A DNA stretch of 64,000 bases, taken from Piromyces finnis finn (Eukaryota; Fungi; Neocallimastigomycota). Below, in pieces: positions 1 to 64,000 of the stretch (its first letter is position 1; the number at the start of each line of letters is the position of its first letter). A program made the translations under genes and the position numbers. The stretch covers positions 1 through 64,000 of the forward strand of contig MCFH01000018.1 of the NCBI GenBank assembly GCA_002104945.1, in the 5' to 3' direction. The notes beneath the pieces were generated by a model. It was not told the DNA's origin, ran no database searches, and worked only from the letters and a program-made list of their open reading frames with translations.

Positions 1-783
1 ATTAAAGATGATAATAAGAATAATAGATATAAATATTAAATTTTTATCTTGGGAAAAAATAGCAGCGCTTTCATCATTACCATTAGTGTTAGCCATTGTA
101 CTGTTATTTGGATTGGGGTTATTAACATCAGTAATATTAACTGTAGTATTGTTTTGATTCACTTTTGAACAAACCTCAGAATCAAGATAAGTTTTAAGGG
201 AATCAACATCAATTTGTTTATATGTAATATCAATCCATTCTGATGGAATTTGTTCTTCATTCTTTTTATTATTATTTTGATTTTCAACATAAGATTTGGT
301 GTATGGTAAAAGTTCAATCATATTATGAAGTTGTCTTTTACAGTTGGCTGAAGAACAACTTTTGTTAACAATATCAGTATTAATTTTGACATCATTTCTT
401 TTTTGAATAAATTCTGTTAAAGGACAAAGATTTCCATTTTCATCTTTAGAACAACCAGCTATGTAAACGTATCTAATTTGTTTAATTAAACTATCAATAG
501 AATCATCATCCTGACCATCACAATCAGTAGTAGTATTATAAACATCATTTAAAAATTCTTTACAGTTATCTGTTTCAAATTTACTACATGCAGATGTGAA
601 ATCAAGACTTGTAGTATCATTTAGATTGTACAGACAAGAGCCATATTTTTTAATAGCAAGCATACAACTAATACTTTCAGTATTAATATTTATATTTTTA
701 GTTGGGGTATATGAATTTATAGGATTCTCAGCACAAGAGATTCCAATAATAAGTGATAGTAAAGTTAAAGTAATACTTTTCAT
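1..783 (-). CDS. Secreted Cys-rich, probably GPI-anchored protein (intronless, 3' end runs off the window start)
   Basis: Manual translation of the minus strand gives an open frame from ATG at 783 to base 1 (261 codons): signal peptide MKSITLTLLSLIIGISCAE, 10 Cys in the mature part including a CSKDENGNLCP motif, an N/T-rich linker, then ...DESAA followed by hydrophobic LIFISIILIIIF. Absent from the ORF track, probably because its stop lies outside the window. Confidence 0.85.
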   Translation of the reverse strand, partial: MKSITLTLLSLIIGISCAENPINSYTPTKNININTESISCMLAIKKYGSCLYNLNDTTSLDFTSACSKFETDNCKEFLNDVYNTTTDCDGQDDDSIDSLIKQIRYVYIAGCSKDENGNLCPLTEFIQKRNDVKINTDIVNKSCSSANCKRQLHNMIELLPYTKSYVENQNNNKKNEEQIPSEWIDITYKQIDVDSLKTYLDSEVCSKVNQNNTTVNITDVNNPNPNNSTMANTNGNDESAAIFSQDKNLIFISIILIIIFN

Positions 784-2516
784 TTTATATATAAAAGTTC
801 TCTTCTTTTGTTGTTTTACGGAATACTTTTATATTTATACTATTTATACTAATGTATTTTTTACCTTTTTTTTTTATTTTTTATATTTCAAATTATTTTT
901 TAATTTAAAATTTTAATTTAATTTAGTAGTAAATTGATGAAGTTTAACCCAATAAAATTTTTTAAAATTTATTTATAAAATATAAAAAATCCTTATATAA
1001 ATACAATTTAGTTATTTATTATTTTATAATAAAAAGGATAAAACAACAGACTAGTATAGTTTTTTTTTTTTTTTTTTTTTTTTTCTAATAATTATGATTC
1101 TAATCAATAATCAATAACAACAATGAAGGATAACAAACACACCAACCTAATTCTGATAGAATAGAGAATAATTAATATATTATTTATTTTATTACGAATA
1201 GTTCATGTTTGCGCAATAAAATATAAAATATATATAAGAAAATCTTTCTTTCTATTACAATTTCATTATTTATTATTATAGTTTATATTAAAACATATTA
1301 AAGGTAATTATATAGATTTATGATATATAAATAACACAAATTACATATAATTATGTAAATCATTAACTTATTATATACCCGATCACATGATAAATGTCAA
1401 GACTTTTATTTTATTAAATCTCATATACTATAAATATAATTATGTAGAGCATTAATTTATTATAGTATCACATGATCACGTAATAAAAAATTATTATGTG
1501 GATATAATCTTTTTAAATTTAGTAAATTCTATTTCATAATCTAATACTAACATCATGTATATTTATATGAGTGAATGATGAAATAATAAAAACTTTATAT
1601 AGATACTGATTGATACCAATATGTTTATTCCCATTTAATATGTAAAGGTACCATCTAAAATGCTTTAAAATGAAGAGCGCACTTTAATGTAAAAAAATTT
1701 TAATTAATTTTTAAAAATGATTAAATTAAAAATAAAATTTTTTTTTTATTATTAGTTCTTATATTATTATTTCAATATTTAGTTTTTATAGATTTCAATA
1801 TTTGCCCATGCAATAACCATGAAAATTTCAAATTTTGAACTATTACAAAATAGTGGTTTGCTTTGACAAGAAATACTCTTTAATAAATTTTTTATAATAA
1901 GAAATCCTTTTTTTTTTTATAATAAAAGTTTATATCTTTTTTTAAACCGTAATTTTCAAATAATTGCAAGCGGTAATTTTCAATTTTTAACCGCTGTTTT
2001 ATTTTTATTAACCGTTTTTTTTCATTAACATATATAACTATAAAAAGAAAAATGTCTCTTTTTTTTTTAAAACTATTCTTTCTGTTTTGTGGTTTTGAAC
2101 CTTATTAAGTTAAAATGAAAATTTTATTAGTTAAATATTGAATTTAATTTTAATATATGATCAATATATTACATTGAATTATTTCTATTCATATATAATT
2201 AATTCTTTTATATTTTAATAAATTTATAATAAATTTAATGTAAAAATTTCAATATTTATATAATTTACTGATACATTATTGGTTAATGTTATGATATCAT
2301 AAATTATGATAACCTTAAATGGAAAAGGTAAAAATGGTGGTGAAAATAGAAAAGGTTCATCTAGGCATAAGGCATAGATATACTATTGTAGTATTTGCCA
2401 TTTGAAAAGAAGTGACAACAGTAGCGAATATTAACACATGTTTTGCTTAAATAAATTGCTTCATGTATCAAATAATAATTATACTACTACTACCACTACC
2501 ACTATTAATAATAAAC

Positions 2517-2890
<374 letters not shown>

Positions 2891-4969
2891 AAAATAACAA
2901 CAAAATATAAATAGTAATTATCATCTCCATCATGGATCATGATCATTATACATTATAATATACACAAATTTTATATTTGTAGTATAATCATGTAAAACCA
3001 ACTTCATAAATACAAATATAAAGTAAATGAAAATTTTTAAGACAACTATAATCTTCATTATTCAGTTTTATTTAAAGCTAAAACCATTAATAACCATTTT
3101 ATAAATGCTAGTATTTATTAATTTAATAATAAAGAATTTTTATTTTTTTTATATTTCCTAATAAAAAAATATGACAAAAAATTATTTTTAAAAACAGATA
3201 GTTGAAGATAAAAAAAAAAGTTTTTTTTTTTTTTTTTTACCTCGCGTTTTTAATTATTTTTAAATTTGTGTTTTTTTTTTCTCAATATTAGACTAAAAAT
3301 CTTATTTAATATAAAATAAATTAATCCTTCTTTAGTTAAATTCCTGTACAACAAATTTTATTTCAAGTTTAAAATTAAATATTTTTTTTTTTAACATGGA
3401 ACATAACACAAATAAACCAACTTCATTTTCTTATCTTCCATTGAAGAAACACTTTACAACATAATATTATAAAATTATGAAATTTACTATAATTAATATT
3501 TTTAGTTTTCAAGGGATTTATCATGCTAAATTAATAATATAATTTTCAAATATGAATAAATTAATAAACCTTTAGGATGTTAGCTACTATTCCCTAATGT
3601 CATTAATCATCAAGTTTTCTATTTAATATAAATAATATTATACAATAATATATATTATACAAATTTTATTTATTATGATTATTTTGTCTTATATTAAATG
3701 GATAATAATAATAAATCTATATTTTTATTGAATACCTAACATTCTTTTTCTATATTAATATATTGGAAATATAAGCAATATAATATATTCTATTATTTTA
3801 TTATATTATAAACTAAGATATTATTGTGTATGACAAAATTTAATTTTGATATTTATTGTTAAGAATATTAAAAATAAATTACAATAATATAAATATTTTA
3901 TTTTTAATAAAGTATATTAATATTTATATTATTATAAATAAATTATATAAATATTCAATATATTCAAAGTAAAATATTTATAATATATTATATATTTAAT
4001 TAATCTATAAGCTTACTTAAATGTAGTACAGAATGCCATGAATAATACAAATATCCAATGTTACACATATAGTCAATATATAATAATATATTATACTATG
4101 TATATTATATATGCCTTTTTGAATCATAATTAAATTTAATATATATATTAATTCAATATTTTTCTTTACTAAATTAAAAGGCCTAACAAAAAATATAAAA
4201 AATGGAAAAAATATATATATTAAATTATATAAGTTTATTATAAAATAATAAAAACAATATAACAAAATAAATTATAAATATATATTATATTGTAATATAA
4301 TATATATCTTTTTATTTTTTTATTATAATAATAAATTTTAATTAATATTAAATATTAAAATACATATTAATTATTTTTATTTTAAATAAACTGGAAGAAT
4401 CTATTTTTTTTTTCTTCTTAATTTTAGTCTGTTAATATATATAAGATTTAGAAATTTAGTTTTTTGATAGTTTTACCTTTTTTTTTATTTTTCTTTAAAA
4501 TATAAATGATTAATTATTAAAATTAATAAAGTAAAGTAATCAATAAATTTTAATAATTAATTTTAAAATAAAAAAAAAGGAAAGCAAAAAACATAAGAAA
4601 AGAAGAAAAAAAATGTACTAAAATAATAAAAATAGAAATATTTAAAAAAAATTAACGTTAATTTAAGAACAAATAAAATCTAAAGATAAAAATTGAAAAA
4701 TCAATTTTTTAGCAAACCAAAGGAAAAATCTAATAAAATTTTATATCTGAATAATAATACCAAAATATACAATAAAGAAATATCTTAATAATTAGATATA
4801 TTTAAAGTAAATATATTTCTAATATATTCACAAATGAAAATCTATATATAAAACAATATAAATTTATTTTAATGACTCGTATTAACTTTTATATTTAATT
4901 ATGTTTTATAAAGCAAAATTATTAAATTAGAAAAAAATTAAATTGTAATATAGTTATTTAAAAATAAAA

Positions 4970-7071
4970 ATGTGTGACCAATTTCAACTTCAAAGAAATG
5001 TACCAGCAGAAATTAGTAGATGTCCTTCATGCTATAATTGTAAAAGAGATACAACAGTAGGAAGTTTTCCTGTCCAAATTATTGGAAAGAAAGAAAATTA
5101 TATTGATACATATTGTAGTGAGTATTTAATTTTAGACTTATATAATACCAGAAATGAAGATAAAAATAAATAAATTGAAGAAACAATTTATTTATAATAA
5201 TTTTTTTTTCAATATTTTTCAAAATATTAGTTATTAGAGATCCTCAATGTGATATGTATTGGGTAGATGGTCAGGGTGTGTCAAGAAATCAAAACGGTGC
5301 TGATGGAAATAATCCAAATTCAGTATATGTTACCTCAAAACCTAAACAAGAACAAATTACTACTCCACAAACTCAAGCAAAACCTCAAGCAAAACCTCAA
5401 GCAGGAACATCTACAAATAATAATACAAATAATAATATTCATACTAATACTAATACTAATACTAATACTAATACTAATACTAATACTAATACTAATACTA
5501 ATACTAATGTTAATAATATAAATACAAACAATACTGTTCAAAAGACTAATAATAAAGGTACATCCACTACTAATACAATTAATAAAGGAGTGACTAATAC
5601 CAATAATAATGTTAATAATAATATTAAAAATAATGTTACTAATAATGTTAATAAAGGTGTTAGTAACGCTCCTACTATTAGTACTACTGGAATAAAAAAT
5701 AATAGTGATACTAATTTAAATTCAAATATAACAGGTAATACCACAACTGGTAATGGTGCCGCTAGTGTTGCTAATCCAAATACTGTTGTAAATTCCGGTG
5801 AAACCATTCAAGCTAATGATGCTATGGATAGTACCGGTGTGAATAACTATGTTACACAAACAGATGAAAATGGAAATGGTATTAATTATGTTAATAATAC
5901 TGAATTACCAACAAACGATAATATTGATAATAACACTGGAAAGTTACCTGGTACTAATAGTAATAGTAATAGTGTTAGTCCATTACTTATTGGGGGCTTA
6001 TCTGCATTTTCAATATTGCTTATTGTCATAGGATTTTTATATATTAGAAAGAGAAAACGTGATGAAGTAGATGTTGATTTAGCTTATAGTAATTCCATAT
6101 TCTTTGCTACACCAATTGTCCAAGCAAATAGCACAAGCACTAAAGCAAAAAGTATACATAGTATTCATAGTACTCATAGTACTCATAGTAATAGTTCCGT
6201 TACTAATTTAAATACTAGTTTCCATAATGTTAATCCAATTGCTATATCATCTGCTAATGATGGTGATTTTGATATTTTAATTCAACCAACTAAAGCTGTT
6301 ACTGAAAGTCATCCTTCAGTCAATACTCAAAGAAATGTAGGTCCAATAAATGCTTATGCTGAAAGTAGTATTTATAAATCTGAAGAAGTAAGCGATCCTA
6401 ATGTTAGCAATAGTTTATTGAGTAATAGTCATTCTGTTAATGTAAGTGCTTCAGAAAACTTTGTTTCAGGAAATTATAATAGTAAGAATGCCATTTCTAC
6501 CTCTAATATTATTGTGCCAACTACAATTGCAAGTGATAGTATTATCTCACCAATGATGACATCCGATAATTATAATTATTCAAACAGTATACCTATAACT
6601 CAACAAAATATTATAGTTCAAAATGTCAGTATGTCCTATGATATAAATGATGTTAATGAACCATCTATTTCATTCATTAATAGTTCTAATGGCATTTCAT
6701 TTTCCAATGGTAATGAAGAATCTTGTATTCTTTCCCCAATTATGGATAAATCTATGGATAAATCTACATCCCATATATTTACATCAGATATGATCAATGA
6801 AAATTCAATATCTGATATTAAACAAACACAAAAATATAATACTTCTCAAGTAAAAAAGACTCTTTCTATGGTTATTAGTGAATATAAGGAAGATACCCTT
6901 TATGCTGCAAAATTTAATTATGAACCATCTATGGAAGATGAAATGAAAATTCGTATTAATGATCGTGTATTAGTTAAAGAAATATTTAATGATGGTTGGG
7001 CTTATGGTGAAAATAAAACTTCCGAATCATTTGGTATCTTCCCAATTAATCGTTTAGATTCTTCTAGTTAG
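4970..7071 (+). CDS. Single-pass membrane protein: Cys-rich N-terminus, Asn/Thr-rich stalk, TM helix, C-terminal SH3 domain
   Basis: Exon 4970-5117 joins exon 5231-7071 across a GTGAGT...TAG intron (5118-5230) in frame (YC-IIRDPQCDMYW). TM LLIGGLSAFSILLIVIGFLYI is followed by RKRKR. SH3: YAAKFNYEPSMEDEM...NDGWAYG...GIFPINRL. An extra upstream exon cannot be excluded. Confidence 0.85.
5443..5508 (+). repeat. (ACTAAT)n coding tandem repeat encoding (Thr-Asn)n
   Basis: About 11 hexamer units visible in the stalk-coding region. Confidence 0.9.
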
Positions 7072-8784
7072 ATAAGCCTATTTTATTTTTAGATTTTGGT
7101 AATTCGATATATAGTTAAAATAAGTAAATGATGGAGAGATAAAAAGATATTTTTCCTGTTCACTTTTTTTTTTTTTTTTAACTATAATATTTACCATAAA
7201 AATATAAACTATTATTAAAAATCAAATTCATTGAATATTTAAATAATTAAAAAAAAATATTAAAATTGTTATATTCACTGAATTTATTTTTAAAAATTTC
7301 TATAGAAATTTTTGTTTAAATGAAAATCAATAATGAAGTTTTAAGAAATATATATTATTTTAATTATAAAACTAAGAAATATTATATTAATATTTTTTTA
7401 TATATATAAAATACTATTATTTATCATAATTGTAATAAATAAAAGTAGTTTCTATAAAGATATTAATATTTTTTTTATAGTAATAAATAAAAAAAAGAAA
7501 ATACAATAATGCAAAATTTTGGTATATTTTATTTAAACAATTATATTATTAATTCTATTCATCATAAATATTAAAAAAAAAAAAAACATGTAATTAAATA
7601 AAAAGCGATATAAATTATTATTAATAAATCATAAATCAAAAATATTTTTAAAGAAGATATATATATATTTTCATCAAAGAAACAGTATGATCTAATATTT
7701 ATCCTAGATTTTTGAAGGATTTATTTAGAAATTTTTGGAAATAATATTATTAATGAAAATAGTGATGATGATATAATGTATTTGAATAATTAATAATTTA
7801 GTTAATAATAATGTCTAGTGTAACTAAAAAAAAAAAAACATTTAGGATAAGTTTTAAATATAACAATTCAAAGGAATGGAAAGAACTTTATAATTGTCAA
7901 ATAAATCAGGCACTTAAAAGGATCACTATAGTCACTACGGAACTTCTAATCATTATAATGTTTTATGATATTGTACATTAATGCTCTAAAGTTTTAAACC
8001 AACAATTAATGCTTTGTCACTCTATACAAATATTAAATATAGAATGATTTTATTAATACCGTTTTTACTATAGTTTTTTTTTTTTTAATATTTATTAATC
8101 AAGAAATGTTTACAATGAGTATCCAAATTCAAATTCATCAATAAAGATGTAACCAATAGTAATTTTATAATTGTTAGAGGATAAAATTTTATTTTATATT
8201 CAAAATCTTCTATGAAGTCAACTATTATTATTGTAGTAAAAAAGTGGCCTTCATACATTAATTATTCACATTTATTTGTGTTTAATTAGATTTTTATTTC
8301 TATACCATTAAAAATTTCAAATTTTAAAGAAAATAAGTTGAAAGAAAAAATTCAAATAAATTGGTTGGAATAAAAATACTTTAAAAGTAATACTATTAAA
8401 ATAATATTTATTAGTTATACCATATTATTTTTATATTATTAATTTTAAAAAATCTTGTTATTATTTATTAACTGACTTGAATACATCATATCCTTTTTTA
8501 TTTTTATATTTGTTAATTAATAAAATACTTTTGTTAACATTTGACGTCATTTTACAAAAGACTTTATTAATATCTTAAAGTTATTGAACATTTCAAACGA
8601 TTTATACCAAAAGTCATTTTAAATAATTCTAGGTATTAGATATAAGATAATATATCAAATCTAATATTGTAATATAACTATGATTATGGTAATATTTTTT
8701 TTTTTTTTTTTCCTTTTTTTTTTTTTATAAAAATATAAAAAAAAAACCCTTTATATTAATATTATATTTTCTTATAAAAAACCA

Positions 8785-8821
<37 letters not shown>

Positions 8822-9454
8822 AGGTAATATTTGAAAAATTTATTATTTGAAATTAAAATTAAAATTTTCATTTTATTATTTTTAATATTAAACATATATA
8901 TTATTTTTGTAGGATACATTTCAGATTAAGAAATCCAAAAATTAAAATTCAATCTTTAATTTAAAAAATAAGAATACTAATATCTAAGGAAAAATTAGAA
9001 TATATATATATATACTTGTATATATCCACTGTCAAATAAATTTATAAAATACATATCGAATTTTGATGAAATTCACAAAATAATAATTTTTAAAGTTTTA
9101 AATCAAAATCTATTACATATTATTTTTAATCTTATTTGGAAGAAATAACAATAATTATAATAACAATATAAAAAGGATTAGTAATTATAAATCCAATTAC
9201 AAAAATCAATATATTTTATTTGTTATCTTTTTTTGGTTTAAAAAAAAATAAATATAATTTAATATCTCATATACCAATTTACAAATTTGAAATCAAAAAT
9301 TATTTGAAAAAAAAAAGATTATTATAATTTATTATAGTCAAACAATTATATATTTTTTTTCTTTCTTTCTTTCTTTTTTTTTTTTTCATTTAAAAAGACA
9401 TTTATTTTTCATTTATACATAATTTTTATTTTATTCAATTAAAATTAATAAATC

Positions 9455-12199
9455 ATGTGGCAATTTCAATCAAGTGTTGTAAAAGATTTTATGCAAAGAC
9501 AACCTCCACCAAACTATGTTGCTGGTTTAGGTAGAGGGGCTACTGGTTTTACTACTCGTTCTGATATTGGTCCAGCTCGTGAAATGTCAGAAATTACACC
9601 AGCTCAAGCAGAAAAATTTAAAGATGAACAAGAAGAGGAAAATGAAAATCAAGATTTAGATAATGAAACTGGTTTATTTGCTTCAGCTCCATATGAAGCT
9701 GATGATGAGGAAGCAGATCAGATTTATGGTGAAATTGATAAAAAAATGGATGAGCGTAGAAAAAAGAGACGTGAGGAAAGAGAACGCCAAGAATTATTAA
9801 AATTCCGTGCAGAAAGACCAAAAATCCAACAACAATTTGCAGATCTTAAACGTGGTCTCTCTGTTATTACTGATGATGAATGGAATAATATCCCAGAAGT
9901 AGGGGATTTAGTTAGAAAGAAAAGTAGAAAGAATACCCAAAATAATATGAGAGAAAGATATACTCCCGTTCCTGATTCTGTATTAAGAAATGCATCTCAA
10001 AATACAGAATATGCATCAGAATTAGATTCACGACAACAACTTTATGGTGGTTTAACTACTCCTGCTGATTCTACTACCGATTTTGAACAATTTGGTAGAG
10101 CTCGTGATAAGGTTTTAGGTATAAAGTTAGATCAAATTTCTGACTCTGTTACCGGTCAAACCACTATTGATCCAAAAGGTTATCTTACTGATTTAAATAG
10201 TGTTGTTGTTAAGAGTGATGCCGAAATTAGTGATATGAAGAAGGCTCGTATGCTTTTAAAATCTGTCATTACTACAAATCCAAAGAATGCTCCTGGTTGG
10301 ATTGCTGCTGCTCGTTTAGAAGAATTTGCTGGTAAAATTGTTGCTGCTAGAGATATCATTTCTAGAGGTTGTGAAGAATGTCCAAAGAGTGAAGATGTTT
10401 GGTTAGAAGCTGCTCGTCTTAATAATGTTGATAACGCAAAAATTATTTTAGCTAATGCTGTTAAGCATATTCCCCAATCTGTTCGTTTATGGTTAAGAGC
10501 TATGTCATTAGAAACAGATGTTAGAAATAAGAAGAGAGTTATTCGTCGTTCCTTGGAGTTCATTCCAAATTCTGTAAAGCTTTGGAAGACTGCTATTTCT
10601 ATGGAAGAAGATCCAAATGATGCAAAAATCTTACTTTCACGTGCTGTTGAATGTGTACCTCTTTCTGTAGAATTATGGTTAGCCTTTGCACGTTTAGAAA
10701 AGGATTACACAAATGCAAAGGCTATTTTAAATAAAGCCGGTCGTCTTCTCCCAACCAGTTATGAACTTTACATTGCAGCTGCTATTTTAGAAGAAGAACA
10801 AAATAATGAAGAAAGATTAGATAGAATTGTGAAAAATTCATTTAAGAAATTTTCTATTAATAGTAATATTATGGACCGTGAACAATGGCTTAAGGAAGCA
10901 GAAAAATGTGAACAAGAAGAACATGTTTCCACTTGTCAAGCAATTATTAGAAATACTATTGGTTTAGGTATTGAAGACGAAGATAAAAAGGCAACTTGGA
11001 TGGAAGATGCTGAAAGTTGTATTGCTCATGGTACCTATGAAACTGCTCGTGCTATCTATGCCTATGCCCTTAAAGAATTTCCACAAAAGAAATCTATTTG
11101 GCGTAGGGCTGCCTTCTTGGAAAAAGCACATGGTACTCGTGAACAATTGGAAGAATTATTACAACGTGCTGTTAAACATTGTCCACAAGCTGAAGTTCTT
11201 TGGCTTATGGCTGCTAAAGAAAAATGGTTAGCTAATGATATTGATGGTGCTAGAGGTATTTTGGAAGAAGCTTTCCGTGCTAATCCAAATTCAGAACAAA
11301 TTTGGTTGGCTGCCATTAAATTGGAAAGTGAAAATGGTGAGCATTCTCGTGCTAGAATTCTTTTGGAAAATGCCAGAGAATCTGCTTCTACTGAAAGAGT
11401 TTGGATGAAATCTGTTGTATTAGAAAGACAATTAAAGAATTATGATGCCGCATTAGAATTATTGAAACAAGCTGTAGTAAAATATCCAAAATTCGATAAG
11501 CTTTGGATGATATATGGTCAAGTATATCAAGATGATTTAAAGGATATTTCCGAAGCAAGACAAGCATATAGCAAGGGTTTAAAAAATTGTCCAAAATCTA
11601 TTACTCTTTGGTTACTTGCTTCTCGTTTAGAAGAACAAGCTGGTCTTTTGATTAAGTCTAGAGCAACCTTAGAAAAAGGTCGTCTTTTGAATCCAAAAGT
11701 ACCAGAACTTTGGTGTGAAGCTGTTCGTGTTGAAAATCGTAATGGTAATACTAGTATGGCTAAGGCTTTAATTTCTAAAGCTCTTCAAGAATGTCCATCT
11801 TCTGGTTTATTATGGAGTGAAGCTATTTTAATGGAACCAAGACCACAACGTAAATCTCGTTCAACAGATGCTCTCAAGAAAACTGATAATAATCCACAAG
11901 TTATTGTTACTGTAGCACGTCTTTTCTGGGCTGAAAGAAAAGTTGACAAAGCTCGTAACTGGTTCAATCGTGCTGTAAAGACAGATGCTGATATTGGTGA
12001 TCATTGGGCATGGTATTTGAAATTTGAAATGCAACATGGTGATTCTCCAAAACAATTAGATATTATTAAACGTTGTGTAGAAGCAGAACCTCATCATGGT
12101 GAATTATGGTGTAAAGTTTCAAAAGATATGGCAAATATTGGTAAATCGACCGAACAAATTTTATTAGAAGTAACCAAAGATATATCTAATACTTTATAA
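9455..12199 (+). CDS. PRP6: Pre-mRNA splicing factor Prp6 (U4/U6.U5 tri-snRNP, HAT/TPR repeats), intronless
   Basis: Signature N-terminus PPPNYVAGLGRGATGFTTRSDIGPAR; KKARMLLKSVITTNPKNAPGWIAAARLEE; HAT repeats; C-terminal CVEAEPHHGELW. Confidence 0.97.
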   Translation: MWQFQSSVVKDFMQRQPPPNYVAGLGRGATGFTTRSDIGPAREMSEITPAQAEKFKDEQEEENENQDLDNETGLFASAPYEADDEEADQIYGEIDKKMDERRKKRREERERQELLKFRAERPKIQQQFADLKRGLSVITDDEWNNIPEVGDLVRKKSRKNTQNNMRERYTPVPDSVLRNASQNTEYASELDSRQQLYGGLTTPADSTTDFEQFGRARDKVLGIKLDQISDSVTGQTTIDPKGYLTDLNSVVVKSDAEISDMKKARMLLKSVITTNPKNAPGWIAAARLEEFAGKIVAARDIISRGCEECPKSEDVWLEAARLNNVDNAKIILANAVKHIPQSVRLWLRAMSLETDVRNKKRVIRRSLEFIPNSVKLWKTAISMEEDPNDAKILLSRAVECVPLSVELWLAFARLEKDYTNAKAILNKAGRLLPTSYELYIAAAILEEEQNNEERLDRIVKNSFKKFSINSNIMDREQWLKEAEKCEQEEHVSTCQAIIRNTIGLGIEDEDKKATWMEDAESCIAHGTYETARAIYAYALKEFPQKKSIWRRAAFLEKAHGTREQLEELLQRAVKHCPQAEVLWLMAAKEKWLANDIDGARGILEEAFRANPNSEQIWLAAIKLESENGEHSRARILLENARESASTERVWMKSVVLERQLKNYDAALELLKQAVVKYPKFDKLWMIYGQVYQDDLKDISEARQAYSKGLKNCPKSITLWLLASRLEEQAGLLIKSRATLEKGRLLNPKVPELWCEAVRVENRNGNTSMAKALISKALQECPSSGLLWSEAILMEPRPQRKSRSTDALKKTDNNPQVIVTVARLFWAERKVDKARNWFNRAVKTDADIGDHWAWYLKFEMQHGDSPKQLDIIKRCVEAEPHHGELWCKVSKDMANIGKSTEQILLEVTKDISNTL

Positions 12200-12819
12200 G
12201 TAAACTCATAATTATTTTCACATATTATTAATCAGTTATCATTTTATCATTATCTCTTTAATAATGAAATAGAAATTTTCAATTATTATTATTTTTTTTT
12301 TTTTAAATTTTTTAATTCCAAATATCTTTAACAAAATAATTTAATACCTTTTTTTTTTAATAATTTTATCTTTATTAAAACAACTGTATAATTTAAAATA
12401 AATATTTAATAATAAAATAATAAAATAAAAAATTTATAATTTTATTCATTTATTTATTCTTTCCCTTTTATTTAAGAATAAGTAAAAATAATAAAATAAA
12501 CACAATACATACATACATACATATATATATATTATAGATGAGATGAAGACTATGTATCAATAGAATAGATTAATTCTTTTTTTTTTTTTTTTTTTTTATT
12601 ATTTATTTTATTTTATTTTTTTTTTTTTATTTTTTTAAATAGTTTAGTTTATTATATCTAATTATTATTATTTTTTATTATTTTCTATTGTAATTTTATT
12701 TTATTAAAAAAAAAAATATTAATATGAGAATGCTTTTTTTTTTTTTTTTTTTTCTACTTCTTTATTGACCTTTCTTTTATTCATATTATTAATAAATAAA
12801 TAAATAAATATATATAAAT

Positions 12820-12857
<38 letters not shown>

Positions 12858-12897
12858 TTGTTTTTAGTCATTTCCATATTTAAATGTTGATTAGTAT

Positions 12898-13811
12898 TTA
12901 ATTCTTTAAGAAATCATCTTTACTGTATTTTAAATAATTTTCTCTTTCAAGACTATGCTTACTAACTTCGATATCGAACATAATATCTTTAATAAGTGCA
13001 TCTGTAAATGAAAATGTATGATTGTATGTAATATATTATTAAATATATAAATGATTAATTTTTTTTTCCTTCAATTTTTTGAAAATTATTGTTATATTAA
13101 TTATTAATTATTACCAAGAGAACTATAATTTAATTCTGGACGAATATAACCAAGAACAATAACTCTTAATTCTTCACCATAGAAATCTTCTGGGAATTTA
13201 TTAATAAGATGAACTTCCTATTTACATTGAATATAATTTTAAAAGGATTAACCAAAAAAAAAAAAAAGAGTAATTCAATTAAAATTATTATTAATATACT
13301 GAATAATATTATTTTTTTTTATAATAGGCATGTAAATTGTAAATATAAAGTAAAGTAATTACTGCTGAACGTTTTTCATTCTTATAATATGGGTTCCATC
13401 CATAGCTCATAACCATTGGATAGACAGTGTCTGTATGGCAAGCTCTAGCCCAACCATAATAGACACCTGTATCTATAACAGAAGCTACACTATCAGCAAC
13501 ATCTTGAGGTAAATTGGCTTTATTATAAATTAAAAAAAAAAAGATAAGTTTTATTATATATAGTTGGATTTAGTTTTTAAATTGAATGTTTCTTTTTATA
13601 TAATAATATATTTCAATTATATTTTACAACACTAATTTATTTTATTGATTAATAATTATTAATATTATTTAATTATTTTTAATTATTTACCAGTTGGAAC
13701 ACCGAGTTCACGACTACCACGACCAAAACCTCGAGTAATTTCACCCTTTAAATATAGTGGATATGGAGCTTCGATAGTTTCTGAACCAACAATTAATTGT
13801 CTTTTAGTCAT
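12898..13811 (-). CDS. FMN1: Riboflavin kinase, 4 exons
   Basis: Exons 13811-13691, 13517-13363, 13217-13115 and 12991-12898 splice in frame at GT-AG. Motifs: [71 protein letters not shown]. Not in the ORF track. Confidence 0.95.
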
Positions 13812-14536
13812 TGTTATATCTTTTTATGATTTTTTTTTTTATTTTGCACGTATGAATATTTTTTATATAAAAATATAATTATTTTAGTTCGATAGGACTA
13901 CTCAACTAATTATATATTTTCAGAAAATCTCTTTTTGGATACAAAAAAAAAAAAAAACTTTTTTTTTTGGCCTTTAAATAAAAAAATTTTATATATAGTA
14001 AATACAGAATACAGTAAAAAAAAAAAAAAAAAAAAAAAAAATTATTTTATAAGATATAAAATTTTAATCTAAAACTTTTTTTTAATATAGATTAAATTAA
14101 TTCAAAAATTAATTCTTAAACTCCACTATTTTATAACCAAAAAAAAAAAAAAATATATATATATATGTATAGAGAGAGAGGAAAAAACTACAAGTGTGTA
14201 TTATTTATTTATATTTTTTTTTAAATTTATTATAATTTATTATTATATAATATATAATAACATAGGATGCCGAATTAATAGCATCTATATTATTATTGAT
14301 TTTAATAAAAATTTAAAAATATACATTAAAATATTTAAATATATACTTTTTGTAAATTTTCTTTTTTTCTTCTTTATATATATAAAAGAAATAGTTTAAA
14401 GCTTTAAATTAAAATTATTAATAATTTCTATTTTTTTTTTTTTAATTCTTTGAAAGAATAAATTTCTATTTATTTGTGTACTATATAATTACAATTATAT
14501 ATATAACATATATATATGTGTTTAATATTCTTTTTT

Positions 14537-15709
14537 TTATTTTGCTCCTTTTTGTTGAATTAAAGTTTTTAAGGTGGACATTGTAATTAATATTTGTTCT
14601 TCTAAACGAATAGAACGACTACCTTTGAATGGACATGTATTTAAATAGAGATCAAATAATGATTTGGTATCTTGACGATTAATTGTTATGTTTTCATCTA
14701 CTTCAACTGCATTCTCAATACCTCCTTGTCCGCCAAAAACAATAAGCATATGTTGGAAGGTTGAGGGTATATTATCCAAGGATTCGTCTTTATCATTATC
14801 GTTCTTTTCTGATGATAAAAGTTTGGCACAGGTAGTATAAGCATTGCTTCCATGATCAGATACACCAATGGTTAAATCATATTGAGTTTTGGAACCAAAT
14901 GAAGTTTGTTTAAAAACATCAGATATACTTTTAGCTAAACGAATTTGATAACCCCAGTAGAGACCATGCTTTTCACGTGGTTGACGTGAGGAAACAACTT
15001 TACCCTTATAATTTTTAACATTATCATTAGAATTTATTAGATCAAGATCAAGTTCAACGGTGACTCTGACACCTGGTTTTATATGCTTATCAATTTTAAC
15101 ATCCTTACGTAAACCACAAGTAACAAAACTACCGGCACCCTGTTTGACAGGCTTATCAATAGTAACACCTTCACGATATAAACTTGTTTCATCGAGACGC
15201 ATATGATGTGGTGCATCTAATGGATTTAAAAGACCGGTATATTGTAAATCCTTATGAACTGGGAATAAAAGTTTTCTAAGATAAGATGGTGTTTCAAGGT
15301 ATTGAAGAATACGAGCTAAGAAAATATTTGGATCTGCAACTTTACCGGATCCTTCATAAACACCAGAGGTGGTATTTTCCATAGTTCTGGTTGGATCTTC
15401 ATTGTAAATAATAACTTCATCAACTTCAAAAATAGTAAGAGCACGAGCGATTTCTCCAGCTAAATAAGTTCTAAGTTCAGCTGATTGAGCAATTTCAATT
15501 ACAGAACCAGGAATAGCAACAGAAACAGTATATTTTCTACCTTTGGTATTACCATCTTCCTTTGGGGTTAAATTCCATGGGCATTCTGTTTTAATATTTT
15601 TCATTGGTTCCTTTATTTGATTTTTGGTTATTCTATAAGCTGCCTTTTGTCTTTTGGAACCTCTTTCAAGTTTGAAAGCAGGTTTATCATTTTCCTTTCT
15701 TTTATTCAT
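14537..15709 (-). CDS. SPOUT1: SPOUT-family RNA methyltransferase (C9orf114/CENP-32, DUF171-like), intronless
   Basis: TVSVAIPGSVI...ELRTYLAGEIARALTIFEVDEVIIY; LQYLETPSYLRK; GLLNPLDAPHH; YREGV; LYWGYQIR; LIVFGGQGGIE; GSRSIRLEE. Confidence 0.92.
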   Translation of the reverse strand: MNKRKENDKPAFKLERGSKRQKAAYRITKNQIKEPMKNIKTECPWNLTPKEDGNTKGRKYTVSVAIPGSVIEIAQSAELRTYLAGEIARALTIFEVDEVIIYNEDPTRTMENTTSGVYEGSGKVADPNIFLARILQYLETPSYLRKLLFPVHKDLQYTGLLNPLDAPHHMRLDETSLYREGVTIDKPVKQGAGSFVTCGLRKDVKIDKHIKPGVRVTVELDLDLINSNDNVKNYKGKVVSSRQPREKHGLYWGYQIRLAKSISDVFKQTSFGSKTQYDLTIGVSDHGSNAYTTCAKLLSSEKNDNDKDESLDNIPSTFQHMLIVFGGQGGIENAVEVDENITINRQDTKSLFDLYLNTCPFKGSRSIRLEEQILITMSTLKTLIQQKGAK

Positions 15710-16879
15710 TTTTTTTAAATCACACTATACTATTTTTGAATATTATTCGTATTTATTATTATGGCATCAATATTTTCAATAATATTTAAAAAGGATTTTG
15801 ATTATGGAAATAAAGTTTTTTTTTTTTTAATTTTTAAAATTGATTTATATTATAATTTATCATATATATAATATTATTTTTAGATTTTAATTAATATATA
15901 AAGAAAAAAAAATATATATTAGTAAAAAAATATATATATATAAAAATTAATATATATATAATGAAATTTCAAAATTTTAATTTTATAACATTTCATTTTG
16001 ATTTCATTTGAAATTTGTTATACATTATGAAAATATTTATATAGATATTATCGATTTAATATTCTCCATAGATTTTTTTTTTTTTTTTTTTTTTTTTTAT
16101 TTAGTTCTCTGAATTGGCAATGTATTGATTTACACATATATTAAAGCTATGATTATTTTGTTTTAATCATAATGGGATTCTGAATGTAAAATTATTCAAA
16201 TTTATTTTTTTATGCAATTCTTACATTTATTCATACTTATTTTGCTTTTAAACATAATATATTTGTCATTTATTTATTTTCATAAAGATGGTTTTAGGAA
16301 GTATCTCTTTATTTCTGTTATTTTGATAAAAGATATTTTAATTTTTTTTTTTTTAAATAAAACTTTTGATAATTTTTTGAGTAATAAAACTTTTCTTTAG
16401 TTTTTTTTTTTATTTTTTATTATTTTAATTATTTCAAAATCCTAATATATATTTATATGAAAAAATAATATAAAACAAATCATCTTTATTTTTGACAATA
16501 TTAATTGCATACATTGTAAAGAATATCTTTCAAAATAAATGAAGGAATAGTTCTCAACAATAATTAAAATATAATTTTATTATTATACTTTGAAAAAGAA
16601 GAAATTATTATAATAATTTTATTTTATTCTAATTTTTTAAAAAAACGATTGGTTAGAAGAAACCATAAAAAAAATTTTTTTTTTTATAAATTTATCAACA
16701 AATTTTTATGATTTAATATTTGTTTATTAATATTTTTATTTTGCAAAGTTATAAAATGTTTAATGATTAAATAATGAAATAAATATGTTAATAATGTAAT
16801 TTTCTATTATTACTATTTTTTATTTATATATTTCCCGTTATTATTTTCATTCATTAATTCATTCTTTTTTTTCTTTCTT

Positions 16880-17475
16880 TCAATTTTTTACTGCAACAAA
16901 GAAGGAACAATTATATTTATATTTGAGCATTGAATGTTGATTACAAGAATATGTAGTTTCAATACGCTTAGTTTCCTAATATATAATAAAATTTTTTCAA
17001 ATATATATAAACACACTTAATAATCATTACATTATTTTGTAGAATTATTATTTTTTTTATTGTTATTATATTTTACCTTTATTGTAAAACCAAATTTTTT
17101 AACTGCTTCAAGGAATTCTTCTAAACTTAATTCGAAAGAAGGTTCAGAGAATAAGTCTTCAAAATGATAAAGTAATGGACCTTATTGAAACAATTATAAA
17201 TATGCTTATCATTAATCAATTTACTTTATAATATTTTTTATATTTTTTGTTTAATTACCTAAATTAATCCAAACAGCATTTGGTTTTAAAATATGTGATA
17301 TAACTTCTATATATTCTAAAATATTTTTAGCTGTGTCCATAAAGAAACATGTTACAATACCATCAAAATAATCTGTTACATACATAGTGATAAATATCAA
17401 TAAATAAATATTAATTATCATGGTTTAAAATAGAAAAAAAAAAAAGGATATATAGATTTCTTTCTTTTCTTTCTT

Positions 17476-17509
<34 letters not shown>

Positions 17510-19097
17510 CAAACTTGCCTTTATAATGTTCTGCATTGTAAACTTCTACGAAATCACCGGCAACCATGCTAAAGTTGGTATTTGATGGTATATTTCCAGG
17601 TAATACATCAGGGATATCAACAGGTGCTGTTTGATATTCTGCTTTTTCAGTATTTGAGAAGGAATGAATCCATGGATATATACGGAATTGATATGGTTCA
17701 GTCATACTATGAATATAATAATGTGATTTTTTAGTATATTTAATTAAATTTATATTTATGAATTAAATAAATATATTAAATAAATATACCAGTTAAGGAT
17801 AAAATTGGATCCTAAAAGCTATTATTAAAATACATTATAATTGAGTGTATTGAATATTAATACATTGGTAGTAGATAAAATCTTTTTTTTTTTTTTTTAA
17901 TTTATATATGTAATATTATTATATTATTATGAAAAAGATTATTTTACCATATAGAACGAGAATTCATTTCCTTGAGTTGAAAAACCTAACTTTGTTATAT
18001 CATAAGCTAAACGACCCAAACCTGCACCTGGAACTAAAATATTTAGTTCACCTCTAATATATATTATTTATTCATACATTGATAAATAGAAAACATTAAT
18101 ATTTTAATTTGTAGATTATACTATAATTGTTTATATTTCCTTTTTATAAAATAATATATATATATTTACTTACCTATCTTCTTCTGGTATATCCTTATAA
18201 TATTCTAAAAGAGCATTTATTATTGGGGTATATGTTTGTTCTCTTTCTAATTTACCCTTTTAATAAGTTTAAAATTATTGTTTTTAAAGATTGAAATATC
18301 ATTTAAAATTAAAAATATATTCATTATTGAAATTTATAATAATTAATGATGTAATTTAATAATATCATGTTTATTTATATTACTTCATCACTCCAGTCTC
18401 TGACAAATTGTTTTAATGTACTCTTAACTTTATCAACTTCTAAAATTTTAACAGATCTTCCTTGGAAAAATTTATTTGGATCGGACTTTTTTCATTTGTA
18501 ATATATTTTTATTTTAAAAAGTATTGTAATAGATAGATATAATGGTAAAATATTCATAGTATTAATATTAAAATATATTATTTTAAATTTCTTTAAAATT
18601 TATATTAAATTTAATATCCCTGTCTTATCTATTAAATGTTATTATAGTATAAACAGGAAAATTATTCGAGCATTCAAAGTGATATTGTATATTTATATAT
18701 ATATATAAAATTAAATTAATTTAATGTATTAAGAGTATATTACATCATATGGAACGTAATCTTGAATCATTAATTTTATAAAGTTGTAATTTACTTTAAT
18801 TAATTCATCAACTGTATTTAATTTTTTTAAAATATCAGGGAAAAGTAATTTATGATGTTCAGGCATTTTTCTGTAGTCGCATTTCTTTTTATTATTCATA
18901 TTAAGGGCATAAACTTCATAGTGAAGAAAGGTGTTTAATACATCACGAAGATGTTTTTCTTCTTCAATTCTATCATTTTCTTTAATTTCATCAACATCAT
19001 TTGAAAAAATACCATTTTTTAAATAAATAACGTCTTCCTCTTCCTGAACACTTTCATAACTTCCTTTTTTTTGATTTCTTAAATTTTCTAAACTCAT
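16880..19097 (-). CDS. CARNMT1: Carnosine N-methyltransferase (N2227-like family), multi-exon
   Basis: Spliced motifs [15 protein letters not shown]; [15 protein letters not shown]; QGNEFSFYM; LLGSNFILN (29-nt exon 17790-17818); [10 protein letters not shown]; [12 protein letters not shown]; [11 protein letters not shown]; WINLGPLLYHF; last exon [25 protein letters not shown] ending TGA at 16882-16880. Confidence 0.93.
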
Positions 19098-19867
19098 TAT
19101 AAATATTTAGATGATTGAATTTTGGGAACTTTTTATGAATCTGAATATTTGAAATATGTATTATTAAAATTGACAAATATATTACTTTTATATATATATA
19201 AATATAAAAAGATAAACTATTTTTAAGTTATAACAATAAAACTATATTTTTATATTTCTTTTCAAGATGTAAAAGAAAAAAAAAAAATACTATAATTATA
19301 ACTCAATTATATTTCAATTGTGTGACAATTGAAAAATCATAGAAATGCTTATATAAGAAATAATTATATAAATTATATGTAAGAATTTATTGTGGCTTAT
19401 AATATGAACGTAATAAAATAAAATACATAATTACTATTCAGCTACCACTAAATATCATTATAACAAAATATTTTTTTATAATTTTAAAATAATATGATAT
19501 TAAAAAATATAAATATACAATGACCATCATTATTATATAATACTACTTTTATAAATATTTATAAAGATTAAACAAATGTAATACTACAATTGACATTTTA
19601 GTAAAATTATTAAAATATATATTTTAAATAACTAAATATAAGAATAAATAAATAAAAGAACATTTATTTGATAATTCTTTTGCTTATTTTATTAAAATAT
19701 TTTTTTTTTTTAGAAAATACTTCTTTGATAGTTTAAAAAAATTGATTATGTAAAAAATACATAAGAAAACAAATAAAAACTACTTTTTTTTCATAACTTT
19801 TTTTATATTTTTATATTATTTGCTTATTTTAAAATAAAAAAAGTTTTTAATGAAATAGTTATATCAT

Positions 19868-20770
19868 TTAAAATAATAAGTAAAGAGAAGCCATTACAGA
19901 AACGGCTAAGGCTAAAATAGAAGCACTGAAGGTAGTAGAAGCACCACTTTTAACAACATTAGAAACATCAGCACAATCCATGTTCATTTCAGTTAAACTG
20001 TCATTTTCAATGTTCCAAATAAGACCATAATTACTTTTTTTGAATTCTTTTGGAGCATTAGTAGCACCTAAATTTCTTTTTATTTTTATATTAAAATATT
20101 AGTATTTCTTTTGATATACATATTTTTTAATTTAATCTTATTCACCAATTTAAATTTAATTGTACTTACTGGGCAAGTTTTGAAGCCTTTTCCTTATCAG
20201 TCCATACAAAAATAGCATCAGTTATTTGATTACTACATAAAAAATTATTTTATTTAAATGTTAATTTTTTTTTTTCTAATTTTTATTATATTATTTATTT
20301 TATAGAAAAAAAAAAATACTTACTTAACAAGAGTGTCTTTTATTGTAGCTAAGGCAGTATCATCACCAGAAAGAGCTTCAGTTCCAACACCAATTTTAGC
20401 AGCAATCTTTTATTTTTTTAATATTTATATTATTATTATTTATTTATAAATTTTTTATTTTGCAATTATCATTTTATTATATACATACAGCTTCAGCAGT
20501 GAATTTTCTAGAGTTAACCTTGACATTACCATTTTTGTCTACACCATCACTTTTATAGAAGATAGTTTGTGGTTTGTTAACTTTATTACCAATTAAACCT
20601 ACAAAACAATCAACTCTCTTTTGACCATCAGAATCAAGATGTCCTTCAGCACCTTCATCTGATTTACTTCCGTAGTTTTCAAAGGTTTTAATAATATAAT
20701 AGTTTGCAGAAACATGACTAATAGTCATGAAACAAACAGCCATAACAAATAAGAAATTTAAAGTCTTCAT
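19868..20770 (-). CDS. Small secreted, probably GPI-anchored protein of unknown function, 4 exons
   Basis: Signal peptide MKTLNFLFVMAVCFMTISHVSA. Exon 1 is 20770-20489; exon 2 starts at 20406 (IAAKIGVGTEAL); exon 3 reads NQITDAIFVWTDKEKASKLAQ; exon 4 ends KSGASTTFSASILALAVSVMASLYLLF-TAA, a small-residue omega region plus hydrophobic tail. Confidence 0.88.
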
Positions 20771-22207
20771 ATTGTATTTTTATTTTTTTTTTTTTTTAGA
20801 AATATGAATTAAAAAAAAAAAGAGAAATTTTTTACAGTATAAATAGAAAAAAAAAATTTTTTTTTTCAGAATCGCCATTTTTATTTATTATTATAATTAT
20901 TATATAAATTATATGGTAAAATTTTTAAATATTAAATTAAATTTTAATTTAATTAAATTAAATGAATTACCAAGTTTTTCTTACTTATAAATTTATGGAT
21001 AATTATAAAATATGCAAATAATGTGATGCTAATTAATGATACAGTTAATGGCCAGTATACGATGTAAGAATGAATATGAATTATTAACTCTAAAATGTTA
21101 ATTGCATTCCAAATCTGAGAAAAAATGAACTTTTTTAATTAGAATTAAATATATAAAAAAGAAACATATGATTTTAAAACGTGTTAAATATGAATTCTAA
21201 TTATAAATATAAACTTAATAAATACTTTTTATTTAACAAATCAAAATTAAAGTTAGCTTAAAAATAAAGTAAATCTTCTTTCTTTATTAATGGAATAAAA
21301 AGTTTAATGTTATATTATTTATAAAAAATATTAAATAGTGTAATAAATTAATATAAAATGACATTTGCTTAGTTATTAAAAAAAAGATGAATAAGAAAGT
21401 AGTTATATGCATATTAACTATTTCAAATTTGACAGATGTTGTAATTTTACACAGTAATTCTATTACAATACTTGTATATATATCTTTTTTTTTTTTGAAA
21501 AAATTTTTTATTTTGAGATAATTGTTTAATATCATTATTATCATTATTATAACTACAACTATGTAAATTATGGAATTTAAATATTATTAATTAAAAGCTA
21601 GTTATATACACATCCTTTATTTTTTTTTTCTATTCCTCTTCTTTTTGTCTTATTATAAAATAACATTAATAGCCTTATATATCATAATATAAGATAAAAT
21701 AATATTAATTATTTTTTTAAATATACATTGCTTTAATTATTTATTACTTTATTATATTTTTTAATAATTATAACTGTTTCTTTTACCCATTTCTTTTATT
21801 GATATTAATAATTAAAATTGAAAATTGTTTTTTTCTCTTTAATAAATGTTATATATAAAAGGCTTGTAATGTATAATTACAAAGAAAAATACAATTTTGA
21901 TTATTAATAAATAATAAATAAATAAATAAATAAATAAATATAATATTAAAAATTTAATAATAAATTAAAAAAGGGTTGAAAAAAAAAAAGATGATGCCAT
22001 AATTAATGAAATTATTATGATAAATTGAGTTTAAAAAGAAATCCATTTCTTATAGTAATAGAAAAAGAAAAATATGAAAAAAGTATATAAATAAAGAAAT
22101 TATTTACTTTTTATATATCTTTTTCGGAAAGTTTTTATTTAAAGGTTTATACATTCATTGTATATAATTATAACTGTATTTTTTATTTTGTCCAACTGTT
22201 TAATCAA

Positions 22208-25136
<2,929 letters not shown>

Positions 25137-25662
25137 TAAAATTATAAATATATTTTATTATTATTATTTTTTTATATCTTTAGTTAAAATTTATATATAA
25201 ATCATAAATAATATATATTTTATAATATATTAATTATTTCCTATTTTCTATTTTTTATTTTATGTTTTTTTTGCATTTTATCTATATAAGTAAAAAATTT
25301 AAAAAAAAAATAAATATATAGATATTTTCTATTTTAAATTAAAAAAAAAAATTCAAATTTTAATATTAATAAAAAACAATTTTTAATAAAATTTCATTTA
25401 ATAAATTAAAAATTTTTAATTAAATTTTTATCAAGAAATAAAAAATATTATTAGTGTTTTAATTACCTAATATTTAATAATTTTTAAAATTAAAAAAAAA
25501 AAAATTTTTTTGTCTATCTTATTATCAAATATTGAATTATTCAATTATATCCATTCATTAATAAAATACATTTTAATGAATTTAAAGTATTACTATAGAA
25601 TTGATATTACTTTAATATTATTTATATTTTGAAATAAAATTCACATAATAATATAACAATAA

Positions 25663-28600
25663 ATGAAAAAAATAAGTAAGAAATTATTTAATTACAATTT
25701 TTCAAAAAAAAAACAAAATAACCAAGATAATGGAAAAGAAATTGAAGTAGATAATTTTGAAAAAGCTCAAGATACAGAACAAAATACAGATATCAATGAA
25801 AAAGATAATACAGAACCAAATAATATTACTCAAACTAGTCAAAATAGTATCTCCTTAAGGAATCATGAACAAAATTTAGAATTTGGAATTATTCAATGTT
25901 CAAGCAATTATGGTGAATTTTCTCCTTTTGAACTTTGTGCTAATGATATTGATAAAAATTACAAGTCATGGATATCATCAAAGTATTTTAATATTTTAAT
26001 TTCAAAATTATTTATATTTGCTGTTTATTTTTTCTATACTTTATTTATGGAAATCTTATTAAAATTTTTGAAAATAATAATTTAATATTATATTTTTTTT
26101 TATATTTCTTTTATTAATTGAAATATGTAAAATTCAATATAGAAATTGTCAATATCCTCAATATGTTACTTTAAAATTAATTAACGGTATTAGTTATATC
26201 AATAAACTACAAATTCTATTTCATCAGCTTTTTATACCCTCAAAAGTTGAGTTATTTTTAGGAAATCATGTAAAAATGCCAAATATTGAAAATAATATAA
26301 GACATACAGATTATGAAAAATTAATAAAAACGTATGTAGCTGTTGAGTTTGAAAAAATAGGGTAATACTAAATTGAAAATTAAGGCAATAATAACATAAA
26401 TATATAATAAATTATTATTTCCTTTTAAGGAAAAATAAATAATCATTAGGCATAAAATTAATTTTTGTTTTCATATAGTTATTTTACTTTATATAATAAT
26501 CAAGAGATCAATAATACAGCAAGAGAATTGAAGTCAATAAAAATTAATAGAAAAGCCCAGTATATAAAATTAGTTATCTATAAATATTATGAAAATGACG
26601 CAAATATAAATAACCAAGTGAGTGAAGATAAACTTTTATAGATGTTTATTTATAGATTAATAATATATATTTTATTTATAAATTTAATATGAAAATTTTA
26701 GGTTGGTATAGTATCAGTGCAGGTTAATGGTACTCCTTTACCAAATGAACAAGATGAACTTAATCAAAGTGAAATAAATAACGTTATAACCAATCCAAAC
26801 CAAAATAATTACAAAAATGTTAAAACAAATAATTCCGTTAAAAAAATTAAAAAATCTGAAAATATTACAGAAAAACAGAGTTATATACATTCAAACGAAG
26901 TACCTACAGATAGTTATGTATCGGATAATAACAGTAATGAAGAAATAGATTCAATAAATGAAAGTTTCATTGGAAATATAAAATCAAGTAATAAAATAGC
27001 AAAAGATGAAATAGAAGGTTTATCAAGTAAAAATAATAATAATAATAATGATAATAATAATGATATTAATAATAATAATAACAATAATAAAAACAATGAC
27101 GATAACAATAAGGATAGTAGTAATAGAAATGGCCGTTCTATGAGAAAAAATATTAAGCCTAATAATTTAACAATGATTACTAACAGTAAAAATGAAGATA
27201 AAAATTTACAAGATAAAAAATTAAATATCGATAATCATCTAATTCAAAAAAGTAATATAATGCAGGATGTGTCGGATGTAATAGAAGAATATAATAAGAA
27301 CGATGATGAGGATACTTCAAGTAGTGTTATGAGTTTCAGTTTATCAAGCATAAGTAATATGAAAAAGAATGTATCAGTAAAAGGAAAAATAAATAATAAA
27401 CCAACAATAATTAATGACGAGGATGATATTAAAAGTAGTAAAGATATTAATAATAATAAGATTGACAGTAATTCCAGTAACAATGATAATCTTAGTAACA
27501 TTATCAATTCAAATAACATAAGTTATAATAAAAATGATACCAATAATAAAAAAGTTAAAAGTAGAAATATATATGATGAATTTAATAATGAGCTAAATCA
27601 AATTATTAATAGTTCCTCATTGGAGTCATTTCAAAATGAAACTCTAGAAAAAAGTAATGAAAATATAATGGTAAAGAAAAATAAAATTAATGAACAAGGA
27701 GAAGAATTAATAGCAAACGAAGGAAATATAACAAATAAAGATAGTACATCTAATACTAAAAATATGATAAGAAAGGATAAACAAAAAGGTACTGAACTTC
27801 GAAAATATATTAATGCTTTAGAAGTGGCTAAAATAAAAGCAATAAAAAGTAAGTATCATCAGTTATTTTTTACAATGAAATAATAAGTATTTTATCATTG
27901 TTATATTATTTAATAATTAATAATTTTTATAATATATTTAATTGTACAAATATAAAGACAGAAAAAATGAATTTGCAAAGATTATAAATACATTATTAAT
28001 CATTTTTAATGAGGTATACTTTTTTTTTTTTTTTAAATTTATAATAATTTTTAAAGACTAATTTAAATAAATAATATAATTATATATTAATGGGAAAAGT
28101 CTCAAAATAAAATTAATAAAATGCATGAGTTAAAAGTACAAGCAATTGAAGACAATAATATAGATGAATCAGAGAATATCAAAGTATTTAAATTATAATT
28201 AATTAAGAAGATATAACAATAATAATAAAAAATTTAAATATTTAATAATTTTTATATTTAAAATTTTTATTTTTAGGCGAATATTGATTATATTAAAGAT
28301 ATTGCAATTAATAACTTGAAAAAAAACAGGGAGTTAATAGTGGAACAACGTCCAAATAGTCAAGAAATATATATTTATGAAAATAAGACATTTGAAAGCT
28401 ATGAATTAGAAGAAGATAAAAATGATAGATCATATAATGTAAATAGTAGCAATTATCGATCTTCCAATTGGAATATTGAAGATAAACAAAATGATAAATT
28501 AAAAAGTAGTACTAGTAGTAGGAAAGGAAGTTATCATGACTTAATGTCAAAAGGAAAAAATACATTTATAGAAAATGAATATAACAATAATAATAGCAGT

Positions 28601-31240
28601 ATTAGTAATCATGAATCAAATTCATTAGATGATACTAATTATAAAAGAAATTCTCTAATATTTCATGAATCCATGAATGAGAACAATAATGATCAAAATT
28701 TAAAAGATAAAGAAGAAAATAGTGAATATATTGATAAAAATGATATGCCGGATGAAAAAAAACTAGAACCATTAAATAAAAATATTATTCGTGATTATGA
28801 ATTGCCTATAACGATTTTTAGTGAATTTGTTATACGATCATTATTTAGTTTAAGATTTCAATATAAGGAATGGGCTTTAAACCATATACTTTTTCAATTA
28901 AAAATTATTCACAATAGTTGGAATAATGCATCAATAAAGAAAAATAATCCCGAGGCAACAAAAGCTACTCAAGAAGAGTATGTTTCAGCTTCTATTCAAG
29001 TAATAAAATATAGTATATTAGATACTAGAGAAAAAATTATATCTGTATCCTTGGACCTTTTATTATTAATAACATGTAGGTTAAGTTTATATTATTATAT
29101 TAATTGTATTATATAATGTAGCAAATTAGTAAAGTTGTTAATTTTTTCATTATAGCTATTGTTAAAAATCTTGAACTGTTTTCACTTTTATTTAACGAAA
29201 TGGACTTTTTAACATCACAAATATTTATAAAATCTGCTGATATTAATAAAAGAATTAAAGAAGTATTTTTTTCCTTTTATTATTAATATATTCTATTTTT
29301 TAAGAAATTCTTTAAGTATATTTTTTAATTATAAAATTTAAATATATAAAATTTTATATTATTTAATTAATTTAAAAAAAAAGAGTGCACTTAATACGTT
29401 TATGAAAATGGCGTTTTTTTTCCATTCCAAACCGTATTCAATATTGCCATATATTTTTAGACCTTTTAATACTTCCATAAAAACATCAAATAAAAACGAA
29501 TTAAAAATAATTAATAATGATTCATTACCTTTAATCCCTTGGAGGTATGCTGAATCTAGATTACAATTATTGTTAGATGTTATAAAGAAGTATGGCGTTT
29601 CGTCAATAAATGATGAAAAAAGAAACACAAGTAGTGATGATTTTAACGGATTAACATTTGATGTATAGTATAATTTTTTTTAATTTAAATTAAATGTATA
29701 TATAATAAGTAAAATCTAAATTTACTTTATTATTGTTTTATTAAATATAAATTTCACTTACTTATCAAATAAAGAATGTAATGAAATTTGTTGTTCCATT
29801 TTTTAATCATCAAAATGGCAATGTTAGAAGCATTGCCTCATCACTAGTAGCTGAAATATCTGTAGATATTGGTTCAAATAATGAGGAATTCAATGATTAT
29901 ATTAAAGATCTTAATCCACAAATTTTAAGTATAATTAAAATGAAATCAAATTCTCTTGTATCAGAAAAGAATAACTATATATATGGTATTTATTATTATT
30001 TTAGAAAAATAAATATTTATATATTGAATATATTAATAAATATAATGAGTAAATTATATTATTTATTAAATAATATATTTTAATATTAAAGATATTTATT
30101 TAAAGGAACAAGGAAGAAATGAAAACGTAACAAATGATTTAGATCAAGATAATGATGTTTCCAGTGTATTTAATTATTCATATTATCAAAATACAAAAAA
30201 TAATGAAAGTATTATTAATGCATATGATGATATTACAGAAGACATGAGTAAGATTCATGAAAAAGTTAAAAATAGCGAAATTAATAATGTTAATAGATCA
30301 TATTCAAATAAAATGCAAAATGATCCATCTTCTTATATAGAAACATCTATAACAAACAAAAGTGAACACAATAATGAGGGTAATAAAATATGATGGCATC
30401 AAATTATAAAATAATAAATGAAATGAAATATTAAATATACCTCATTAACTACATTAACTAATCTATCTATATATATAATTAGTATCAGCTATAGAAAATA
30501 GTGAATCATACCTAGAAACTTTAAATAGAAATCAGTAGGTTAAATATATAATTAATAATATTTATATTAAAAATTCTTGTTAATATTTATTATTTTTATA
30601 TGCTTTTATAATAATAATAAAGTATTTGTATATTCTGTGAAGAAAAAAATGAAAAGTTTAATGAAAAAACATTGGATAAGCATTACAGAAAGGAATGTCC
30701 AATGTTAGTGAATTGTTATAGATGTCAATTGGTAATATATATGTTGAAAAATAAAAAAATTATTATTATATATTAAAAAAAATAATTAATTAATTTATAT
30801 AATATATATAATATTATTTTTTATAAGATTGTAGAAACATCGAACTTATCAAATCATCTTTATCATGATTGTGAATTTAAATCTGATTATAGAAAATGCG
30901 ATAAATGTAATCTAGCAATTAGAAAAGATGAGAGAGAAAATCATAATAAGTTTCATATTTCTAATAAACATGAAAGTAAGTATAAAAAACTATCAATTAA
31001 AATATATTAAAAATAATTATAATTAATATATAATTTTCTTAAGAATCATTAGGCGGATTTAAACCTATTTTTTGTCAATTATGTAACGAAATTGTTAATT
31101 CTAAAATAAATATGTATTATAATCAATTGGATAAATTAAGCCAGAATCATAATAATTTAATAATGTTAGAAAATAAATTATGGAAGAAACATATGATAAA
31201 ATGTCGAAATAATGCAAGAAACAAAAATATAAGAAGATAA
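25663..31240 (+). CDS. CEP104: Centrosomal/ciliary-tip protein CEP104 homolog, multi-exon
   Basis: N-terminal jelly-roll-like region (SSNYGEFSPFEL...SWISSK; CQYPQYVTLKL; LQILFHQLFIPSKVELFLG; RELKSIKINRKAQYIKLVIYK; VGIVSVQVNGTPL), coiled coil, TOG-like region (VIRSLFSLRFQYKEWAL; FFNHQNGNVRSIA), and Zn fingers (CIFCEEKNEKFNEKTLDKHYRKECPMLVNCYRC; HLYHDC; KCDKC; FCQLC...WKKHMIKC). Stop TAA at 31238-31240. Confidence 0.88.
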
Positions 31241-31873
31241 TTAATATACAAAAAGATATCAAATATATCAGATTATATAAACTAAAATAAATAAGGAAAT
31301 CATAAAAATTTATTAACAGATAATAAACCTAAAAATTACTATAAATATCAGAAATTTTTGATACTATAATAATTATTTGTAAATCAAATTTACTATATAC
31401 CTAAATAAATAATACTAAATATTACTTTTAAATATTTAATTATTTTTATTTAATTTCTACATCTTTTTTTAATAATTTTTTATTTTGTTGCTTTTATTTT
31501 ATTTATTTTATCATATTTATTAAATATAAATATGATAAAAGAGCAAAGTATAATAAATAATATATTTTTTTTTTTTTTTTTTTTTTAACGGCATCAAATA
31601 TTTTAAAACTTTATAATAATATAGGTGGCTGTGTAAAAGATATATTTAAATAAATAATATTTTCTATTGTAAAAAAAATATATAAATATAATAGTGAAAA
31701 TAATAGAAATGAAAACAAACCAATACTAAAAAGTAGAAAAAAAATAATAAAGTATGAGATTTTGTGATATTTATATTTGTACAATGTGAATATTAATAAA
31801 AACACTTAAACTTTATAATTCTTTAAAATATGAACAGTGGTATATTAAAAATAAGAATCAAAGTTTTTTATAA

Positions 31874-34800
31874 TTATTTAGTTACAGATTCTTTCTTTTC
31901 TGTCCTTATTTTTAAAGAAGTTGGTAAACCGAAACATTCCAAACTGGATATAGGAACTTTTGATTTATAACTTGATCCTAATAATACTTCCTTTAATGGT
32001 AAACCATTACATTCTATTTTTTTATTATTATTATGTTATTAAAATAAAATAAAAATTTAATAATAACTCTAAATATTTATATTTTTTATTCTTTAATATT
32101 TAAACTTACTAAATATGGTATCTAATATAATTTTATTAGCATTTAAGTCTACAATATATGGTTGATAATATATATTATTAATGCCATATAGAGATAAAAG
32201 AAGAATTGTTCTTATCATATCTTTTCTGTTTAGTTTGTAGACTTTAGTTTTATATTTAGAAATAGAGATATTTTCTAAAAGAATTGCATGATTAACTCCA
32301 GTAAGATTAAATTTAAATTTATTTAGTGGAATGTCATCAATAAGACGTTTATAACTCATATATAAGAATCCTGGAGGAGAGAAATAATGTTTTAATTGAG
32401 CATATCTATTTTTATTTATTATATAAATATAACAAACAAAAAGTAACATTTTCATAAATATTTCTGTAAAGTGGGAAAATAAAATTTAATATTGTCATAT
32501 TTTATATGATATTTACTGTATTTTAGTAAAGTAGCTTCCTGGCCATTTATTAATAATATTATTTGAAGCCAATATATTTTTTAATTCATTAATATTATTA
32601 ATTTGAATATCTTTATGAATTCTTTCTTTTTTGTCGTAAGCATTTTCATCAAAATTAACTAAACCTAGTATATATAGTTATATTTCATAGTAATACACGA
32701 AATGTATAGTTTTGAATAATAATAATTCTTAATATATTTATCCGATACATTATTATTATATAAAAATTGATAAGCTTACAATTTAGACAGTTAACTTCAG
32801 AAAATTCCTGATTTTGAGATTGTGAATCCTTATCACATCCAAATTGTTCTTTATATCTATGAAGTAACATATTGTAGCTAAATTCTTTATATATTATGTC
32901 CCATGATGAAAAGTAATTGAAAATAAGACTTAATGGAAGATTTAAGAAGGTTTCATCACAACATATAATAACACTATATTTCGCTTTTTCTTGATCTGGC
33001 CCACTTTTTTTAGTTGATTTTTTCTTTTTATCAATGGTAGTAGTATTTATAACTAAATATTATTAATATATATATAACTATTTTATGAGTTATAAACTTT
33101 TATTTTTATTTTTATGAAATTATATTATTACCTTTTTTATAATGATCAAATATTGGTTTTAAATAATCAATTATTTTTCCTACATTATTTTGAAATTCTG
33201 ATATAATATTTTCTGGAATATTTTCTTTTATTTCTATTTCAATTTCTTTTTCTAGACATATTTGTTCTTCATTTATAACATATTTATCAGAACATTCCTC
33301 TTTATTGTCAATTTCTTCATTACTTTTTTCACTATTAGATTTCTTAATTTTTTTCTTGTTCTTTTTATTTTCTGCTTTTGTTTTTTTATTGTCATCTACA
33401 TTTTCAGAATCTTCTTTTGGATTTTGGTATTCATTATTTACTTTCATTTCTTCAGAATTAAAATTTTCAGTTTCTGTCTGGTTATTTATTTCCGTTATAG
33501 AATTTTCTTCTCTTTTTAAAAACTCTTTTCGAATAATCTAATAAGAAATTATTAAATATGATATTATGATATTAATTTTATAGCAAATTTAATTATTTAT
33601 ATAATTATTATATTTAAGTTCATACATAATCAATCATATTTGAATTAATTTCATATATTTCAATATAATCATTAAAATTTTTAATTAATGTTTTCCATTC
33701 TTCAAAATTAATATCATATTCTAAAAAATCAAACAGGATATTTCCTTCTCTATTTTTTCCTTGACTATTTTCTTTACAGATTAAACCTGTGTACAATGAC
33801 TTTTTATTTAATGAGTGTTGAAGAATTAATATATCAATATCCTATAAAATAGAAAAATAATTATTAGTTATATAAATATATATTATTATAGTAATTATTA
33901 ATATTTATTTACCTTCGGAATATTTTTGAAGTTATTGTAATAATTTTTGCTAATATAATAACGATTCCATCCAAATGTAATATTATTTTGACTATATAAT
34001 TCTTTACCGCTATTTATTTGTTCTTTTAAAATACTTTGAATATAATTAAACTGATATATATTATTTGCTGTATTTAATAAAATTTTTTTATAAAGGATAC
34101 AATATATACAATTTTGTAAAAGGGAAAGATAACTTTTAAAAAATAAAAAAAGGAATATTAGAAAATTATATTGAAAATTTATAATTTAACCATTTAATTA
34201 AAAATTACCAAAATTTAAGAGATATATCATCATTTTCTAATTTATATAAATATTCAGAACAAAGTTCAACATATTTATAATTTAGAGAAGCTAGTCCGAT
34301 AGTAATCACATTTTTAAAGCATTCAACTGAATTTAAATTATTATTACTATTATTATCATTAAGTATTGACATTTTAGTATTTTCTGTTGCCATAGCATTT
34401 ATATAATTGTCTTTATGAGTTGTAATATTTGATAATGATTCCATAGTTACTGAGTTTTTTATTCTTTTAATGTCTAGTAAATTATTTTGTTTATTACTGT
34501 TATCGATCATTGATGCTTCTGTGTCCAATATTCCTCCTTCATATTTTTTTATAAGATTATCAAGTAAAGAAAGATCAGCATAATTATGGAAACAAGTAAA
34601 GAAATCCTCATCAATATTATTTATAAATAAACTCGATTCATTATAAAAATTTTTTTGGAATTCACAAAAATATATTTTTCTATAATATTCCCCAATAATC
34701 AAAGTATCTTTGAATAAGGGATCATTTAAGTCAATAACATTTGATTCATCATTAGAATTTAAACACTGGATCACACCATATAAAAAAAGCATATGTATAT

Positions 34801-37800
34801 TATCATTGCTATTTAAATTCAAAACATCTATCAAATTTAGGTAAGTATTTTTTGCTTCCTCTAATGATATTTTTTTAATAAAATTGAATTTTTCATTGAT
34901 ATTAGGTAAATTATATGAATCTAATATATAATTGCTTATCATGTTATTAATAGATAGTTGAGAATTATAAAGAATTTTTTCCTCTAATTTATTCATTACT
35001 ATATAGAGCTCTATCTCTAAAGTTATTGTTAATTTATTACACTGTTTATATGCTTCAGTATTAGAAATAATCAAATAATCATCGAATTCTTTATATTTTT
35101 CAAAAATAATTTCATTTTCTTTTAACAGAGATAAGCATATTAAGAGAAGATTTTTAGACCATGTATTATTGAAAATATGATGACTATATATTACTTTAAC
35201 ATAATCTATATTTAAAATTGCCTTATATAGGTATAACTCATTAGAATCAAATATAGATGAGGCAGAATTGAAATGTTCATATAATAATTTAAATATTTTA
35301 TTATAATTATCAGACTTTAATATATAATCATCGAGCAATAAACCTATGTTATGATGAAATTTTCCAATAATGGCATTGTTACGCCAATCATCATTTTCAC
35401 AAGAATTTAATAATATATTTAATGAATATTGATATGCTTTTTCAAATTCATCTAAATTGTTTGTATGTTTATTTAAGTAGTTAAGATAGCAATTTGCAAT
35501 TCTATATTTCATTATAATATTAGTGTTTAGGTTAAGCCCAATTTTAGATAAATTAATATATTCTTTTATAGAAAAATTGTTATCTTCGATATTATTTTGT
35601 ATAATCAATTTACAGTAAATCAATTTACTCATTAAATATTCATTACTTATTACTGATCTTTCTTCAATTTGTTTAATAAGTACATTAATTTTTTTGTAAT
35701 CAATAATACACTTATTAATAATTGCAGTTTCTATAATTTTAATTAATATAGAATTAGTATCATATGGGAAATCCATATATATATCTAATTTATCAATTGA
35801 ATATCTTTTTTCATCAATAAAAATATCGAAATCCATATTAAATAGTGAAAAATTTTTTGTCATGATATCGTACATATCTAAAGCAATGTCTTTTTCACCT
35901 AATTTATTATATATATGGAATGCAAAGACATAATAAAAATTTTTCATTATGTATTTTTCTTTGGAATCTATAAAGTTGTTTATAACATATTGAATAATCC
36001 ACATGAAAAAATATATATAATTAAATCTAAGTAGTAATATACTCTCTTCAATAATATAATAAATAGAACTGATTATTGCAAATGGTGATTTAATATTTTT
36101 TTTGATAAGAATTGAGTCATTATCAGATTCTTCTAAAATATTTATCATAGAACTAGGCCATTCATATTTCGACCAATTACGACAATTTTCTGGTAATTCT
36201 GGTAATGATAAAGTATAGAAATTATTATCATTGATTGTATTAACTTCTGGTTTTGAATCCTTTTTGTTGGCTTTTTTCTTATTTTTATCTTTTTCGTTTT
36301 TAATTTTTGCATCTTCATTGATATTTTCACTATTATTTTCTGTATGTTCATTTTGAATTTGAATAGCTGTATTGTAGGTATTTTTAATTAGATTATTCAA
36401 TAAAGTATAAATAGATAAAATACAGTTATTAGTATTTCTTTTAGAATGGTAAATAGTTAAATATAATAAAAATGATCTAATTAAGAGTTCAATTTGATAG
36501 ACGTTATATTGCTTATTTTCATCAAAGTAAATAGAGCAACTAGTTTGATTTTTTGTAGTATCAATTTTAGCAATAATTGAAGGATCGATAAAATTCCATA
36601 CTTGAGTTAAATATTCAAATTGTTTTTCCTTATTTTGATTATTAGTATGCATCCAATCAATATATTTAATAAGATAATCTGCTTTTTTATTAATGTTATT
36701 TTCACAAAGATTAATACATATTTGATAAGCGTTTTCTGTCTGTTCTATATCCATATTTTCTTTGCATAATATATTTGTCCAATAAAAGAGTTGAAGTTCT
36801 GGTTTGTTAATAAAAAGGGCATTTAAACCCATATCATTATTTGTATGATAAAAGAACTGCAATTTTTCTAAGTAGCAACTTTTATCTAATTTTTTCGGTA
36901 GTAAGGCATTTAATTTAGAAATAATATGTAATCCTGAAGTCCAATTCTTGTTTAAAAGATTAAGTTCAATAAGTAAAGAAAAGATATTACTAAAAATATG
37001 AACAATTTCATTATCAGGGTCTTTAAAGTGCTCTTTAAATTTTTTTATTTCGGTGGTTAATCTGTTAGTAATAAATACAAATTCATATAAGATCTTTTCA
37101 AGCTGTATATATGAGGATTTATACTTTAATAATTTTAAAGAAATATTCCAGGTTCTTTTAGAAATCTCTAGGAATAATTCATATGAGACATTGCTTTGCA
37201 GTCTTAAGTATTTAGTAGATTCAACTAAAAAGTTTATACTATCTAAATGCATTGTTTGAATATTGGATATAATATTATTAATTTCAATGAAATTTTGATA
37301 AACATTAGAATAATCAAAGTATCCAATACTTGTCCAATAAAAACAAATATTTGCATCATATTTATTTTTGTATGCAGGAGAATTAATATTTGTTGGTATT
37401 TTTTCCCTTAATGCAATATTAAAACACTTGTAAGCATGAGTTAAGAGATCTTCTTTTAATGCGCACCTACCGATTCTTACCATACTTTCAATCCAGTTTG
37501 AAAGTGCGATGGTATCTCTTTTTTCTATATATTTATTTGTTATACTATATATATATTTTTGGTAATCTGGACATGAAGATTTCTTTATATTTTCAAGCGT
37601 ATCAATTGGAAATAATGAACTTTTATCAATATCTTTCATATTACTTTTTTCATCTTCATCTGATTTCGCTAATTTATATCTTATCCAAAGACTGGAAATA
37701 GTCATAGATATATAATTATCTAAGTTTATTTTTGAAGTAGTAAAGAAATTATATATTTCCTTTACTATTGTAAAATAAGAAGTTATATCTTGTTTTCTAA

Positions 37801-40800
37801 AACTGCTATTTTTGACTTCCAATATTTTTCTCTGTTCATTAGTTATTTTTATTTCCCCGTAAAGTTCATATTCTATATATTCAATATTTGCTTGCATAAA
37901 AATTGCACTAATATAAACATAAATAAGAGAAGAAATTTCGTTTAATTGTTTCAATTTTTCATATAATATTTTTATTTCTTCATAATAACCCATAAATAAA
38001 CAATCCTTATTTTCATTAATAATAGTTTTTGATTGAATCAAAAAAAAATCGTATATGATTGATGCTGAATTATTTATTATCCTAATAAATAAATAAAAAA
38101 TATAAAAAGTATCATTAATATAGGTATTTTATGAAAATCAATAATCATTATAGCCATTATAATTATTTTACCATTGTTTATTTAATTCTAGTCCTATATT
38201 AATTGATCGAATTACATCTTCCATTAATTTTTCTTTATAGTAAAGAGAATCTTTAAGACTATCATAGTAATCAAAATATTTTGTACTAGGATTTATTTTT
38301 TTATTTTCTGATATAGTTTCAGATGAATTGAGAAGGGATTTTGAATTATTGTAATCTAATTTATTATTATATAATGTGACACTATTATTCATATTAAACA
38401 ACGCATCATAATTTTTGTTGTTATAATTAATATTTTTTTTCAATTGCTCTTTGTTATTTTTAAATAATTTCCAATAATGCAAAATAATGAATGCTCTTAT
38501 ACGACTAATATGAGACATAGAAATTTTAAAATAATCTAACTTTTGAAAACTGCTAATCCATTCATTAAAAATAATAATAGAAGCCCCATCAAAAGCAATA
38601 GAATATATTTTTCTTTGAAATGCTAAATCAATTATCTTTAATAATGTCATCATAACTGTTTTACATCTATTATTGGTATTAAATTCTTTAATATATCTCA
38701 TCTTATAATTTTCTGGAATATATTTTTTTTGAATAACTTCTTCAACATCCATATCTCGTTTAGTATTTGTAAAATCATTTAAATAAATTTTTAGTATATT
38801 TTCCAATTCTTCATCTGGAATACTGTTATGACTTTTACGTATTTCCTCAACCTTCAAATATAGTGTTTCTTCTACCGTAACTTCATTTTGAGATGTATTG
38901 CATTTTAAATTTAATAGTCGATAGTTATTTGATTTAAGCAATCCATTATAATCATTAACTATCAAATACGAGAATTTTAAATATTTTAATGCTTTTGTAT
39001 ATTCTAAGTCATTTTCACATATTTTTGACAATTCTTGTCCTATGACGCTTCTTAAAATAAATAATGGGCTTTCAATTCTTTCGAGTGTCTCATGAAGGAA
39101 TTCTATGTATGGTTTAATTCTTGGGTATAATCTTTTATATTTTACAAAAATATTAAATAATAAAATTTATATGTGAAAAATATTTATATTGAAATAAGTA
39201 TATATTAATAATAATATTCTTATTTATTCTTATTTATTTATTTACTTTTGTTGTAATAACGGAAACATATAATTCCACATATCTTGAATTGATTTTTGAA
39301 TAAAATTTTTATCGCCATCTTGTTTTTCATAGGTTGTAATATATTCTTTAATTTTTTTTAATATTTTTAGTTGAAAATCGATAGAGGGTTCCGATAAAAG
39401 GACTAATGATGGATTTGATTTATATTCTTCAAGATCTATATAAAGTTCTAATAAATTCTTTTTCAATACCACAACTTTATCTGTATAACCCGAAAATTTA
39501 ATTTTTTGAATAATTTCTTTTGCTTTAATATAATTTTTAGATATAAGTGTTAAATGAACTAAGCGAATAAAATAGCTTTGGGGACTCCATATATAATTTT
39601 CAAAATTTATATAATGACCTTCTTCTTCGTTTTCTATGATATATGTATTATATTTATCAATTTTTTTATACAATTTATCTATCTTTTCTGGTTTTAGTGG
39701 TATTTTTTTTTCACACTTAATAAGGGATATATATATTTTTTCATTTTCATTAATTTTTAATTCGTTAATAATAGAAGTAATATGCTTTTTCGATTCAGAT
39801 TTTTTAAAGTTGTTTAAAATAAATTTAATATATAATTCTAAAAAATCAGGAAAACTTTGAAAATCGTATGTTTTTGCTAAGGTAGAAATTTCTTTAAATT
39901 TTTTCATTATTAAGTCATTGTAGTCACCAGTTGATAAAACTTGTAATGTTTTTTGAATTAATATATAAAATGTAAGGCGATGGTCTTCATTGATGTTAGC
40001 TAAAATGTGTTTCAAGTAAGAATTTTCAGGAAAGATAGAATTATCATTTGCATTAAAATCAATATCCATATTATTCTTTCCAATATTTTTTAGTTTTAAT
40101 TTTTGAAAATTATAATTGTATTTTTTTATATCAATTAAACATTTTGTTAATTCATATTTAATAAACATCATCCATTTTTTATTTTCAATGCTCATTTCAG
40201 TAACTGTATCATCAAATGATTTTAAAATATTTAAAAATATATAACTAAATTCACGACTAATACTTAACCAAAATTCCATAATATTCCACATAAAAAGTAT
40301 ACTATTGATTATTATTTCTTTGTTTTTATTCTTAATTGCTAGGTTAAATCCTGTTAAAGAATGTTTTATAGCTTCAATATCATTTTTCACTTTTGTAGCA
40401 TATATTGTATAAACTTTTTTTTTTTTTATACTTTTTTTTTGTTCATATGGTGTTTTAGAAATAAGGTAACCTAGGTTTTAAAATAATAACAGAAATGAAA
40501 TAAAATTTAATTTAAGAAGAAAGAAATTTAACAACATTATAAAATAATCATAACTATACCATATAGCAAATAAAGTTCACATTCACAAGAATTATCAACT
40601 TTATAATTATTTATCATATATGTTATATATTTACAACTTTAAAACAAAAGAAATTTTTAATTATCTTAGTTATTTTTTTAAACATTTAATATTTTTTGTC
40701 TAAACTTTTAATAGTATTATGTAGAATTTTTATATATACCATTTTGAACATAAATTCCATAGTTCTTTTGCCAAAGCATGTTTTGCCATTTTAATATATA

Positions 40801-40933
40801 GTTTAGTTGTTGTATTATAAATTACTTCATGTCTTTTCACTTTAATAACATTTAAACAATATTCAATTTCTTTCTTTGACAAGTTCCCATAAGGAACTTC
40901 CAATAATGAGTCTATATGTTCTACAGTACTCAT
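31874..40933 (-). CDS. CFAP46: Cilia- and flagella-associated protein 46 (TTC40) homolog, large multi-exon gene
   Basis: Segments collinear with remembered human CFAP46: QDMWNYMFPLLQQ (ATQWNTCLPLLQH); NWTSGLHIISKLNALLPK (DWEGGLKVLDEAVQVLPR); KADYLIKYIDW (KVEYLMEFGQW); LPENCRNWSKYEWP (LPMSIEEWASYSCP); CCDETFLNLPL...KEFSYNMLLHRY (VADRHLLELPL...REFSLQMLWNRL). It links the ORFs at 40730, 39242, 38168, 34205, 33112, 32685 and 32093. Confidence 0.85.
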
Positions 40934-42343
40934 TATTTATTAACGCTTTTTATTTAATAATGATAGGATAAAAAAATATAATAATTAAACAATTAAAAAT
41001 AAAAAATCAAACAATTAATATTTTTATTTAAAATATTTTTTCAAAATGTATGTATTATAAATTAAATTTCATTTTCCCAAATTTTAAAAAATATTGAAAG
41101 GGGAAAATGATATATTATATATTTAATTATTATATATAACAAATAATTTAAAATATTTTACACTCTTTTCATTGATATCAATACAAACTTATTTATTTAG
41201 TTATTAACAAAAATATATTATTACATAAAGAGACTTATGGACTTATGTTTTATATTAATTTAGGTTTTCGAAAATTGATATATTTTTTAATTTTAATCGT
41301 ATAATTTATAATAATTTTAATTATTATTAAATCAAATTTTCCGAATAAAATTAATGATCAACAATAAGAAATATATAAAACATTTAAAAAATTAAAATTA
41401 ATAAAATATAGATTACTAACTAGTTAAAAAAGACTAAGAAGCAAAAGTTGTTCTATTGTCTTAATTAAAAACAAAATTTAAAATATTTAATATATATAAT
41501 CTAGATATTATTATGTTACTATTAATTAAAAGCATTTTTATTATAAATATAATATATCTTAAAAATAATTACAGTACGTTAATTTGGTAATGTTAATATA
41601 TTTATATGACCGGCCGGCAGAGAATTGTATAATATGTAAGATGCCATTTTATATTTTTTAAATGTAGAGAAAAATATTTTTTCATTAATAATTTAAAAAA
41701 AAAAACTTTGGAAATGTAGCTTTATTTAACACTATTGTACTATTGAAATATATATATAATATATAATAACTACATAATAATATTAATATTGTTTATATAT
41801 GCTAATACTATAATAAAACTTGAAAATATAATTATAAAATGAATATCTTTTGTATGTTTTAAAAGTTTAATAGTAGCTTTAAAGATATAATTAATTTTAT
41901 TTAATAGTATATATATTTATATTTATAAAAATAAATATATATACTATTAATTACAACTTTCACTGGTTTTTATTAAGTACTTTAATTTATATTTTTATTT
42001 TAATTCACAATATATTCATGAAAAGTATAGATTTTTTAAGGGATATATTATATATAAAATTTCTTTAATAATATTTTTATATTCAAAGGTTTTTAAGTAA
42101 TTAAAAAACCATTTTATATTAATATGTTTTTTCACTTTAAGTAATTTAAAAAAAAAAAAAAAAAAAGATAGAATTTTAGAATCTAATTAGACTCATTAAT
42201 TATTTTTAAGATAGTAATTGATATTAGAGATTTTTTTTACTAATATTTATTTTTCTTAATTATTTTTTTTTTTATTATTAATATTTAAAAAATTTCCCAA
42301 AGATTTTTGAGAGTAACAATTTAAAAAGCTTGTTCTTTTGTTC

Positions 42344-42383
<40 letters not shown>

Positions 42384-42405
42384 GTTGTTGTTGTTGTTGT
42401 TGTTA
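42344..42405. repeat. Compound (TAT)n(TGT)n microsatellite
   Basis: Visible directly in the sequence. Confidence 0.85.
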
Positions 42406-44121
42406 TTTGTATTCTTTAAAATTTGCATTTTAAATAAATTAATTTTATTTAATACTTCTTTCAAAATCGTTAACTATTATTAAAATAGTTTTTTTATAAA
42501 ACTAAAAAAAAATATTATATAATTTAATAATATATTAAAAATATGGAATAATAAAATTTAATATCTATTAATTAATATAATTAAACTTTTTATTTTCCTT
42601 TTAATTTCCTAAATTATATAAGATTAAAATTATTTAAATTAATATTTTTCATATTTATTAAGTTGATATATTAATTTTAAAAAAAATTGAAGTAAAAATA
42701 ATGGAGCAAAATTATTAGTTGTAGATTTTGTTATTCTAATGTTTATTAATATTAGTTATTTGTCATTATGACAATAATGGCATATTCAGTCAAGGTACTA
42801 ATGTTATAAAAACTAGATTATTGCAAAAAGAATAAGTATTACACTAATTTTATTCTAAAATAGGATTTTACAAAAATTTTAATTATACATGTTCATTAAG
42901 AACACGTTAAAAATATCATTAACTAATAGTATTCTTTTGACTGACTAGTGTATAACATTAAAAGTATATTTATAATGAATCATTTACTTCCTATATTATT
43001 TACTTTTTATATTATTTAATATAGATAATTATTAATTTTTACATCAAATTTGAATCTACATTTATTTTATGTTATTAATAAAAATAACAATAAATATAAA
43101 TTGTATTTATTTCACACTTAAGAAGAATATGTTTTTTAAATATCTTTTTTACATTTTATTTAATAAATACCCCATATATAAATTTAAAAAAAAAATAAGT
43201 TAATTTTTTTTTTGAATAATATATTTATTTTAATTCATTTTATTTTTTTATATTTTTTCTTTTTTCAGTGCATTTAATTATATCTGTATAATTATTCCTT
43301 TCATTTATATTATTATTATCATTACTTTTATTTTTATTTCTTTCTCTATAATAACATAATAAATTCTTTCCTTTTCCTCGATATATCCAATATTTAAAGA
43401 TTTAAATATCTTTTCTATACTATTTAAATATAAATAAATTTAGAATAAATGTTACTATAAATGAAAATATAAAAATTACATTTTTTTATTATTCATTCAT
43501 TATTTACATGTGTAACAATACTGGAAAAAAATTGAAGTAGTTATAAATTTAAGCAGGAAATATTAAATATTTTTACATTAATTAAATATGTCACCCATAT
43601 ATAATTAATTTTCATAAATTTATAACAAATCATTTTGTTATAATTCCATTATTATTCAATAGCTTTGTAAAGGTTGCTATCCTTAAATATTGTTAAGTAT
43701 TTTATTATTAGGAAAAAAAAATATCTTAAAATTTATTAATATCCTTTTATAAAATATATATATATTTCATTTATAATAAAATTATAATATTTCATCAAAA
43801 TCATTTTCTCAAGGACAAACTTTAAAAAGTTTAAACTTAATTTATAATAAATATTGGATTACATAAAAAAAACATTTAAGACAAAATGAAGTTATATTAT
43901 ATTTTTCATTATGTTTTTCTTTTTCATTCATTTATTTATTTAATAGTTATTATTTAATTAACTTTTATAAATTAAAATTTAGTAAATAATAATAAAAAAA
44001 TGATATATTTGAATATTTTTTTATTTTTATATTTTTACATGAAAACTTGAAGCAAATTTACTTTTTGATATATATATATATATATATAAAGAAAAAAGAA
44101 AATAAATACACTTTATTAGTA

Positions 44122-46046
44122 ATGAAAATGTTTTTAATAAAATATGTTAATTTTTTATTTTCTTTTTCTATTTTTACTAATTTATATTATAAGTCATACG
44201 GAAAAATTCAAACATACTATCAGAATCAACTTGAAAAAAAATATACAAAAATATATCAGAAAAATTCACAACCCTCCGTTAATATTAACATATCAAATCA
44301 ATTAAACAATAATTCAACTAATAAAAAGGAAATATATAGTATAGACTATGAATCTTCAGATTATATTATTATTGAAAAATATAAAAGAAGAAATTATGAA
44401 AATGAATTATCAAAAAAGGGAAAAAAACTGGAAAACAAAAAAAAACACATTTATCGTAATAAGAAAAAACAAAATAATATAAAAGATAATAGTAGAATAA
44501 TTTATAATTCAAAATTATTACATAAAAAGAAAAACAATAATGGTAAAATACTAAATATTGATGTTTTAATATTAAAATTGTAGCATATTTTTAATTTTAT
44601 TAATGTTTTATTGGATTTAATTCAATAAATATAAAATGATAGATGTATTAAATAAGAGAAAGTTGGATAATTTCATTATTAATAATACTCTATATTATAA
44701 TCAATATTTTGGAAATCAATTAAATTCTTTTGAAAAATATATATATGATATATTAGTACGGCAATTAAAAGGTGTTACTTTACTTTCTTTTTTTGTAAAT
44801 ATTGATGTAGCTAAAGAGTTTTCAATTAAATCTAAAGATATTATTAAAATTATGGAAAGAGTATTTGGTGCATTATCCATGGATCATCCAGATATATGGT
44901 GGATAACTAAATATAGAATTCATTATAAAACAGGTGAGTTAGATATAAAAAAATCAACAATAAAAGATGAAGAAAGTAATAATCAAGTAGATCAAAATAT
45001 TAAAAAAGATTCTGAAAAATCTTCTATTGAAAGTGTAAAAATGAAGATTAACATTATTGAAAACAAACAAATAATTAATGATACAAAGAGTTTAAGTAAT
45101 CCAAACAAAGAATCTATAGGTAGGAGAATTAGATATAAAAGAGGTGAATTCGATGAAAATTCTCAATATATCTCAAAAATTCAAATACAGCTTTGCTCAA
45201 GCCCATTAAAAAATATATGTAACACATATTCCGTTAATGACATTAATCGAATGAATAAATTAATTGATAAGAAAATACAAAATATTTTAATTAATGCAAA
45301 AACAAATATTAAGCTTCAGAAAAATAACAATAATAATAATGATAAGTTATCCTATATTGATAATAATGAAATATATGAGTATGATTTTATAAAATACATA
45401 CATAATATTTTAATAAAAAATGTTCAATATGGATTTTCTGAAAATGGTTTTACAGAATATACTATTTATGGTGCATTAGTAGAGAATCGTTGTGTTTGTG
45501 AAGGTTTTTCAGAAGCATTTATGGTACTAGCTCAAAGAGCGAAAATATATACAATATTAGCAACTAGTAATGCACATCAATGGAATATGGTATTTTTAGA
45601 AGGAAAATGGTATGCATTAGATATTACCTGGGATATTCCTAATTATGCATCATACCAAACTAAAGAATTAAATAAGTTTACTTTGAGTAATTATTATAAT
45701 ATATTATATTATATATTATAATAAAAATTATAAGAATAAACTTTGAAATTTAATTTATCAAAAAAAAATATTTTATTTATAATTAACTATCTGTTATTTA
45801 TATACATTATTAGGCTTTAATGAATCCGAAATCTCTACTGAAAAAGAGGACGAATCTTTTTTTTTAATTGGAAGTAACACTATCATTAATGAAAAAACAA
45901 AAATGATTTTCCAAAATGAACCTAATCATCAATTTTGTCAATATGTAATATATAAATATGCATTAGGATTTAGATACCCAAAATTAGAAAATAATAGATA
46001 TAACCCAAAATCAATATATAAAAAATATATCCATATCTATTATTAA
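44122..46046 (+). CDS. Probably secreted transglutaminase-like (papain-fold Cys-His-Asp) protein, 3 exons
   Basis: Signal-like MKMFLIKYVNFLFSFSIF. Intron 44543-44642 restores the frame. Catalytic segment YGALVENRCVCEGFSEAF...AHQWNMVFLEGKWYALDITWD. Last exon from about 45815 reads FFLIGSNT...H...FRYPKL and stops at 46046. Confidence 0.85.
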
Positions 46047-46130
46047 TAAATATTTTTTACATTTACAGACAATTATTTATAGTTGTAATTATATAAAATT
46101 AAATTAAAATTTATGATTTCACGTTTAAAT

Positions 46131-46164
<34 letters not shown>

Positions 46165-47915
46165 TTATATATTATATAAAAACTAGGCTATTAAAATTAG
46201 ATGAATTGAAATAATAATAATTTATAAAGATAATTAAATTTTTATTTATTTTGAAAAAAGCATTATTTAATATTATAAAATGCATATAAAACAAATATAT
46301 ATGTGTATATACATATACTTAAAAAAGTTCACAAAAAAGTATACTAAATCTCTTTGTTTTATTTTATTTTATTAATATAAAGTTATTTTTAAAAAATTTA
46401 ATATTATGGCTTGAAATATAATTTTATATTTTATTATTGTATAATAAACAAATTTATTTCAAATTTTTATGGCTAATAATAGAAATATTAATATTAAAAA
46501 GGTAATGTTTTTTAATATATTTAAATATTAATAATTTAATTAATTGTTAATATAAATATTAATTTACATATATATTATATTATATTCTTTTATTGTTTAA
46601 AATATATTAAATAATATATTAAATAGATTAAATATATTTTATATTATAATAATATTATTAATTATAAAAAAAGGATTAATAAAGAGCAGCAGTAAAAAAT
46701 AGTTAAGAAATGGTTTAAATAATGTTGTTAATTGTTAGAAATATACTAAAAAAATATTAATAATTTTATAACTTTTTTTTTTATAATATATAGTTTTCCT
46801 TTTTTTTTTCTATAATAAAAAAATTTTTTTTTGTTTGTGGTTGTTTATTTAGTTGTTTAGTAGTAATTATATACAATAGCTGATGGTCAATTGTCATAAT
46901 ATTATTTAATATTTAATAGTTGTTAATCTATTAATATTTTTATTACTAATAGCATTGAATTAAGTAAGAATATATGAATAATATAAATATTAAAAATCAT
47001 TATATAAATGTCTTTTTAGTTAATATTTAATTCTATAATAAGTAGTTTTTTATATAATAATACAATATTTTTATATTTTTTTTATTTTAATATTAGCTTT
47101 TTGATTGTGTAAAGTTCAAATTATTTGATTATATTATATTAAATATTAATTAAATTTTAATATAAGGATAAGTTAAGGTTATTTAGAATTATTTTTTTTT
47201 TTTTTTTTTTAACAAATAAAAAAAATTATAAAATAATAAAAAAACAATAATATTTGATAATGGTATAATTAAAAAAAAAAAGAAAAAAGAAAAAACGCAC
47301 TTTTTAGTATCACTTTATTATTCACTTAAAATATAAATTTACTTTTTTAAAATTATTCTTATTGGAATAATAATAAATAATACTTATTAATTCTTTATAT
47401 TCCTGAAGTATAATTTTAATTTTAAAATCTTTTATACTATACAATAAATTAAAGTATAAAAGATAAAAGTAAAAAAAAAAAAAAAAAATCAATAAAATTT
47501 GATATATAAATTTATAATAAGAAAAAGAAAAATAATATTATCATATTATATAATAAACAGTAAAAAATAAAAATAAAAATAAATTATATATAGAATTCTA
47601 TAGTATCTTTTTCGTTAGCATCATAGACTAAAATAAAAATACTTACATTAAATAACATAAAAGTAAAAAAAGAATAATCAAATTATTAAATTATAAATAC
47701 TAATACGAAAGCAAATAAAATAAAAAAGAAATCAATCCATAAAAATTTGAATATATTCTTTTATATTAAACTATAAACGTCACTAGTCTTATAATTATAT
47801 TTTGATATATTATAACAAACTTAACAAAATTAATAATAAAACCATATTAAAAAGAAAAATAAAATAAAACAAAAATAAAAAATAATAAAACCATATATAT
47901 TAATGGAAATTTAAA

Positions 47916-50900
47916 ATGAATATTGATATACAAGAAAAATCTGAAATTAATAATTTCTCTGTTAAGAGAAATGGAAGTAAAAGTAATTTAATAGAAATTT
48001 CTGAAAATGAATTCAATAATATATATACGCATAATCGTACTGGAAGTAAATCAAATTTAACCAATAATTCAAAATTTACACATGCTAGAAGTAGTAGTAA
48101 ATCAAGTATTACAAACATATTTAGTAAACGTATAGGAACTTTCAATAGAACAGTAAAGATTAATGATAGAGGTAGCTCACTACCAAAAAATAATGTAGAT
48201 TCCCACTCACATGTTCACAAGCAATCATTTAATAATTTAAGAGGAAACTCTTCAAATGATTTCTTAATACAAACTAGAGAAAGTTCATTATTATATAGTA
48301 ACAATAATTCTGTCAATAATAATACAAATAATCCTGTTGTTTCTAGCAATGTGCCATATTCAAGCCATTCAAGAGAAAATTTGAATTATTTATATCACTT
48401 TACAAAACTTTCACCAACATCTTCACCAAGAGATGTAACTATTCAAAATAACTCACCATTAAAGAATGCTATAAATGAAAATACACCTCCTATACTAAAC
48501 ATTAATCATTTCACAAAAAGTAATAATTTAGCAAATCATTATTCACCTACTTCAGCGACTTCCGTTTCTCCAAAATACCCAAGAGAAAATAGAGATAATT
48601 ATTACCAAAAAGGAAGTTATAATAAATATAATTTTCATACACCAGCTGATTCAAAAGGTATTAATTTTTATTTTAAAAAAATATAAATAAAATATAATGT
48701 TGATATTTTTTTTGTTATATATAATTTATTATTGTAATTTAATATCTAATTATTATTATTATTATTGTTTAATAAATTAATATCTAATTAATTTTAATAC
48801 AATATTGTAATTTATAGAAATAATTCAAAAATCAGCATTAAGAAATAAGAAAATGAAACAATGGACATTAAATGATGTTCTTGTTTGGTTAACTGAAAAT
48901 AATTTGGAAAAATACAAAGAAACTTTCAAAAGTATGAAATAAATAATTAAATTTTTATAATTTCTAATATTTTATTCACTATTTATAAAAGTAATTGATA
49001 ATATTTAACTGTAATATTAAACTATTATTTTTTTTTATTTAAAAAATTAGATATGAAAATGGATGGGAAAACATTGATAAAACAAAATTACGAAACTTTA
49101 ATTGATATATCAATTTTAGATAAAGTAAAAATAATATCATTAAGAAATTCAGTATTACAATTTGAAAAAGAGAATGAAATGGTAAAGATATAATAATTTT
49201 CTATTAATTATAAGAATTTAAATAATAATCTTTTTTTTTTTTTTTTAAATTATAAACATGTTAATATATTTTTTATAATGTATTATTATTATTTTATTAT
49301 TAATACTATTACATGGTATTAGACTTCAAATAATAACAGCAATATTATTACAAATAATTCAAATAATAATTCGATTCCATTATATACCCAAACTCTTCAA
49401 AGATCTGAAAATTTGTATGTAAACCCAAGAGAAGTTGATATATTAAAAGATGAAGTATATCATAATTTAATAAAATCTAGAAGTTTCGAATCATTAGTAA
49501 CAGCAAATAATAAAGAAGATGATAATAGTACACCAATTTCTGAAAATATGATATATACTTTACCAAGAAAATTAGCAGATGATACAGCAGTAAAAATATC
49601 AACATTATCAAGGACTACTTCTTTAAAAAAGAAAAAACTAATAAAAGATGATAGTTTAAACCAAACACCTGTTATTACCCCAAGATCTTCATCTAGAAAT
49701 ATAGAAAAAAATAGAGTTAGAAGAAAACATGATTATGTTCATGATAATATTAAAGTACAAACTCCAACTAGTTCAGGAAGTAAATCAGCTACTCCATTAA
49801 AAGATAAACATTTCTTATTTAATTTTGCTAATTTACCAAATTCTGCAAAAGAACCAACATTTGAAATGACTTCAAATTACATGCAAAATTCTATTAAATC
49901 AGCAGATGCTAAGGGATATGAAAATATTTTTAAAGAAGAATTAAAAATAGACAATAATGCAAATGTTTCTCCATTACTTCGTGGTGCTAAAAGTTTAAAT
50001 AATTTAACATCACCTTCTATCACATTAATTCCAAAATTTCTTATTAAAATTTCCAATACATCAAAAACCCAATCTCATATAATTGATATTACAAATTATA
50101 CTGATGAAGTTAAATTATGGGAAAGAATTTTAACAAAATTTGATATAAGATCAAATAAAGATAGTTTTGAAAAATATTCCATTATTCTTGTAAAAAATGG
50201 ACAAAATGGTATTTATAAAAATTTATATCTTTTATTTATAATTATATAATTTATTCTCTAATATTAACTATCATATATAAATATTTATAATTTTATATTT
50301 ATTTATTTTTATAAATAATATTACAAAAATAAATAGTTACTTTAAGTACAACTGATTTAATAAATATGATTAAAATTAATAAAAGTAATACTATGATTGA
50401 ATTAGTATTGGAAAATAAAATAAAACCAATGGAAATTACAAGACCATTAATAAAAAATAAAAATATTCGAAATATCACAGAAACAATCAAAATAAATAAT
50501 ATTAAATTAACATCAGTGCCACCAAAAGATAAACATAATTTGTTAACTAATATTAAACCAGATATAAAAAGATCAGAAAAATTAAAGAAATTTGTTGGTG
50601 AAAGACCACCAAGTATGTTAATTTGTGATCAATTAGAACAATATTTCCCAGAAGTTAATAAAAGTAAAAGTGAAAAAATTAAGAGTATTGTATTGGAAAA
50701 TATCAAAGTTAAAAGACTTAGCCGTTTATCAAGGCTTTCTCAAAGTCAATTATCCCTTTCAAGTTTTGATGAACGTAGTTTATTAGGAAATATCTCTGAA
50801 GATTTTGAATATGATATAGATAACGATGAAAACTTAATGCTTGATGCTCCAAAAAAGATTTCTATTGGTGATAAGAGAAATAGTCGCAAGCTTTCCATTA

Positions 50901-53431
50901 TTACTTCACCTGACAAGCTAAAAGAATTAAGTAAAACAAATAGAATTAAAAGTATTTATGGAGATATAGAAAGTGATATTGTAATGAATGAAATTATTTC
51001 CAATGAAAATCTTCCCAATGAAGATATTGACGAAAGTGAATATACAAATGAAGATATTTATACAAATGAAATTACTGATTATAGTTTTAGTAGTGAAATA
51101 TCTTCAGAAGCAAAGACTTTTGAAGATACAAATATTGGCACAAATACTTCAACATCTTTTACCGAAAAACTTAACAACTTCAATAAGAATTATAATAAAG
51201 ATTTAATGGATAATAATGAAGATGAAAATGATGAAAGTAGCGAAATTGATCATGTTGGAGGAAGTAAGAGAAGAGGTCAATATATAAATGAGGGCACAGA
51301 CACAGCCATTAAACGTAATACTAGAAGTTTTTTAGGCAACATTGAACGTATCTATAATATGAATAATGCCAATCAAAATAAAGAAAATACTACTACTGAG
51401 AGTGATATAGAAATTAATACAGGAATTAGTTCAGAGAATGTCACTGAAAATTCAACTCATATAAGCGTTGAACAAAATGATATAAGTAAAAATTCAACTA
51501 GTGAAAGTGTAGTTATTCCAAGACCAAATATCAGTGAAGCCAGAAGAAATTACAGAGCTTTCAAGGGTATATCTGTTGTTTCAGTAGGTAGAAAATCCAT
51601 CTATTCTATGAATTTAAAACAAAAGATGCCACAAGAAACTCGCTTCTCTATCATGGTTCCTCAAAAGCCAATTCAATGGACAAGAGGCCCATTAATTGGA
51701 CAAGGTTCATTCAGTAAAGTATATCACGGTTTAAATACAGAAACAGGAGAAATTATGGCTGTAAAACAAGTAGAACTTTGTCTTCCAATGAGTCAAGAAA
51801 ATGATGAAAGCTCAAAGAAGAAAAATCAACAAATGTTAGATGCTTTACATCATGAAATTAAACTTTTAAAGGATTTAAATCATGAAAATATTGTAAGATA
51901 TTTAGGTTTTGAATTAACTGAAACTTCTAGTAATGTCTTCTTGGAATATGTTTCTGGTGGTTCTGTATCTTCTTTAATTGCTAAGATAGGTAAATTTGAA
52001 GAACCTCTTGTAAAAAGTTTAACTTCTCAAATTGCCGCAGGTATGGAATATCTTCATAATCGTAGTATTATTCACAGAGATATTAAAGGTGCTAATATTT
52101 TGGTTGATGAGGATGGTATCGCCAAAATTTCTGATTTTGGTATTTCCAAAAAGAATGAATATGAAATGGCTTATAAATATAATTCCCGTATGTCCTTCCA
52201 AGGTTCCATCTTTTGGATGGCTCCAGAAGTTATTCGTGGTAAGGGATATAGTGCTAAAGTTGATATTTGGAGTTTAGGTTGTGTAGTTTTAGAAATGTTT
52301 ACCGGGGTTCATCCATGGAAGCAATTTAATGAAGTTCAAACTGTTATGTATAATTTGGGTATGATGAATAAGCCTTACATTCCAAAACGTCTTTCTCCAG
52401 AAAGTCAAAATCTTTTAAATATGTGTTTAGATGGTAATCCTGAAAAACGTCCTACAGCTAAGCAACTATTAGCTCATTCCTTCTGTAAGCCATCAGAAGT
52501 TCCATTTAATTTTAAGGAATATTATCAACACGCTATTGAAAGGGTGAATAAATTTGATGTTTCTGTTATCAGTAATGATGTAACCTCCATTACAAGCAAT
52601 TCAGTGACTTCTTATGATGTAACTACTGAACTTTCAAGCGAAGAAATTATTACAGAAGAAAATGTAACTAGAGATCCAATGGAATTAGAAGACATTGAAG
52701 AAGAAAGAGAAGAAGAAGAAGAAGAGGCTATTAATTTAGATAATATTATACCAAGTGAATTAAAATTAACTGAAGAAGAAAGTGACCAAGATTCTGAAAA
52801 TGAAACAGATCCAGAACTTCTTCCAACACCGAGAAATATTTATCCATCTAAAAAAAGTGACAATACTTCTATTTCCAGTAATAAAATTAATATAATTGAA
52901 GATTCAGTAGATTTAATTACTACTTCATCTCAAGAAAATAAAGAAAAAAAGAGTGAAGAAGAAGAGAAACTAAGAAATATAAAAAGACTTAGTCGTAACA
53001 ATACCAACACTACTTTAAGTAACCCTAAATCTTTATTGAATGGTACCTCAACATTCTCATCTTTAACTTCCACTCTTTCTTTAACTAGTACTTCATTTTC
53101 TTCACTTTCTAGTTCTCTTTCTTCTCTTAGCTCATCCTTTTATACCGGAAGTTCTGAATTGAACACCGTATTTAATAAACCATCAACATCTTCTTTCACC
53201 ACATCTTCAGAACCTATTTTTGAAAAAGATGAAGAGGAATTAATCGAAACCGGTCATGAAACCCATTCACTCCTTTTAACTAATAATGATAAATTAAATA
53301 GTTTAACCTATAAAGTCTCTAATATGTCTCTTTCAAAAATAGCGGATGAAGCTCAATCTCGTTCTAGCCCAGTTCTTTCCACCCCTAGAACTCCCGGTAC
53401 ACCAACTACACCAAAGCAAATTAAATGTTAA
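47916..53431 (+). CDS. STE11: MAP kinase kinase kinase of the Ste11/Bck1 (MEKK) group, with a SAM domain and a putative RA-like region
   Basis: SAM-like exons (WTLNDVLVWLTENNLEKYKETF...MDGKTL); GERPPSMLICDQLEQYFP motif; complete kinase domain (GQGSFSKV, MAVKQVE, HRDIKGANIL, DFG, QGSIFWMAPE, DIWSLGC). The symbol is a best guess; some subdomain features are Bck1-like. Confidence 0.85.
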
Positions 53432-53605
53432 ATAAAAAAAAAAGGAAAGGAAATAATATATATTAAAGAAAACATCATTATCTAATAAAATAAAAATAAA
53501 AAATAGAATAAAATATAACAAAGAAAAAATTAAAAAAAAAAAAAAACAAAATTTTTTTTAAATTTTTCTTTTTTTCTCTCTTATCCTAAATTTTATTTAT
53601 AACTT

Positions 53606-53649
<44 letters not shown>

Positions 53650-54792
53650 ATCTAGAAAATAAATAGAAACTAAACAACTATTAGATTATAATCATAAATA
53701 CAATAAAGAATATATATAATATATATATATAAACAATACTTTGATATATTTAATTTATTAATAGAAAATTAAAAAAATAAAAAAAAAAAAAAAATAGTAT
53801 TAAATGTATTAAATACTACAAAATATAAGCTTTTAAATGCTTTTAAATATTTAAAATATAATAAAAATAAACAATGGAATTAGTAATATATATATAATAA
53901 ATTATTATCTTTATATATAAACTGTTCATCTAAATGTTTTTATTTTAACTCATGATTTTTAGCAAATCCTATGCTAAAGTTCCATCATAAAGGAATATTC
54001 CTACTATAAGTTAATTTATAAATTGTAAAAAAATATATATATGTTTATCTATATTTTTTAAAAATATCTTCTACTTAAAAGATCAAAATTACTTAAATTT
54101 GTGATTTAAAAATTTTATATCAAAAAATTTATATTGAACTTTGAACGCTTTTACTTTTATTTTATTTTATTTTATTTTTATTTTTTATTTTTTATTTTTT
54201 ATTTTTATTTTTTCTTTCTTAATTTTTTTTTTTTTATTAATAATAAAATAAAGATTTTATATTAATTTCATTTAGATTATATATATATATATATATATAT
54301 ATTAAAAGAATTAAAATAATAATAATAACAGTAATAATAATAGTAATAGAAAAAGGAAAAATAAAAAAAAAAAAATTTTTTTTTCTCTTTTAATTCATTA
54401 GTCTTTTTCTTTTTTTTTTTTTTTTTTCTTTTCCTTTTCAATAGTTTATATATTTATAATGCATATTAAATTAATTTAAACTAAAACTAATAATTTTTTT
54501 TTTAAAAAATGATTTTAAAATATTTACTGATCATTTTTTATATTACTTTTCAGTTATTATATATATATAAATATTAATAAATATTTCTATTAAATTATAC
54601 TTATTATTATTACTATTATTACTATACAATGAAAAAAATAAAAATAAATGAAAAGTATTTTTGTCTTTTACGTATAAATAAATGCTATTGAATATTGAAT
54701 AGAAATATATAAATACTTCTCTTTTAAAAAAAAAACGTATAATAATAGATATTATAAATATACTTAAAATGTTTATCTTAATTGAAAAATAT

Positions 54793-54831
<39 letters not shown>

Positions 54832-54898
54832 ATTTATCATTTTTCTTAGAAATATTTGTATTTATATTAGTTCATAATTGATGTTCTAAATTCGAAAA

Positions 54899-55085
54899 TT
54901 ATTCCTCAATTCTTCTTCCATTTGGAATAATCATTTGCTTAAATAAATTAACTTCAGTATCAGTTGGTTCATCTAATTTAATATAGTTATTTATTCAAAA
55001 AAGAGAAAATATTAATTAATACGACATTATTTACTTGATGTATTATTTATATCATCATTTTCATTTATATTATATTAATGGATCC

Positions 55086-55122
<37 letters not shown>

Positions 55123-56046
55123 AATTATATATTTAAAGTTTTACTTAAATATTTTTATATCAAAAATTATAAAAAAAAAAAACTTACTAGATTCATCTTC
55201 GATTGGGCCAATTCCAAGACATGTAATTGGGAAGAAACCAACTTGATCATTTTTACAATTTTTACCGATTGTCCATCCGTCCTCAAAAGTTTGACATATT
55301 AATAAAGGATCATTCTTAGTTAAAGAAATTTCATCTTCACTTTGAGCTTCATAATCATATATAGCTATAAATTGGAAACCTGGAGCTGGGAATGGACTAA
55401 AACCACAATAATTAGAATAATCTTTTTCTACAATAATACTACGACGAATAGATACAGAGCGTTCATTAATGACTGGCTTTAAACGGACCATAGATTGATT
55501 AATCATTGAAATATCGGCATTTGATTCTTCACTAGGAGCATTTCTATCAATAACTGTATCACTATTTCTTGGAATAGTAGAAGGATATGGTAAAGTTAAA
55601 TCAACAACTGTAACTTTTGATTTATCAATATTATCTAATAATTTTACAATAATAAATTATATTTTTTGAAATATAAATATATCAATATAAATTTTTTATA
55701 TATTATTTATAATAAAATTATATGTTATATCAATAACTTTTATTAAATTTTAAATAATATATTTTCTATTACCTTTCTTATTCTTTTTGCTTTTAAAACA
55801 AATTACACTACCAAAACTTACAAAAAATGAAATAGCAATCATGGAAAATATTGGGAGAAAGATATTATTTTGTTTTCCGTTTGAATTATCAATAGTTTCA
55901 TTTTGTTTAGTATCTTCTGTTAATATTTGAGCTGATTCATCATTTTCCGGAATAGCTTTTGCATCAATAAAGTTATTTAAATTAGCTAAAATTGTTACAA
56001 AAGCTAATAAAGGATTTAAAGCTTGCTTTCTTAGGAAGTAGGTCAT
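54899..56046 (-). CDS. Signal peptide + short ectodomain + TM + SH3 domain protein, 3 exons
   Basis: ATG at 56046; hydrophobic LLAFVTILA; TM IFLPIFSMIAISFFVSFGSVICF followed by KSKKNKK. SH3: FIAIYDYEAQSEDEISL...FEDGWTIG...GFFPITCL. Last exon NEPTDTEVNLFKQMIIPNGRRIEE with TAA at 54901-54899. Confidence 0.85.
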
Positions 56047-59000
56047 TTTTATTATTAATATTGATCTCAAAAAATACTTGATATTATCTATGTATATAAA
56101 ATTTTGTACTCTTGAATATTTAATAGTGAAATTTATATTTTTTTTCTAATAAATTAAAATGTCGTTTTTGTTATAATGTTTTCGTTTATTATTATTATTA
56201 TTATTTTTTTCTTGGAATTTTTAATTAATAGATTAAAAGTATTAAAAAAAGTAAAGTGCAGAATATTGTACTTTATAATATTATAAACTAAATTAAGAAA
56301 TTACAATAACTAATAATTATATTAAAGAGAATATAGTATTAAAAAAATAATAATAAATTATAATTTTTTGAATTATATTATTAAAGGTTTGCAAGAATGA
56401 ATTTATTTTATGTACTGCTGTTGTTTTTATGATTAATATTTTTGTTTTATACTTCTATTATAATACAATAGTTTATTATATGACGCAAAACGATATTATT
56501 ATTAATTGAAAATAATGATTTAAAAATAAATTTTAATTATTTATTTAAATCAAATAAAATTATTTTTCACTTTTTTTTAAATGAGATTATTTTCAATATT
56601 GATGACTTGTTATTTTTACTTTTTCTTTTTACTAAAAAAAAAAAAAAATGAACAAATATAGATTACTTTTTGTATTATATTAATATAATAATTTTTTTTT
56701 ACGTATAGAACAAAATAAATGCCAAATTTAATTAGATTCAAAAGGTTATGTCGAAGTTAATAAGTTAAAGACAGCAAGATTAAATATAAAATTATTTAAA
56801 TAAAAAAGATCATATATAAAAATTATTAGTTTTCTCTTTTCTTTTATAAAATAGATTTTAATACAACTTATATTATCTATTTTCTTATTGATTTATAGAA
56901 ATAATAAAATTCTTTTTCTAAATATGTTTCAATTATTGCTACTTTTCTTTTTCTTTTATTATTATTATTATAAGTTTTATATAATAATTTAACTAGAATA
57001 TATTATCTTTTATTTTGAAAAAAAAAATTATTTATATATTACTTTTTAAATTATTTTTTACCAAAACTTTCTTATATTGTTGTATTTCGTAGTTACTTAG
57101 AGATGTTTTTATTTTAATTCTTTAGAGAAAAATTTACTTTATTTTATTTATTTATATATTTATTTAATTTGATTGTCCTAATATTCATATGATTTTATTG
57201 ATATCTAATTATTCTTAAATATTAAAAGTTTTATAAAAACTGAAATTTTATATAACTCTCTGACTAATGATATGAATATTATAATATTGTTATTGTCTAT
57301 TTATTTTAATTATCCTTTTTAATTTTGTTTTAACTTTATTCGTTTTTTGCTATTTGTTTGTTATAATTACTTCAATTATTTTATTTTTTTGTAATTTTAT
57401 TTTTTTTAAATATAAAAATTTATTTCATTATATTAAAAATATGTTTCTTCTATTTAAAAATTTATTTAAATATAAAAAAAATGATTTATTTCAAAAAATA
57501 TTAAATATGGTAAAATAAATTTTTTAATTATATTTAAAAAAAGGTATATACTTTTATAAATTGTAAAATTTTAATAAATAAAATAATTACATTATAATGG
57601 GATTGTTGAAGGTAGGGGATATATATCAATAAAATATGGTTTCAAATGATTAATAATGTATTAAAAGGTGCGTTTAATTCTTTATTATATAAATAATTTA
57701 TATAATATTAATGTTAATAAATATTGATTTTTACTATTTATTAATATATATTAATATATGTAGAATTATACCTTTTTCGAGAAAAAAAAAATTTTAAATA
57801 GTTTCTCTGTTTATATTTATTATTAAATGATTATTATTGTATTAAATCATTCACTTTAAATTTTACAGAATTTATTCTTTTTTTTTTACTTGAATTAATA
57901 ATTAATGATTGATTGTAATTGTTTACGAATTTTATTTTTATTTCAAGTGATATTTTTTTTAATAATTTCTTTTTTCAAAAAGAATAAAATAAATAAAATA
58001 TTGTCACTATTAATAAAAATAAAATTGTATCTTAATATTTCACTTTAATATAAAATACTATAGATACTATAGAAAATATAATTTATATTAATGTTAATTA
58101 ATTATTATTTCATCATTAAATTATATATTAAAATATTTACTTTTTAGTATAATAAAAGGTATTTATTATTTTATTTATTAATCTTGCATTTTTTTTTTTT
58201 TTTTTATTCCAAAATATAAATAGTATTAATATAGTAAAGTATAGTTATGAATTTGAATAGGATGGGGAAAAAATATTGTGTAGGAAGCTATTAATTCATA
58301 AAAAAAGAAAAAAGAATAAAAAAAAAGGGATTATCTATACAGATTTAAAAAATATATATTAATAATTTAGTAATTAACTATTTATATATATATAATTTTT
58401 CTTTTTCTATTTATTATTTGAAATTTACTTTCGTTGAGCTGTTTTTTTTTTTTTTTTTTATATATATATATATAACAATTATTGTTACTTTTTTTAGTTT
58501 TCTTTTTTTTTTATATCTACTCTTTAATTTTTATTTTTTTTTTTACTATTTTTTTGGTTGTTTTTTTTTTATCTTGTTTTTAATTATTTTATTATTGTTG
58601 TTTTGAATTTATTTTCGTTTAAAAAGGATAATATCTTTTTCAAAAAGGTTATATTATTTTGTTCATTATTCAATAATGTTTAATATTTTTTTAATCAATA
58701 TTATTTCTTCTTTTTTTTTAACAATAATTTTCTTTTTAACAAAAAAAAAAAAAAAAAAAAAAGAAACTAAAAAATAAATTTTTAATGAATATTAATATAT
58801 TTTATATTAAAAATTTTTAATTAAAAAAAAAAAAAAGAAAAGCTCTTAAATAAGATAAGGAAAAAAGAAAAAAGCCCTTTTATTACTTTTTATAGAAATT
58901 ATATAATAATAATAATAATTTCGATAAAATATTTATAATACTATGAAAACAGTCATCATCTCTATATACAGCCTATTCTCTAGACTCCACTTTTTTCATT

Positions 59001-59632
59001 TTAATTTATAGCTATTATTCATTTTTATCTATAAATTTATTTAATTTTATTATTAATTTTATTTATAATTATAATTATTTATTTATTTATATAATTATGA
59101 AAAAATCTTTGTCCATTGGCTATCCCAAAGTGTATTTAATACAATATATTATATAGTTTACTTTAATATATATTAGATATTAATTTAATAAATATAATGT
59201 TTATCTTCTCAATATATTAAATCATCCTTATTCAATTCCTGACCAGTTATCATCAAGTTTTAATTATTCATGATGAAAATGAGAAAATAGCCAATAATCA
59301 TGCAGTAATCAATTATAAAATAATATATGAAAAAACTAATTATCATAATAAATAATGAATATAAATATAAAATAATAGTAATAACAATAAATATATTTGC
59401 AGCATTGTTCATACTACCATTACCTATAAATATTTGTAGGTAAAAGAACATAACAAATGAACAAAAGGACTAATAATATTAACAAAATATTTAATAAGAT
59501 AATAATTATTATTTATACATGTTGTTATGCTATTCAATATAATTGTAATATTTACCATAATACATTAAATACATTTTATATTATCATTCATTTATTATCC
59601 TTTTTTATTACAAAAGATTACAGCTAGTACTA

Positions 59633-59693
59633 TTATTATTATTATTATTAGTAGTAGTAGTAGTAGTAGTAGTACTATTATTATTATTATTAT

Positions 59694-59725
<32 letters not shown>

Positions 59726-59770
59726 GTAGTATTAGTAGTAGTAGTATTAGTAGTAGTAGTAGTAATAGTA
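59633..59770. repeat. Compound (TAT)n/(TAG)n microsatellite
   Basis: Alternating ATT and AGT triplet blocks; explains ORF 59595-59792. Confidence 0.9.
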
Positions 59771-61535
59771 TTAAGAGTGTAGTATGTTGCAATTTAAAAT
59801 TATTGAATTAAAAAAATATTTTTTTTAAGAAAAAGCAACAATTGTATGTATGTCTTATAAAATTATGGTTTTATCCTTATATATTATTACTACACTAAAT
59901 ATATTTCATAGTAATAAAATAGTTAAAAAAATCAAAGAGAATTAGTTATAAATAGTATTAAGTGAAAATATATTTAATAATAGTTTCTTTTTTTTTTTTT
60001 TGTAATCCAATATCAATAATTTATATTTTTAATATTTTGTATTTATATAGAATATTTAGAATAATCTATAGATAAGTTTAATTATTATTCAACCTTAAAA
60101 AGGCATAATTAATTTTTTATATATTTTAAAACTATTTTTTATTTTTTAGGTGTGGTTAGTTTGCTTAATGGAAATTGGTATTAAAAGAAAACATAGAAAC
60201 AGACTATTCATTTAAAATTTAAAAATGTTCTATATTAAAAAGAAAAAGAATTCACAATTATTAATTTAAAAATGAATATTTTTTTTAATATAAATCCTTT
60301 TTTAGTATTTTAATTATTGAACATTATTAATGAGTTTATTTTGATTTTCCATTCTTTTTCATTTTAATCCTTTTTATTTGCTTTTATTTCCCTTTTATTA
60401 CCCTATTATTTATATATGTAAATTATTATATAAATCCACTATTTTAAATGATATAAATTATACATGAATTTATATTAATTACATTCATATATAATATAAA
60501 TTAATGTACATTGTATTCATAACATAATGTATCCTAAAAATAAAATTTTTAAAGTATTTAAAGTTTAATTCTGTTTTTTTTAAAAGAAGTAGAAGTTTTT
60601 AAAATAAAAAAAAAAGCTGACATTAGTAATATTTATTACTAATCTTTTCATTCTAAAATAAAAAAAGAATATTTATATAAATATTAATGTAAACAATATT
60701 TTCAAGTATGTTAGTATTATTTAGAGTTAATTTACTACTGAATTCTGCCATTACTATCTTGGTTGTATTTTATAATATCTTTAAATGTTATAATTTTGAT
60801 TTTTATACTCATTTAATTTATATTGCTGCTCATTAATTATCTATAAAATTATAAAATTATAATGTATACAATTTCATACTAAACAAATATATAATTAACC
60901 TTATTATTTAATAATTACTCTTTTATAAAGCATTAGGATCTATTTCATTTCATTAATATCTGTAAATAATTTATTTATAATATATTTATTCTTTTCATTT
61001 TAAAATAACAAAAAGATAAAATAAAAAAAATTATTTATAATTCATTACTTTTTTAAAAAAATGTTTATGGTTTTCATATGAAGAACATCTTTACAAATTA
61101 ATGTAAATAATATTGGAACAAAGAATAAAGAGGAAAAAATATAATATTAATTATAATAAGCTTTAAAAACAAGTTATCTCTTACACTACTATCTATCTTA
61201 TTATAACTTCATATTAAAAATTACAATATACCAATATACCTAAAATATACCTATAATGGTATATTAAATTACTATGAAAATATAAAGATAACAATAGTAA
61301 ATAAATAATTAAAATATAAAATACATTTATTTTGAATAAAAAAAATTATAAATATTATCATAAATAATACTAATTAGTATTCAGTGTACATCAATACTCA
61401 AAAAAAAGAATATATAAAAATAACCTATAATTATTATATTTTTTAGAATATAATAAACTTTATTTAATTCTTTAATCACAACATATTATAAATATAGATA
61501 TTTTTATTATTAAATAATTAAAAAAATACTTAAAA

Positions 61536-64000
61536 ATGACGTCAATGCAATCAACCTCCATAAATTCTACTAGTGTATCTAGTAATTATAGTGATGTTAT
61601 CTCTAATTCTGAACTTTCAACTGCAGTACATTCACGTGCGGATTCCATGTCAGAAACTAAATCATATGTTTCTTCCTTTTCATCAATGGCATCAAGTATT
61701 AATAGTGGAAATTCTGCTACTGACTTGTAAAAATAATAAATTATGATTTATATATAAAATTTTAATTAAGCAGTTATTATATTACATATTCTAATAAAAG
61801 TCAATAACTAATCTATTTTTTTTTTTCGTTTTTACATTCTTTAAAACCAATATAACCTTCACCATTTAAAATATCATTATTCTGGTGACATTTATACACT
61901 AATATTATTGAACAAATATTAATGATAATATATTAATATGATAATGAATAATGAATAATTCAATATTATTTAATCAAATATATATATAAATTATTTATTC
62001 GAATTAAAATTAAACAAATAAAAATAAATAAAGAATTGCTGCTAAAATAGCGAATGAATTAGATGATGGAAAATCTTTTTTTAGACAACAGATTTTTCGT
62101 ATCGTTACTAGTCGAGTATTTAATAATATTATGTTGGGTATTATTTTAATAAATACAGTAACAATGGCATTACAAGTAATAAAAAGTTTTAATTCAAAAT
62201 ATTGTATGTTTACTTTTTCTATATTCATATTTTAAAGAAATTTAAATACGATTGGAAATTTCATAATAAATACTTTTCAATCTCTTAAATTTTTATTCTT
62301 TAATGTGATATTTTGTTTTTATTGGAAAATAATATATATGCTAATAATTTTTTCATATAGCTTGGTATCTAGCAATTATTGATCAAGTATTTCTGGTAAT
62401 ATATATATGGGAATGTTTATTGAAGTTATACGCATGGAGATTATATTATTTTAAATCAGGATGGAATGTTTTTGGTAAATATTTAAAAAAAAAAAAAAAA
62501 AAAAAAACATATAAAAATAATATTAATTGTATTTCAACAATTTAATTAAAACATTATAATATATAATTAAATATATTACATTAGATTTCTTTATTGTTTT
62601 AATTAGTATTATTACATGGTTTTTACCTGAAATATTAACTTCATCAGCTAATTTTGATGCAAAATTCCTTAGAGTATTGAGAGTTATGAGAGCTTTTCGT
62701 GCAATTCGTTCTATTCGTGTTTTAAGAGCTATTAATTTCTTACGTTCTTTACAAGTTGTCGTTTCTGTGTTGATTCGTTCAATTCCAGCCATGGCAAATA
62801 TTGTATTTTTAGCTTTTATTATCATCTGTAGGTTTCATTTATGCTATAATAAATAAATTATTAAATGAATTAATAATATTAATATAATTTAATCTTTTCA
62901 ATTTTTTATGCCATGAAAATATATTATTATATTTAATTGTTTTTATACAAAAAAAAAAAAAAAAGATATTTTCATGATTATTGGAACAGCCTCATTTGGA
63001 AAATATGATGAAAAGCATTTTGGATCTTTATTTAAAACATTATTTAGATTAATTCAATTAATGACTTTGGATGATTGGAGTGTTATTTATGAAGAGAATA
63101 GAGATAAAGCACCTATTATTTGGTTCTATTTAGCTATTTTTATTGTATTAGAAACTTTTATTTTTTTGAAGTAAGTCAAAAAAAAAAAAAAAAAAAAAGC
63201 ATAATAGATATATTCATTATTATAAATTAACGGCAGTAAAATTTTAAATTATTTTATATTCATTTATATTTGTATGTATATAATTATATAAAAGTCTTTT
63301 TGTTGCTGTAATTGTTAGTAATCTTCAAAGTTCTAAAAATAGCAAGATTAAAAAAAGAACAAGGGTTAAACAGGTATATACCTGAAAAATAGAAATGCAT
63401 ATATATAGTTTAATGTAAATGATTAATAATTCTAAATATTGTTTTAAAACAATAATATATATAGAAAATTAATGACGATTTTATGGAAATAAACAATAAC
63501 ACAAATGCTTATAAAAAAAAAGATAAATTAGATGATAGAAGAATTGGTTTATATGATAATAACGATGAGGATTTCAAATCTCAAATCGGAAAGTATTATG
63601 GAGAAACAATACCAGAAAGGTTTATATCTAGAGTTAAAATTAAAATTTTATATCAATAAATAATAAATATTTAATATTTATTTTTTTTATCGCTTTTAGA
63701 CAACAATTATTATTATCAAAGTATTTCATGTTATTAGCTGCACTAGAATATAATAATAGTTCATATAATAAACAACAAAAGATTTTAGATGATTTAGGTA
63801 TATTTATATGGAACAATTATATGAAAAACTGTATAATATTAATATATTTTAATATTATTAATGATAACATCTTTTCATTTTAATAATAATAATATGAATA
63901 TGGATATGGATATAATACGTTAGTTGATCTTACCATTGAAAAGGTTGAAGAGGGTGACTTATTGAACCCAATTGATGATAAAGCCGTTAATGATGCTGCC
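61536..64000 (+). CDS. CATSPER1: CatSper1-like cation channel pore subunit (single 6TM domain), truncated by the window end
   Basis: In-frame GT-AG splicing gives S1 (FNNIMLGIILINTVTMALQ), S2 (IDQVFLVIYIWECLLKL), S3 (WNVFDFFIVLIS), S4 (KFLRVLRVMRAFRAIRSIRVLR), S5, pore LMTLDDWSVIY, S6 (FIFLNLFVAVIVSNLQ), and a C-terminal coiled-coil-like segment (KYFMLLAALEYNNSSYNKQQKILDDL). Confidence 0.88.

Follow-up and report, generated by a model that had tools for sequence, protein, structure and literature searches.

At the far end of the window (the whole stretch of DNA analysed, 64,000 nt of the Piromyces finnis contig MCFH01000018.1) lies a real, intact, spliced and transcribed gene that is very probably the P. 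finnis orthologue of CatSper1, one of the four different subunits that form the pore of CatSper. This channel, a target for contraception, is the main Ca2+ channel in the flagella of animal sperm. The gene lies on the + strand and is divided into nine exons, read from an ATG at 61536 (Table 1). Its coding sequence of 1353 nt (450 codons and a stop) overshoots the window by 21 bases, with the TAA at 64019-64021 in contig coordinates. All eight introns begin with GT and end with AG, range from 80 to 307 nt and have phases that fit throughout; the window itself has a G+C content of 19.5%. The earlier note's guess that the DNA came from an anaerobic gut fungus is correct.

Table 1. Features of the P. 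finnis CatSper1 locus (contig coordinates) and loci elsewhere in the genome that resemble further CatSper subunits.
Feature	Position	Strand	Content and basis
Exon 1	61536..61726	+	ATG and Ser-rich cytoplasmic N-terminus with one His; open frame
Exon 2	62034..62203	+	Pre-S1 segment and helix S1; GT..AG borders; aligns to fungal CatSper1 S1
Exon 3	62361..62474	+	S2 and start of S3 (YFKSGWNVF); Pfam Ion_trans 27.7 bits
Exon 4	62585..62827	+	S3, S4 voltage sensor, S4-S5 linker, start of S5; Ion_trans 37.8 bits
S4 voltage sensor	62662..62727	+	K then seven R, every third position (KFLRVLRVMRAFRAIRSIRVLR); from translation
Exon 5	62966..63170	+	S5, pore helix, selectivity filter, most of S6; Ion_trans 27 bits
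Selectivity filter	63064..63078	+	TLDDW (T-x-D-x-W, CatSper1 type); read directly in exon 5
Exon 6	63295..63373	+	End of S6 (LFVAVIVSNLQ) and basic linker; matches 'LFVAVIVSNL' of Catenaria and Blastocladiella CatSper1
Exon 7	63465..63619	+	C-terminal linker, cytoplasmic
Exon 8	63700..63797	+	C-terminal helical segment YFMLLAALEYN...QQKILDDL, conserved
Exon 9	63924..64021	+	To TAA; last 21 bases outside the window
CatSper2	C150 near 160.8 kb		TFDQW; annotated P. finnis BCR36DRAFT_353614 (P0348), exon cores 100%
CatSper4-like	C1 near 2104 kb		TQDGW; pore exon against 9ubw_D (CatSper4) 4e-15
CatSper3-like	C1 near 605 kb		TSDGW; best single-repeat PDB match CatSper3, E 1e-5
Beta subunit	C146:499406		CATSPERB_C, 102 bits, above Pfam cut-off
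Delta/epsilon-type subunit	C160:262057		CATSPERD-E_C, 30.8 bits, above Pfam cut-off
TMEM249	C212:155874		Pfam 44.5 bits, above cut-off

We take the gene to be real because its exons are conserved above its introns, because spliced transcripts exist and because homology runs across the junction of exons 8 and 9. Conservation could be judged from a 6.6-kb metagenome contig (L050) carrying the orthologue from another gut fungus, which was reached via a 106-aa open reading frame fragment (P0151). When this contig was compared with the window at the nucleotide level, eight of the nine exons aligned without a gap at 77-88% identity (77% for exons 1 and 7, 82% for exon 9, 86% for exon 3 and 87% for exon 4). 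Exon 6 stood at 67%, with seven gap columns where the two orthologues differ in length at the 3' end of the exon. Introns reached only 37-50% (37% for intron 1 and 40% for intron 8) and required many gaps. All eight acceptors and seven of the eight donors are kept in the second fungus, the GT..AG of intron 8 among them; only the donor of intron 6, next to the length change in exon 6, differs.

Spliced contigs from four public runs, belonging to three studies, confirm introns 1-7. Intron 2 (157 nt) is absent from the contigs of three runs, introns 6 (91 nt) and 7 (80 nt) are absent from those of all four, and each of these three introns is registered as a GT..AG joint in the transcript contigs. 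One contig of 1291 nt (X2, record 5) spans exons 1-8 by itself, with coordinates that fit introns 1-7 exactly; its exon 1 piece ends at 61726 and continues into exon 2. The runs are presumed by guess to be RNA, intron-less contigs being hard to derive from DNA, and they do not bear on zoospores. Two non-canonical CT..AC joints within the transcript were seen in run X1 only and are taken as artefacts. The remaining junction, between exons 8 and 9, is predicted from conservation and homology, with no direct RNA joint among the contigs listed. Joining the two exons gives LDDL-VDL, to be compared with 'LDDLVDL' in Catenaria (P0012) and 'LDELVDI' in Rhizoclosmatium (P0018), and reading through intron 8 gives sequence unlike the homologues and then a stop.

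Could the locus nevertheless be a decaying or silent relic from which no working channel is made? Public protein sets yielded no full-length product, and the contigs of one run contain odd internal deletions. Yet the 450-codon frame is unbroken over nine exons, the exons are conserved far above the introns and mostly without indels in another gut fungus, properly spliced transcripts come from three studies, and neither the filter nor any S4 charge has been lost. We consider a relic most improbable.

Its identification as CatSper1 is made because of the Ion_trans domain, the best match in the PDB, the fungal CatSper1 relatives, the position in a phylogenetic tree and the partner genes present in the genome. 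Taken singly, exons 3, 4 and 5 all score above the PF00520 (Ion_trans) cut-off, and jointly they cover profile positions 35-222 of 241. The encoded protein has one six-helix repeat, whose S1, in exon 2, and last part of S6, in exon 6, can be aligned with homologues. An earlier note on this DNA had placed a TLDDW filter at 63064-63078, and it is encoded exactly there on the + strand; the likeness to CatSper1 that the note saw in the flanking pore and S6 sequence is borne out by the alignment of 'TLDDWSVIY...FIFL' to 'TLDDWSLIY...FIFL' of the CatSper1 chains 9ubw_A and 7eeb_A. The mammalian filters of CatSper1-4 read TLDDW, TLDHW, TVDGW and TQDGW, and the last three agree with those given in the note (TVDGW of CatSper3 in Bos taurus P0398). 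Among the four pore subunits, CatSper1 has the most charged S4.

Searched with HMMER against all PDB chains, the pore exon matched CatSper1 best (9ubw_A, E 1e-9, 41.6 bits), and a second CatSper1 chain, 7eeb_A of the mouse CatSper complex, was found at E 8e-9. The best chain of a bacterial-type Nav channel (BacNav) followed at 35.6 bits (8e-8), a margin of only 6 bits for CatSper1. For exon 4, CatSper1 was the sole CatSper chain matched (33.8 bits). An exhaustive phmmer search of 1.84 billion representatives, with the pore exon as query, returned 253 hits, and TLDDW is found in 83 of the 150 best of these. Chytrids and blastoclads supply the closest full-length relatives, several of them named 'Cation channel sperm-associated protein 1' (the named fungal relatives being from Polyrhizophydium, Quaeritorhiza, Allomyces and Blastocladiella); after these come fish, barnacle and brittle-star CatSper1 and then CatSper1 of Carpediemonas. 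Identity to the fungal CatSper1 proteins is 45-65% per exon, with 54-68% for exon 3 against chytrid and blastoclad proteins and 60-72%, or 62-72% against chytrid proteins, for the exon 8 segment, which also aligns with a fish CatSper1 (P0014). The His-rich N-terminal domain of mammalian CatSper1 is absent, exon 1 being Ser-rich, and the aligned fungal CatSper1 proteins are likewise without it; this domain therefore marks mammals, not the family.

To place the gene in a tree, a backbone was assembled from 62 full-length proteins: 31 CatSper1 or CatSper1-like sequences (from fungi, animals, protists and unnamed sources), 13 CatSper2 (including three from gut fungi), six mammalian CatSper3 and 12 BacNav. 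Exons 2, 3, 4 and 5 were entered as four separate rows, as fragments of 37-80 residues, and the tree was inferred in IQ-TREE under the LG+C20 site-mixture model (PMSF), with ultrafast bootstrap and SH-aLRT support. All four rows fell inside the CatSper1 clade, which a bipartition with 99/99 support separates from CatSper2, CatSper3 and BacNav in this tree without CatSper4 references, and exons 3-5 were placed among chytrid CatSper1 proteins. The BacNav sequences formed a clade of their own (98/94) without the window exons. When the window exons were constrained to group with BacNav, the log-likelihood fell by 36.8 units, and the AU test rejects this grouping (p 0.00095).

These results bear on whether the protein could be a single-domain channel of the bacterial Nav or EukCat-like type, working as a homotetramer and unrelated to the CatSper complex. 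Like NaChBac, NavAb and NavMs, the P. finnis protein has one 6TM repeat, would build a four-fold pore and carries a T-L-acidic-x-W filter, and BacNav chains rank next in the PDB for the pore exon. The acidic residue of its filter is Asp, however, where TLESW and TLEGW have Glu, and it has the conserved C-terminal segment found in fungal and fish CatSper1. BacNav channels are homotetramers without accessory subunits, whereas the P. finnis genome holds genes for partner and accessory subunits (see below). The grouping with bacterial-type Nav channels that the earlier note had raised is not what the tree gave, and we judge such a channel to be a very remote reading of the locus.

The tree is less decisive on the finer question of whether the gene and animal CatSper1 are orthologues in the strict one-to-one sense, or whether the gene is a CatSper-family paralogue that acquired TLDDW by convergence and occupies another position in the tetramer. 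Several paralogues named 'CatSper1' exist in the Blastocladiomycota, filters vary in fungi (TLDEW, TLDRW, TLDNW, TFDSW), and the tree, besides being built without CatSper4 references, resolves the deep branches within the CatSper1 clade poorly (67/32 and 70/9). Against this, a single CatSper1-type gene was found in the genome, together with one each of types 2, 3 and 4; the grouping with animal CatSper1, as opposed to CatSper2 and CatSper3, has 99/99 support; and for both large exons the best or sole CatSper chain in the PDB is CatSper1. A convergent paralogue is in our view unlikely, and orthology to CatSper1 is the reading we prefer.

The CatSper1 protein of P. finnis shares with that of mouse and human (7EEB chain A, 9UBW chain A) a single 6TM repeat, TLDDW followed by S-x-IY, an S6 ending in FIFLNL, a highly charged S4 and a helical segment after S6. 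It differs from them in sequence (about 45% identity, a value for the pore exon only), in its short, Ser-rich N-terminus where mammals have a long, His-rich one, and in being shorter, with 450 residues where mouse has 686 or more. The organism differs as well, being an anaerobic fungus with asexual zoospores rather than a producer of sperm. The CatSper1 proteins of chytrids and blastoclads (Polyrhizophydium, Quaeritorhiza, Allomyces, Blastocladiella and Catenaria) are closer, with the same length and layout and a shared subclade in the tree; identity runs at 45-65% for the individual exons of S1-S6 and at 60-72% for the C-terminal segment. In these fungi, by contrast, the fourth residue of the filter varies (TLDEW, TLDRW, TLDNW, TLDKW), and their genes are annotated, while no annotated gut-fungal counterpart was recovered.

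The genome (assembly of 56.46 Mb in 232 contigs) was scanned with Ion_trans and the candidates were read individually, which revealed three further single-repeat channels with T-x-D-x-W filters (Table 1). One is CatSper2, already annotated in P. finnis; its orthologue in Anaeromyces (A. robustus, P0333) matches mouse CatSper2 (7eeb_B) at 8e-67 over 428 residues, with CatSper3 at 97 bits. The second resembles CatSper4. The third, at 605 kb on C1, we assign to CatSper3 tentatively, from its filter and its PDB match. The search for partners that the earlier note had proposed was in this way largely productive: CatSper2, a CatSper3-like gene, CatSper4, a beta and a delta/epsilon-type subunit were found and gamma gave no exon-level Pfam match. 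With TMEM249 also present, the locus is far from being the only CatSper gene in the genome, an outcome that the note had named as speaking against its proposal. Neither PF15064 and PF22851 (CATSPERG) nor PF15020 (CATSPERD beta-propeller) and PF15729 (CatSper tau) had an exon-level match in the genome scan, a kind of scan that is not proof of absence. Several other channel loci were set aside on reading. Those on C11 and C3, with TLDSW and TSDSW pores, were first taken as CatSper2 and belong to multi-repeat channel genes of the four-domain type; the loci at C150:414 kb and on C146 and C178 encode K+ channels (GYGD); and those on C2 and C200 consist of a voltage sensor alone.

The presence of CatSper in a zoosporic fungus is not new. 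CatSper genes in Allomyces go back in the literature to Cai and Clapham 2012, as cited in bioRxiv 10.1101/230292, and the earlier note likewise treats these homologues as established. Moreover, a 2026 atlas of the fungal flagellum describes the orthogroups CATSPER1-4, B, D/E, G, T, EFCAB9 and TMEM249 (PMC13358043). [quoted passage not shown] E2, Anaeromyces and two Neocallimastix (PMC13358043). The novelty implied in the earlier note was thus overstated, CatSper1-4 and auxiliaries having been catalogued across flagellated fungi (PMC13358043; bioRxiv 10.1101/230292). Our literature search found no functional study of CatSper in gut fungi, and what is new here may be narrow, namely an apparently unannotated CatSper1 gene.

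The P. finnis CatSper1 is probably absent from public gene catalogues. Neither the exhaustive phmmer search with the pore exon nor a search with P0003 gave a full-length CatSper1 protein from a gut fungus, and the gut-fungal CatSper1 matches in metagenomes are 106-aa open reading frame fragments only. The gene appears uncatalogued because comparable searches readily gave the CatSper2 of P. finnis, Anaeromyces and Neocallimastix. A word search with the alignment of the window exons also gave no gut-fungal CatSper1 and carries little weight, as it missed some of its own member sequences. For a neighbouring open reading frame of 1021 aa, no such product is on public record; the annotation status of the CatSper1 locus is what we infer from these searches. 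Since protein sets apparently do not include the gene, proteome-derived tables of presence and absence, that of the 2026 flagellum atlas for example, may score CatSper1 as absent from the Neocallimastigomycota even though it is present.

What might a gut fungus do with such a channel? In CatSper physiology, Ca2+ entering through a complex in the flagellar membrane reshapes the flagellar beat, and the P. finnis CatSper1 may likewise take part in Ca2+ entry into the zoospore flagellum. By analogy with the mouse complex (PDB 7EEB), CatSper1-4 would be arranged, one copy each, around a central pore, where the Asp of each filter (TLDDW, TFDQW, TSDGW and TQDGW) could form a four-Asp ring that selects Ca2+. 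The large, single-pass beta, delta/epsilon-type and gamma subunits, together with TMEM249, would then encircle the tetramer. We imagine this complex in the membrane of the zoospore flagellum, where voltage, pH or a chemical cue might trigger Ca2+ entry and so alter the flagellar beat. Such a response could let the zoospore turn, steer by chemotaxis to plant material or come to rest before it encysts.

A broader proposal is that gut-fungal zoospores run a complete CatSper complex for chemotactic Ca2+ entry in the anoxic rumen, comprising CatSper1-4, beta, gamma, delta/epsilon and theta and possibly EFCAB9 and tau, and that CatSper1 goes unseen by proteome-based surveys because none of the gene catalogues of sequenced Neocallimastigomycota genomes includes it. 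We advance this tentatively, giving it a little less than an even chance. If it is true, proteome surveys have under-called the completeness of the CatSper complex in the Neocallimastigomycota. To our knowledge, CatSper cannot be functionally expressed outside sperm, a difficulty that has slowed work on it. A fungus that can be cultured and that has all the subunits would provide another setting in which the assembly and gating of CatSper could be studied. The gene also names a concrete candidate for the steering of zoospores toward freshly ingested plant material. Finally, its occurrence in P. finnis favours an origin of the CatSper complex no later than the common ancestor of animals and fungi.

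Two genes on separate contigs of Piromyces finnis encode proteins that consist of a voltage sensor only, with four helices, an R-x-W-R motif in S4 and a tail that is acidic or coiled-coil. Both look like Hv1 proton channels, which work jointly with CatSper in human sperm. The 1760-aa frame of contig C169, in which several strong Ion_trans repeats score 142-146 bits each, is an intronless four-repeat channel gene of the Cav/Cch1 type. The lack of introns is unusual, the P. finnis genome being intron-rich. The multi-repeat channel loci of C3, C197 and C11 carry TLDSW and TSDSW pores and are near-identical across contigs, and the family scan scores them with the same number of bits. Most likely these loci reflect either haplotigs (duplicate contigs) or duplications of recent date.

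Features read out (G000, P. finnis assembly; C, contigs; L, loci)
Feature	Position	Locus	Remark
Voltage-sensor-only protein gene	G000:C2:~902370-902750	L043:2865-3482	- strand
Voltage-sensor-only protein gene	G000:C200:~1093061-1093423	L044:2376-3209	+ strand
Four-repeat Cav/Cch1-type channel gene	G000:C169:352813-358893	L012-L014	unbroken 1760-aa open frame
Multi-repeat channel loci	G000:C3:62-73 kb, C197:259-265 kb, C11:6-13 kb, C3:38-44 kb	L017, L018, L022-L024, L034, L036, L046, L049	
Open frame, 1021 aa, ATG start	window 50366-53431		+ strand
First CT..AC deletion, CatSper1 transcript	window 62392-62627	L001:993-1228	run X1
Second CT..AC deletion, CatSper1 transcript	window 63828-63934	L001:2429-2535	run X1
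Next gene 3' of CatSper1	C90:64388-64699, directly beyond window	L001:2989-3300	transcribed

No gene whose product exactly matches the 1021-aa frame is recorded in the contig index. The gene downstream of CatSper1 has a 186-nt GT..AG intron, observed in all four runs. Two non-canonical CT..AC deletions within the CatSper1 transcript, the second of which preserves its reading frame, were seen only in contigs of run X1 and are taken as assembly or template-switch artefacts.

Beyond the CatSper2 family, the top match of the gut-fungal CatSper2 exons was P0076, a protein of 893 aa with two repeats (pores TVDDW and TLDNW). P0076 may represent a CatSper-like channel in which two subunits have been fused.
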